Of a stretch of 64,000 nucleotides of DNA, positions 1 to 64,000 are shown piece by piece. Made by a program: the position numbers and the translations under genes. The notes beneath the pieces are model-generated. The model was not told the origin of the DNA and searched no databases. It saw only the letters and a list, made by a program, of their open reading frames with translations. Position 1 is the stretch's first letter. The number at the start of each line of letters is the position of its first letter. Where the stretch lies: positions 320,001-384,000 of the forward strand of contig CAWFQB010000003.1 in NCBI GenBank assembly GCA_963817895.1. The letters run 5' to 3'. The DNA is from an uncultured Chthonomonadaceae bacterium. GTDB lineage: Bacteria > Armatimonadota > Chthonomonadetes > Chthonomonadales > Chthonomonadaceae.

Positions 1-1
1 C

Positions 2-1234
2 TTTACCAACGCCTTGGAACAACTCGATGTCGCCGCGAAATACCTGGAACTTCCGCCCGCTATCCATGCCATGCTTCGCCGTTCGGAACGCGAGTTGACC
101 GTGCATTTCCCGGTGAAGATGGACGACGGCACGGTTCGGATATTCGAGGGGCATCGCGTTCAGTATAATTCCAGTCGCGGCCCGTGTAAGGGCGGCATCC
201 GCTACGCTGCGGGTGTCAACATTGACGAGGTGCGCGCGCTGGCGTGTTTGATGACATGGAAATGCGCCGTCGTCGGCTCGGTTCCGTTCGGCGGCGCAAA
301 GGGCGGCGTGGTTGTAGACCCCCGCGCCCTGTCTCTGAGCGAACTGGAACGCATGACGCGCCGCTTCACTGCCGAACTCTCCAACTTCATCGGCCCCGAC
401 GTGGATATTCCCGCGCCGGACATGGGAACCAACGCGCAGACAATGGCGTGGATGATGGATACCTATTCGATGGGCAAGGGGCGCACGGTTCCCGCCGTCG
501 TTACGGGCAAGCCGGTTTCCATAGGCGGCTCGGAAGGACGCGCGGACGCGACAGGCCGGGGTATCGTCTTCATCACGAGGGAAGCTATCAAAGCGCGGAA
601 GCAGGATTTGAAGGACATAACCATTGCTGTACAGGGGTTCGGCAATGTGGGGGGCGTGGCCGCCCGTATTTTTAACCAGATGGGCGCGAAAGTGGTGGCG
701 GTCAGCGACGCGCTGGGTGGGCTATATAATCCGAACGGGCTGGACATTCCCGCATTACTGGAGTGCGCCAATCGCGACGGCAGCCTGACCCGGCACACGG
801 GGGGAGAAGCCATCAGCAGCCGCGCCCTGCTGGAATTGCCTGTCGACGTCCTGGTTCCCGCCGCAACCGAAAACCAGATTACAGCCGAAAACGCTGCCCG
901 TATTCAGGCGAAGATGATTGTCGAGGGCGCGAACGGCCCGACAACTCCCGCCGCCGACCGGATTCTGGAACAAAACGGCGTGATTGTGATTCCCGACATT
1001 CTGGCGAACGCGGGCGGCGTGATTGTGTCCTACTTCGAGTGGGTGCAGGACTTGCAGTTCTTCTTCTGGAGCGAGGAGCAGGTCAACAACAAATTGGAAG
1101 ACATCATGGTGCGCGCGTATCAGGATGTGCTGGCAATGGCGCAATCCAAGAACGTGAACATGCGGCTCGCCGCCTATCTCATTGGCGTCAAGCGTGTCGC
1201 GGAAGCCACTTCGCTGCGGGGAATCTACCCGTAG
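2..1234 (+). CDS. gdhA: Glu/Leu/Phe/Val dehydrogenase (glutamate dehydrogenase), probably 5'-truncated by window edge
   Basis: GPCKGGIRY, GGAKGG, DIPAPD, GFGNVG, EGANGP and PDILANAGGVIVSYFEWVQ motifs; frame open from window start. Confidence 0.93.
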   Translation, partial: FTNALEQLDVAAKYLELPPAIHAMLRRSERELTVHFPVKMDDGTVRIFEGHRVQYNSSRGPCKGGIRYAAGVNIDEVRALACLMTWKCAVVGSVPFGGAKGGVVVDPRALSLSELERMTRRFTAELSNFIGPDVDIPAPDMGTNAQTMAWMMDTYSMGKGRTVPAVVTGKPVSIGGSEGRADATGRGIVFITREAIKARKQDLKDITIAVQGFGNVGGVAARIFNQMGAKVVAVSDALGGLYNPNGLDIPALLECANRDGSLTRHTGGEAISSRALLELPVDVLVPAATENQITAENAARIQAKMIVEGANGPTTPAADRILEQNGVIVIPDILANAGGVIVSYFEWVQDLQFFFWSEEQVNNKLEDIMVRAYQDVLAMAQSKNVNMRLAAYLIGVKRVAEATSLRGIYP

Positions 1235-1327
1235 CGAAGTGGTTAGGTTGTCAGGTTGTTAGCGGATACGCGATTTTAATCCCCCGGCTTTAGCCGCGCG
1301 TGTCCTTCGCTGCGTGTGGACGCCCGA

Positions 1328-1366
1328 TACACAAATTACAACGCGCTTCGCGTTGTAATTTGTGTA
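1328..1366. terminator. 18-bp perfect inverted repeat between convergent gdhA and ileS
   Basis: tacacaaattacaacgcg-ctt-cgcgttgtaatttgtgta. Confidence 0.55.
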
Positions 1367-1407
1367 CCAATCTCACATGCTTTGTCCATTAGCCTGGGCG
1401 GAAGGTA

Positions 1408-4385
1408 TTACCTGCCGTCGCGTTCCGATACGGCGCGGGCGCAGCGTTCGCACAGGTCAGGGTACGCCCCGTTCGCGCCCACATCGGTTTTTATCAGCCA
1501 GCAGCGGGCGCATTTCACGCCCTCTGAGGGACCGACTTCCACTCCGGCAACGTTCTCTCCTGCCGCCTGCTTTAGTTCCACCTGCGAAACGAGAAACACG
1601 GTCGGCAGCAGATTCGCATACGGCGACAAAGCGGTAAATGTCGGGGCGTCTGCTGTCAGCGTAACCCGCGCTTCCAGCGGGTTGCCGATTTTGCCCGCCT
1701 GCCTTCCCTCTTCCAGCGCCTTCTTCACCGTTTCGCGCGCGGCCAGCAATGGTTCCCAACGCGCCAGCAGTTCCGTGTTCACGTCGCCCGCCGTGGGAAA
1801 GTCCGCGAGATGAACGCTTTCCGCCTTATCCGGTATTTTCAGGTAGTCCCATACCTCTTCGGCTGTGTGCGCCAGTATGGGAGCCAGCAGACGCGCAAGG
1901 GTGTCGGCAACCGTGTGCATCACCGTTTGCGCGGATCGCCGTTCTCGCCAATTCGCGCCGCTCGCGTACAGCCGATCTTTGATAACGTCCAGATAGAAAC
2001 TGGAAAGTTCGGTCGCGCAGAAGTTGAGAACCATCTGGTACACGCGCTGGAATTCGTACTCCTCATAAGCGAGGGTAGCGTTCTCAGCTAGCAGGTCCAA
2101 CTTCGCCAGCATCCACTGATCCAGTTCCTCCATATCCCCGACGGCAACCGTATCCGCAGTCGGGTCGAAGTCGTACAGGTTGTTGAGCAGGAAGCGGAAC
2201 GTGTTGCGAACGCGCCGGTACATTTCGCCCACCTGTTTGAGCAGGTTTTCGCCGCAGCGCGTATCCTCCATAAAGTTCTGCGAGGCGACCCACCAGCGCA
2301 CGACATCCGCGCCGCTGTTCTTGATAACATCGAGGGGATTGACGCCGTTGCCCTTGCTTTTGCTGAACGCTTCGCCCTTCTCGTCCAGCGTCCAGCCGTT
2401 CGTGACCACGCTGCGATACGGCGCGGTTCCCTTTGTGCCAACGCCGATCATCAGGCTGGAATTGAACCATCCCCGGTGTTGGTCGCCGCCTTCGAGATAC
2501 ACGTCGGCGGGCCATTCCAGATTGGGCCAGTGCGCCGTGTTTTCCAGAACAGCGCGATTGGTGGAACCGGAGTCGAACCACACGTCCAGCACGTCCGTCT
2601 CCTTGCGCAGTTTTTCCACGCCCGAACCGCAGTGCGGACACGCGAAACCGGACGGCAGTATTTCAGAAGCGGGCCGGGAGTACCACACATCCGAACCCTC
2701 CCGCGCCGTCATATCCACAACCGACTGGACACTTTCCTTCGTCAGCACATGTTCGCCGCAGTTATCGCAATAAAACGCCGGGATGCCCACGCCCCACGCC
2801 CGCTGCCGCGACACGCACCAGTCAGGCCGATTCGCCACCATGCTCGTGATCCGGTTCACGCTCTCCTTCGGATACCAGGTCACGCCTTCGATTGCGTTTA
2901 TCGCCTGTTGACGGAAAGGTAGGGATGAGGGTATTAGGTGTTGGTCCCTGTCTCCTCTTCTCCTCCTCTCCTCTTCTCTTCCTCTTCCACTTCATGGTCT
3001 ATATTCATAAACCACTGCACCGTAGCGCGGAAGATGAGCGGGCTGTGACAGCGCCAGCAGTGCGGGTACGAGTGTTCAAACTTACTGGCGTTGAGCAGGT
3101 TTCCGGCTTCGCGCAGGGCGTTGAGGATGACCGGGTTGGCTTCCGCGTCCTGCCCCTTTTTGTCGCCCCACGTCGTGACGCGCAGCCCCTCGAACTTCGT
3201 ATCGCCGTACTCGCCCGCCTGAACCGTATACCGCCCCGCCGCGTCCACCGGAGTCAGCACTTCCAGACCGTATTTCAATCCGGTTTCAAAGTCCTCTTTG
3301 CCGTGTCCCGGCGCGGTATGCACCAGTCCCGTACCCGCATCCATCGTGACGTAATCCGCCAGAACGATGGGCGATGTGCGATGAAACAGGGGATGCCGGA
3401 ACACAAGCCCCTGCAACCCCGCGCCGTTCAGGGTTTTCACGGCTTCGTATTCCGTGACGCCCGCCGCTTTCATCACGGAATCCACCAAAGGAACCGCCAC
3501 AAGGTAATAACTCGGTTCAGCCTCAACGTTTTCGGACGCAACCCGATTCGCTCGCACAACAGCATACTCGGCGTCAGGGTGCGCGGCGATGGCGAGGTTA
3601 GCCGGTATTGTCCAGGGCGTTGTTGTCCAGATTACCGCGTAAGCATGTCCCGCAACGTTCTCGCCAACCCCTTCAAAAACTCCCATCGGATCGTGATGCA
3701 GCGGAAACCGAACGTAGATGCTGTTGGACGTATGCTCTTCGTACTCCACTTCGGCGTCGGCAAGGGCAGTTTCGCACGTCGCGCACCAGAAGACGGGCTT
3801 TAGGCCGCGATAGATGAAGCCCTTCAGCGCCAATTCCCCGAACACTTCGACGATTTTGGCCTCGAAGTCCTTGCTCATCGTCAGGTATGGGTCGTCCCAC
3901 TGGCCGCGTATGCCAAGCCGCTTGAACTGTTCGCGCTGCACACCCACCCAACTCGCCGCATACTCGCGACACGCCTGCCGCAGTTCCACGCGGCTGACGT
4001 TTTTCTTTTCTTCGCGGAATTTGCGCGACACGGCGTTTTCGATGGGCATGCCGTGATTGTCCCACCCCGGCACATACGGCGACGAGTAGCCCTGCATCGT
4101 TTTGAAGCGGGTTACGATGTCTTTCGCCACCTTGTTCAGCGCGTGGCCTAAATGGATGTCGCCGTTGCTGTAGGGCGGGCCGTCGTGCAGGATGAATTTG
4201 CCTTTGGGCGCGTGTTTCTCCACGCTTTTGCGGTAGATGTCCGCGCTGTCCCATTTCTGCTGCAATTCCGGCTCTTTCGCGGGCAGGCTGCCCCGCTGCG
4301 GAAACGCGCCGGGGTCTTTGTCGTTGAGCGTGATATTGAGCGTGCCGCGATAGTCGCGCTTTTCCGGGCTAACCGTTGTCGTCAT
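1408..4385 (-). CDS. ileS: Isoleucyl-tRNA synthetase (type 1), frameshift near 2900-2990
   Basis: LHDGPPY, HLGH, WTTTPWT, GTGLVHTAPGHG, DWCVSRQR, EGGDQHRGWF, C-terminal CARCW..CERC; joins ORFs 2934..4439 and 1408..2883. Confidence 0.95.
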
Positions 4386-4420
4386 TGTAATATCCTTAAA
4401 ATTTTGTATAAATCGGGCGC

Positions 4421-4469
4421 AAAAAACGCGCCGCCGCAACGTCTATAAAGACGTGCGGGCAGGGCGCGG
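4421..4469 (-). terminator. Intrinsic terminator in ileS leader (attenuator)
   Basis: Minus strand CGCGCC..CCGCACGTCT-TTAT-AGACGTTGCGGCGGCGCG-TTTTTT, ~35 nt before ileS ATG. Confidence 0.75.
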
Positions 4470-4511
4470 GTGGGCGGCGACGCCGGGGCGGAACGAGTGT
4501 CGTTACTCGTA

Positions 4512-4613
4512 TCAGGCCCTCAGCGCCGCCTGCGTAATCACGATGATCGTCAGCCAGGACACGTTAAAACGCTGTGGGCTATGAAGAGCGCGTATTCGTG
4601 TAACGATTTGCAT
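4512..4613 (-). CDS. Putative ileS leader peptide, 33 aa (MQIVTRIRALHSPQRFNVSWLTIIVITQAALRA)
   Basis: Hand-translated; GAGGA Shine-Dalgarno upstream; Ile cluster TIIVIT; followed by alternative hairpins and terminator. Confidence 0.7.
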   Translation of the reverse strand: MQIVTRIRALHSPQRFNVSWLTIIVITQAALRA

Positions 4614-4733
4614 GACCGGAATTCCTCGGTTCGTATTTTTGCAGTATCTTTGCAGCAGCAGTCCGTGGAATAAATTCCTCGGCTGTGATAACGAAGTTCG
4701 CCTGCGCGGACTGAAGCGTTACAGTGAAATATT

Positions 4734-5375
4734 TTAATTTGACCGTTTGTTTGGCGCGTGTTTGGTTGTATTATTTGGCATCTTTACCGGTTGCGGAGCG
4801 CTGCCGCTTTTCGGCTTGCCCGCGTAAATCGAGGCGCCGGGCATCGTTACCGGGCCGGGTTCCCAACGAAACGAAGCCAGCACTTTGTCAAAGGCGGCAT
4901 CGTATTTTTTCATGGCGGCGGGCAGTGTCGTCAGCGTCAGCGTCAGGGCTTGCGGGCCACGCAAACAGACCACCTGACGGTTTTCGTGCGCCGCCTGACC
5001 GGGTACATTCACGCGCATACGCCAACTGTATGCAGGTTCGCCGCCAAGCGTCAGTTTTTTTTCGCCGTAAATCGTCAGCCCTTTTTGTTTCGCGATTTCC
5101 GCCCGCGTGGATTTTATGTAGGCGTCGAGCGTCATTGCGTGGACGGGTTCGCCATACGTGCCGATGGTAGCGGCCTCCTCTTCGGGACGCGCCTGCGGCT
5201 CCACCAGAACCGCGTAGTGCGGTATCAGGTTCTGGTTGACCGTCCATCCCGGCGGCGGCAACAGCGAGAACCGATGCTCCGTATCCGTATAGCGTCCCTC
5301 CAGCGGCATCGCGCAAACGGCGGCTGCCATTCCTATTCCCAATATTACCATCATTCCCGAACGCGCTAAACTCAT
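4734..5375 (-). CDS. Exported PsbP/DcrB-like protein
   Basis: Signal-like N-terminus, FSLLPPPGW and YDAAFDKVLASF motifs typical of PsbP-like fold. Confidence 0.6.
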   Translation of the reverse strand: MSLARSGMMVILGIGMAAAVCAMPLEGRYTDTEHRFSLLPPPGWTVNQNLIPHYAVLVEPQARPEEEAATIGTYGEPVHAMTLDAYIKSTRAEIAKQKGLTIYGEKKLTLGGEPAYSWRMRVNVPGQAAHENRQVVCLRGPQALTLTLTTLPAAMKKYDAAFDKVLASFRWEPGPVTMPGASIYAGKPKSGSAPQPVKMPNNTTKHAPNKRSN

Positions 5376-5503
5376 GCTTCTAACCTGTGTAACGTGTACT
5401 ATTCCCAATTGTCTGCCCTGATATATTATACCCCGAAATGGCGCATCGCGAAGAATTCCACAGAGCATGATTGGACAGCAGAGCAATATCTGTGAAATTG
5501 AAG

Positions 5504-5533
5504 TTGACAAAAAGGCTCCGTTCAGGTTATAGT
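5504..5533 (+). promoter_or_regulatory. Sigma70-type promoter
   Basis: TTGACA-18 nt-TATAGT. Confidence 0.55.
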
Positions 5534-5634
5534 ATATCGCCGCGCCCGGTGTCGGTATCTGCTGGCAGAATGTTGCGGCGTCATAACCCTTTTATTGATC
5601 ATCTGCCATGCCCAGGCATTCGAGGAGAGTCATC

Positions 5635-5880
5635 GTGCGTATTCGATCCAAAGAGATTCGCCGCTCCCGCAAGCGCGAAGAGAACCGTATTCTGGACATC
5701 GTGAAGGCCGCCCGCGCCGCCCGTCCGCCCAAAGCGGCTGCAAAACCCGCTACGCGCACCGCGCCTGCCGCCGGTGGCGCGCCGCGTCCCGCATCCGCCC
5801 CGCGCCAGCGTCCGCCCCGCGCCGCCGCGCCTGCCACTCCCGCCGCGCCGCCCGCCGAAACGCCTGCGACCGAAGCCTGA
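5635..5880 (+). CDS. Small basic protein with Ala/Pro-rich tail
   Basis: GAGGAG SD before GTG; RIRSKEIRRSRKREE N-terminus; upstream promoter. Confidence 0.6.
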   Translation: MRIRSKEIRRSRKREENRILDIVKAARAARPPKAAAKPATRTAPAAGGAPRPASAPRQRPPRAAAPATPAAPPAETPATEA

Positions 5881-6023
5881 CAGCTAAAGCCCGCGTTTCG
5901 TTGCTGTACTATCTTAAAACGCCGATGTTGTCTCATAACAACATCGGCGTTTTGGCGTGTCAGGTTGTGGTTTTGCGCGTGAAAGACATCGGGATTGAAA
6001 GCGAAGGACCCAGTGCGCAGGCA

Positions 6024-7067
6024 TTACAAGAGCAGGCGCGTTCCGCGTGTCAGGACGCTGCCGGCGGCGAGTACCGGGGTCGGACCGCGCGCGCCTCGCC
6101 CCTCTACGACAACGGCCTCCTCTATCGTCACGTTCTCGTCTACAATCACATTCGACAGGCGAACGCCGCTGCCGACAGTCACCCCATCCATCAGGATGCA
6201 GTTTTCCAGTCGCGCGTTTTCGCCGATATGGCAGTTGCGCCCGATCACGGTCAGGTCGTTTCGCCATGCCCCATGCGCAAGGGTGGTTCCTTCTCCAATC
6301 GCCTCTGTGGGAAGTTCCGTTTTCACCGCGCCGCTGACAACCGCCTGAGTCGCGATGACGAGTTGTTCCGCCCGTCCGACATCCATCCAGAAGCCGCCGG
6401 GGGCAATGCCGTAGACCGGCCCTTTTTCTGCCAGCAGCGGCGGAAAAATATCGCGCTCGACTGAAGACGGCACACCCGGCGCAATCCGGGCGATGAATTC
6501 CGGCGAAAACACATAAAAGCCCGCGTTAATCAAGTCTGTGCCTTCGGGCAGAGCGTCGTGATCCAGCGCAAGGGCTTTTTTCTTCTCTTCGCTCGGCTCG
6601 ACCCAATCTTCCACGCGCCCGTTCGCGTTCAGCAGGAGGACGCCAAACGGGTTGGGGGCAGGCACTTCCGAAAGCGTAATCGTCGCTATCGCCTGCTTTT
6701 CGCCGTGAAAGCGGAAAATCGCGCTCAAATCAAAGTCCGTCATCACATCGCCGTTGAACACGCATACGGCCTCGCCTGGAAACTGGTCTGCGGCGTTGCG
6801 AATCGCGCCGCCCGTGCCAAGCGGTTTGTCTTCCGGCGCGTACCGCATCCGCACCCCGAACCGGCTGCCGTCGCCAAAGTGCGCTTCGATCTTGTCGGCC
6901 ATATAGTTGGTGGCGAAAACAATATCTTCCACGCCATGCCTGCGCAACAGCGCGACCTGATACTCCAGAAAAGGCCGGTTGGCAACCGGAACCAACGGCT
7001 TGGGACGCGGATAGGTTAGCGGGCGCAGGCGCGTTCCCAACCCACCCGCGATAATAATACCTTTCAT
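6024..7067 (-). CDS. NDP-sugar pyrophosphorylase (mannose-1-phosphate guanylyltransferase family)
   Basis: IIIAGGLGTRLRPLT..PKPL, PLGTGGAI, FWMDVG, hexapeptide-repeat C-terminus. Confidence 0.9.
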   Translation of the reverse strand: MKGIIIAGGLGTRLRPLTYPRPKPLVPVANRPFLEYQVALLRRHGVEDIVFATNYMADKIEAHFGDGSRFGVRMRYAPEDKPLGTGGAIRNAADQFPGEAVCVFNGDVMTDFDLSAIFRFHGEKQAIATITLSEVPAPNPFGVLLLNANGRVEDWVEPSEEKKKALALDHDALPEGTDLINAGFYVFSPEFIARIAPGVPSSVERDIFPPLLAEKGPVYGIAPGGFWMDVGRAEQLVIATQAVVSGAVKTELPTEAIGEGTTLAHGAWRNDLTVIGRNCHIGENARLENCILMDGVTVGSGVRLSNVIVDENVTIEEAVVVEGRGARGPTPVLAAGSVLTRGTRLLL

Positions 7068-7096
7068 AACTCTCCTCGCTGCGAAATGAAGCAGAC

Positions 7097-7291
7097 AAAA
7101 ACAAATGGCGGAAGGGACGAGGCCCGACCGCCATAATTATGAGGCATTATTGAGGACTTCCTTAGTCATTGTGCGCTTTTGAGAACGATATGGAGGATCA
7201 CATCGTCAAACCAAAGGGCGCATCTTGAATTCAAGGGGTCAATCCTCACCCGGCTTACGCCGGATGCTTATGAGTTCGCTTCGTTAGAAGC
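7097..7291 (-). ncRNA. Candidate ~190-nt structured RNA (6S-like rod or long regulatory leader) ending in a terminator
   Basis: Consensus promoter upstream, nested long-range pairings, ATGGCGG..CCGCCAT hairpin plus T-tract. Confidence 0.5.
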
Positions 7292-7297
7292 AGTTTC

Positions 7298-7326
7298 ATT
7301 ATAACAGACCTTTTCCCAACTGTCAA
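7298..7326 (-). promoter_or_regulatory. Perfect-consensus sigma70 promoter with extended -10
   Basis: Minus strand TTGACA-17 nt-TATAAT with TGn before the -10. Confidence 0.8.
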
Positions 7327-7396
7327 CACATTTTCACTAAATTTTGGGAACTTTTTTCAACTGTTATACGTCCAAAAGCCCGCTCGCCGGTTTGCA

Positions 7397-7810
7397 TCAT
7401 TGCGTATTTGGCCTTTCGAGGTCAGGTTGGTGTTCAGCGGGGAGTGGATCGGGGCCATGCTGTCCCACAAGCGCGAAGGGAAAAGGCAACCCCAATACAA
7501 ACAGGCACACACGCAGCAGGGATAAATAATGCCATGCGCGTTCAGAAGGCAGAACGAAACTATCCAGCAGCGGCCATGACAGGAACAGCGGCGCTATCGT
7601 CAGGCAGGCAAGTGTCAGCCAGAGGTATATCAAAAAAGGGCGGCGAGTGCGCGTAACCCCCGCCAGACACAATCCGAACAGGCCACCGAGGACAAAGTTC
7701 GCGCTTCCGGCAAGGGCCGCTTCCCGCCCGACATGCAGTGGCAGCGACACAGCCCACAGCAGCGCAGACAACATCAAACAGCGGATGCCAATTTTGTTGG
7801 CGAGTGACAA
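7397..7810 (-). CDS. Hypothetical membrane protein
   Basis: About four hydrophobic segments; start uncertain. Confidence 0.45.
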   Translation of the reverse strand: MSLANKIGIRCLMLSALLWAVSLPLHVGREAALAGSANFVLGGLFGLCLAGVTRTRRPFLIYLWLTLACLTIAPLFLSWPLLDSFVLPSERAWHYLSLLRVCLFVLGLPFPFALVGQHGPDPLPAEHQPDLERPNTQ

Positions 7811-7886
7811 GAATGGTTCCTTTTGAGGTGTTAGTTGACGGTTAAGAGTGTTGTATTCGATAGTCTTGCGCGTGGTATTAATGCGC

Positions 7887-8855
7887 ATGGAAGGAAAGAA
7901 CGTGCGAATTGCGATTACAATGGGCGATCCGGCGGGTATCGGGCCGGAAATCATTCTGAAAGCGTTTCACGCGGGAATCCTGACCGATTGTGAACTGGTT
8001 GTGTATGGCGATGTGGCGTGGATGCAGCAGGCGGCGCGAAAGTTTAATCTGTCCCTGCGCAATCCGGCAGGGCAGATATTGACCATACAGCAGGCGACGA
8101 ACGCGAATTTGAGCGATGTACATTGGGGCGGATTGTCCTCACAGGCGGGCAAAGCGGCGGCTGAGTGCGTGATTGTCGCAGCCGAATCCGCTCTTCACGG
8201 CGACGTGGACGCCGTTGTCACCGCGCCGCTCAACAAAGAGGCCATCGCGTTGGGCGGCTTCCCCTACCCCGGCCATACCGAACTGCTGGCACACGTCACC
8301 CACACGCCCCGCTATGGCATGATGCTGCTGTCGGGCAATCTGCGCGTCGTCCATGTCAGTACGCACGTATCCCTGCGCGAAGCGATAGAGCGCGTCCGAA
8401 CGCCGCGCATTTTGGAGTGTATTCGCCTCGCGCATCGCGCCTGTCAGAATTTGGGCATTACGAACCCGCGAATTGCCGTTGCCGGACTAAACCCCCACGC
8501 GGGCGAAAACGGCCTGTTCGGAACCGAGGAGGTCATGGAAATCGCGCCCGCCATCGCGCAGGCGCGGCAGGAGAATATGGACGCCAGCGGCCCGCATCCG
8601 CCCGACACCGTTTTCGCCCGCGCCGTCAAAGGTGAATTCGATCTTGTCGTCGCCATGTACCACGATCAGGGGCATATTCCCGTGAAACTGCACGGCTTTG
8701 ATACCGGAGTCAACGTCACCATCGGCCTGCCCATCATCCGCGTTTCGGTAGATCACGGCACCGCCTTCGATATTGCCGGCAGGGGAATCGCCAGCGAAAA
8801 AAGCCTGCTCGAAGCCATCCGCATCGCCGCGCAAATGGTACAGAGCCGTCAATAG
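7887..8855 (+). CDS. pdxA: 4-hydroxythreonine-4-phosphate dehydrogenase (PdxA family)
   Basis: ITMGDPAGIGPEI, GHTELLA, GLNPHAGE, MYHDQGHIP, SVDHGTAFDIAG. Confidence 0.93.
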   Translation: MEGKNVRIAITMGDPAGIGPEIILKAFHAGILTDCELVVYGDVAWMQQAARKFNLSLRNPAGQILTIQQATNANLSDVHWGGLSSQAGKAAAECVIVAAESALHGDVDAVVTAPLNKEAIALGGFPYPGHTELLAHVTHTPRYGMMLLSGNLRVVHVSTHVSLREAIERVRTPRILECIRLAHRACQNLGITNPRIAVAGLNPHAGENGLFGTEEVMEIAPAIAQARQENMDASGPHPPDTVFARAVKGEFDLVVAMYHDQGHIPVKLHGFDTGVNVTIGLPIIRVSVDHGTAFDIAGRGIASEKSLLEAIRIAAQMVQSRQ

Positions 8856-8916
8856 CCCGTTTTCTAACCCTCTCCCATAATTTTGGGAGAGGGTCAGAAA
8901 CAATAAAAAGAAACTT

Positions 8917-9003
8917 GTAGAGACACAACTTGTTGTGTCCTCGCTCTCATCTACTGGCGGAAGACACAACGCCGCAGGAGGACACAACAAGTTGTGTCCC
9001 TAC
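8917..9003. repeat. GTAG-type REP-like inverted doublet
   Basis: GTAGagacacaacttgttgtgtccct ... ggacacaacaagttgtgtccCTAC. Confidence 0.6.
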
Positions 9004-9041
9004 TCTTATTTGAATGGTATTTGGGTTAGGAGTGAGAGCCA

Positions 9042-11272
9042 CTACTTCGGCTTCGCGAAGATCGCGTTATCCACTGTTGTATTCACGGCAATATCCGTAA
9101 ACGTCAGGTCGAGCAGAGTCATGTTGCCCTGCGATACTTTCAGTGTGCCGGGTATTTTCACGCCCTTTGCCGTCTGGTAACTGCCCATCAGGACAATGAC
9201 CTGCGCGGTTTTGGTCGGCAGCACCATGCGTGTCGCGAGGTTAGTGGCGGGGTCAACATACACGCGCACAGCAACGCCCTTATCCGTCGTAATCACGTAC
9301 CCGGTTTCCGCGCCGTTGCCGGATTTGGGAAGCGGGCGCGTGGGATAGTTTTGCGTGTAGGCGTCGCGCAGCAGTTTGATGGGGTTGAGCGCGCTGCCCA
9401 AACCCGCCGGCGCGGCCTGCTCCATGCCCGCAACCGTCAGCCACTCCGCGCTGTTGCCGCCTTCCGTGCCGAACGCGATGGGAAAGCCGGCTCCCAGATC
9501 GGCGCGCACTTTGTCGGGCATCACAATGGTCAGCGTCAGGGTTTCAATGGGAATCGCTCCGGGCAATTGCCCCGTCGGGTCGGTCAGTTCCCCCTTGCCT
9601 TTCAGCACCATGCTTTTCAGGTTCAGGAAAGCGTCGCCGCCATGCGCCTTCACGGTTGCCGCAAGCATCGCCCGCCCCGCCGCCATCTCCTCCGTAGTCG
9701 CTTTCGCGCCCGCGCCGCTATTCCCCGCGCCTGTTCCTGCTCCCTGCGACTTGTCGCCTGTCCCTTCCAATGTGGGCGAAAGCAAATCCACGCTGCCGGA
9801 CGGAATCACGCGCACGGTTCCGATGCTTTCCACGTCTTTTTGGATCGCTTTGGCGTCGCCCACAAGGACAACCTGCGGCGCGTTCAGATGCAGGCCGCGC
9901 ATGATTTCGGGAACCTGGCTGCCCGTAACCGCCTGAACGCGCTCCACATAGCCCGTCAGGTCCGCCGGCCCGTTGCCGTACAGCACGGCGGGAACAAGGC
10001 GGGTCAGTACGCCGCTCGGCGTGGCGACGCTGACCGCGAACGAACCCTGCAAAAAGGTTTTGCGATCCTGAAGTTCCGCGTTCGGCACTTCGCCCACGCC
10101 GATTTTACGCGCCTCTTCCAGCGCCAGTTTGACCACTTCGCCCGTCGAAGCGTTTTTGGTAAACGTGGAGATTTCAAACTCGCCCGCGTCTTTATGGCGA
10201 CTGAAGAAACTGGCCGCGCCATACGTCAGGCCGCGCTTTACGCGAATTTCGCGCGTCAGGCGGCTATCGAATTGCCCTAGTCCGAGTACGGCAGTCGCAA
10301 CCGTTCCGGCAATCCGGTTCGGATCGTTGTAGCCACTCGTCAGGACGCCGATACGCACTTCTGTTTGCGCGGCTCCCGGGCGGTCTATGATGGTAATCTG
10401 CGGTTTGGCAGAAGACGCGGCGGCTGATGGGCGGCGCGGGCGGCGCGGGCACGTCTTTTTTTTCCCAGCTTCCAAGCGCGGCCTGCGCTTTTGCCATTGC
10501 CTGCGCGGGCGTGATGTCGCCGACAAGAAACAGCGTGGATTGGTTGGGCGCGAAATACGTGTCGTGAAACTTGACCAGATCGTCATGGGTCAGCGATTGC
10601 AGCGTTTGGGGCGTCCCCGCGCTGTTGTTGCCGTAGGGATGCGCGCCGTACACAAGGCGGGCAAGGGCGAGATCGGCAACGGTTCCGGGCTGTCCCAAAG
10701 CCGCCGTCAGTTCGTTCACGGCCTGCGTCCGCGTTCGGTCTAGTTCCGCTTCGGGAAACGTCGGATGCAGCGTAATGTCGGCAAGCAGGCCGAACAGCGT
10801 GTCCGTATAGGGCGACAGGCCACTGGCGGATACCGTCAGGTAATCATCGCTCGCGTCCGCGCCCAGTGACGCGCCCAGTCCGTCAATCGTATCGGCAATC
10901 TGCGTTTCATCCCGCGTGGTCGTTCCTTTATTCAGCAGGCGCGCGGTCATGGCGGCCAGTCCCACTTTGTCTTTCGGGTCGCGTATGGAACCGGCGGGAA
11001 TCGCCAGTCGCATCCACACGGCAGGCTGCTTGTGGTCTTCCAGCACGACGAGTTTCAGGCCGTTGGGCAGGGTTTGCTGCACGATTTGCGGCAATTGCAG
11101 CGCGCGCTCCTTGCCCAAGCGGCGGCAGTCCCGCCGCGGTGTTGGCGGCGTTTCTGCGCATTGCCTGCGAGGACAGCAGCGCGAGCGTCAGCGTTCCCCC
11201 GGCAAGCGACGGCGGCAAAGCCGCCATGACATGCGCCGCGACGGTTCGGGAACGATAGAAAAATATAGACAT
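9042..11272 (-). CDS. M16 peptidase non-catalytic subunit with extra C-terminal domain; frameshifted
   Basis: LPNGLKLVVLEDH, PTFPEAEL, IRVKRGLTYGA; no HxxEH; three overlapping ORFs. Confidence 0.8.
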
Positions 11273-11325
11273 TATCGAGCCTCCTTGCGGCCTTGCCGTT
11301 TGCAGCCGAAGCGTTGTTTGTCGCG

Positions 11326-12808
11326 TTACGTTTGCGCAACGGCGTTCTTATCGGCAACACTCTGCGCCGACTTGTCGGCTTTGGGCGCGTCCTGCGGTTT
11401 CTGCATGGAAGCGGGCAGCATGTATAGCACATTGCGCTGCGCGGGGACAAAGTATTTCTGCGCCACGCGCTGAATGTCCGCGGCAGTGACGGCCTGCAAT
11501 TCCGCCAATTCTTTGTTCGCCTCATCGGGCGTGCCGTACAGCAGGTCGGCCTCGCCCAACTGGCTTGGCTTTGGCTTCGGTAGAAATCGTGCCGAACACT
11601 TTGCCCGAAATGGCCTGATTTTTGGCCTTGTCCAGTTCCGCCTGGCTGACGGGCTGGGTGCGCAGCAGTTCCGTCTGCTCCACAAGCGCTTTTTCCAGCG
11701 CTTCGGGCGATTTGCCCGCGTTGGCGACCGCGAAGAAGAAGAACATGCCGCCCAATTTCAGTTCCAGCGGCGAGCCGCCCGCTTCCACGGCAATCTGCTG
11801 ATCGCGGACAAGCGCGCGGTACAGGCGCGAACTGTTGCCGACGGAGAGAATGCTGCGACATCACATCGAATACGGGCAGGTCTTTGGCGTCTGCGCCCTC
11901 GGTTGCGGGCAGGCGGAAGGCCATCACGACCATCGGCAGGGGCGCGAGTTTGTCGTAAAGGGTTTTGCGCTGTTCCGCCGTCTGGTTGCTCGGCACAACA
12001 GGATAGCGCGTGAACGGTTTGGCGGATTTGGGAATGGCTCCGAAATATTTGCTGATACGGGCCAGCGCGTCAGCGGTTTTGAAGTCGCCGACAAGCACGA
12101 GCGTCGCGTTGTCGGGCTTGTAATACTCGTCGTGGAAGGCTTTCACGTCGCTGAGTTTCGCGTCATCCAGATTCGCCATGATGCCGATGGTGGTATGCGC
12201 GTACGGATGGGCGGCGGGAAACAGCATGGCCTGCACGTTTTCAATCAGCGTGCCATACGGCGCGTTTTCCACGTCCATGCGATGCTCTTCTTCCACGACA
12301 GCCCGCTCGGATTTCAGGTTCGGCTCGTCCACGCGCAGCGAGCCATGCGGTCGGCTTCCAGAAACAGAACGCGATCCAGCGCGTTGGTAGGCACGGTTTC
12401 GTAGTACAGCGTCCGGTCGAAATAGGTATTGGCGTTGTAATCGCCGCCGATCTGCTCCACATAGCGGGCGTGTTCTTCCGGACCGACATGCGCGGAACCT
12501 TTGAACATCAGATGCTCGAACATGTGCGCGAACCCGGCCTTGCCTTTGGCCTCGTCCTTGCTGCCGACGTGATACCAGATTTGCAGCGTGACAACGGGGG
12601 CGCGATGGTCTTCCAGCGTGACCACTTTCAGGCCGTTGGGCAGTTTCGTCTCTTTATAATCCAGCCGGGGTACGGGTATTGCGGCAGCGGTCGGCTTTCC
12701 CGCTTCCTGCGCCCGCGCGAACGGCAGAATGGATAAACTCAATCCGCCAATCGCAATCAAAGACAGTACAAAGCGGCGACGCCAACTTTTCAGATGCAAA
12801 TGCTTCAT
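11326..12808 (-). CDS. M16 zinc peptidase catalytic subunit; frameshifted
   Basis: Signal peptide, WYHVGSKDE, HMFEH (HxxEH), YYKPDNATLVLVGD; several overlapping ORFs. Confidence 0.85.
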
Positions 12809-13009
12809 AAAGAAAACCTCCAACACGGCGGTTGAATTAGAGTAAACTTCAATAAAATCAATACGCGGAGATGCAGGCGCGCCCGTCATTTATTTTTGTG
12901 GGTTATGTTCAACACTCCAAAGGTAGTACGCAGGAGAAAGCGGGGCTGTTAGCGTATTGTATGCCATGCCGTAAACATCGCTTGCCCTGCGCGCATACAG
13001 GATTGAAAC

Positions 13010-14218
13010 ATGTTTAAAAGAACTCTGCCAGCGCTGCTGCTCCTGACGGGGGCCGTTTTTGCCTTGTACTCGCGTCGCAAGCCGTCGCCCCCTGCGCCTG
13101 CAATCGCAGTGCAGCCTGTGACCATGGTTGCGCCCATGCCCGCACTTTTATCCACAACTACGTCGCCCAATGCGCCTGTGACACTGTCGCCGTCAGGATA
13201 CACCGTGACAGACATGAACACGGCACGCGGCCCCGTATGGAAACTACTGCCGATGAACTGGCGCAAAGGCCTGACGCCACTGGAAAATTCACAGGGACAG
13301 CGTATCGGGGCGAGGCGCGTCGGCCAGTATTGCCCTGACAGCTCTCTATCAGGCGGCAAGCGTCCGCGCATCCTCCGTAAAGAGGACTACATCGCTATCC
13401 ATCACGGCTTTTTGTACGCTAAACGCGCCGAACGGGACTTAGGCGCGCTTGGAGGCCACAACAGCAGCGCGGCCTGTATCAATGAGCGAGGGCAAGTTGT
13501 TGGCGAAGCTGATAGCGCGGACGACAGTCCGCGTCCAGTACTGTGGGAGGGACGTAAACCGACTCCGCTTCCCACAATGCCCATGTACATTACCGGCAAA
13601 GCGACCTGGATCAATAATCATGGCGATATTGTTGGCAGTATCGGAGGCATTTTCGGTTCGGCGTGTTTGTGGCGCAACGGTCAGCTTTACATACTTGATA
13701 CGCAGGCAGGCTTGAACGGTGAAACTGCGTCCATTGACAGCGTGGCAAATTGCATCAGCAACAGCGGCGATATTGTGGGAGATAAGGGCTGGCACGGGTC
13801 CATACGCCGTCAGGCTTTCTATTGCCATGATGGTAAAATGCAGTGGCAGACGCCCCTATCCGGCTACACGGAGAGTTACGCTTCTGGCGTCAACAGCCGG
13901 GGCGAGATAGTCGGCAGGGTTGAACGTCAGGTTGATGTGTCCAAACTGCATTGGCAAGAACATCACTCATCGGGCGGAGCCTGGCCCAATGGCTATGAGG
14001 AGATAGGCCACTACACGCAGCAATGCGCCGTCCTCTGGCGCAACGGCGCGTGTATCAATCTGAATACCCTTGTGCCTGCCGGATTCAAATGGGAACTGAG
14101 AAACGCGAAGTCTATCAACGACGAGGGCTGCATCCTCGCAGAAGGCTATTTTCAGGACAAAACACATACTTTTCTGCTGAAACCTCGTCCCGTAAAGCTA
14201 TCATCAGAGACCAACTAA
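13010..14218 (+). CDS. Extracellular HAF-repeat-type protein
   Basis: Repeated A..IN..G.IVG / DLGALGG / A.LW.NG units; N-terminal hydrophobic anchor. Confidence 0.7.
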   Translation: MFKRTLPALLLLTGAVFALYSRRKPSPPAPAIAVQPVTMVAPMPALLSTTTSPNAPVTLSPSGYTVTDMNTARGPVWKLLPMNWRKGLTPLENSQGQRIGARRVGQYCPDSSLSGGKRPRILRKEDYIAIHHGFLYAKRAERDLGALGGHNSSAACINERGQVVGEADSADDSPRPVLWEGRKPTPLPTMPMYITGKATWINNHGDIVGSIGGIFGSACLWRNGQLYILDTQAGLNGETASIDSVANCISNSGDIVGDKGWHGSIRRQAFYCHDGKMQWQTPLSGYTESYASGVNSRGEIVGRVERQVDVSKLHWQEHHSSGGAWPNGYEEIGHYTQQCAVLWRNGACINLNTLVPAGFKWELRNAKSINDEGCILAEGYFQDKTHTFLLKPRPVKLSSETN

Positions 14219-14249
14219 AGTTCTTTGGGCAAACACGGGGGGGTTGCCC

Positions 14250-15197
14250 CTACGCCAGCGGTATAATTCGCCGAACTACGGGCGCGTTCACAGTTGGTTC
14301 TTCCTTTGTGAGTACGGTAATCGAAGGCACTTGACATTCACGCAGATACTCTCGCGCCCGCTCGATGCCGTATCCGACCTGTTCAACCCTGTGGCTGTCA
14401 TCGCCGAAGCAGAACGGAATTTCTAATTGATGCGCCTGCCGCGTCCAATACGTATCCGGGTAAGGATGTGAAAGCCCTTTGCGCCAGCCCGCCGTATTCA
14501 GATCAAGTATGCCGTTGTTATCGCGCACAACGCCCATGGCCCTCTTTCCTGCTTCCAGCATGGCGGCCATTGACGCGGCATTAACTCCCGATGTTTCAAA
14601 GTTGTAACCTGTCTCTTCCAGCTTCGTAAAATTCAGCCGGATAAGATCGAAGTGACCGACAACATCGGGACGCAGGGTTTCCACCATAACCGCGACCTGA
14701 TGATAATATTCGCGCGTCAGTTCCACAATGTCGCCACAGGAGTTTAGCGACTGTTTGAAAAGGTCAAGCGGCCCGTCAATGCTGTAGCCGTTGATGAAAT
14801 GCGCGGAACCTACCATGTAATCGAACGCGGGTGAGCCGTCCTGCAATCTCTGTTCCCGGTAGCCGCGCATAATTTCGGCATAATTATCCGGCGGCACGAT
14901 TTCGGCCTCGAAACCGCGCAAGATGGTTAAACGATCCGCGTATTCTTCCACAAGGGGGGGCAAAGCGTGGACGTAGCGGTTGAAATCGTCCGCGATCTTC
15001 GCCACCGTCCAGCCCATCTCTTTTTCGTTGTCGTAAAGGTACTGTTCGCCCAAACGCGGGGCGTGTTCGCTGACGCCGAACGTATGGTAGCCGAACGCGA
15101 CAGCCGCGTCCAGCATCTCGCGCAGCGTACCCTCGGCATGATCGCAATACTCGCCGCTATGCCCGCCATGCAGCGACACTCTCCACTCATCTGCCAC
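14250..15197 (-). CDS. PHP-family histidinol-phosphatase (HisK/HisJ-like)
   Basis: SLHGGHSGEYCDHA, GVSEHAP, GHFDL, GDDSH. Confidence 0.85.
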   Translation of the reverse strand: MADEWRVSLHGGHSGEYCDHAEGTLREMLDAAVAFGYHTFGVSEHAPRLGEQYLYDNEKEMGWTVAKIADDFNRYVHALPPLVEEYADRLTILRGFEAEIVPPDNYAEIMRGYREQRLQDGSPAFDYMVGSAHFINGYSIDGPLDLFKQSLNSCGDIVELTREYYHQVAVMVETLRPDVVGHFDLIRLNFTKLEETGYNFETSGVNAASMAAMLEAGKRAMGVVRDNNGILDLNTAGWRKGLSHPYPDTYWTRQAHQLEIPFCFGDDSHRVEQVGYGIERAREYLRECQVPSITVLTKEEPTVNAPVVRRIIPLA

Positions 15198-15358
15198 GTT
15201 TGCCCCTTTTGTTGTCTTGACGACGAACAGCCAAATCTAAGGAACTCCAAAACACTTTCAAGCGTCTTTGCAATCACGTTATTAACTACAAACGCGACTA
15301 CCGCCGTATGAGAATCGCCGTTTTTCACCTGTTGTAAATTGAATACCGGAGATAGAAA

Positions 15359-16267
15359 ATGGAACCTACGAAACGATCCCTGATGGAAGTTCAGCCCTGT
15401 ACCTGCGGCACGAACGGGCGTATCCATGCCGCCGGGTGCGGGTGCGAAAAAGCCCTGGAGTTTCTGGTCGAGCCAACCGCGCAATACCACTATTCCCGCC
15501 GCGAAGTGTTGCGAGTTGCGCTTGTCGGCGGCTTAACGCTCTCCGCCCTGCCTCTGCTGATGCAGGAAGCCGAAGCCGACCTTTTCAAGCCAAGCCCCGC
15601 GCAACAGATTAAAATGGGCGATCAGGCGGCGCAACAGGTGCTACAGAAATACCGCGTCGTCACCGATGACCGCGCCCGCGAGTTCAACCGCGTGGGGGCC
15701 AAACTCGTAAACTCGCTACCCGCTGCCGACAAAGGCATCTGGAACTATACCTTCCGCGTGGTGGACAGCAAGGAGATCAACGCCTTCGCCTTGCCCGGCG
15801 GCAACATGTTCATGTTTACCGGCCTGATGGATCGCATCAAATCCGCCTCCGAACTTGCGGCGGTGACAGGCCACGAAATGACGCATGTGCGCAAGCAACA
15901 CTGGGCTAACGCTTACGCCGGACAGCAGAAACGCTCTATTGGCCTCGGCGTGTTGTTGGGATTGACTCATGCCGGGAGCGGAGTGCAGGCGTTGGCAGGA
16001 GCCGGCAACCAGTTGTACTCGCTCCGCTTCTCGCGCGGCGAGGAGGATCAGGCCGATGCGGGCGGACTGGAAAACATGGCAGCCGCAGGTTTCAACCTCA
16101 ACGGCATGATTGACCTGTTCAACACGCTACAAACCGCGACAGGCGGCAAAAGCGGCGGGCCGGAATTCCTGAGCGACCATCCGCTGACAACCGCGCGCAT
16201 CAAGCACACGCAGGAACGCATCACCAAAATGCAGGCGCAAATGGGGCAGAGTTCAAGCAGAGGTTAA
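15359..16267 (+). CDS. M48 metallopeptidase, possibly Tat-exported
   Basis: INAFALPGG, HEMTH, FSRGEEDQAD, FLSDHP; SRREVL followed by hydrophobic stretch. Confidence 0.88.
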   Translation: MEPTKRSLMEVQPCTCGTNGRIHAAGCGCEKALEFLVEPTAQYHYSRREVLRVALVGGLTLSALPLLMQEAEADLFKPSPAQQIKMGDQAAQQVLQKYRVVTDDRAREFNRVGAKLVNSLPAADKGIWNYTFRVVDSKEINAFALPGGNMFMFTGLMDRIKSASELAAVTGHEMTHVRKQHWANAYAGQQKRSIGLGVLLGLTHAGSGVQALAGAGNQLYSLRFSRGEEDQADAGGLENMAAAGFNLNGMIDLFNTLQTATGGKSGGPEFLSDHPLTTARIKHTQERITKMQAQMGQSSSRG

Positions 16268-16358
16268 AATGCAGGTTGTGAGTTGTTAGGTTGTTAGGGT
16301 TCAAGCAATGCTTTTCGCGCGCCGAAATAGTGTGTCACAGCTGCATTGGCCTAACAAC

Positions 16359-17391
16359 TAGGGCCTTGTGCTAGTTAGGGAAGGCCAGTGCCTTGATCTG
16401 CAAGAACTCTGCCTTGCCGAGCAAGCGGTTTAGATAGATGCACACGGTATGGGCGGTCAACTTGGCGTACAAGCGGGTACACAAGCCCCAAAAACTATGC
16501 GCATGATTGGTTTCGACGTTGAACTGTTGCGTGAGTTGCCCATTGACCGTCTCGATTATCTGCCGCAAACGGTTGAAGCGGTACTTGGTTTCGCGACTAA
16601 CCTGTTGTTTCTGGTTGGAACGCGGCAGGGTTAGCAGACGGACATTGCGTTGGGCACACTGTTCCTTCGCTTCCTGACTGATGTAGCCTTTGTCGCCCAT
16701 GACCAGCAAATTCGCGTGGGCCGACAGGATTTCCTGCCCCACGCTCAGGTCGGTTTCGTTGGCAGGGGCGAGTTCAAAGTCCAGAATAGTTCCGTTGACA
16801 GCTAACAACAAGTGCAGTTTGTAGCCGAAGATTGTCCACTTCTTGGAACTGACTTTGCCGAAGGTCGCGCCGTGTTCTTTCCAGCCGCTGCCCGCCTGCG
16901 GAGCCAGATGAAAGCCGACAACGGGAACCGGCAGGCTGTCAAGCAAGCATTGTCCATCTTGGGCTAAGTCCAACAAGCCAAGTACACCTTGACGGATCAG
17001 GTTCATCGCCTGACACAGGGTACGGCGGCGACGATTGAAGCGCGAACGCTCGGGCAAATGCGGGAATAAGTGGCGGTACATCCGCCATTCCTGCATCATC
17101 TCCGTTTCTTTGTCCCACCCCCGGCACTCGCCCACAAGGGCGAGCGTGAGCAATTCGGCATCACTGCACTCGGATTGGGGGCCGGGATGGGTGAACTGAC
17201 TGCCGATTTCTTGCCAGATACTGTCAATCACATAGTAGACCCACAAGCAGAAGTCGTCAAAATGCGTTATCATGGAAGTGCCTTTCGTTACGCGCGGAGT
17301 TTGTGTGATGATAAACTCTTGTACGTAACGAAGGCACAAACTGAACAAAGGACAGGCCACACAATGACGTGCTAACTAGCACAAGGCCCTA
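16359..17391 (-). mobile_element. IS982-like insertion sequence, 1033 bp
   Basis: Perfect 20-bp terminal inverted repeats tagggccttgtgctagttag; flanked by ctaacaac on both sides (16351-16358, 17392-17399). Confidence 0.88.
16371..17273 (-). CDS. DDE transposase, IS982 family
   Basis: LDSLPVPV, FGYKLHL, GDKGYIS, RQIIETVNGQL. Confidence 0.88.
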   Translation of the reverse strand: MITHFDDFCLWVYYVIDSIWQEIGSQFTHPGPQSECSDAELLTLALVGECRGWDKETEMMQEWRMYRHLFPHLPERSRFNRRRRTLCQAMNLIRQGVLGLLDLAQDGQCLLDSLPVPVVGFHLAPQAGSGWKEHGATFGKVSSKKWTIFGYKLHLLLAVNGTILDFELAPANETDLSVGQEILSAHANLLVMGDKGYISQEAKEQCAQRNVRLLTLPRSNQKQQVSRETKYRFNRLRQIIETVNGQLTQQFNVETNHAHSFWGLCTRLYAKLTAHTVCIYLNRLLGKAEFLQIKALAFPN

Positions 17392-17422
17392 CTAACAACC
17401 CAATAACCTAACAACCTGCAAT

Positions 17423-17713
17423 TTACGTTCCCGGCAGCAAGCCCTCCTCTTCCGCCCACTTCAACACGCTGCGCCAATCCGGGGAGGGTATCAGGCCGTC
17501 ATGCGTCAGGCGCTGCACCAATCCGGTCATAAAAGACGCGACGTACTGCGGCGGCAATGCCAGCTCCCTCGCGATCTCTTCAATCTCATAATCTTCCTGT
17601 GACAACGCCAGAATACGACGCTGATCGGCGCTGAATGTTTCGCGGATACGCTCGTTCGCCTGCCGGTGAACGCGCTCCAGTTTGCGGTGCTTGATGCGGG
17701 CTTTTGTCCTCAA
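17423..17713 (-). CDS. Small putative HTH protein
   Basis: FSADQRRILAL..EEIARELAL resembles LuxR/sigma-4 HTH. Confidence 0.55.
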   Translation of the reverse strand: MRTKARIKHRKLERVHRQANERIRETFSADQRRILALSQEDYEIEEIARELALPPQYVASFMTGLVQRLTHDGLIPSPDWRSVLKWAEEEGLLPGT

Positions 17714-17970
17714 TCGGCCTCCATGAACAGGGTGAACAATCAGGGTTTGGAATAGTTTATGGTTCGCTACAATCTGTAGAAAATCCTTCCCGGCATAAAT
17801 AATGATAAATTTTCATGTATTTTCCTTAGATACAGCAGGAGATACGCGAAAAGGTGTAGAAAAATACAGCGCCTCGCCAAAGAAGCGGTTGTATATTCGG
17901 TGGTGTTCCTCTGCCACTTGAGCCGTTCGCGCTTCTTAACTCTCACCACAGTTGCCCCAATAAAGGAGAT

Positions 17971-19320
17971 GTGAAAACGATGACGTTTTCAGCACAGTAT
18001 TCCCGACACGCGCTTCGCCGCTCGATGCGGCGCGTTGCCCTCGCCAGCCTCACCGGCATCGGCATGGCCGTTAGTTTATGGGGGTGCGATGGACATGGTT
18101 CCAATTCCACCAGCCGCGCCACCAATGTTCTTTACGTCGAGTCCAATGAACCCGGCGCAAACACTCTGCTGGCTTATCACCGCAGTACGGATGGCAGCCT
18201 GACCCCGCTTTCCGGCAGCCCCTTCGATCTGCGCGGACAGGGGCTTGCCAATCCGACCGAGGATTTTGGTCCCTCCGACGCCGATCAGCAAATCATTACC
18301 AACTCGGATCACAGCCTTCTCTATGCGGTGAATTCGGGCAGCAACACCATTGCGGTTATGAACATCAAATCGGATGGCACACTGACCCACATCACCGGTT
18401 CCCCCTTCCCCTCCGGGGGCGTCAACCCCATCAGCCTGGCTCTCTACAACAACAGGCTGTATTGCGCCAACAAGAATGTGGCATCGAAGTCCGGCAGCGG
18501 CACGCCGAGCTACACCGCTTTCAACGTCGCCGCCACTGGAGCGCTTACCCAGATACCCGCCGCCACACTGACTTCCAGCGCCGGAGCCTCCGCCGCTCAA
18601 ATTCTGGCGTCACGAGTGAGCAAAACCATGTTCACCAACGACTTCTTCGGACCGGTGGCCTCGCCGCCGACAGGCAGCCTGCGCTCGTGGCAGATCAATG
18701 CGGATGGCTCGTTAACGCAGGCCGGTTCTGCGCAAACGGTTCCGGTTCCTGTGCCTGCCGGGACCCCGGCGCAGTTTCAGGCGCTTTACGCGGTTACGCA
18801 GGGCGTTCAAACGCATCCCACGCAGCATATCTTCTACGCCTGCGCCCCTATCTCCAGCAGCATCTGCGTGTATACCTATGATGACAGTGGAGTGTTGACA
18901 TTCCATTCCCTTGCGAAAACCACCGGCGCCCTTAGCTGCTGGCTGCTTATCAACCAGGGCGCCACGCGGATGTATGTGGTTTCCACCGGCGACAACAGCG
19001 TTTCCACGATGGACATCACTAACCCGCTTGCCCCTGTCGAGATACAACGCCTGGTTATGAAGGATGCCGGCCCCACCTTCCCGGTACTTCCCATTATCGC
19101 GAATGTCGCTTCCAGCACCGGCTCGGAAGAGTCTCTGGATCCCTCGGGGCAGTTTCTGTATGTGATCTCGCATCGCAACAATCCCGATACGGCCTATCAC
19201 GGAGGTAATTTGCTGCACATCCTCCGCGTCAACAGCGACGGAACCTTGGGCGAGGCAGGCAACTCGGTCAATCTTAACGTGAGCGACAATGCGAACGTGC
19301 ATGGACTGTTGACGTTCTAA
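17971..19320 (+). CDS. Lactonase-family beta-propeller lipoprotein
   Basis: LWGC lipobox; repeated W/Y.I..DGSLT and PSGQFLYV blades. Confidence 0.8.
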   Translation: MKTMTFSAQYSRHALRRSMRRVALASLTGIGMAVSLWGCDGHGSNSTSRATNVLYVESNEPGANTLLAYHRSTDGSLTPLSGSPFDLRGQGLANPTEDFGPSDADQQIITNSDHSLLYAVNSGSNTIAVMNIKSDGTLTHITGSPFPSGGVNPISLALYNNRLYCANKNVASKSGSGTPSYTAFNVAATGALTQIPAATLTSSAGASAAQILASRVSKTMFTNDFFGPVASPPTGSLRSWQINADGSLTQAGSAQTVPVPVPAGTPAQFQALYAVTQGVQTHPTQHIFYACAPISSSICVYTYDDSGVLTFHSLAKTTGALSCWLLINQGATRMYVVSTGDNSVSTMDITNPLAPVEIQRLVMKDAGPTFPVLPIIANVASSTGSEESLDPSGQFLYVISHRNNPDTAYHGGNLLHILRVNSDGTLGEAGNSVNLNVSDNANVHGLLTF

Positions 19321-19380
19321 ACCGTCTGCATCAATCCTTCCACTCTCGGAACCATCTTTTCTGAAAAGGACATTTCGATC

Positions 19381-20733
19381 ATGCAGTTCTTCAGTTCCAA
19401 CGAAGGAACGAACAGCCGGAACTACTCAGGGGCCATACGAAATCTGATTGCAGGCGTAAGTCTGCTGACTCTACTGGCGGTTTCCGGCTGCGATGGTAAC
19501 AAAAATAACAACAATAACAACACGCCCCGTACGGCGGGCGCGGTCTTCATCGGAACCAACCACAACAACACGTCCAACACCGCGCAGCCGCCCAACCAGA
19601 TCGCCATGTACAACCGCGCCGCGGATGGGACGCTTTCTTTTGTCAACTACTTCGACACCGGCGGGCAGGGTTCCGGGCCGGGGCAGCGATTTGCCGGCGA
19701 CGGTCTCGGCGCCTCCCATTCCGTGTGGCTCAGTCAGGATCATGTCTGGCTTTTCGCCACCAATGCCGGCAGCAACAATGTCACGGTGTTTCGCGTTACC
19801 AACACGGGGCTGACGCGCACCGACCTGAAGCCGACAGGAAATGGCTCTACCAGCCAGCGCTTCCCCAACAGCGTGACGCAGCACAACAATCTTGTCTACG
19901 TCCTCAATTCTGCTGACCAGGGCAGCATTATGGGCTATCAACTCAGCAGTCAGGGAACGCTCACGCCCATCTCCAACTCCCTGCGCCTGCTCAATGCCAA
20001 TCAGCCCCGCTTTGCGCCGGATGCCGTTACCAACCCGACACAGATATCCTTTTCCCCGGATGGCAGCAAACTGATTGTAACCATCAAGGACGGGCCGCCT
20101 GCCGGAGCGGTTGCGGATGCTACTCCCACGGGTCAGGGACGGATACTGGTCTTCACGATGGACAGCAATGGCTTGCCCTCCTCCACGTTTACGCAAACCG
20201 AGGTAAGCAATCACGGGCCGTTCGGATTTTCGTTTGACCGCAGCGGCAATATGCTGACGGCTCTGTTTGTAGGCGGACCAAATCTTACGGCGGCCGCGGG
20301 TTCCTTCAAGATCAATGCGAACGGTTCTATGACCCCAATCACGCCCGACGTAGCGGACACCCAACTCGACACCTGCTGGCTGGAAAACAATGGCTCGTAT
20401 GCCTATGGCGCCAACTACACATCCGGCACGATATCGAGTTTTCGTATTGGCGCAGACGGCAGCCTGAGCCTGCTAAACGCGGTTGCGGGCACAACGGACA
20501 ATCCCGGCAATCAGCAGGGTTCCACGCCGCTGGACTTAGGCATTGATCCCAACGGCCAATTCCTCTACAACGTCCTGCCGGGTTCCGGCAAAGTGGCCGC
20601 ATGGCGTATCAATGCGGATGGCAGTCTCACCAAGATTGCTGAGTACTCCGGCCTGCCGAAAGCGGTGGATGGCGATCATGCCCCGTCGGATTTCAGCGCT
20701 CTGGGCAGTCCCGCAGGCATCGCCGTGCTGTAA
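19381..20733 (+). CDS. Lactonase-family beta-propeller lipoprotein (paralogue)
   Basis: VSGC lipobox; FSPDGSKL, DPNGQFLY, INADGSLT blades. Confidence 0.8.
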   Translation: MQFFSSNEGTNSRNYSGAIRNLIAGVSLLTLLAVSGCDGNKNNNNNNTPRTAGAVFIGTNHNNTSNTAQPPNQIAMYNRAADGTLSFVNYFDTGGQGSGPGQRFAGDGLGASHSVWLSQDHVWLFATNAGSNNVTVFRVTNTGLTRTDLKPTGNGSTSQRFPNSVTQHNNLVYVLNSADQGSIMGYQLSSQGTLTPISNSLRLLNANQPRFAPDAVTNPTQISFSPDGSKLIVTIKDGPPAGAVADATPTGQGRILVFTMDSNGLPSSTFTQTEVSNHGPFGFSFDRSGNMLTALFVGGPNLTAAAGSFKINANGSMTPITPDVADTQLDTCWLENNGSYAYGANYTSGTISSFRIGADGSLSLLNAVAGTTDNPGNQQGSTPLDLGIDPNGQFLYNVLPGSGKVAAWRINADGSLTKIAEYSGLPKAVDGDHAPSDFSALGSPAGIAVL

Positions 20734-20759
20734 GAGGCTGTGCCAACAGGCTCTGAAGA

Positions 20760-20805
20760 CAGCCGGGAAACGACACTTTCACATCAACTTCCCGGCTGTT
20801 TTCTT
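20760..20805 (+). terminator. Intrinsic terminator
   Basis: acagccgggaa...ttcccggctgt followed by tttctt. Confidence 0.55.
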
Positions 20806-20900
20806 CAATAGATCTCTTTCATAGGTTCTCGTGAATGGCACAAGGCTAATCTCATTGAACGGACTTATGAAAGAGGTCTATTGCAGTTTTCACATGGATT

Positions 20901-23900
20901 TCACAGGGATTTTTGCGGGGGCTGTGTTGAGATAATGGGAATCGTTTCGCCGTCGTGTCCGCCCAATTGAGAGGTACGGCATACGTCCCCATACGCGCAA
21001 TTGCGGCAGTGGTCGCCGGGAGTGGCGTCAATGTTTCCAGACGTGATGGCGCGGGCCAGTCGTACCGCAGTGGCTTCCGCTGTTTTCAGCAAATCCGCGT
21101 ATTGGGCGCGATTCAGCGGCGTCACGCTGGTTCCATCTTCGAGGGGCGTGACCGGCGCGAACTGGCGCGCGCTGACATGCTCGGAACGATGGAAGCGCCG
21201 CCGCCCCCGCTCCTGCGCACTGTCGTAGCAGGCCACCGCGCCCACTTTATTGAACACGCGCTCCATTGCCAGCAGATACAACGGCATCTGCAAACTCTGT
21301 CCGCGCTGAATTTCGCCGAACGTTGGCGGCCTGCCGAGTTTATAATCCAGCACAAGGGCGCGCGTTCCCGTCGAATCGAAATCAACCCGATCCAGTGTGC
21401 CGCAAATAGCGACCGGCGGCCCGCCATCCACAACATTGAGCAGCAGCGGTTCGGCGCAGGAGGCCGCATCGTAAAGCCATGCGGATGAAGAACTCTCTCC
21501 TGATACTTCCTCACTCTGGCCTATTTGCCGCTCCTCCTCATCCTCCCAATCGCGCCGGGTTCCCACGCCGAACGTGAGTTCAAAATGCGCGGGCTGCATC
21601 CCGAACTGCGTTTGAAACCGCTCCTCGCGACTGGCAAAACCGTCCAGCGCGTCCGCAAGCAGGCGATGCGTCATCTGCTTCTGATGCGGCCCCGCGTCCA
21701 GATTCTCCTGCGCCAGCATTTCGCTCAGAATACGATGCAGCGTTTCACGAGTGGAGAGTGGAGAATGGAGAGTGGAGAGTGCGCCCGATTGCGCCTCTTC
21801 CCTTCTCCCTGCAAAATACCGATGCAGTACCGCATGAAGCAGGGTTCCCTGCGCGTTGCTGGCGATGCCGTCCGCTTCGGGGCGCAGGCGCAATACATGA
21901 CGCAAAAAGTACTGGAAGGGGCAGCGCCCGTAACTCTCAAGTTCCGTCACGCTGAAAACGGCGCGATGCGTGGCGAAGGCGCGGCGCAAAGCATCCGCTT
22001 CCAGACGCGGCAGGCGCGGCAGTCCACGCGCTTCCACCACGCGCCGCGTCACGCGCCGATCCGCTTCCTCCCGCATACACACCTGCATTAGCTGAACGGC
22101 CTGCCGCAGCGTCCCGCCCTCCATCTGCCCCATACCCGGATCAAACAGCGTGGCGCAGGCCGCTAACAGCCGATCACTGTTGGAAATAACCTCGTCCGGG
22201 CGCGGCGCGACATCAGCCAGAGTGCGGGAAACGATGGACAAGGATGAAGGAAAGATAGGAGATACGAGATACGAGATACGAGAAGGGGAGGATTCATCCT
22301 TCATCCTTCCGCCTTTATCCTTTGTCCCGAACACCGTTTTTACCTCATCCAGATAGAAAGACGGCAGGGTGTCGGATTCGTCGGCGGAACGGGGGTAGGA
22401 GAGAATCAGGCGTTCGGCGGGGGCAGTCACGGCAAGGTAGAAGAAGAACCGCTCGTCGTCGGCGCGTCCGCGCTGCTCCTCCAGATCCATTCCCGTCGCC
22501 TGCCGCAATGCGATGCGCTCGGCGTCCCGCAAAAACGGGTCTTCTGTGATGCGGCGGGGGAACACGCGCTCGGTCAGGCCCATCACGGCGGCGACTTTGA
22601 GCGAACGTTCGCGGGCATCGTATGGTTCCGCCACCCGGACTCTATCTCCCTCGGCGGTGGCAATGGAAGAACTCGCCTGCCACGCCGCCAACAGTTCGTC
22701 GTGAAAGCCCTGAAACGTCAGCGTGTCGCGCCCGGAAAGCGCGGCCATTTTCGCCAGCGCTTGCAGCACATCCTTTGCCGTTTGCCATGCGATCCGGTCC
22801 CGCTGCTGCCGCGTCGGTTCCCCCTGCGCGATCCGCTCCTGCAGCCCGAAGTGTCCCACAATCTCTTCAATCAGCAGCGCGAACCGGCGCGGGTCCTGAC
22901 GCTCCCGCGTCAGCAACATATCGTAATGCGCGAGGTCGAGCAGGCATACATGCAGGGATGAGGGATGTGTCCTTCCCTGCGGGTGGACGCCCGGGATTAG
23001 AGATGAATTCTCTCCTTCTTGTATCTCGTATCTCGTATCTCGTATCTCTCCTGTCTCCTCTTCTCCTTTTCTCCTTTTCTCCTTTTCTTCCCTTCCCTCT
23101 ATCAGCGTCAGCCAACGTTCCCGCCCTTCGCGGATACCGGACTGGCGGGCGCGGCGGCGCAGGGCGTCGGCTTCGATTTTGTCGGGCGCGGTGTAGCTGG
23201 ATTTGAGGAAGGCGAGAACATCGTCCCGCTGCCAGCCGCGCCGAACGATATTCAGCAGGTGCAGCAGGGTTTTCAGGAAGGGGTTTTCGGTCAGCGTTTC
23301 CGGCCCGTCAATGCCGAGCGGAATATCATGCCGCTCGAAAACCGCCGCCAGAATCGGCGCGTAATCGCCCATCGCCCGTAGAATCACGGCAAAATCGCTC
23401 CACGCATACTGCCCCGTATCATACAGTCGCCGAAACGCCCGCGCCACCATTTCCGCCTCGACATAGGGATTAGGGGAATCGAACAGTTGCACATCAGTAG
23501 AAAGTGGAGAGTGGAGAGTGGAGAGTGACTCCTGTAATGCTGTGTGATGAGTAATGAGTGATGAGTGAAATGCCACATTTTGTTCATCACTCTCACTCTC
23601 CACTCTCCACTCTCCACTTGTACCTTCAAACAATGAGTCACTCAGCAGGGCCAGAGCGGGTGGGCGCGTAGGCGGGGTGAAGGTGAGCGGGGTTTCGTGG
23701 CAGGCGAATTCCTGGCGCAGCAGCGTCAGGGTTCGGGCGGGGGCGGCGAACAGCAGGGGGCGGCGGGACTCATACGGCAGGGTAATGGCAACCTCTATAG
23801 GCGGCGCGTTCGGGCCGGGAACATGGCCGGACAAGGCGGCCAATAGCCGCCGCTGCATGGCGTTGAAGCGATAAAAACCGTCCACGACCACGCAGGCGGT

Positions 23901-24681
23901 TTGTGGATGCAGGCCGGATGCGCCCCCATTCACGCGCTCTACAGCCAGTCGCAGACAATCCTCATCATCCTGAAGTTGGTTGCGCGTCAAAAAGGCTTCG
24001 TAAGCGCGGAATAATCGCGCCAACTCCCGCGTTTTACGCGCAAAGGTCGGGATCAGACAGGGGGACGGCAAGCAGGGGGCCGGATTGTTCCAGCAGGTCG
24101 GGTGTCAGTCCGGCCAGTTTCCATTCGCGGACGCGCTCGGCAAACGCGGGTACAAACCCCGGCGCGCGCAGCATCCGCCCCAGGAAATCATCCGGGCGTA
24201 TGGTGGCGGGCAGCAATTCGGCAATCGCCAGTCGCTGAAAGGCGCGCCCGATGGCTCCCACAGTGGGGGAAGCGTCCTCATCCTCCCCGTTCTCTTCAAC
24301 CTCTTCCGCAATCAGCCGGGCGGCCAACTGTCGAAATGTTACCGTGCAGGCGGTTGTCTCTTCTACCGGAATGTCAAGGCGGGCGGCAAGCTGTTCGGCG
24401 CGAGTTTGCGCCTGCTGCGGCGAGGACACAATCAGCAGACCGCGCTGGCCCGCCCGCCAACACGTTTCAAGACGCTGTAATGCCCATTCCGTTTTGCCCG
24501 AACCGGCGGGGCCGAACAGCAGCGTCAGCGCAGGCCGCAAGTCCGGCTTCTCCTCTGCCACATGTTCAACGGAACTTTCAACCGGGGAAGCGGCAGGCGC
24601 AGCGATGACCGCCGCGCCGGGAACCGGGGATCGGCGTTTGCGGTTGACGTTGGGGCGCGTATTCGCTTCGTGTACATCCAT
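20901..24681 (-). CDS. addB: AddB/RexB-like helicase-nuclease subunit; frameshift near 24040-24070; several low-complexity inserts
   Basis: GPAGSGKT, VVDGFYRF, DDERFFFY, CPFQYF, GTLDRVD..LDYK..QMPLY, CRNCAYGDVC (Fe-S cysteines). Confidence 0.78.
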
Positions 24682-25033
24682 GCCGCGCGTGATCTCCTGC
24701 ACAGGTTGTTCCGACCTGGACCCTGTGAACGCAGAGTGTGGAACAAATATTAACACTGATAGAGAAACCGTGAGAACAGGCCGATTATAGCACAATACCG
24801 CTCACCGGAAAATAACCGATATTTGTCTGCTAATCACGTTGTTTGTTGTTTAATCCTGCGCTTGTTCACCAAATTTTGACAGTATGCCCGCATTAAAACG
24901 GGCTTCTAACCATTTGCGCTAACGTTAATGGAACATAGAAGGTAGAAATAAGTGTCTCTCTAAGTGGGAGTTTAGAGAATAACCCCGTGCAGGGTTCCGG
25001 CAGGAGCCGGAAAATGGAAAGAAGGAATTGATT

Positions 25034-25837
25034 ATGAAAATGCGTAATCCTACTAAGGCGTTTACGCTCATCGAATTGCTCGTCGTGATCGCTATTATCG
25101 CGATTCTCGCCGCAATTCTGTTTCCCGTGTTCGCGCAGGCGCGGGCCAAAGCGCGTTCCGTCGCGTGTTTGTCAAACTTCAAGCAAATCGGCACAAGTAT
25201 CGCCATGTACACGCAGGATTATGATGAGAACTATCCCGTGTGCAACATGTCCTACAAGGCTGCGGACGATTACGCGGTATGGGCGTCGTGGATGCAGGAG
25301 ATTCAGCCCTACATCAAGAACACGCAAATCTACTACTGTCCCGACGCGCTGCGGGATAATACGGTCGTGGTGAATGGCACAGACGGCAGCGCATTGGGAG
25401 CCATTACCGTGCCGACGCTTCAAATCGGCGGTTCCGAAGGTATCTTTATGAGTGGGGGCAACAATCCCCGGACGGGCGCGTCCGTCCAATCTATCGCGCT
25501 CGCTTCTATCGGCAAGCCCGCCGATTTATGTTTGGTGGCCGACTCGACCCATATTCTCATCCCCGCGATGGAGCGGGTGATGTACGCAAGCAAGCCCTCC
25601 AGCGCGGCTGGCGACTTTTACAGCGGCTGGCCGACCACTCCTGGCGGCAATCGCGCCATGCCCGGGTGGGCGCGGCACACGGGCGGCTCGAATATCTCGT
25701 TCGGCGATGGACACGCCAAATGGCTGGCGCAATTGAGCATGGATTTCGCCGGGGACTACCAGACCAACGGCAACCCCGTCAACGACCACTACTGGAGTCG
25801 CGTTCCCCTGTGGCCCGACGATGTGCGTCTTCGCTAA
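25034..25837 (+). CDS. Prepilin-type N-methylation / DUF1559-like protein with H-X9-DG motif
   Basis: [51 protein letters not shown]. Confidence 0.92.
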
Positions 25838-25862
25838 TGCGCCGTAAAGATAAAACAGTTTG

Positions 25863-25921
25863 GTAGGGGCGTTGCTTGCTGCGCCCTTGTTTGAGGAGGG
25901 TTCAGCAAGCAGAACCCCTAC
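25863..25921. repeat. GTAG-type REP-like inverted doublet
   Basis: GTAGgggcgttgcttgctgcgccct...agggttcagcaagcagaacccCTAC. Confidence 0.6.
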
Positions 25922-26079
25922 AACGTACCCTGCCATTCACCCTTGATGAAGTAAGAGAACATGCTGCGGAATATCAGGGTTAAGCGATGGTAGTTTCATC
26001 AAATCTGGAACGCTTCAGTCTGCGCTAAAACAGGCTAAAGCGTTCCTTTTGCCGCCTCGCCTGTCAGTTCAACATCACC

Positions 26080-27456
26080 ATGAAACACCCGTCAACGTCA
26101 AAGTGGACATACGGATTAAGAGGCTGCGCCCGGTCAGGCGCAGGCCGATTGTTGCTGCTGATTCTCTTGAGTCTGGTCGCTGTGTTACTGCTGGCAGCCT
26201 GCGCGTCTCATTCTCCTGCCCCGCCCGCTTCCCCTTTGCCCGCGCCCGATGTGGTTTCCGGTTTGCAGACCGCATCCGTCGTGGATGTGCGACAGGTGCG
26301 CCGCGCATTGACAACAGACGAAGCGAAAGATTATCTGGGAAATGGCGTGTGCGCCTCGTGCCATAAAGAGGTTGCTTCGGCGCATGAGCGTTCCACCCAC
26401 GCGCATACCCTGCGCCCCGTCACGTTGCAAAAAGATGGCCCGTTTTTCCGTTCCACGCAAAGCATGACGGATGCTTCGCTCGGCTGCGCGTACAGCACGT
26501 TTGTTTCCGAAGGCAAATGCGTGTTTCGGGGGCGCAACGCGCTCGGCAAATCCGACCTGCCTGCCGCGTATGTGATGGGCAGCGGACACAACGCTTATAC
26601 CTACCTGAGCCTGAACGATCCGCGCGGATGGGTGGAACTGCGCCTGAGTTACTACGACAAGGCCAAAAAGTGGGATTACACGCCCGGACAACTGCCGGGC
26701 GCGAATTTAGACCGCGCGGCGGGGCGTATTCAGGCGGGCGCGATGCTCACAGGCTGCTTGCTGTGCCATGTCACCACGTTGCGGCAGGAGCCTGCGCCCC
26801 TCGGCCCGGATGGATTGCCGACAGGAGAAGGCCCGCCGGACATGAAGAATTCCCTGCTCGGCGTGGGCTGTGAGCGGTGTCACGGGCCGGGACGGGCGCA
26901 CGTAGACCAGGCGTTGAAGGCGCGCGCGACCACGCCCGAACTGCTGGCCCGCGCTAAATCCGCCGGCCAAACCTACGGCATGGAAGATTTACACAAGGCT
27001 ACGCCCGACGCCATCAATACCCTGTGCGGAGCCTGCCACCGCACCATCGCTAACGCCGAATCCAGTGACCCGCATACCGAAATGAACCTGTCCCGTTTTC
27101 AGGGCGTCGCCCTTTCCCGCAGCCGGTGTTACCAGAAAAGCGGAACCCTCTCCTGCCTGACCTGCCACGACTCGCACCGCAACGCCGATACCAATCTTGC
27201 TCACAATGACGCTATTTGCCTGACGTGCCACTCCGGGGATAGAAAAGGAGACAAGGAGAAGAGGAGACAAGGAGAAGAGGAGACACACTCACCAACCACC
27301 AACCACCAACCACCAACCACCAACGCCGTTTGTCCCGTCAACCCGCGTACCGGCTGTACGGGCTGCCACATGCCGCAGCAAACGATTGCCGATATTCCCC
27401 ATGTGCGCTATACGAACCACTGGATTAAAGTTTGGCCCACGAGCCAATCTCAATAG
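26080..27456 (+). CDS. Multiheme cytochrome c (7 CxxCH), probable lipoprotein
   Basis: CASCH, CLLCH, CERCH, CGACH, CLTCH x2, CTGCH; LAAC lipobox. Confidence 0.85.
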   Translation: MKHPSTSKWTYGLRGCARSGAGRLLLLILLSLVAVLLLAACASHSPAPPASPLPAPDVVSGLQTASVVDVRQVRRALTTDEAKDYLGNGVCASCHKEVASAHERSTHAHTLRPVTLQKDGPFFRSTQSMTDASLGCAYSTFVSEGKCVFRGRNALGKSDLPAAYVMGSGHNAYTYLSLNDPRGWVELRLSYYDKAKKWDYTPGQLPGANLDRAAGRIQAGAMLTGCLLCHVTTLRQEPAPLGPDGLPTGEGPPDMKNSLLGVGCERCHGPGRAHVDQALKARATTPELLARAKSAGQTYGMEDLHKATPDAINTLCGACHRTIANAESSDPHTEMNLSRFQGVALSRSRCYQKSGTLSCLTCHDSHRNADTNLAHNDAICLTCHSGDRKGDKEKRRQGEEETHSPTTNHQPPTTNAVCPVNPRTGCTGCHMPQQTIADIPHVRYTNHWIKVWPTSQSQ

Positions 27457-27502
27457 GTTTTCTAATCCGCCCACAGAGTGAGAGGAGAGCATATAGTCGC
27501 CT

Positions 27503-27871
27503 TCATGCGTTAGAGGCAGTTTCCCATACGTAGACGTTTAACCTTCCAGAGGGATACCTGTCATAGATGCGTAACTCCAACTCAGAAATTTCGTCGGCCT
27601 TCTTATCCAGTAAATCGGGTATCGTGACGGCAATGGTTGCCTCACCCCACGTTTCGCCGCCGGAAACGCTGACCTGTACGCCCTCTATTTTTCTGACCTC
27701 AAGATAGAAATGGTAATTTGCCAGTTCCGTTTGCGTCGGACCGATGTGTTCGCCGGGTAAAGGCAGTTGTTCTGCAAATTCACACCTGTTGGATTCTGCC
27801 TGCAATTCAGCCGACGCATCTTTAGATTTTGCTGACCCCATAATCAGGCGGGTTATGTCCAAAACAGACAT
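27503..27871 (-). CDS. Hypothetical protein, 122 aa
   Basis: AGGAGG SD; TTGACA-16-TATAAT promoter at 27911-27938 (minus). Confidence 0.65.
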   Translation of the reverse strand: MSVLDITRLIMGSAKSKDASAELQAESNRCEFAEQLPLPGEHIGPTQTELANYHFYLEVRKIEGVQVSVSGGETWGEATIAVTIPDLLDKKADEISELELRIYDRYPSGRLNVYVWETASNA

Positions 27872-28064
27872 TGCTGACCTCCTTCGCCTGGAACGCGCGC
27901 ATACAGGTGTATTATAGCAAAATCAGCGGGTTTGTCAAGGGGCAGCAAAAGATTGCCCTGCCCGATAACAGCCTGTTGCAACTTTCCCCGCCTCTCCATT
28001 GTCTAATCGTTTGGCTTCATCGCCCCCGACCGTAATTTTTTCGGAACACGGGCGTAAATACCGC

Positions 28065-28094
28065 TTGACACCGCGTAGGAAAGTGTGGTATCCT
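28065..28094 (+). promoter_or_regulatory. Putative rpoBC promoter
   Basis: TTGACA-18 nt-TATCCT with TGn before the -10. Confidence 0.55.
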
Positions 28095-28281
28095 AGCGTT
28101 TCGTGCGTAAGGACAAGCAGGCCATTTTTGCCGGACTACCCGGCATTTTCACCTATAACGAAGGATGAAGGCAAAGGGCGCAGCAGAGGCAAACCAGCAA
28201 TTCGGCAATCCTCTCCCGCCCTTTTCTCTTCATCCTTTTCGTGCCACAGCTTAACCCGCACTCTCAGGGGAGGCGTATTCC

Positions 28282-31200
28282 ATGTCCGTTAAGGAAATTC
28301 AGGGCCGTGCCAAACAGACCCGCCACACCGTTCAAATTCCCAACCTCGTTGAACTCCAACTTAACTCGTATCGCTGGTTTTTAGAAGAGGGCTTGCAGGA
28401 ACTGTTCGATAGTTTTTCACCGATTTATGATTTCACCGGCAATACTTCCATTTCGCTGACGAGTTTCACGCTGGGAGAACCCAAATACAGCGTGGAAGAG
28501 TGCCGTGACCGCGATATGACTTTCGAGTCGCCTATCAAGGCCAAAGTGCTGCTGCGGCAGGCCAGCAAAGAAGAGATCGAAAGCGAAGTGTATCTTGGCG
28601 ACCTGCCGCTGATGACCGATAAAGGAACGTTTATCATCAACGGCGCGGAGCGCGTCGTCGTCAGCCAGCTTGCCCGTTCGCCCGGCGTGTACTTCAAGGA
28701 CAGCCTGGACTTTTCCGGCAAGGTGCTGTACTTCGCCACCATCATTCCGCAGGAGGGCGCGTGGGTGGATGTGGAAACCGACAACGGCAACCTCATCACC
28801 GTCCGCATCGGGCAAACCAAGAAGTTCCCGCTGACAACCCTGCTGCGCGCCCTGATGGCCCGCGATGTGAACGGCGAACTGATTTACAAGCAGGCGTCCG
28901 CGCCGCTCGAAATGTCCATCAAGGACGTGCTTACCCGATTCTGGATTTATAAGAATGTAGAGATTCTGAATGAGGAGGGCAAGACTCGTGGCACGGAAGT
29001 GCAGAAAGACTTCTTCCTCGCGTATCGCCTGCATGAACCGGTCATAGATAAGAGTACCGGCGAAATCATAGCCGAGGGCGAAACCCTCGCGACCGAAGAA
29101 TTCCTGACCGAACTGGCAGGCAAAATCGGCGAGACTGCCATTATCAAACTGTATTCGCGCACGGAAGACACCCGCGACATTCTGGATATGTTCTCCACTC
29201 GCGTCACTCTGGAAGCGCCCGCCGCCGATGTGCTGATCGGCAAGCGCCCCGTTGAAGAGATCAGGAGCGACACGGACAAGATCATCGTCAAGGCGTACCA
29301 ACTTATCGGCGACAAAACGACAGCCAACGCGGTTGCAAAACTGAAACTGCCGACGCTGGAAGTTCTGGCTGTGAACCGCTACGTCGAAGCCGCGCTGGAA
29401 CAGGATGTGGCAACGGATTCCAGTTCCGCCCTGCTCGATATTTACAAGAAAATCCGCCCCGGCGACCCGGCAACGCTCGACTCTGCCAAGAACCTGGTGC
29501 AGTCCATCTTCTTCGACGCCCGCCGCTACGACATGGCGAAGGTGGGACGCTTCAAGGTCAACAAGAAACTCGGCTCGACCGTTCCCATGACGGCCCGAAC
29601 GCTGACCAAAGAAGACCTTGTCAGCATCCTGCGCTACATCATCAACCTGAACGCGAACGCCGACAACTACACGACGGACGACATTGACCACCTTGAAAAC
29701 AAGCGCGTCCGGTCTGTTGGCGAACTACTGACTTCGCAATTGCGCATGGGCTTTTTGCGCATGGAAAAAGTCGCCAAAGAGCGCATGACCAGTCTGGACA
29801 ACGACAACATCATCCCGCAGGTGATTTTGTCGGTCAAGCCCATTTCGGCGTCCATCAAGTCGTTCTTCGGCAGTTCGCAATTGTCGCAGTTTATGGATCA
29901 GACCAATCCGCTTGCGGAACTGACGGCAAAGCGGCGTTTGTCGGCACTCGGCCCGGGCGGTTTGTCCCGGCAGTCGGCCAAATTGGAAGTGCGCGACGTT
30001 CACCACAGCCATTACGGGCGCATCTGTCCGATTGAAACGCCTGAAGGCCCGAACATCGGTTTGATTGGCTCAATGGCCGTTCACGCCCGCATTGACGATT
30101 ACGGCTTTCTGGAAACGCCTTACCGCCTGGTGAAAAACGGGCAGGTTTCGGACGAACTCGTGTGGATGACAGCCGACATTGACCACCGGCACTATATCGC
30201 GCCCGCCAACCTGCAACTGGACGAGAACAACCGCTTTGTGGATGAACAAGTTCAGGTGCGCTTTGAAGAGGGCTATCCGAACGTCAAGCCCGCCAAAGTG
30301 GAGTTTATGGATGTGGCCCCGGTGCAGTTGATTTCCATTGCCACCGCCATGATCCCGTTCATTGAAAACGACGAGGCGACCCGCGCGCTTATGGGCGCGA
30401 ACATGCAGCGGCAAGCCGTGCCGTGCCTGCGCCCGGACGCCCCGCTCGTGAAAACGGGTATGGAACGCCGTTCCGCCCGCGATTCCGGCGCGGTGATTAT
30501 CGCCCGTCGTTCGGGTGTCGTGACCCGCGTGACAGCCGAGCAGATTGATGTGACCACGCAGGATGGACGCATTGACAGCTACCGGCTCATCAACCTGCTG
30601 CGCTCCAACAACTCGACCTGTATCACGCAGCGCCCGATTGTCAACAAGGGACAGCGGGTTCGGCAGGGGCAGGTCATTACGGACGGGCCATGTACGGATC
30701 AGGGCGAACTCGCGCTTGGACAGAACGTTCTCGTGGCATTCATGCCCTGGGGCGGCTACAACTACGAAGACGCCATTCTGCTCAGTGAGCGGCTCGTGAA
30801 GGATGACGTGTTCACGTCCATTCACATCGAAGAGTTCGACAGCGAAGCCCGCGATACCAAACTTGGCCCGGAAGAGATCACGCGCGATATTCCCAACGTC
30901 GGCGAGGACATGCTCAAAGACCTGGACGAAGAGGGCGTGATTCGCATCGGCGCGGAAGTGCGCCCGGACGAGATTCTGGTCGGCAAAGTGGCCCCCAAAG
31001 GCCAGGGCGAACTGACGGCGGAAGAGCGGCTTATCATCGCCATCTTCGGCAAAAAAGCGGAAGAGACTCGCGACGTAAGTTTGCGCGTCCCGCACGGTAA
31101 CGGCGGGCGCGTGGTGGATGTCAAGGTGTTTAGCCGCTTCAAGTATCAGGGCAGCCGCGACAAGCGCATTTACAACTTCTGTAAGCGGCCCGACGCGTCC

Positions 31201-32454
31201 GTGAAGGACATGGAGGACGGCGAACTGCTGCGCCTGCCCGCTGACGAACTGAACGCGGGCGTCAACATGAGTGTGCGCGTCTATATCGCTCAGAAGCGCA
31301 AAATCATGGAAGGCGACAAAATGGCCGGACGGCACGGCAACAAGGGCGTCATTTCCAAAATCCTGCCGATGGAAGACATGCCGTTTTTGCCGGACGGGAC
31401 TCCGGTTGACATCGTGCTGAACCCGCTCGGCGTCCCTTCCCGTATGAACATCGGGCAGATTCTGGAAACGCACCTGGGCTATGTCGGGCGGCACATGGAC
31501 TGCACCTTCGTCAACCCCGCCTTTGAAGGCTCGACGGAACACGAGATCGTGGCTGAAATGGATCGGCTTGCTGAACACTTCCGACGACGGACGCTTGAAA
31601 ACTACGTCAACAGCGAACTCCGGCTCGGAATGCAGTTCGCGGACGGACAGACCGCCGACGCGATGATGGGCGAAGTGCGAACCCGCCTGCAAGCGCTGGA
31701 TGGCAACCGGCTGGAACAAATCAGCAGCATCGTGGCCGCCGCGCCTCTGGTTTCGCCTGTACAGCGCGAACTGACAGCGGGGGATGGCAACGGCGCGGCA
31801 ATGCTTGCCGAGGAGACAGAACAACCCTCGATTAGCCTGGTTCCTGCCGATTATGACATGGAAACGATTGTCACGCGCATTCAGGACAACGCCTGGAAGC
31901 GAGCCGGATTCGATGGACACACGGGCAAAACGATGTTGCGCGACGGGCTGACGGGCGAAGACTTCGAGATGCCGGTCACAGTCGGCGTAATCTACATGCT
32001 AAAACTGGCCCACCTTGTGGACGATAAAATCCATGCCCGTTCCACCGGCCCCTACAGTCTGGTCACGCAGCAGCCGCTCGGCGGCAAAGCGCAGTTCGGC
32101 GGACAGCGGTTCGGCGAAATGGAAGTGTGGGCGCTGGAAGCCTACGGCGCGGCGTACATGCTGCAAGAAATCCTGACCATCAAATCCGACGACGTGCTGG
32201 GCCGTGTCAAAACCTACGAGAGCATCGTCAAGGGCGACAACATTCTGGAACCGGGCGTCCCTGAATCGTTCAAGATTCTGGTCAACGAACTGCAAAGTCT
32301 GGGCCTGAAAGTGACCGTTCTGGATGAGCAGGACAAGGAAATTGACCTGCGCGACCGCGACGACGACATAGACCCGAACGGCGACCCGGCAAAAGCGGCC
32401 ATCCGGCGACAGGCCAAAGCCCAACGCCTGCCTGAAGAAGAACCCGCGTTCTAA
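28282..32454 (+). CDS. rpoB: RNA polymerase beta subunit
   Basis: [73 protein letters not shown]. Confidence 0.99.
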
Positions 32455-32461
32455 AATAATC

Positions 32462-32633
32462 TCACCACAGAGGCACAGAGACACAGAGGTTTCACAGAGA
32501 AATACAAGAGAGGATGAGAAGGGGATAAAGGGAACTTCCCGATTCACGTTTCGCGTAGAAGTTAAAACGTATCCCAACCCTGTTTCATTTTCTCTATTCT
32601 CTCCTCTGTGAAACCTCTGTGCCTCTGTGGTGA
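32462..32633. repeat. Long inverted element built from cacagag(g/a) units between rpoB and rpoC
   Basis: tcaccacagaggcacagagacacagaggtttcacagag ... ctctgtgaaacctctgtgcctctgtggtga. Confidence 0.8.
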
Positions 32634-32640
32634 AAATTAA

Positions 32641-37583
<4,943 letters not shown>

Positions 37584-37810
37584 CAAAGGACGAAGGATGA
37601 AGGAAGAGGGATGAAAAATTCATCCCTCTTCCTTTTTGTCCGGGTGAGTTTTGGCAGCGCGCTGTTATAACAAATTTGTAACTCCCATCATTGCGCGAAT
37701 TACTACTATAGGGCATAATGATGTGGAAAAAATTAGGTTGAAGAATTGACAGAGTACGGCAACAGAGTTCAGTATCTACCGTTGCGATAACGTGACAGAA
37801 GCGAGCGGAC

Positions 37811-40800
37811 ATGTTGGCGCAGGTATGGCGGCTCACGATGCTGGGGCGTCTGCAATTGGAACGCGGCGAATACGTCAGCGCCCGGTTTCGCACCCAAAAA
37901 GGCGGCGGGCTGCTGGCGTATCTTGCCTGCAATGCCCAACGCGCCCACCCCCGCGAAGAACTGATCGAGCGTTTCTGGCCGGAAAGCAGTCTGGAAGATG
38001 GACGGCGCAGCCTGCGCGTCGCCCTGACTTCCCTGCGCCAACAGTTGGAGCCTCCGGGCGTGGAAGCGGGCAGCGTACTGCAAGCGGATCGCGCTAACAT
38101 CCGCCTCAATCCACAGGCCGTGCAGTCGGATGTCGCCGAGTTTGAGAACTGCCTGCGACTTGCGCAGCGCGGCAAAAACGCCGGTGAGCAGATGGCGGCG
38201 CTGGAAGCGGCAATCGCTATCTATCAGGGCGATTTCCTGCCGGGTTTTTATGATGATTGGGTCTTAACGCAGCGCGAACATCTGCGCCAGTCCTGCCTCG
38301 ACGGATTGCGCAAACTGACCGAACTTGCGCTGAATTCCGGCAATTCCGACCTTGCCATTTCGTCGGCCACGCGGTGGGCGGAAATGGAACCGGGCGAAGA
38401 CGCGCAATTTGCTCTGATGCGCGCGTATGCGCAAGCGGGTCGCAATGTCGAAGCGTTGCGCCAATTCGATACCATGCGGCGCCTGTTGCGTGACGAGTTC
38501 GATGGGGAACCGTCGCCGGAAGCGCGGCGTTTCGCGCTGCATCTGCGCGAACAATCTCCTTCCTCTGCGGATGTGGACGCGCTGACGCCACTCGTTTCGC
38601 CGCCTGCGCTGCTTGTCAATGGCCTGCCCTCCGCATCCTCCGCGCCTGTTCCTGCCCCACCGCCTGCGGTATCCAGTGTCTCGCCTGCCCCCTTATTACC
38701 CTCTTCGGGCGACGCGCAGTTTCTATTACCTCTGACATTTTCGCGCTTTTTCGGGCGCGAAACGGAATTGGCGCAATTGCATGGCTTGCTGGAAAGTCTC
38801 GATACGCGCCTGCTGACGCTGACGGGACCGGGCGGCGCGGGCAAAACTCGTTTGTCGCTGGAAGCGGGGCGGAACGCGCCCGCCCGCTTTGCCGGTCGCG
38901 TCGGCTTTGTCGCCCTTGCCGATGTTGCCGATGCCGCTCTGATTCCCGCTGCCATTGCCGCCGCGCTGCATCTGCCACGCGCTTCCCCACAGGAGCCAAT
39001 GGAGCAGATTGCCGCGTGTCTTGCCGACAAGCCCGCCCTGCTGATTCTGGACAACTTCGAGCAACTCGCGGAATCGGGCAGCGTATGGGCGCGGCGTCTG
39101 CTGGACTGCGCTCCCCTTCTGACACTGCTGGTCACATCGCGCCAGACACTTAACCTGGAGGGCGAGCAGGAGTATCCGCTTTCTCCCCTGCCCACGCCTG
39201 CCCAACAGGAAACGCCCGAACGCCTGATGCGTTATGCCGGGGTACAGATGTTTGTGGATCGCGCGCAGCGCGCCCGCCCGGATTTTCAACTGACGCCGCG
39301 TAATGCCGAAGCCATCGCCGCGCTGTGTTCGCGCCTGGAGGGAATTCCCCTTGCGATTGAACTGGCTGCGGCCTGGGCGCGAGCGCCTTGACGCCCGCGC
39401 AGATGCTGGAACGCCTGACGCAGCGATTTCAGTGGCTGGTGAGTCGCCGCCGCGATATATCGCCCCGCCATCTGTCCCTCCGGGCGGCATTGGATTGGAG
39501 CTATAGGTTGCTGCCCGCCGATTTGCAGGCGTTCTGGGCGCATCTCTGCGTGTTTCGCGGCGGCTGGACGGTGGAAAGCGCCCAACTCGTGTGCGAAGAA
39601 CCCAACGCCCTGGAATTTTTACTGCGCTTGCAGGAATGTTCACTGGTAGTTGGCGAAACAACCACCGGTCAGGGAACGGACGCGGCAACAATGAGCGCGG
39701 CAGGAGATAACGTCGGGCAAGACAGCGGTATACGCTTTCGCCTGCTCGAAACCCTGCGCGAGTACGCCGGGGAACAGATGGACGCGGACGCGCTGGATGC
39801 CCTGAAGCGGCGGCATTTCAGCTGCTTTCTCGCCCTCGCCGAAGAAGCGGAACCCCACCTTAAAGGCGCGGATCAAACCCTGTGGCTGGACAGGCTGACG
39901 CGGGAACACGACAATTTTCGCGCGGCCCTGCGCGGAATGCCATCCATCCAATCCCGGCTGCGGCTGTGTGGCGCATTGTGGCGCTTCTGGGAGCGGCGCG
40001 ACCATTTTCAGGAGGGCAGGGCATGGCTGGAAGACGCGCTGGCACAACCGGAAGCGGTAGTATCGGCGCATTCCAAAAGCGGCCCCTCCTCCGTCGCGTC
40101 TGCGGCGCGGATAAAAGCGTTCAATGGCGTGGGCGGCCTGGCGTTTGCGCAGGGCAATTATGAGGCGGCAAAGCGGTTCCATACGGAAAATCTGGCCCTG
40201 TGCCGACAGTGCGGCGACAGAAAGGGGGAAGCGTCCGCGCTGAACAATCTGGGCAACACGCAGCGGGCGGAGCGCGACTACGAAGCGGCACAAAGCAACT
40301 TTGAGCAGGCGCTGGCAATTTACGAGGCTCTGGGCGATGCGTGGGCCATTGGCGCGGCGCAAAGCAACCTGGGACTTGTGGCCCTGCGCCAGTCGGATTA
40401 TGAACTGGCGACCCGGCGCATGGAAGCGGCTTTGCAGCGGTTCCAGCAGGTGGAGGATGCCGCGCAAATTGCCCTTGTGACCTGTAATATGGGCAATGTG
40501 GCTCTGGAACAGGGAGATTTTGAGCGGGCGCGCGACTGTTTCGAGATCAGCCTGCGCCTGAATCGCCGCTTGAAAAAACAGCACAGCGTGGCCCTGCTGC
40601 TGCACAACCTGGCGGAAGTCACTTATCCCCTCGAGGGCGCGAAAGCGGCGGAAACGCTTTTCGTGGAAAGCCTGCGATTGCGCCGTGAGTTGGGCAGCCG
40701 TACCGCCGTCGCTTCCGCGCTGGCCTTTCTGGGCCGGATCATGGTGGACCACAATCAAATGGAGCGCGCGGCCTGCCTGCTGGCAGCCGCGCAGATGACC

Positions 40801-41007
40801 GCCGCAGCCACCCACGCGCCCTTTTCCGCGCGGGAACAGGCGCAGGTCAAACAGGATGCGCTCAAAGCGCAGGCTGCGCTCGGCGCGTTCCCCTTTCGCC
40901 TGGCGTGGCAGAGGGGCGAGGCCATGCAAATCGAAGAGGCGATTGAATTCGCTATTATGTCGGGATCGGCTGAAACGCCGGTTGCGCGAATGGAACAGGA
41001 GAAATAA
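37811..41007 (+). CDS. AfsR/SARP-type regulator: wHTH-BTAD, NB-ARC-like ATPase, TPR; frameshift near 39385
   Basis: YQGDFLPG..DDWV, GPGGAGKT, LILDNFEQ, LEGIPLAIELAA, TPR repeats ALNNLG. Confidence 0.9.
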
Positions 41008-41576
41008 TGTTGAACCCATACCGTTTGTACGCGCAAAAGACAACACGCGCCCTTGCCTGCCTGCTCTGCGTCACGCTGCTTCTGGCGACAGGCAGCCGGA
41101 ACGGGCAGGCGAAGCAAACAACGCGGCGCGTGTTGAAGCACAAATCTTCCTCCCCGCATCAGGTGGGCGTTGTTACGCAGATTATCTGCATACATCTTTC
41201 GTCCACCGACCCCAACTGCCCGCTCCTGGCCGCCGGCCATGACAAGGGTACCTCTACGTCCTTTTTCACTCTGGTAACGGACAACCTGCATCTCAGCATC
41301 GAGCGGCCCGCGCCCATAGACACGTCCCTGAGCAAGGTGCGCGTGACCGTTTATGACGTGAATGATAGCGCGAATGGGCCGGTCCTCACGGTCAGCCGCT
41401 TTCTTCAGCCTTCGATCAGCGCGTTCAGCCTTGAAAAAGGCAGCCGAGATGTGTTGCTCAAGCCCATATCGCAACGCCCCGCGAACGTGCATGCCGTCAT
41501 GATTACGCTGAATGCCACAGATACGGACAAGACGCCTTTGTCCATTTCCGGCCTGCTAACGTTTCCGCAAAGGTAA
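41007..41576 (+). CDS. Hypothetical exported protein
   Basis: TAATG overlap with upstream gene; signal-like N-terminus. Confidence 0.6.
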   Translation: MLNPYRLYAQKTTRALACLLCVTLLLATGSRNGQAKQTTRRVLKHKSSSPHQVGVVTQIICIHLSSTDPNCPLLAAGHDKGTSTSFFTLVTDNLHLSIERPAPIDTSLSKVRVTVYDVNDSANGPVLTVSRFLQPSISAFSLEKGSRDVLLKPISQRPANVHAVMITLNATDTDKTPLSISGLLTFPQR

Positions 41577-41615
41577 CGGTTCTTGCCGCATCCTTTTACG
41601 CATATTCCACGCTCG

Positions 41616-41653
41616 AAACACGGGAGAAGGAATCAGCCTTCTCCCGTGTTTTT
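41616..41653 (+). terminator. Intrinsic terminator
   Basis: aaacacgggagaagg-aatcag-ccttctcccgtgttttt. Confidence 0.75.
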
Positions 41654-41916
41654 GCGTCAGAAGCATTTCGGTTGAAAGCAACGGGAAACAATTGCGAAAA
41701 TAATTTAACATGGGAGCGGCTTTAGCGTTTGTGTAGCGGAAGGCGCGTATCCTGACCTCAGTTCCAACGCGAATACAATTCCAGGCTGAACGGTGTTCCT
41801 GACGACACAAAGCGGGAGTCCCCGCAGGCTCGCGACATTCGCGTCTGGCGCTGATAGACGATGCGCTGCGCATAAGTGCGCAGCGCATCCACCCACAGGA
41901 AGAAGAGGAGAAACCC

Positions 41917-42837
41917 ATGCGACACACTCTGTTCAACAGCAAACCGCTGCGCGCTCTGGCCGTCACCGGCCTGCTGTGCCTGAGCCTGCTTTCTCAGGCC
42001 CGCGCCCAGTACACCGTCACCAACACCGGCGCCAACATTTCGGGCAACGTGACCTTCATCAACGATACCTGGCTCAACGGTCAGCCGAACCATCTGGCGC
42101 TCGTTACCCACTGCTGGAACCCGTATGGACGTGGCGGGGTTTACCTCAACAGTCAGATTGGCGTCTGGTACAGCTCATCCATGCTTGAGTCCGCCGTATT
42201 CACGCAGAACTTATCGTCCATGCCCCTGAACACCGGGTTCAATGTGTGGAGCCTGGATGCCGACGGCACGGCATTCACGCAGCAGGCGAACGCGGGAAAT
42301 ACCGTCGGCCAGTCCACCTATATCAACAACCCGCAAACCAACGGACATCCCGAAGCGCGCGTGTTCATGTCGGCCAACTTCAACCCCAATGGCGCAGGTT
42401 CTAACATTTACAACAACCATCCTACCGGAGTCTGGTACGATACGTTCAAGGGCAAGTGGGCGATTTACAATCAGGATTTGGCTGCCATGCCGCCCGGAGC
42501 CGCGTTCAACGTGAAAGTGCTGCCGCCGCCGAATATGCAGGATTACGCTTTCAACTACTACACGCACACCGCCACCTCGAGCAATACGGTCGGCAACGTG
42601 ACCTTCCTGACGTTCGGGCAGGCGTATGGCCGGGCTTACCAGAATTGCGCCGTCATTGTCACTCCTGTTTTTAATCCTAACTCCACTCCCTTTGGAATTA
42701 GCGGTGTCTATGACACGCATAACATCGGCGTGTATTACGATGCGACGCAAGGCAAATGGGGAATTTACCACGAGGACAGAACCCCTATTCCGGCAGGCGC
42801 GGCCTACAACGTTCGCATCACGCCGGTTCCCGGTTAA
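41917..42837 (+). CDS. Secreted protein with three ~90-aa internal repeats
   Basis: Signal peptide (ARA|Q); three copies of N..G....I..P / Y....GV(W/Y)Y / (M/I)P...(F/Y)NV. Confidence 0.8.
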   Translation: MRHTLFNSKPLRALAVTGLLCLSLLSQARAQYTVTNTGANISGNVTFINDTWLNGQPNHLALVTHCWNPYGRGGVYLNSQIGVWYSSSMLESAVFTQNLSSMPLNTGFNVWSLDADGTAFTQQANAGNTVGQSTYINNPQTNGHPEARVFMSANFNPNGAGSNIYNNHPTGVWYDTFKGKWAIYNQDLAAMPPGAAFNVKVLPPPNMQDYAFNYYTHTATSSNTVGNVTFLTFGQAYGRAYQNCAVIVTPVFNPNSTPFGISGVYDTHNIGVYYDATQGKWGIYHEDRTPIPAGAAYNVRITPVPG

Positions 42838-42933
42838 ACCCTGCGCTGCCTCATCGCGCCGGAAAATTGGCAGCAAGCGGGCAGAGGGATACTATTCCCT
42901 CTGCCCGCTTGCTGTTGCAGGAAACGAACGATT

Positions 42934-43990
42934 TCAGGCGTCCTCTGCCCTTTCGCGGATTTCAACGGGCGCGAGTTCTACTTCATTCCCGATGAGTTCG
43001 CGCTCGGACACAACAGGCGCAATATCATCCTCCAGTTGCAGCGCGTCGCGCGTCGGGATGCGCTTGCTGCCCCTGCCTTTGCCGCGCCGCATAGCTGTTG
43101 CCAGTTCGCGGACACGGACGCGCCCCGATTCCAGCGATTCTTTGTAGATTTCTCTTCGCCTGCGCGGACGTGACCTGTTCGCCCGTCTCATAATACAGTT
43201 GCGCGGCTCTGCCGACTGTTGCCGTACCCGCATACGCGATGGCGGGTTTGGCAAGGAAGCCGACAACGGGTATCAGGCCGACCAGTTCACGCGCAATTGC
43301 CCGCCAGCCGAAAGCGTTGGCAAGGATGGGCGCGATCTCTTTCATACGGCTTTTGTAGTCCAGCGGCAGGCCATACGCGGCGGCAAGGCGCAGGGTCATC
43401 AGGGTTTGGTTTTTGGTCAGGATAATCACGTCGCTCAATGCCGCGCCCGGAAAACCGATTTCGCGCAGAATAGGGAACGCTTCGGCCACGCCTGTCACGA
43501 GGGAAAACTGCGCGTTCGCGCTGGCCGTATCGCTGATGATCTTTTGCGCGGCGCGGCGGCGAAACACGGGGAAGTTACGCGCAAGGGCCATAACCAGAGC
43601 GGATTTATCTTCCATGATGCGGTCGAGCGTGGCTTCCCATCCGCCCAACTCCGCCACCGAGTAGACTACCAACCCTTCCGGCGCGCCCTCCCGGCTGCCA
43701 TTCCCCACATCAATCACAAAGTCGTACACGCCCGTCTGACGCGGGAATTTCGCGTCTTCGGTAAGCGATTCATAGCCCTGCACAAAGGCCGGTTCGGGAA
43801 CAGCCACCGGTGAGGGCAGCGCCAGCCCATCTTGCGCGTCCGTCTGAAACAGCGCGCGAATGGCTTCCGCCCGGACAGCCTCCGGCCCCACAACGGCGAC
43901 ACTGAGCGGGCGATTGGCTTCCCGCGCAATCTCCGTCACCGACATGCTCTTGATAATGTCCCACGCGCCCTTCGGCCCCGGCTTGCCCAT
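42934..43990 (-). CDS. DUF697/YcjF-like protein; frameshift near 43150
   Basis: SDVIILTKNQ..MTLRLAAAYG, FGWRAIARELVGLIP, AIAYAGTATVG. Confidence 0.7.
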
Positions 43991-44073
43991 GTAAACCCCC
44001 GATGCAGGTTGTTAGTTGTTAGGTTGTTAGGTTGTTATGAAAGACTTACGATAAGAGATATCCTAACAACTAA

Positions 44074-45371
44074 GGGACTCTCAAAGATTAAAGTATGCCA
44101 CTAAATATGGAAGAACCTGCTAATATAACGCAGGAGTGGCTCAGTGGAACTTACGGATAGTCTCAAGACCGTGTTCAGAGAAACGGCCCAGACGCTCAAA
44201 GGGAGTGCCCGCCGCCTGTTTATGGCACGCATCGTCGCAGAACTCGGCGCAGGCGGACAGCGCCGCGCCCAACGCGAACTGGGATGGAACCGCGATACGC
44301 TGCGCAAAGGCGCTCATGAATTGCGTAGCGGCTTCACCTGTGTCGATGCATTTCGCTTGCGCGGACGCAAACCCGCCGAAGCGCATTTACCGCATCTGCT
44401 TGACGACATCCGTGCCCTTGTCGATGGGCAAAGCCAGACCGATCCGCAATTTCGTAACAACCGACTTTATACCCGCTTGACGGCTGCCGAAGTGCGGCGT
44501 CAGTTGATTGCGCAAAAAGGCTATACGGACGCCGAACTACCCTGTGAGGAGAGCCTTCGGCAACGGCTTACCTTCTTGGGCTACCATCCCAAGAAGGTGC
44601 AGAAGAGCCAACCCAAAAAAAGATCGCCGAAACCGAGGCTATCTTTGACCACTTGAGCCAAGTCAATCCGCAAGCCGACGCCGATCCCCATGTGCTACGG
44701 GTGTCGCTGGATGCCAGGGCGACCGTCAAGGTAGGCGAGTATTCCCGGGGTGGCACGAACCGCGTCCAGGTCCATGCCGCCGACCATGACTTTCATCCCG
44801 ACGCCCAGGTGACGCCGGTCGGCTTGCTGTTGCCGTCTTTAGACGAACTTGCCTTGTATGCGGTGACCTCCAAGGTGACAAGTGACTGTCTGGCCGACAT
44901 TGTGCAGCATTGGTGGGAAGCCAACCGTGTCCGCTTCGCCCATATCACGACGTTGCACCTCAACCTCGACAATGGCCCGGAGTGTCAGAGCCGACGCGCG
45001 CAGTTCCTGCACCGGCTCGTGCAGTTTGTCGCCGAAACCGGACTGCGCATCCAGTTGGCGTACTATCCGCCTTACCACAGCAAGTACAATCCTATCGAAC
45101 GCTGTTGGGGCGTTGTGGAGAACCATTGGAACGGCGACTTACTCGACAGTGTAGACGCCGTAGTCAACTTTGCCCGCTCCATGACCTGGAAGGGAAAGCA
45201 CCCGCGCGTAGAGTTGCTGGAAACGACCTATGCCATCGGGGTCAAGTTGAGCCAGAAAGCCATGAAGGCTGTCGAGACACAGGTACGCCGACTACCCGGC
45301 TTGGACAAGTGGTTCGTTGAGATACGACCCGACACCGTTGCCAATGGAACAGTTTAATTCTTGAGAATCCC
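44074..45371 (+). mobile_element. ISAzo13-family insertion sequence, 1298 bp
   Basis: Imperfect IRs gggactctcaaagattaaa / tttaattcttgagaatccc; TAA on both flanks. Confidence 0.85.
44144..45357 (+). CDS. ISAzo13-family DDE transposase in two frames joined at A7G (~44615)
   Basis: SQTDPQF, RVSLDARATV..GEYSRGG, DNGPE, YYPPYHSKYNPIERCWG. Confidence 0.85.
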
Positions 45372-45394
45372 TAACAACCTAACAACCTATACTC

Positions 45395-46193
45395 CTATAA
45401 TTTGAAAACGTCGTCACTCAGTCCCACATTGACGCGCGTATTGGTGTAAGTAGTCACGCCGGCTTTTTCGTTTTCGTTGTTGAACAACTCGATGCGCGAC
45501 GGGAACCAGATACCGGGCGCAATCTCTCTGGGTTCGCGGTACAGCCAGATGGAGCGCAGTTTGCCGCCGCTGATGTCCTGCGCGTACTCTTCGCGCTTCA
45601 GGGTGATTTTGGTTTTGGGGTCTATCCAGACGATGCGATGCGACGAGTCCTCATTGCGGTCTTTGTAGGTGATTTTGAAGACCGCGCAGGGCGTACCCTC
45701 AAACGGGCGTTCGCCAATGAATTCGCCCTGCGCATACGTCAGGTACGCCTCGGAAACCAGCCCCATGTCCAGCAGGGATTTGCGCTTGCCCGGCGTTTTG
45801 CCCAGGCTGTCCGTCTTCTTGATCCCCAAAACGGCGAACGTCTGTTTGGTATCGTTGATTATCAGGGTGCCTTTACTGGCCCCAATCTGTCCATCCGCCC
45901 GGAACTTGTTCTCTTCCTTATAGCGGATACGCACGTTGCCCTTCAACTGGTACATCATGCCAATATCTTTGTTGATCTTGCGGGCGGCGGCATCGTCGTG
46001 AAAAGTGGCGACCATACGTGGTATCGAAATCGTCCAGTTTCGGCGCGACGTAATCATTGAGATTCGCGCTGATTTTAGCGGGCGGAGCGGCAAGGGCGTT
46101 TTGTCGCGCAGACGGGACGGCTAACACCCCTCCAAACCCGATCAGCGCAAGCGGAAGCAGAGCGGCGCGAAACGCGCGTTTTGTAACCAACAT
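45395..46193 (-). CDS. LolA-like outer-membrane lipoprotein-sorting protein; frameshift near 46020
   Basis: Signal peptide; IVWIDPKT, GIWFPSRIE, VNVGLSDDVF. Confidence 0.7.
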
Positions 46194-46473
46194 TCCAAAC
46201 TTCTCCTTTGAAAACAAACACATTACATCCGGGCGAATATCGCCACGAAGCTGAAAACGTTATGGATTATGTTCCGCGTCTACCGGAACACGATAAAGGC
46301 TGTCGAACAAATGCAGGCGCAAACATCTTTCTCATAGGACGCAAGCCGAGAGCCATTGTTACACCGCGCGCCGCGCCCATTTTGGAACACGCGTCGCGAC
46401 AGCAAGGAATTTGCCCCCTGTATCGCGTACTATACAAGTAGTTTACCGCGCAAGCGCGCGAAAAGGAAACCTG

Positions 46474-47288
46474 TTGAACGCTTCACCCTCTAATACGTCC
46501 GTACCCATTGTATCTACGGCAGTTCCGCCACCCAGCCTGCTGGAAGCCACCTTTCTGCACGCGCAGGCCATTGGCCGGACAACCGAGCGCAAGTTATGGG
46601 ACGCGGGCGCGACGGATTGGGATCGCTATTTATCTCAACCCGATACCGATTGGCCGCTCACCCGCGCTCAACGCGCTCTGCTCACTCCGATTGTGGCCGA
46701 ATCGAAAGAGCGATTGGAAGCGGAAGATTTCGCGTGGTTTGCCGACCTGCTGCCGCAAAGCGAACACTGGCGGGCCACTACCGCCTTCGGACACAGGCTG
46801 GCATTCGTGGACATCGAAACCAATGGCGGGATGCGGGCGGACGATCTAACGGTCGTAGGGTGTACGACGGCTGGAAAATGCGGCAGTACGTGAAGGGGCA
46901 GAACCTCCACGATTTCCCCGAAAGCATTGCCGACGCGGCGATACTGGTGACGTTTTTCGGCACGGGCTTCGATGTGCCGTTTTTGCGACGCGCGTTTCCC
47001 CATCTGCCGTTTAACCAGATGCACATAGATTTGTGCTACATGCTCAAGCGTCTCGGCTATCGGGGCGGCTTGAAGCACATCGAGGGGCAAATGGGAATAT
47101 CCCGTTCCAATGCGACGACGGGGCTTTCCGGTTGGGACGCGGTCCGGCTGTGGCGCGAGTACCGAACCGGACGGCGCGGTTCGCTGGAAACCCTGCTCGC
47201 TTACAACGCTGAAGATGTGCGCAATATGTCCGATTTATTAGCGGAGGGCTACCGGCGGTTGGCGCGTAAAACGCTCGACAGGGAGTAG
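46474..47288 (+). CDS. RNase H-like (YprB-type) exonuclease; frameshift near 46860
   Basis: FVDIETNG, LVTFFGTGFDVPFL, GGLKHIE, LLAYNAEDV. Confidence 0.8.
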
Positions 47289-47310
47289 GAAGCAGCAAAA
47301 CTGAAGGCTG

Positions 47311-48415
47311 TCATTCTGCAATATCTTCCTCTATCACATCCAACTGCCTGAATTTGGCTTCCAGTTCTTCGATGGTCGGCAGACTGCCTTTAAGCGCGTC
47401 GGGCAAGGTAGCTGCCAACTGGTACTCGGCAACGCCAATGGGATGTGTCGTTTCCCGTAACGTGTACTCTACAATCAAACGCTTTTGGTCTTGCACAAAA
47501 TCAGTCCAATGGAGGGCGCGTCGGTTTCATGCCGTATCTGCGCGTCAACAGCGGACAGGTAGAACTGCATTTTGCCAGCATACTCCGGCTTGAAATTGGT
47601 AGTTTTGAGTTCGATAACAATAAAACAGCGCAGCTTCAAGTGATAGAACAGCAGGTCAATGAAAAGTCCTCGCCCTCCACCTCCAAAGGATACTGGCTGC
47701 CCACAAACGAAAAGCCGACCCCCAGTTCCAGCAGAAAGTTACGGACATGCTGCACCAACGCGCGTTCCACGTCGCGTTCCTCGGCTTCTTTGCTCAACCC
47801 CGTAAAACCAAATACGTATGGGTCTTTGAGCATCTGCCGCGCCATGTCCGACTGCGGTTTGGGCAGAGCGCGTTCAAAATTGGTGATGGCTTTGCCCTGC
47901 CGCGCATAAAGATTGGTTTCAATCTGCAACTCTAAAACACTGCGGCTCCAGCCGTACTCGATGGCAGCGCGTATGTACCATTCACGCTCCGCAACATCCG
48001 CCACGCGGTCCAGAAGACGAATATTGTGGCCCCACGGTAATTGTCCAACAAGCTGTTGGACAATTAACTCTTCCGGCCAGGCTTCGGCAAAGGCGCGCAT
48101 GTAAAGCAGATTTGTGCGGGAAAGTCCCTTCATATCAGGAAAGGCATTTCGCAGGTCGTTTGCCAGCCGCTCAATTACTTTCGCGCCCCAACCCTGCTGC
48201 CGCTGACGGGCCAGAATGTCGCGCCCGATGCTCCAGTACAACAATACCAGTTCGCGATTGACCGCCAGCATCGCTTTCACCTGTGTCGTCTGGATGCGAA
48301 CTTTCAACTCGGCCAAAAAGCCCTGATACTCTCCATACGCATCCGGCGTGAACAGGCTGTCGCCATTTTGTGTTGTTTCGTGTTGGTCTTTCGTATCTGT
48401 GTCAGGCATTATCAT
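47311..48415 (-). CDS. YhcG/DUF1016 PD-(D/E)XK nuclease-domain protein; frameshifted
   Basis: VNRELVLLYWSIG, GWGAKVI, LPWGHN, LKDPYVF, FLLELG, PIGVAEY, LPTIEELE. Confidence 0.88.
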
Positions 48416-48460
48416 CTCCCTGCAAAACTCGTGTCAGGAATATTCTGAGTGGTTGAAAGA

Positions 48461-50755
48461 CTACGGCGCGGGCAATCGGTAGCAGTAAGCGGTGTAGCGA
48501 AACTCGCTCCACGCGAGTTCGGGCATGGGGTCGCCGGGGAAAAGTGGGCGCGATACGGGGGTAAACCGTACCTGTACGCGGATTTGCGAACGTCCCTGCG
48601 TCAGGGCGCGGGGCAGCAGAAACTCGTCGTCGCGAAAACGGCGGTTAGAAGTTTGGGCGATATGCTGCGTCGCGCCGAGTTCGTCTTTCGGATTAGAGTA
48701 CACGCAGGTATTAGAACCAGCCAGATACCAGACGCCCGCTCTTTTCCATTGCGGTTTAGAGGGTGGATCAGGACTAGCCCTCATCCCCGGTTCTTCTCCC
48801 AACTTTGGGAGAAGGGAGTTGTTCGGCGCATCGGCAAGGTAGATTTCCGCCTGCTGATTGGGATAAGCGTAGTCCAGTTTGCGGCGCAGCAGAACGCCCA
48901 GGTTCTTCGGGTCGAGGCGCAGGGTGAATTCTGATACGCCTTTCATCGTTCGGCCCTAATCGGTTTGAGTGGGATAAATTTCCTGTCCGCGCAGGGTGTC
49001 CACGCCCCATTCATAGCGCGATGTGAGCGTGTACGGCGTTCCGGCGGTTGGCGAAACATAGTCGTGCGCGCGTTCGCTGTTCCGTATCGCCGACATGCAG
49101 TTCATCCGTTTGCATCAGCGCGGGGTGATTGACGCCGTACCAGTATGTGACCGTTTCGTAGTGTCCGGTTGATTCGTTCGTGCCGCCGTGTTCCAGTCGA
49201 ATGCAGGGCGTTTTTGCCGAAGGGCATCAGATCCGCCAAGCAGGAAACGGTACGCGGACTCGATCTTGTCTTCCTCGTTCTTCGCCTGCTTCGGGTTGGG
49301 CGCGCCGGTGGGATGGCCGGCAAGGGGCAGCGTCATGTTCTGCCCGCCCCAGTAATCGCCGCCCCCGCCCCACTCCTCGGTTCCCGTGCCCTGCGCCTGC
49401 GGCGTCTGGCTGTCATCGAAAAAGAAGCGCGGGTCGCCTTCCAGCGTGCCTAGATTCGCGTTATGCGAGAAGATGAACGACGTGCCGACAAGATGCCCCG
49501 CCCAATCGCCGCCGCCTTCCGTCTGTTTCGTATCCAGCAGAACCAGATCCTGTCCGGGTTCGGGGTGAGGATGGTCGCGGTACGTGGCGTGGAAATAGCC
49601 CACTTCGTCCGGGCGGGCATGAAGCGTTTCGTAGCGAACATTCCACGTCACATTATGTACATCGGCGTCGTCCGCGCCAACAAGTTCGATATGCGCGGCA
49701 TGGAAGAACGGCATGGGGAAATAGCAGGCGCAATGCACGCGCGTGGCATCGTAGCGGACGGACACGGGCAGGCTTTTCACCAGATACTCGCGATTGTCGC
49801 GGTTATACAGCGTTCCCGCGCCGAAGAACAGGGCAATGGGCGCGTCAATGGAGGGCATTTTAGGCGGTTTTGCCGTCATCGTCCCACGTAATGCGCAGGC
49901 GGGCATGTCCCAGATGCAAGCGCCTGTTCGCGGGGAGCGGAGAGTTCGAGGGCGCGTAGCATGCCGGGCGCGTGAACAATGCGGGCAAGGGTGACGGGAC
50001 TGTTGCGGGGAATTTTGACGTTGCCGTTGAGGACGCGCAAGCCGCGCTTTTTGGCGTCGGGCGTGTCGGGGCGGGGCGCGATGTCGGTTCCCGCCCGGTT
50101 CAGCAAATCCAGAACGTCATGCGTCGGGAACCGAAGCCGGTTTCCAGGCGCGAAGGGGGCGCGACAGCTTTGCGCCGGGCAGATACTGGTGATAGATGTA
50201 GTAGCCCGTGCCATAGTGCGTCCGGCTGTACGCCATTTGAAAACTTCGCGTAAACCCGATGGGAACCCACGACAGGTCGGCTCCCTGCGTGTCCGCCCAT
50301 GTCCATGCAAGGGGATTGGGAAACGCGGACTGCGGGCAGAAACACGGAATTGGGCGCGGGATGAACAGGGTCAGCCGTGCTGGTTTCCTGAACCGGTTGT
50401 CGGTACCGTCCACCACATAATGCCACGGACTGCCGTGCCAGTGGTTGGTACGGACGAAATACAGGATGCCCGCGCCCTCGACATCCAGACTGACGTTGAA
50501 ATCGTCCGCTGTCTGGTACAGAAAATGGCTGGCGTCCGCGCCCTCGTTGCCGCCCGCGCGGTCATACGTGCTGCGCATATACGCCCGTTCCCCGATTCGC
50601 TGATACGGCCACCGCTCCCACTGCCGGTACGCATCCAGCCCAATGGGAATGACAGGCGGTTCCTGCGCCGCGACAACCGAACCTGTCAGCAACAGCAGCA
50701 ATACCGTATAAAGCGTTTGAAAACACACTTTCAGTGGCATACACGGTTTATTCAT
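48461..50755 (-). CDS. DUF2961 (GH172-like) exported protein; multiple frameshifts
   Basis: STYDRAGGNE, YFPMPF, GYFHATY, LEGDPRFFFD, GTGTEEW. Confidence 0.75.
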
Positions 50756-50866
50756 TTGGATGTTTTGAACGCTTCAGCGCCACATTCAGCAAAACAATGA
50801 GCGGCCCGGTATTCGTCAGCACTACAGTTTGCCTTCCTGATGCTTCTTTCTCAGCATCGCGCGGTA

Positions 50867-51211
50867 TCAGGCAGCGGCGTTTTGTTCGCGCCAATTCCAT
50901 GTCTTGTAGAGGGTGTCGAGAACTTCGCGCAGTTCGTTGGCGATTGCTTCGGGCGGATTGCCTGCCAGAGCGGACGCGACAAGACGCTCGGCCTCCCGAT
51001 ACTCGCCACAATCCAGTGCCAGCGTTGCCGCGCTGCGATGCAAGACTGAACGGGTCGGCTCCGTCTGCGCCTGTTCTGCCGCCTGCTTCTCCAGCACAAA
51101 GGCGTGGTAGGCTAAGGAACGCGCCGTTGCGAAATCGTTCCGTCGTCGAGCGGTAAATGCCTGCTCCGCCAACTCCATTGCCTGCTGATGTTGTTCGTTA
51201 AGGCTGTTCAT
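50867..51211 (-). CDS. Small helical (TPR-like) conserved hypothetical protein
   Basis: HQQAMELAEQA, EPTRSVLHRSAATLALDCGE, GNPPEAIANEL; overlaps upstream gene. Confidence 0.75.
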   Translation of the reverse strand: MNSLNEQHQQAMELAEQAFTARRRNDFATARSLAYHAFVLEKQAAEQAQTEPTRSVLHRSAATLALDCGEYREAERLVASALAGNPPEAIANELREVLDTLYKTWNWREQNAAA

Positions 51212-51764
51212 CCTGCTCCATCCATACCCCCGGCGTATGAAACTCCACAACGACAATGTACGCCGGAAACTCTCCTGCGGAACGCCGCGTCTGCCGTATC
51301 TTCTCGCGTATGCGCGCTTCAACAATGTCTGTCGCGCCGTGTAATATCCCTGACACTTCCAGACGCGCTTTGCGTTCCAGCGGCTCTAACTGGCTGTCCG
51401 GCGAATTGACCGCGCCCAACCAGTAGTCGAAACCTGTCCCCTTGACACTACGTTCGACAACAGTATACCCGGTCAGTTCACGCGCTGCCAGAATAGCGAC
51501 GCCGCAGGCTCCCAATTCCGTCGCCTCCTGCAAATCCTGATACGCTCGACGCATCGTTTCGGATACCGGCAAGCGGTAAAACGTAAATGCCTGTTGGTCT
51601 GCCTGTCATCGCGCCTGCAACAAGCAATTCTCGCCATGCTCCTGATGGGCGAGACATACTGAGGCAGCTTCAGCCAATGCGCCTCCAAGAGCCGGAGTCA
51701 GAGCGGGCATACCCTCAATCAAACTCGCCAGATGTAATGTAATAAGTTCTCTTACTTCCGCCAT
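51198..51764 (-). CDS. Hypothetical protein with restriction-endonuclease-like motifs; frameshift near 51580
   Basis: EATELGACG, GTGFDYWLG, ARLEVSGI, IVVVEF. Confidence 0.65.
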
Positions 51765-51900
51765 ATCCGCTATTTTCTTCTCTAATATTTCTGTCCGGTA
51801 TCAGGCTTTGCGCAAGTTTGCGTTCGCCAGAGTGCCATACACGGCAGGTTTGAATCAACAGACTGGTGGAAATAACGGCGCAATTGGCAACAATAACGTT

Positions 51901-53241
51901 TCAGGGCGTTGGTATTTCCGGGTCAACGAGGGCAGTGGACACGACTGCTTGCGTCAGACGTTCGCCCTCGCGGGGCTTTGTGATGGCGCGGGGAATGAGG
52001 GGCAGCACGGGCAGAATCAGGCCGGTAAACACAGTCGTCACGATCAGCGCGAGGGTAAATCCGCCCTTCTCATACAGCCACGAACCGAACAGGTCACTGG
52101 TATCCGCCGCCAGCGCGCTGGCGGCTCCCACAAACAGGAACGCCGCGCCCTCCAATTCCGGCGGGCAGCACCGAATCAGCAGATCGTTAAAAGCGCACAA
52201 CGCCACGCTGAGGGAAACGCCGGCCAGAAACGCGATCCCATACGCCTGCGCCTGATTGTGAATCAGCAGGAAGAGGGGGCAGCCGATGATGCCCAGCAGC
52301 GTTCCCCGTAGAGCAGGGGACGCAGGGACAGGCGGGTACAAAGCAGAGTATAGGCAAACGCCGAAACCAGGGTTCCTGCTCCCAACAGCGCCATCGCGTT
52401 GCCATAAGCGGATTCGGAGAGTTTCACGGTATTGGTCAGATAAAAGAACAGCGGCGTTCCCCATCCCGGCGCGAAAGCCCAGAGAAAGACAATGAGGGCA
52501 GGCAGATAAATGGCGCGGTGTCCTGCCAGACGGCGCAGCGCATGAAGCGCGTTCTCCGGCACGGCGCGGACAAGCAGGTCGTCTTCATGGGCAAACGCGG
52601 CGCGGGGCCGGAAGAACGCGAGGGCTACCATCGGGAGGCACAGCGCGGCGGAAATCCAGAAAGCGGTATGCTGATGCGCGGCATCGGAAAGATGCCCGCC
52701 CGCCGCATTGGAAGCAATACTGATGAGGCGGGGAACTACGAGCAGGGCGACGGAGAGACGTCCGGCCATCCCGTTATACTGGCTTATGGAGGTCAGCAGG
52801 CCGTTCACCGCCGCGCCCATCCATACGGAAAACACGCCGAACAGCAGCAAACACGCTCAATACGCGCCCGTATGTGAAGGTTCCGAAACCGAGCAGGCAT
52901 AAAGAGCCGGCCATCAGCAGAGGCAGAAACAAAAAATAGCCCCGGTCGCCCCGCCCGAGAGGACGCCAGCGGTCCCGAATAAATCCAAAAGCAAAACCGA
53001 GATAAAAGGGTATGTCTATTAGCAGAGTGAACACGGAAATTTGCGGCGGCGAGAGTTTGAAGGTGTTCTTGAGCAGGAATTGAAGCGGAATTCCGTAAAC
53101 GCCGATGCTGCCGAGGTTGAACAGCAACAGCAGCAGAACGGCGTAAGCGGCAATTCGCCCGGTTTGCCGGGGGGCAATGGTGGCCGCGCCTTCCAGGGAT
53201 GCGCCTGAAGGGGCGTCAACAACATCAAGCGGAGTGGGCAT
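51901..53241 (-). CDS. MFS transporter (BT1-like); frameshifted
   Basis: Many TM segments over three overlapping ORFs; FGFIRDRW.PLG, PLFFYLTN, LFGSWLY. Confidence 0.75.
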
Positions 53242-53423
53242 GAGAAATCTCCATATTGTGCGGTAAACAAGAGAAGCAGTTGAGAAATGACGCTTTTCTA
53301 CGCTCGACGTTGAGAGTTCTCTTTAATTCAACAAAGTTCTTGTGACTCCTGCAAATTAATCTATATAATTATTCCCATCGCAAGATTGATTTTCCATTTG
53401 ATAATGTTGTCATAACAGGAAAT

Positions 53424-53497
53424 CGGCGACGGCGGGCCTCGAACCCGCGCCTTCTCCCTGAAAAGGAGATGTTCTTCGCGTTTGAAACTACGTCACC
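53424..53497 (-). tRNA. tRNA-like RNA, anticodon TTC (Glu), non-canonical D/T loops
   Basis: GGTGACG TA GTTT-CAAACGCGAA-GAAC A TCTCC-TTTTCAG-GGAGA AGGC GCGGG-TTCGAGG-CCCGC CGTCGCC G. Confidence 0.75.
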
Positions 53498-53548
53498 GGT
53501 AGAGCAATCCCAAACAAGGTAAACACAGCGGAAAGCGTCTTTATCGAA

Positions 53549-53622
53549 GGGCGGACGACGGGCCTCGAACCCATACCTCAACATTTGCAGTGTTGTGTTC
53601 TTCGCGTTTGAACTACGCCGCC
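53549..53622 (-). tRNA. tRNA-like RNA, anticodon GCA (Cys), bulged acceptor stem
   Basis: GGCGGCG TA GTTC-AAACGCGAA-GAAC A CAACA-CTGCAAA-TGTTG AGGT ATGGG-TTCGAGG-CCCGT CGTCCGCC. Confidence 0.75.
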
Positions 53623-53664
53623 ATATACATACGCGCTCTTCAACCATTTGTAAACGGGAAGGGT

Positions 53665-53739
53665 CGGCGGCGATGGGCCTCGAACCCATACCTTGAGACT
53701 TATGAGGAGCCATGTTCTTCGCGTTTAAACTACGCCGCC
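53665..53739 (-). tRNA. tRNA-like RNA, anticodon loop CTCATAA (CAT), imperfect extended anticodon stem
   Basis: GGCGGCG TA GTTT-AAACGCGAA-GAAC A TGGCTC-CTCATAA-GTCTCA AGGT ATGGG-TTCGAGG-CCCAT CGCCGCC G. Confidence 0.7.
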
Positions 53740-53762
53740 GATAGTGACCGATAGGAACTCTG

Positions 53763-54717
53763 TCACGCTGCCGCAACCGGTGGAGAAGCGGCGGCGCGGT
53801 TTTGTCGCCACACGCGCCACTGTTCCAGCGCGGCGGCGGCCAGAATGATGAAGGCCACGAACAGGTTGGATTGTTCGGGCGGGCGGTGGGTTAAAATCAG
53901 GGCGTTGCGCAGCAGGGCGATCAGCAATGCGCCCAACGCGGCTCCCAACAGGCTGCCGTCGCCCCCCGTGATGCGGATGCCGCCGACCACGCAGGCCGCA
54001 ATCACGTTCAGTTCCGCGCCCTCGCCCACAACCGATTGCGTGGTGTTGTTGAACCCCATCAGAATCAGGCCCTGCCAGTCCCGCGCACAGTCCTGACAGC
54101 AGATACGTCCACCGCTTCACGCCCCCGACGGCTATGCCCGACAGCCGCGCCGATTGCTCACTTCCGCCAATGGCAAGCGTCCACCGTCCCAACCGGGTTT
54201 GGCGGGAAAGCGAAACAAATACGCCCGTTACGACAACAAGCAGCAGCGTGGGCATCCAGCCAGTTCCCAACACGCGGAACGCATCGGGAAACGGGCCGAA
54301 GTTGCGGGCATGGGTGAGCAGGCTCGTGCCGTGCCGAAACAGCAACAGCGTGGCAAGCGTGGTCAGAATGGGCGGCAGGCGGCGGTACGTGACCAATGCG
54401 CCGTTGATACTGCCCGCAATCGCGCCCGCGCCCAACCCGCACACGACACTGAGCGGCCATGCCAATCCCGCCGCCAGCGTGAGCGCGGTCACGCAGCTTG
54501 ACAGCGCGACAATCGCCCCGACCGACAAATCCAGCCCGCCACCGAGTATTACCAGCCCCTCGCCACACGCCATGACGCCGATAAACGCGGCCTCCTGCCC
54601 CACAATGCTCAGATTGCTGCCGCCCCGAAACGAAGGAACGGTTTGCAGCATCCAGCCGCACAACAGGGCAATCAGCAGGAGGGTGGGAAACTCGCGTGGC
54701 ACAGTTCGGGAATGCAT
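53763..54717 (-). CDS. Sugar ABC transporter permease (RbsC-like); frameshift near 54070
   Basis: GGLDLSVGA, LPPILTTLAT, AIGGSEQSARLSGI, ELNVIAACVVGG. Confidence 0.88.
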
Positions 54718-54720
54718 TGT

Positions 54721-56017
54721 CTATCCCGCCTTCGCCATCACGCCCACAAACAGCAGCGCGCCCGTTTGCCGGTCACGAATGGCGTACAAAAACGGGCGGT
54801 CAAAAACAAGGTGGAACGGAGGATGGACAGGCATGGCAAGGCTGCGCGACATTATCACGGCGGTTGCGGCAGCGGCTTCCGTACCCTGTTCGTTCACCTC
54901 CACGAATGTTTTATGGATCACCTTGCTAATAAAAAGCGGGTGACGGCTCATGCCGGAAAAGTTGGCGGTCGCGTCAAACGCCGCGCCCATGCCCAGCGTG
55001 GTCAGCGGCTCGTTCAGTTCCGTGCCGTATTCGGCGCGGAAACGGGGCAGTTCCACCGTACCCGGCTGAACGAACAGGCTTGTCGTCCATTTCTGCCAGT
55101 TTTCCGGCGTGGCCTCGCTCACAATTCGGTTCAGCGACGCGCCCGGTGACGGCAGCAGCAGCAGCATATCCAGACGATTGCCCGCATATGGCAGGCTGAC
55201 CATCTGAAAGTTCGGGGTTTGATAGTAGCCGAATTTGCCGTTCGTCCGCATCATTTTGCACGTCTGCGGGTTTCCATGCGCGGGGTGAAACGGTTTTTCG
55301 GTTGTCAGTTTCGCATCGAACGGGGTTTGCCACAGCCCTTTGAAGTACACGGCGTTGATGAGCGCGGCCTCCATGCCCGCCACTTCCCGCGCGGTCACGA
55401 TTTGCGTGATTTTGTGGTTTGTGTGTTGGTCTACCCAGGCGTTGATGGATTGGGGCGCGCCCTGCAAACCGTCAATCTGCGCGTTATAAAACTGCTGCGC
55501 GCGCTGAAGAAAGTCCGGCAAAATCTCCTCCCGTTTGCGCAGCCACAGGGAATTGGCGATGTCGAGCAGGGGCGGGGTAACGGCAGACGCGGCAGGAGGC
55601 GGGCGCGTTCGGCTTTGCGGCAGGCGTTTTTTCCGGCGCGGTCAGGCTGGAAAGCAGGGCGTGACTGGATTGGTTCACGTCCTCCAGACTCATCCCGTCC
55701 AATCCGAGCGCTTTTGCCATTGCCTCCTGCGTGGTTCCCTTTGCGCCGTTGTAGGTCATTTGAAGCGCGAACGCGATGCTGACGGGCGAAATGCAGATAT
55801 TGGTATCCGCATCTTTTTTGAGTATTTCGTCGAACAGGCGAAAGCCGAACCGATTGTCGGCGTTCGCGATTTTATCCCCGGCAACGGCGGCAACGGGTTG
55901 CGAGCGCGAAGTGGAAGGCATGGACGAAGTTCCTTTCTGCGCGCGTCCCATCAGCGGAAGCGCAGCCAGACAGCAGACAGCACAAGCCGTTTTTACGCGA
56001 CCGGATTTATAGCGCAT
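54721..56017 (-). CDS. Secreted serpin; frameshift(s) near 55520-55600
   Basis: NICISPVSI, INAVYFKGLW, hinge EVNEQGTEAAAAT, FDRPFLYAI..LFVG. Confidence 0.92.
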
Positions 56018-56154
56018 TGTTCTTAGACCTTCCTGTCTTTCTCCTCGTTCTTCCTGCAACACTGTCAGCAGTTGTTCCCGACCGCGCCATTCAGGCTCGT
56101 ATTCAGGTATTTTGATGCTTTCAGACGAACGAAGTTCATGCCGACTGTTTGCTG

Positions 56155-56763
56155 TCAGGAAATCTCTTGTCGCAGCATGGCAAGCAGAATACCGACAACC
56201 TTCTCAATATTACCAAGATAGTACAGGTCGCTGTCAGCGGTCGCGGCGGTTCCCTGAAGACGTAAAAACTGCCAGTCCGTGCCGGTCGTAATCACCCCGT
56301 AAAGCGTTGCGATAGGACGTTCCTGAGCTGTATTGAATATCTGCGCGGCAACGAGTTCGGCAAGGCATTGCGGGATGCCGGCGAGGATGTTCTCCTTTTT
56401 TGCCTCCACTATAGAAACAACGGGGGCCGAAACGACAAGCGCATCCGGCGTCAGGCTGAACAGGAAATCGCAATAGCCGGACAGTCCGCGCGGAACGTCT
56501 ACATCAAATTCGATGCCGGAAAACAGGCTGGCCTGTTCGCGCCGCTGCTGGCATACTTCGGCAAGAATGGGCGCGATGAGATACTCGGAACGCGCTTTAT
56601 CCGAACCGCTCGGCAGGGCAAAGCGGGAATTTTGCGCCAGCATCAGACGCAGCAATTCCGAAACAGGCGCGGACGGCACGGCGCTGAAAAGACCGGCCTG
56701 CCTGTGAATGCGAATACCGAAGTCGCGTTCCAATTGCGGAATCGTGAACTGATTGTAGGCCAT
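56155..56763 (-). CDS. Conserved hypothetical protein with PD-(D/E)XK-like motifs
   Basis: SDKARSEYLIAPIL, GYCDFLFS, IVEAKKE, QCLAELVAAQIFN, YGVITTGTDWQFL. Confidence 0.75.
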   Translation of the reverse strand: MAYNQFTIPQLERDFGIRIHRQAGLFSAVPSAPVSELLRLMLAQNSRFALPSGSDKARSEYLIAPILAEVCQQRREQASLFSGIEFDVDVPRGLSGYCDFLFSLTPDALVVSAPVVSIVEAKKENILAGIPQCLAELVAAQIFNTAQERPIATLYGVITTGTDWQFLRLQGTAATADSDLYYLGNIEKVVGILLAMLRQEIS

Positions 56764-57064
56764 GAAGCGGACTCCTCGACGCAGGCAAATGCGTACTATT
56801 CCATTATACCCTGTACTTACAGGGCGCTCTTTGTAGATTCTTGTGGATGCGTTCAAAACGCGAAATGGTAAGAATCGGAAAATATTGCAGGAATATGGCT
56901 TGTCGCGCTGGAATAGTCTCCTCGTGTCCTCGACGCTCAACGGCTTCGGCGTTTCCCTGCGCGTTGTCTCTTCTGATCGTTTGTCCGATTACGGGAACGA
57001 AACGCCTGTTATAGCCTGCGCCCGATTTTTGGGCGCTGAATGCCTGTCGTAAAAGGAAACCGCC

Positions 57065-59222
57065 ATGCTGCTGTCTGCCAGCCTGCTGCTGCTTGCCACC
57101 CTTCCCAGTGGCGTCAACCCATCGGCCAAAATTATGTCACCCATTCAAAACACGGACTTCTATCTCCACACCCGACAGCCCGGAAAAGCGCAGAGTTGCG
57201 CCGCCGCATACGCTGGACACGCCCCGCGCATTTCCCGAACCTTGCCGACCGCAAAGCGTGGGAAGCGCGCCGGCGAACAGATTCGCCAGCAGGTTCTCGT
57301 CTCCTGCGGCCTGTATCCCCTCCCGCCCAAAACGCCCCTGAAAGCCAAAATCTTCGGGCGCGTCGAACGCGACGGCTACACCATCGAAAAAGTCTACTTC
57401 CAGACCTATCCCGGCTTCTATCTGGCGGGCAATCTGTACCGGCCGGGTAAGGGTATCGGGAGTAGGGGCGTGGGGAGCGGAGGAGTCAGGAAGAACGCTC
57501 CTCACACCCCACTCCCCACACCCGACATCCCGGCATTTTGATCGCGCACGGCCATTGGGACGACGGGCGCATGGCGGACGGGCCGGACGGCTCGATTGCG
57601 GCGCGCGCAATTACGTTTGCGCGGCAGGGTTGCGTGGCCTTTACCTATGACATGGTGGGCTACAACGATACGCGGCAGATTCCCAAGCACCGGACGTTCG
57701 GGGCGGACCGGGAACACTGGCTGTGGGGCGTGTCGCTCATGGGGCTGCAAACGTGGAACAGCGTCCGCGCCCTCGATTTTCTTGAATCGCCTGCCGGATG
57801 TGGACAAGTCGCGGCTTGCCATCACGGGCGAATCGGGCGGCGGCACGCAGACCATGATGCTGGGCGCGATTGACGACCGGCTGGCAGCCGTCGCGCCGTG
57901 CGTGATGGTGTCGCACTCCATGCAGGGCGGCTGTTTGTGCGAAAACGCGCCCGGGCTGCGCGTGGATTTTTCCAACATGGAGATCGCCGCCGCTGCCGCG
58001 CCCAAACCGCAGATCATGGTGGGCGCGACCGGGGACTGGACCGAGACCATGATGACCGTAGAGGGTCCGGCGGTGCAAGCGTGTACAATCTGGACGGACA
58101 GCCGGACAATTTCAAGTACGTGATCTTTCCCTTCAACCACAACATCAACAAAACCAGCCGGGACGCCGTGTATCAGTTCTTCGGCAAAGTTCTGCTGCAC
58201 GATCCGAACGCCGACCATTTTACGGAGCCGCCGTATCAGCGCGAAGCCGTTGCCGACCTGCGCGTGTTCCCCGACAACACGCCCCTGCCCGCCGACGCCA
58301 AAACCGATGTCCAACTCACGCAGTACCTCAAGGAGTTGGGACAGCAGCAGTTGGAAAAAGCGAAGCCACATGACAGGCGCAGCCTGACCGCGTTCAAAAA
58401 AACGTATCAGCCGGCGTTGGGAACGGACGCTGGAACTGGAACTCGTCCGCGCAGTTGTCAGCCATCGAATTCTACGGAGAAATCTACGCAGACTCGCCGA
58501 AGGCTACCTCATCAGTCATGCGCGTATCGGGCGGCAGGGACACGACGAATCCATTCCTCTCATCCGCGTCACGCCTGCTAATTCCTCTAATCAGGCGGTT
58601 ATTCTGCTCCATCCGCAGGGCAAAACCGCGCTGATGGCAGTAAATGGACAGCCCGGTTCTATAGTGCGCGCGTTACTGGCGAAAGGCCGAACGGTTATCC
58701 TCCCGGACGTATTCCTGACCGGCGAACGCGCCAATTCTGCGGTTTCCGTTTCGCGGCGCAAGGTAACAGGATAATTTTGGCGAGTTCTTCACCACGTACA
58801 ACCGCACCGATCTGCAAGAGCGCGTACAGGACATTCTTACCGTTTGCGCGTATCTGCGTCAGATGGACGGCAAAACAAAGATAACGCTGGTGGGAATGGA
58901 GCAGGCAGGGATATGGGCGATGCTGGCCGCGCCCGCCGCCGATGCCGTCATTGCCGACTGCAATCAACTCGACCTGACCAACGACGACGCGCTGCTGTCG
59001 GACGACCTGTTCGTACCCTGCCTGCGCAAAATGGGAGATTTCCGAACCAGTCTGACGCTTGCCGCGCCCCATCCCCTTCTGCTGCACAACACGGGCGCGA
59101 AGTTCACTGCTGCCGACTGGCTGCATGATGTGTACGCCGGTGTCGCCGCCATGCCGAAACTGCAAGCCTCCCCTGAACGTCTGACGTCTGACGCGCTTGT
59201 AAACTGGCTGACCACGCATTAG
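57065..59222 (+). CDS. Alpha/beta hydrolase (acetylxylan esterase-like); multiple frameshifts
   Basis: YTIEKVYFQ..PG..LAGNLYRP, HGHW, YDMVGY, TGESGGG, GGCLCEN. Confidence 0.8.
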
Positions 59223-59333
59223 CGATCTTTGCATGCGCTTTGCAGGAATTGCTTTTCCTCTGTCTAACTTAGCCTTGAAGAAGGCTGTGGTACAATGTTC
59301 AACATCGCGCAATATCACAACGAGGACTGAATC

Positions 59334-59678
59334 ATGAGTCAGGCAGTAACCGAACAGATTTCCGCTGGCGATTGGAACGCCACTCCTCCCGCTGTACAGC
59401 AACACCTGATTGCGTTAGAGCGGGAAATGAACTCTGCGCGTGAACAACTGCGTAAACTTGAACTCGCGCAGGAAGTCGGAGGGGAACGTCACCGGCACAG
59501 ACTTGAGCGCTACCATGCGCTTGTGGAACAGCAGTTTCTCTCAGGATTGACTCCGGAAGAGCAGCAGGAGATTGAGCGGCTTGGCCGGGAAATAGATGCG
59601 GCAAATTCTGCCTTTTACCCTTCCCTTGCGTCGCTTGCGGAAACCATTGAACTGCACACGGGAAAACAGCCCAAATGA
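59334..59678 (+). CDS. Small coiled-coil hypothetical protein
   Basis: GAGGA SD, TGG-TACAAT extended -10 upstream; ATGA overlap with HNH gene. Confidence 0.7.
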   Translation: MSQAVTEQISAGDWNATPPAVQQHLIALEREMNSAREQLRKLELAQEVGGERHRHRLERYHALVEQQFLSGLTPEEQQEIERLGREIDAANSAFYPSLASLAETIELHTGKQPK

Positions 59679-60156
59679 TTTCGCGTTTTGAGCGAACGGT
59701 TCCGCCACCCGACGTTTCCGGCGGGTATGCCGCCTTTCGCCCCTATGTCCGCGCCGATTTTCGGCAGTGCTGCGCGTATTGTTGTCTGCACGAGTTCTGG
59801 ACAGGCGGTGTCGGCAATTTCGAGATGGATCACTACCGTCCCGTGAGTCGTTTTCCGCACCTGGTACGCGACTTCTACAACCCTCGCTATGCCTGTCATG
59901 TCTGCAATATGACAAAGTCGGACTACTGGCCCTCACCGGAGGCGGAAGCCGCAGGCGTCGGAGTTGTGGATTTGATACCGGCACGTTCGCTGATCATTAC
60001 CAACTGGCAGAAAGCGGCATCCTTCAGCCCGTGACGGCATCGGCGCAGGTCACTATTTCTCTGTTGCGCCTGAACACCGAGCATCTTACGCAATTGCGAG
60101 CGTTCATTCTTCACAACCAATGGGAAATGGACGCATCCCCCATACCTAATACCTGA
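59675..60156 (+). CDS. HNH endonuclease; frameshift near 59985
   Basis: CAYC, EMDHYRP, N..YACHVCNMTK. Confidence 0.8.
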
Positions 60157-60189
60157 AAAACATAAATACCTGAACACCGGAGTTTCGTG

Positions 60190-60957
60190 ATGAACATACA
60201 AGAAGCGTTGTATGAATTGGGAGTGCGCGACGATACGCTTTCTGAAAAAGAGAAGGCGCAATTGGATCGTGACGGCTTTCTGCCCCTGCGCGGCGTGTTG
60301 AGCGGGGAACAGATTGAGGCGTTGCGGCAGCGGCAGGCGGAATTGCTGGCGGATGAGGGCGACAACGCGGGCAAGGAGGTGCATCAGGAAGCGGGAACCG
60401 ATCGGCTTTCCGACCTGATTAACAAAGACCCGATGTACCATATCGTCTTAACCACCCCGCGCCTGCTGGCCGGAATCGCGCATGTGCTGGAAGGCGACCT
60501 GAAACTCTCTTCGCTGAACAGCCGTTCCGCCCTGCCCGGTCAGGGCTTGCAGGCGCTTCATGCCGATTGGGGACGGTTGGAAACGCCGGGAACGTATCAG
60601 GTGTGCAACAGCATCTGGCTGCTCGATGATTTCACGCCCGAAAACGGCGCCACTCGCGTGGTTCCCGGCACACACGCGACCGGCAAAGTACCCTCTGATA
60701 CCATGAAAGACCCGCGCGAAACCCACCCGGATGAGATGCTGGTACTGGGTAAGGCCGGCGATGTGGTGATTTTCAACTCGCATACGTGGCACGGCGGCAC
60801 GCTCAACCACACAGACCATCCCCGCCGCGCCCTGCACGGCTACTTCTGCCGCCGCTGCCACCCGCCGCAACTGGATCAGAAAAAATACCTGCGCCCCGAA
60901 ACCGCCGCGCAGTTAAGCGCAGCGGCCCGCGTGGTGCTGGGCGTCGAAGGCGATTGA
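60190..60957 (+). CDS. Phytanoyl-CoA dioxygenase (PhyH) family protein
   Basis: LHAD, WLLDDFTPENGATRVVPGTH, HTWHGG. Confidence 0.9.
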   Translation: MNIQEALYELGVRDDTLSEKEKAQLDRDGFLPLRGVLSGEQIEALRQRQAELLADEGDNAGKEVHQEAGTDRLSDLINKDPMYHIVLTTPRLLAGIAHVLEGDLKLSSLNSRSALPGQGLQALHADWGRLETPGTYQVCNSIWLLDDFTPENGATRVVPGTHATGKVPSDTMKDPRETHPDEMLVLGKAGDVVIFNSHTWHGGTLNHTDHPRRALHGYFCRRCHPPQLDQKKYLRPETAAQLSAAARVVLGVEGD

Positions 60958-61002
60958 ACCAGAGAAAAGAAGAAAAGAAGAAAAGAAGAAAAGAAGATTG
61001 AG

Positions 61003-61150
61003 AAACCGCGAAACACACGAAATAAACGAAAAAAGACGAAATGCAAAAAATGGGAACTGGCTGTATCAATGCTGTTTCGACTGTTCTGCCCCTTTGCGGT
61101 TCTTTTCGGCTTTGTTCTTTTTTTCGTTTATTTCGTGTGTTTCGCGGTTT
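61003..61150. repeat. Long inverted repeat preceded by aaagaaga tandem repeats
   Basis: aaccgcgaaacacacgaaataaacgaaaaaag ... cttttttcgtttatttcgtgtgtttcgcggtt. Confidence 0.8.
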
Positions 61151-61188
61151 AGAAGTATCCTCTTCTCCTTTTGTGTACTGGAGGTTGT

Positions 61189-62495
61189 ATGGCGATTTTG
61201 GAACAGGATTTACCCGGTTTTATGGACGAAGACGCGCAGGCGCATATTGACCGCGTGATTGAGAAGTACAAGCAGCACATCAATCCCGGCCTGGCGCGAT
61301 TATTGCAATTCGGCGGGTTCGGGGATGTGGAGGATATCGGCGCAGGGCTGCGTGGTTACGATGCTTTCCGGGGCGCAGTATCTGGATTACGTGGGCGGGT
61401 TCGGCGTGTTCTCGTGCGGGCATCGGCATCCGCGCATTGTCGAGGCCGTGAAGCGGCAGTTGGACAAAATGCCGCTTTCCACGCGCACGTTTTTCAGCGA
61501 ACCGCAGGTGGAGTTGGCGGAAAAGCTGGCCGAAATCACGCCCGGCGATTTGCAATACACGTTTTACTCCAACAGCGGAACCGAAGCGGTCGAGGCCGCG
61601 ATTGAAAATGGCGCGAATCGCGACCGGCAAAACCGATTTTATCAGTACGCATGGCGCGTATCACGGCAAAACGTTGGGCGCTCTGTCAGCAACCGGGCGC
61701 GAAAAATACCGGACGCCGTTTGCCCCGCTCGTGCCGGGATTTACGCACGTTCCGTTCAATGACGCGCAGGCGGTGGAGGAAGCGGTTACGGCGGCTACGT
61801 GCGCGGTGATTATCGAGCCGATACAGGGCGAGGGCGGAATCATCGTGCCGAACGCGGGCTATCTGGCTGAACTGCGCCGAATTTGTGACCGGCACGGCCT
61901 GCTGCTGATTGCCGATGAGGTGCAAACGGGCATGGGGCGCACGGGCCGGATGTTCGGCGTGAACCATGACGGCGTGACGCCCGATATTCTGTGTCTGGCG
62001 AAAGCGCTCGGCGGCGGCGTGATGCCCATTGGCGCAACCGTGTCCAACCAGAAGGTATGGGAAGGGACGTTTACGCATAATCCGTATATCCATACCAGCA
62101 CGTTCGGCGGCAACCAACTCGCCTGCGCTGCCGGACTGGCGACTCTGGACGTGATCGCGGATGAAAACCTGATTTCCCGCGCCCACGAGCGGGGCGAACA
62201 ATTGATGGCGGGACTGCGGCAGGCGCAGCAGGCCAATCCCGCCGCAATCAAAGCCGTTCGAGGTCAGGGCTTGATGGTGGGAGTTGAGTTCGAGATCAAG
62301 GACATGGCGGAATTGACCATCAATCTGCTGGCGGGCGAGGGAATCATTGCCGCCTACACCCTCAACAACCCCAATGTGATTCGTATGGAACCGCCCCTCA
62401 TCGTTTCCCCGGCGCAAATTGACCGGGCCGTAAACGCCTTCGGGCAGGCGGTATCATCGGCGGCAAATCTGCTGTCGGGTTTGGAAGAAGAGTAG
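61189..62495 (+). CDS. Class III aminotransferase (putrescine/acetylornithine type); frameshifted
   Basis: NSGTEAVEAA, YHGKT, IEPIQGEGG, ADEVQTGMGRTG, AKALGGG, STFGGN. Confidence 0.9.
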
Positions 62496-62628
62496 AATTA
62501 CACCTTTTGCAAGGGGTTGAAACCCCTGTTTATATGGCGTTCTACTAGATTTTATCGGATGCTGTTTCAATCTACAATTCACTACCGGAAAAAGGCTAAC
62601 ATTGCAGATTCATTTAGAAGGAGAGAAC

Positions 62629-63719
62629 ATGCGCGCAAGTGTGATACAGACAATGAGGTTTGGGAAACTGCTGACCGGATTCGGATTGGCGATGCTGACA
62701 TTGGGTGGGTGCAGCAAGGAAGAACCCGCTTCCAACAATGCCGCCACGCCCGCGCCAATGAAAACGGCGGACAAGGGCAATCCGACCGCAACGCCCGACA
62801 CAAACGGCAAGAAGAAGATTCTGTTCGTGTTCAAAGTGGGCGGAATTTCCTACAGCACAGCCTGCGAAGCGGGCGCGAAGCAGGCCAACGACGATACCAG
62901 CCTGAACGCGGAAGTGGATTATCAGGCGTCCACCGAGGGCACGGCGGAAAAGCAGAACGACATTATCGAGCAGGCGATTGTGTCCAAAGTGGACGCGATT
63001 GTCGTATCCCCCGTGGATGCCAACGCCATCGTTCCCGTGCTGAACAAAGCCGCCGACGCGGGCATCAAAGTGTTTACGTGGGACGCGGACTCGCCAGGCA
63101 AGCAAGCGATTGTTCTATTTCGCGGCTGTGGATGATGTTAAAATCGGGGCGGATGTCGCGGACGCGCTTGCCAATTCGGTGGACGCGAAGGGCAAAGTGC
63201 TGCTGGTCAGCGGGCATCAAACGGCGGAAAACCTGAACCTGCACCTGAAAGGGATGCAGGAGGGTTTCAAGAAGTACCCCAACATCAAAGTGGTCACGCC
63301 CACCATTTACAACGACGACGATCTCGAATCAGGCCAAATCCAAAACCCTGACCGCGCTGCAGGCCGACTCGGATGTGGTTGGAATCGCCTGCGCCAACTC
63401 CGTCAGCCCGCACGGCGCGGGCGAAGCCGTGAAAACGGCGGGCAAAATCGGCAAAATCAAGGTGTGGGGATTGGGCCTGCCGAGCGAAAACAAGCCGTAT
63501 CTGATGGACGGCTCCGTGACCGGCCTGTACCTGTGGGACCCGAAACAACTAACCTACGTCACCGCCAAACTGGTACGCGCCGCGCTGGACGGCAAAATGC
63601 CTGCCGATGGCGACAGCGTAGACGGCGTGGAGGGCAAACTTCAGGTAAAGGACCAGATCGTCACCCTGCCCCTCCGTCTGGAAATCAACAAAGACAACGT
63701 AGAGAAGATGACGTTTTAG
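62629..63719 (+). CDS. Sugar ABC substrate-binding lipoprotein (LsrB/RhaS-like); frameshifted
   Basis: LGGC lipobox, VDAIVVSPVD, GIKVFTWDAD, GLGLPS, LWDP. Confidence 0.85.
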
Positions 63720-63754
63720 AGTGGCAGTATTGTGGTTGGCCTGTGAGTACCTCT

Positions 63755-63801
63755 ACAAAACCTCCCTCACTGACGATTTTGCCAGTGAGGGAGGTTTTGC
63801 A
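63755..63801. terminator. Strong hairpin after the binding-protein gene
   Basis: caaaacctccctcactg ... cagtgagggaggttttg. Confidence 0.65.
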
Positions 63802-64000
63802 GGGACAAGAAGAGCGTCCAACCGTCGTAATCGCGGTTAATGTTTCGTGCCGCCTAACAGCCGGTAGAACCTGGAGGTTTCCACATGGATTTTTTCTACA
63901 GCCTTCAATCCGTCTTCAGCCTTCTTACGCATATCTCGATAAGTAGCCGATTTCGTGCTCAGATTAGGCACTTGCAAGGCGACCTGAATCTCACTCAGGC

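What the first reader, a model, noticed from the sequence alone, without database searches (positions are those of the whole stretch)
53424..53739. Tandem array of three tRNA-like RNAs: one shared non-canonical body, three different anticodon arms
Seen: three ~74-nt minus-strand cloverleaves separated by unique 40-50 nt spacers. They share near-identical acceptor stems (GGYGRCG), the same D-loop core AAACGCGAA (no G18G19) and the same T-arm (GGG-TTCGAGG-CCC). Their anticodon arms are unrelated, and two are perfectly paired. Loops read CAT, GCA and TTC; none encodes CCA. Established: ordinary Met/Ile, Cys and Glu tRNAs do not share a body, and G18G19 is needed for the canonical elbow. Inference: a paralogous tRNA-mimic family with a constant scaffold and a variable anticodon cassette, repeat/spacer-like in logic. 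Possible roles are decoy or substrate for anticodon nucleases or RNA repair (as with YrlA/Ro60/RtcB loci), or non-ribosomal aminoacyl donors (Glu-tRNA is used by LanB, Cys-tRNA by PEARL enzymes). No partner gene is evident here; the neighbours are a permease and an MFS transporter.
Basis: partly seen in the sequence, partly recalled or inferred. Interest (0 to 1): 0.9.

Follow-up and report, generated by a model that had tools for sequence, protein, structure and literature searches.

The report
Irregular tRNA trio sharing one body
Three neighbouring tRNA genes in a soil Armatimonadota genome are recent copies of one odd-shaped tRNA whose anticodon arm was rewritten, a curious young offshoot of a known kind of tRNA evolution whose use is untested.

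Summary
ARAGORN and Rfam both call three minus-strand tRNAs at 53424-53739 (TTC, GCA, CAT). They share one body and a D loop in which a C splits the usual GG.

They score 40-50 bits, against 56-75 for this genome's housekeeping tRNAs. The genome has separate normal Glu, Cys and Met tRNAs.

The family is very young and narrow. It was found in 2 of 3 species of one Chthonomonadaceae genus, in none of the other Armatimonadota genomes searched, and in no phage or viral contig. Contigs from four public runs carry related arrays with other unit orders and other arms.

Stems covary: 9 of 21 pairs change on both sides. The Glu unit keeps the main GluRS determinants. The UGC and CAT arms look like mutated Glu arms.

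Best reading (about 0.5): tandem duplication of a Glu-like founder, then anticodon remoulding, giving dispensable extra tRNAs of doubtful ribosomal use.

No partner gene was found: no LanB and no extra synthetase shared by both carriers. TROVE and RtcB do not track the array. No RNA data exist.

The "tRNA-mimic cassette" idea is not excluded but has no support. Interest is moderate.

The parts
53665..53739 (-). Unit 1, irregular tRNA with CAT anticodon (53702-53704). Its arm at 53694-53712 is two bases longer than standard and has two internal mismatches.
   Evidence: ARAGORN 53662-53740 Met(cat). Rfam tRNA 39.6 bits, with the anticodon arm left unaligned.
53549..53622 (-). Unit 2, irregular tRNA with GCA anticodon (53586-53588). 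It has a perfect 5-bp anticodon stem (arm 53579-53595) and one extra base in the 3' acceptor strand.
   Evidence: ARAGORN Cys(gca). Rfam tRNA 44.1 bits, with a gap in the acceptor stem.
53424..53497 (-). Unit 3, irregular tRNA with TTC anticodon (53460-53462). It has a perfect anticodon stem (arm 53453-53469) and a 4-nt variable loop. It is the best-conserved unit.
   Evidence: ARAGORN Glu(ttc). Rfam 49.5 bits. 92% identical to the first unit of the sister species G002.
53623..53664 (-). Spacer between units 1 and 2 (42 nt). It is unique.
   Evidence: It has no match in G002 and many differences in the environmental contigs (table 3).
53498..53548 (-). Spacer between units 2 and 3 (51 nt). It is unique.
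   Evidence: It has no match in G002 and is the most variable stretch in the laid contigs (table 3).
53725..54717 (-). Upstream ABC-type permease ORF (330 aa). As assembled, its frame ends inside unit 1, so no intergenic promoter space is left.
   Evidence: ORF list. Pfam BPD_transp_2, E 6.8e-22. Orthologues precede the array in G002 and exist without an array in G001.
52263..53241 (-). Downstream BT1/MFS transporter gene, split into two overlapping ORFs. It is not syntenic with G001 or G002.
   Evidence: Pfam BT1/MFS_1 on 52263-52850. No tblastx match to the G001 or G002 loci.

Best explanation
This is a young, lineage-specific cluster of supernumerary, structurally irregular tRNA genes.

Origin. 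One founder, most like a tRNA-Glu, was duplicated in tandem behind a permease gene. Copies then changed acceptor class by mutation of the anticodon arm (alloacceptor 'remoulding'). Recombination between copies kept the bodies alike.

Expression (inferred). The units are probably transcribed by read-through from the permease gene. They would then be cut out by RNase P and 3' processing and given CCA after transcription, like most tRNAs of this genome.

Charging (inferred). Glu, Cys and Met synthetases read mainly the anticodon. So at least the Glu unit, and perhaps the Cys and CAT units, could be charged.

Use (inferred). Their work on the ribosome is at best auxiliary. The D loop, the variable length of the anticodon stem and the acceptor bulge all depart from the standard shape, and the cluster is dispensable within the genus.

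Shown here: the genes, their relatedness, the covariation, the narrow spread and the turnover of array content.

Inferred: transcription, processing, charging and any role in decoding.
For: 1. They are real tRNA-shaped genes. Two independent detectors call all three. The invariant tRNA positions can be read directly from the sequence: U8, A14, A21, U33, purine 37 and the T loop TTCGA.

2. The structure is maintained.
- On the 6-sequence alignment, 93% of cells pair, against 81% in shuffles.
- 9 of 21 pairs change on both sides, including all 5 anticodon-stem pairs. 0 of 500 shuffles reach this, and slid controls give 1-4 such pairs.
- The Glu unit is 92% identical between G000 and G002, while the spacers do not align at all.

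3. Duplication plus mutation is visible.
- The partial UGC unit of G002 differs from the Glu arm by three loop changes, one compensated stem pair and one pair turned to a G-U wobble.
- The CAT arm shares the Glu arm's 5' strand plus a 2-base insertion.

4. Homogenisation is visible. Around the 5' T stem, units of one genome resemble each other more than their counterparts in the other genome (columns 52-60).

5. The Glu unit looks chargeable. It carries U34, U35, C36, A37, U11-A24, U13-G22 and a 4-nt variable loop. These are listed as major E. coli GluRS determinants in PMC9976931 (passages). Its anticodon loop is identical to that of the host's normal tRNA-Glu.

6. The Cys unit has G2-C71, C3-G70 and GCA, and U73 in G002. 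Its loop equals the host's tRNA-Cys loop.

7. An anticodon alone can confer methionine acceptance in E. coli (PMC9976931, passage).

8. The array is accessory and unstable.
- It is present in 2 of 3 species of the genus. G001, which is 97% complete, keeps the permease but has no array.
- Synteny breaks exactly at the array.
- Environmental contigs show other orders and other arms (tables 5, 5c, 7, 8).

9. Normal Glu, Cys and Met tRNAs exist elsewhere in the genome.
Against: - G18 and G19 are separated by a C in every copy. Only 4 of 67 ARAGORN calls in this genome lack GG there: the three units plus one other oddity.
- Anticodon stems are 4 bp in the Cys unit of G002 and in contigs of runs X3 and X4. 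They are 5 bp in units 2 and 3, and 6 positions with 2 mismatches in unit 1. Ribosomal tRNAs consistently have 5 bp (PMC7609411, passage).
- The Cys unit has 8 bases in its 3' acceptor strand in both species.
- Some identity elements are missing. Unit 2 of G000 has C73, not U73. Unit 1 has G73, not A73. The UGC unit has C3, so it lacks the G3-U70 pair that AlaRS needs.
- Rfam scores of 34-51 bits lie below the 56-75 bits of the housekeeping tRNAs.
- No promoter-like site lies directly upstream.
- The assembly has many split genes, so single-base details of G000 alone are unsafe.
- The covariation test rests on six related sequences, and the tested structure was read from them.
Confidence: 0.5

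Rival explanations
1. These are non-translational tRNA-shaped RNAs with a dedicated job. One scaffold would be kept off the ribosome by its altered elbow and arm lengths, and it would display authentic anticodon loops. Such RNAs could act as bait or sponge for toxins that cut or modify anticodon loops, or as private aminoacyl donors for a tRNA-dependent transferase.
For: - The anticodon loops equal the host's Glu and Cys loops, while the stems and bodies differ.
- The elbow and stem lengths are non-standard, yet the structure is kept by covariation.
- The anticodon repertoire turns over quickly between close relatives.
- There are precedents. Irregular tRNA polycistrons and allo-tRNAs have diverse anticodons, and some are inactive in translation and were suggested to go with toxin-antitoxin systems (PMC5389517, passages). 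Staphylococcal tRNA-Gly species are dedicated to the cell wall and escape EF-Tu (PMC9976931, passage).
Against: - No candidate partner lies next to the array.
- No LanB-type domain was found in G000, G001 or G002, although that search's control genomes were also silent.
- GluRS and CysRS counts show no extra copy shared by both array carriers: GluRS 1, 1 and 2 loci, CysRS 1, 1 and 1, in G000, G001 and G002.
- TROVE is found in G000 and G001 but not G002. RtcB is found in G001 and G002 but not G000. Neither tracks the array.
- The family is confined to one genus.
Confidence: 0.2
2. These are decaying duplicates: redundant tRNA copies drifting to pseudogenes. The shared body would simply reflect their recent origin.
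For: - Scores are low: 39.6-49.5 bits here and 34.4 bits for the Cys unit of G002.
- Unit 1 has mismatches in its arm, the Cys units have an acceptor bulge, and several identity elements are missing.
- The array is absent from G001.
- The normal tRNAs are present elsewhere.
Against: - Spacers have diverged beyond alignment, while the units stay 80-92% alike.
- Anticodon stems change by compensated substitutions.
- All the invariant tRNA positions named above are intact in every copy; only the G18-G19 doublet is split by a C.
- The same oddities recur in independent assemblies: the G-C-G loop, and the 4-bp Cys stem in G002 and in runs X3 and X4.
Confidence: 0.2
3. This is a tRNA set brought in by a phage or other mobile element, for example as counter-defence against tRNA-cutting host systems.
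For: - The array sits at a synteny break. A transposase, an RNase H-like gene and a YhcG-type nuclease gene lie 5-9 kb downstream.
- tRNA arrays are discussed as anti-defence cargo (PMC12803027, search listing only).
Against: - The pattern scan of viral contigs gave 5 stretches, and ARAGORN found no tRNA in any of them.
- BLAST against 50,697 phage records gave only a 57-nt, 81% match to one phage tRNA-Gly.
- No integrase or phage gene is adjacent.
- In G000, in G002 and in contigs of runs X1 and X4, the array stands at the end of the same chromosomal permease gene.
Confidence: 0.05

Closest known systems
Polycistrons of irregular tRNAs and allo-tRNAs of soil bacteria (Mukai et al. 2017, PMC5389517; reviewed in PMC7609411)
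   Same: Both are clusters of non-standard tRNAs in soil bacteria. Both have one scaffold type carrying many different anticodons, some members are probably not used in translation, and the function is unknown.
   Different: Allo-tRNAs have 8/4 or 9/3 acceptor/T stems and a long variable arm with serine identity. The units here are 7/5 with a 4-5-nt variable loop, and their oddity lies in the D loop and the anticodon-stem length. The published cases are attributed mainly to Acidobacteria, Clostridia and Proteobacteria. This one is in Armatimonadota.
Alloacceptor tRNA remoulding and anticodon shifts (PMC4783518 for mitochondria, PMC3923123 for eukaryotes; search listings only)
   Same: A duplicated tRNA gene changes its anticodon. 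[quoted passage not shown]
   Different: The classic cases change one to three bases and often replace the original gene. Here the copies stay in tandem and whole anticodon stems are rewritten with compensation. The normal tRNAs are kept, and the setting is a bacterial chromosome.
Supernumerary tRNA gene arrays (L-arrays; Santamaria-Gomez et al. 2021, PMC8421152, abstract only)
   Same: Both are extra tRNA genes beside a housekeeping set, and both are dispensable and patchy among relatives.
   Different: L-arrays hold up to 43 different tRNAs with different bodies and spread horizontally. This genome has such an array elsewhere (C4:227906-230044). The trio described here is three copies of one body.
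Non-proteinogenic tRNA-Gly of Staphylococcus (as summarised in PMC9976931)
   Same: Both are extra isoacceptors with altered conserved elements that could keep them out of translation.
   Different: Those serve Fem-type peptidoglycan transferases and all carry glycine anticodons. No such partner or single amino acid is evident here.
YrlA / Y RNA with Ro60 and RtcB
   Same: Both involve a tRNA-like fold.
   Different: No Rfam family other than tRNA matches. TROVE and RtcB genes are not nearby and do not co-occur with the array.

Membership tests
tRNA (Rfam RF00005) | Cloverleaf that passes the curated score | tested here: met
   49.5, 44.1 and 39.6 bits against a cut-off of 29. ARAGORN calls all three.
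tRNA (canonical elongator shape) | Adjacent G18 G19 in the D loop, which pair with positions 55 and 56 of the T loop | tested here: not met
   The D loop reads AAACGCGAA in all copies, with the Gs split by a C. Only 4 of 67 tRNA calls in this genome lack GG there.
tRNA (canonical elongator shape) | 5-bp anticodon stem with a 7-nt loop, U33 and purine 37 | tested here: inconclusive
   Units 2 and 3 meet it. Unit 1 has a longer, mismatched arm. The Cys unit of G002 and of runs X3 and X4 has 4 bp. The loops themselves are standard.
tRNA-Glu (E. coli-type GluRS identity, PMC9976931) | U34 U35 C36 A37, U11-A24, U13-G22, and no residue 47 | tested here: met
   Read directly from unit 3 and its G002 counterpart. 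The weak determinant U2-A71 is absent (G2-C71). Charging itself was not tested.
tRNA-Cys (bacterial CysRS identity, PMC9976931) | U73, G2-C71, C3-G70 and the GCA anticodon | tested here: inconclusive
   G2-C71, C3-G70 and GCA are present. The discriminator is T in G002 but C in G000. There is an extra base in the 3' acceptor strand.
tRNA-Ala | G3-U70 pair | tested here: not met
   The UGC unit of G002 has C at position 3. The unit is cut by the contig end.
allo-tRNA (Mukai et al. 2017) | 12-bp acceptor branch arranged 8/4 or 9/3, and a long variable arm | tested here: not met
   The arrangement is 7/5 with a 4-5-nt variable loop.
Long tRNA arrays (L-arrays) | Long runs of different tRNA genes, up to 43, spread by horizontal transfer | tested here: not met
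   There are three units of one body. No member was found outside one genus.
Alloacceptor remoulding | A tRNA closer to a paralogue of another anticodon than to same-anticodon tRNAs of the genome | tested here: met
   The units score 79-95 bits on their own model. The best ordinary tRNA in the 42 family genomes scores 54 bits, and the best in the phylum sample scores 60 bits. Alignments to the host's Glu and Cys tRNAs share little beyond the anticodon loop, the T-loop core and scattered conserved positions.
YrlA / Ro60-associated tRNA-like RNA | A neighbouring or co-occurring Ro60 (TROVE) gene | tested here: not met
   TROVE hits are in G000 (another contig) and G001 but not G002. None lies in the window.

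The most novel reading that the evidence does not exclude
The trio is one instance of a fast-evolving 'one scaffold, many anticodon arms' system. In this reading, a tRNA body with a rebuilt elbow (G-C-G D loop) is kept off the ribosome and displays authentic anticodon loops. The array's content turns over between close relatives because it tracks an arms race with anticodon-targeting toxins, or because it feeds an unrecognised tRNA-dependent transferase.
Probability: 0.12. Interest if true: 0.8.

Novelty: new variant of a known kind. Interest (0 to 1): 0.4.

Why it matters
If the main reading is right, this is a rare bacterial snapshot of tRNA genes changing amino-acid class while still side by side, with intermediates preserved.

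It shows which synthetase classes allow such jumps: those that read the anticodon. It also offers a natural scaffold that tolerates arm replacement, which may interest people who design orthogonal tRNAs.

On the practical side, automatic counts of Glu, Cys and Met tRNAs in these genomes include genes that may not decode.

If the bolder reading is right, it would add a new class of tRNA decoys or private aminoacyl carriers.

Tried and rejected
- No RNA holder listed. Expression therefore could not be examined.
- Covariance model R1 used RNAalifold's automatic structure, which was not a cloverleaf. I dropped it and built R2 with the cloverleaf given by hand.
- The pattern was faulty. It did not match the window's own units, so that search says nothing. 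One search repeated it correctly.
- The genome-contig scan gave 4 stretches. One is the sister species. ARAGORN finds no tRNA at the other three matches.
- The metagenome-contig scan gave 37 stretches. I judged them only by the printed flanks; none has the family's 5' half. L017 is tRNA-like but different. I did not run ARAGORN on these.
- The viral-contig scan gave 5 stretches and no tRNA. Phage BLAST gave one short tRNA-Gly match.
- Partner searches in G000, G001 and G002:
  - LanB N and C domains gave no hit, but the control genomes were silent too.
  - GluRS and CysRS show no extra copy shared by both array carriers.
  - TROVE and RtcB show no co-occurrence with the array.
- The promoter and terminator scan found nothing just upstream of the array. 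One terminator-like hit is simply the anticodon hairpin of unit 3 read on the other strand.
- A 135-aa ORF (53369-53776, minus strand) spans the array. I rejected it as a gene because it is made of the tRNA units, and the unit order differs in G002.
- An alternative register for unit 1 gives a 4-bp stem and a loop reading UCA. I rejected it because it puts C at position 33 and U at position 37 (by eye; ARAGORN's structure is).
I dropped that step, and the R2 ranking stands in for it.
- Earlier notes of this scan held nothing on this locus or on look-alikes.
- The 2026 preprint on three bacterial tRNA-mimic families concerns other RNAs (abstract only).
- Searches for print on such clusters found no description of a G-C-G D loop or of shared-body tRNA trios in Armatimonadota. 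These searches cover only the held library.

Full report
**What is there**

ARAGORN finds three tRNA genes in the whole 64-kb window. All are on the minus strand inside the flagged interval: 53423-53498 Glu(ttc), 53549-53622 Cys(gca) and 53662-53740 Met(cat). Rfam's tRNA model is the only family that passes its gathering score in the window, and it does so three times, at 49.5, 44.1 and 39.6 bits.

Each unit folds into a cloverleaf as its minimum-energy structure. The repeat finder recovers the shared 5' halves and T arms. The spacers of 42 and 51 nt are unrelated to each other.

The shared body has these parts:
- a GGYGRCG acceptor strand;
- a G-U-U-Y D stem;
- the D loop AAACGCGAA, with one more base in unit 3;
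- a 4-5-nt variable loop;
- a GGG / TTCGAGG / CCC T arm.

- The D loop still has two Gs, but a C separates them.
- Missing CCA is normal in this genome. In a rough test, 20 of 67 calls have CCA at or just after the end.
- Unit 2 has an extra base in its 3' acceptor strand, and unit 1 has an over-long, mismatched anticodon arm.

**How odd are they for this genome?**

The window lies in a 7.48-Mb, 14-contig assembly with 81% estimated completeness. ARAGORN tRNAs in it.

Separate, ordinary-looking Glu(TTC), Glu(CTC), Cys(GCA), initiator and elongator-type Met tRNAs exist. They score 57.5-70.3 bits with the same Rfam model. The 38 matches in 14 other tRNA loci run from 42.7 to 75.1 bits. The trio therefore sits at the bottom of the range.

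Only 4 of 67 calls lack GG in the D-loop region: the trio and one other irregular tRNA.

Several standard anticodons are missing from the assembly, for example Gly-TCC, Leu-TAA and Arg-ACG. So the lack of a third ordinary CAT tRNA says nothing about whether unit 1 is needed.

Many genes in the window are split between adjacent frames: a serpin, a transposase and a binding protein. Single-base indel errors are therefore likely, and single-base features seen only in G000 should be treated with care.

**Spread**

BLAST of the locus against 41 genomes (G000 and 40 relatives) hits only G000 and one sister species, G002. G002's contig title names an uncultured Chthonomonadaceae bacterium (L007).

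I built a covariance model on the cloverleaf (R2) and ran it over all 42 genomes of the family.
- It gives 79-95 bits for the three units of G000 and the two complete units of G002.
- The next best hit scores 54 bits. It is an irregular Trp(cca)-like gene of another genus, with a similar acceptor and D stem but another D loop (L053).
- Below that come ordinary tRNAs; six of the next-best loci inspected carry tRNA-Lys or tRNA-Gly.

Across 151 genomes sampled from the phylum, nothing outside G000 exceeds 60 bits. The five best loci inspected are ordinary Gly, Ala and Asp tRNAs.

A pattern for the 5' half matches 2 of 401 phylum genomes, namely G000 and G002. An earlier version of that pattern was faulty and is void.

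Exact-pattern scans gave no further members:
- The GTDB species collection gave only G002 as a true member.
- The JGI metagenome collection gave none, judged by eye.
- IMG/VR gave none.
- Phage records gave only a short tRNA-Gly match.

**The sister species and environmental relatives**

In G002 the array follows the orthologous permease gene, which is 79% identical over most of its length. It reads Glu(TTC), Cys(GCA), and then a unit with a UGC anticodon that is cut by the contig end.

G001, the third species of the genus (97% complete, 3 contigs), has the permease and the serpin upstream of it but no array. Its synteny with G000 stops exactly at the permease's 3' end.

Seventeen public runs hold small parts of the stretch. 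I laid four of them. Their contigs are 80-95% similar and show other arrangements:
- In X1, the unit next to the permease carries the Glu arm. A further unit has a different 26-letter arm, and another unit runs into yet another arm.
- In X4, one contig has a Glu unit, then a 37-nt spacer, then a unit 1-like unit, then a Cys unit. It differs from the window at 11 letters and 1 gap over 195 positions.
- In X3 and X4, the Cys arm has the same 4-bp stem as in G002.

So the scaffold is constant, while the number, order and anticodons of the units change among close relatives. Contig depths are low (2-14), and only difference tables were available.

**Is the structure under selection?**

I tested the cloverleaf on the six-sequence alignment.
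- 93% of cells pair, against 81% in shuffles.
- 9 of 21 pairs change on both sides, including all five anticodon-stem pairs.
- 0 of 500 shuffles reach the observed values, and slid controls give 1-4 such pairs.

The Glu unit is 92% identical between the two species. The Cys-type units are about 80% identical. The spacers do not align.

The test is small, the sequences are related, and the structure was read from them. It argues against free decay but does not prove function.

**How the arms arose**

The UGC arm of G002 is the Glu arm with three loop substitutions, one compensated stem pair and one pair turned to a G-U wobble. The CAT arm shares the Glu arm's 5' strand with a two-base insertion.

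Around the 5' T stem, units within one genome resemble each other more than their counterparts across genomes. This suggests exchange between copies.

The arms are not copies of the host's ordinary Glu or Cys arms: only the 7-nt loops agree.

This favours duplication, point mutation and homogenisation. It does not favour insertion of ready-made cassettes.

**Could they be charged?**

I compared the units with the identity sets compiled in PMC9976931 (passages and Table 1 rows seen).
- The Glu unit has U34, U35, C36, A37, U11-A24, U13-G22 and a 4-nt variable loop. These are the major GluRS determinants in E. coli.
- The Cys unit has G2-C71, C3-G70 and GCA. It has U73 in G002 only.
- For methionine, the CAU anticodon alone can suffice in E. 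coli. Unit 1, however, has G73 and a poor stem.
- The UGC unit lacks G3-U70, so AlaRS should ignore it.

All three anticodons in G000 belong to synthetases that read the anticodon strongly. That fits a history of successful class jumps. None of this was tested biochemically.

**Partners and context**

The upstream ORF is a BPD_transp_2 permease. As assembled, its frame ends inside unit 1. No promoter-like site lies between them, so read-through transcription is the simplest guess.

Downstream lie BT1/MFS fragments. Further on are a DUF2961 gene, a YhcG-type nuclease, an RNase H-like gene and a split transposase. This region is not shared with G001 or G002.

The partner searches across G000, G001 and G002 gave the following:
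- LanB-type domains were not found in any of the three genomes, but the control genomes were silent too.
- GluRS and CysRS show no extra copy shared by both array carriers.
- TROVE (G000 and G001) and RtcB (G001 and G002) do not follow the array.

**Comparison with what is known**

The nearest described things are these:
- Polycistrons of irregular tRNAs, and allo-tRNAs with many anticodons on one scaffold, found in soil bacteria (PMC5389517, passages; PMC7609411, section 7 and passages). These differ in fold: 8/4 or 9/3 stems and a long variable arm.
- Alloacceptor remoulding and anticodon shifts (PMC4783518 and PMC3923123, listings only).
- Supernumerary tRNA arrays (PMC8421152, abstract). 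G000 carries an example of these elsewhere.

The trio fails the defining tests for allo-tRNAs, L-arrays and Ro60-linked RNAs. It meets the definition of remoulded paralogues.

**Verdict**

This is a real, unusual but small and young tRNA gene cluster. It is most likely the product of tandem duplication and anticodon remoulding of a Glu-like founder, and its use is uncertain (about 0.5).

A dedicated non-translational role (about 0.2) and plain decay (about 0.2) remain open. A phage or mobile origin is unlikely (about 0.05).

It is a new variant of a known kind, of moderate interest.

Noticed in passing
G000:C4:227906-230044 (locus L097, outside the window): A dense array of tRNA genes with different bodies and anticodons: 16 ARAGORN calls in 2.1 kb, with Rfam scores of 45.7-72.9 bits. 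It holds the assembly's only Phe(GAA) call and an Ile(TAT). It looks like a supernumerary tRNA array of the horizontally spread kind.
   Followed up: partly
G000:C1:603042-603212 (L102 / L111 1509-1679); G002:C49:587867-587941 (L112): This is a second irregular pair. The first is a Val(gac)-like unit without GG in the D loop and with an aberrant T loop. The second has an 8-bp acceptor stem, the D loop AAACGGAA (the trio's loop without the extra C) and a degenerate anticodon arm. The second unit is 96% conserved in G002 while its flanks have diverged. It is absent from G001.
   Followed up: partly
G000:C11:90528-90599 (L103 129-200): A well-formed 72-nt tRNA with a CTA (amber-reading) anticodon, which ARAGORN labels Pyl. 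Rfam tRNA scores it 53.8 bits. It may be a suppressor tRNA.
   Followed up: no
G000:C4:876822-876893 (L109 223-294): Rfam calls a third tRNA-like element (42.7 bits) between the Ile(GAT) and Ala(TGC) genes. ARAGORN does not call it.
   Followed up: no
G000:C1:1103621-1103693 and 1114773-1114844: Two Val(cac) calls lie 11 kb apart and share their 3' halves, but the first has an aberrant 5' half. This is the pattern left by an element integrated into a tRNA gene.
   Followed up: no
G000:C14:153206-153479 (L104): Another adjacent pair of odd tRNA calls, Tyr(gta) of 81 nt and Ala(cgc) of 77 nt. Only one of them passes Rfam's cut-off (50.4 bits).
   Followed up: no
window 54721-56062, 44144-45357, 62602-63946: A serpin, an ISAzo13-type transposase and a periplasmic binding protein are each split into two adjacent ORFs. 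The assembly seems to carry many frameshift errors, or else real pseudogenes.
   Followed up: partly
window 53766-53779 and 54861-54874: A perfect 14-nt inverted repeat brackets the permease gene, with 1081 nt between the arms. It is unexplained.
   Followed up: no
L053 1501-1642 (G048:C229): In another genus of the family, two abutting 72-nt tRNA-like genes (Trp cca-like and Ser gga-like) lie just upstream of a 454-aa ORF. The first shares the trio's acceptor and D stem but has A at position 33, a GG-containing D loop and a T loop with A at position 56.
   Followed up: partly
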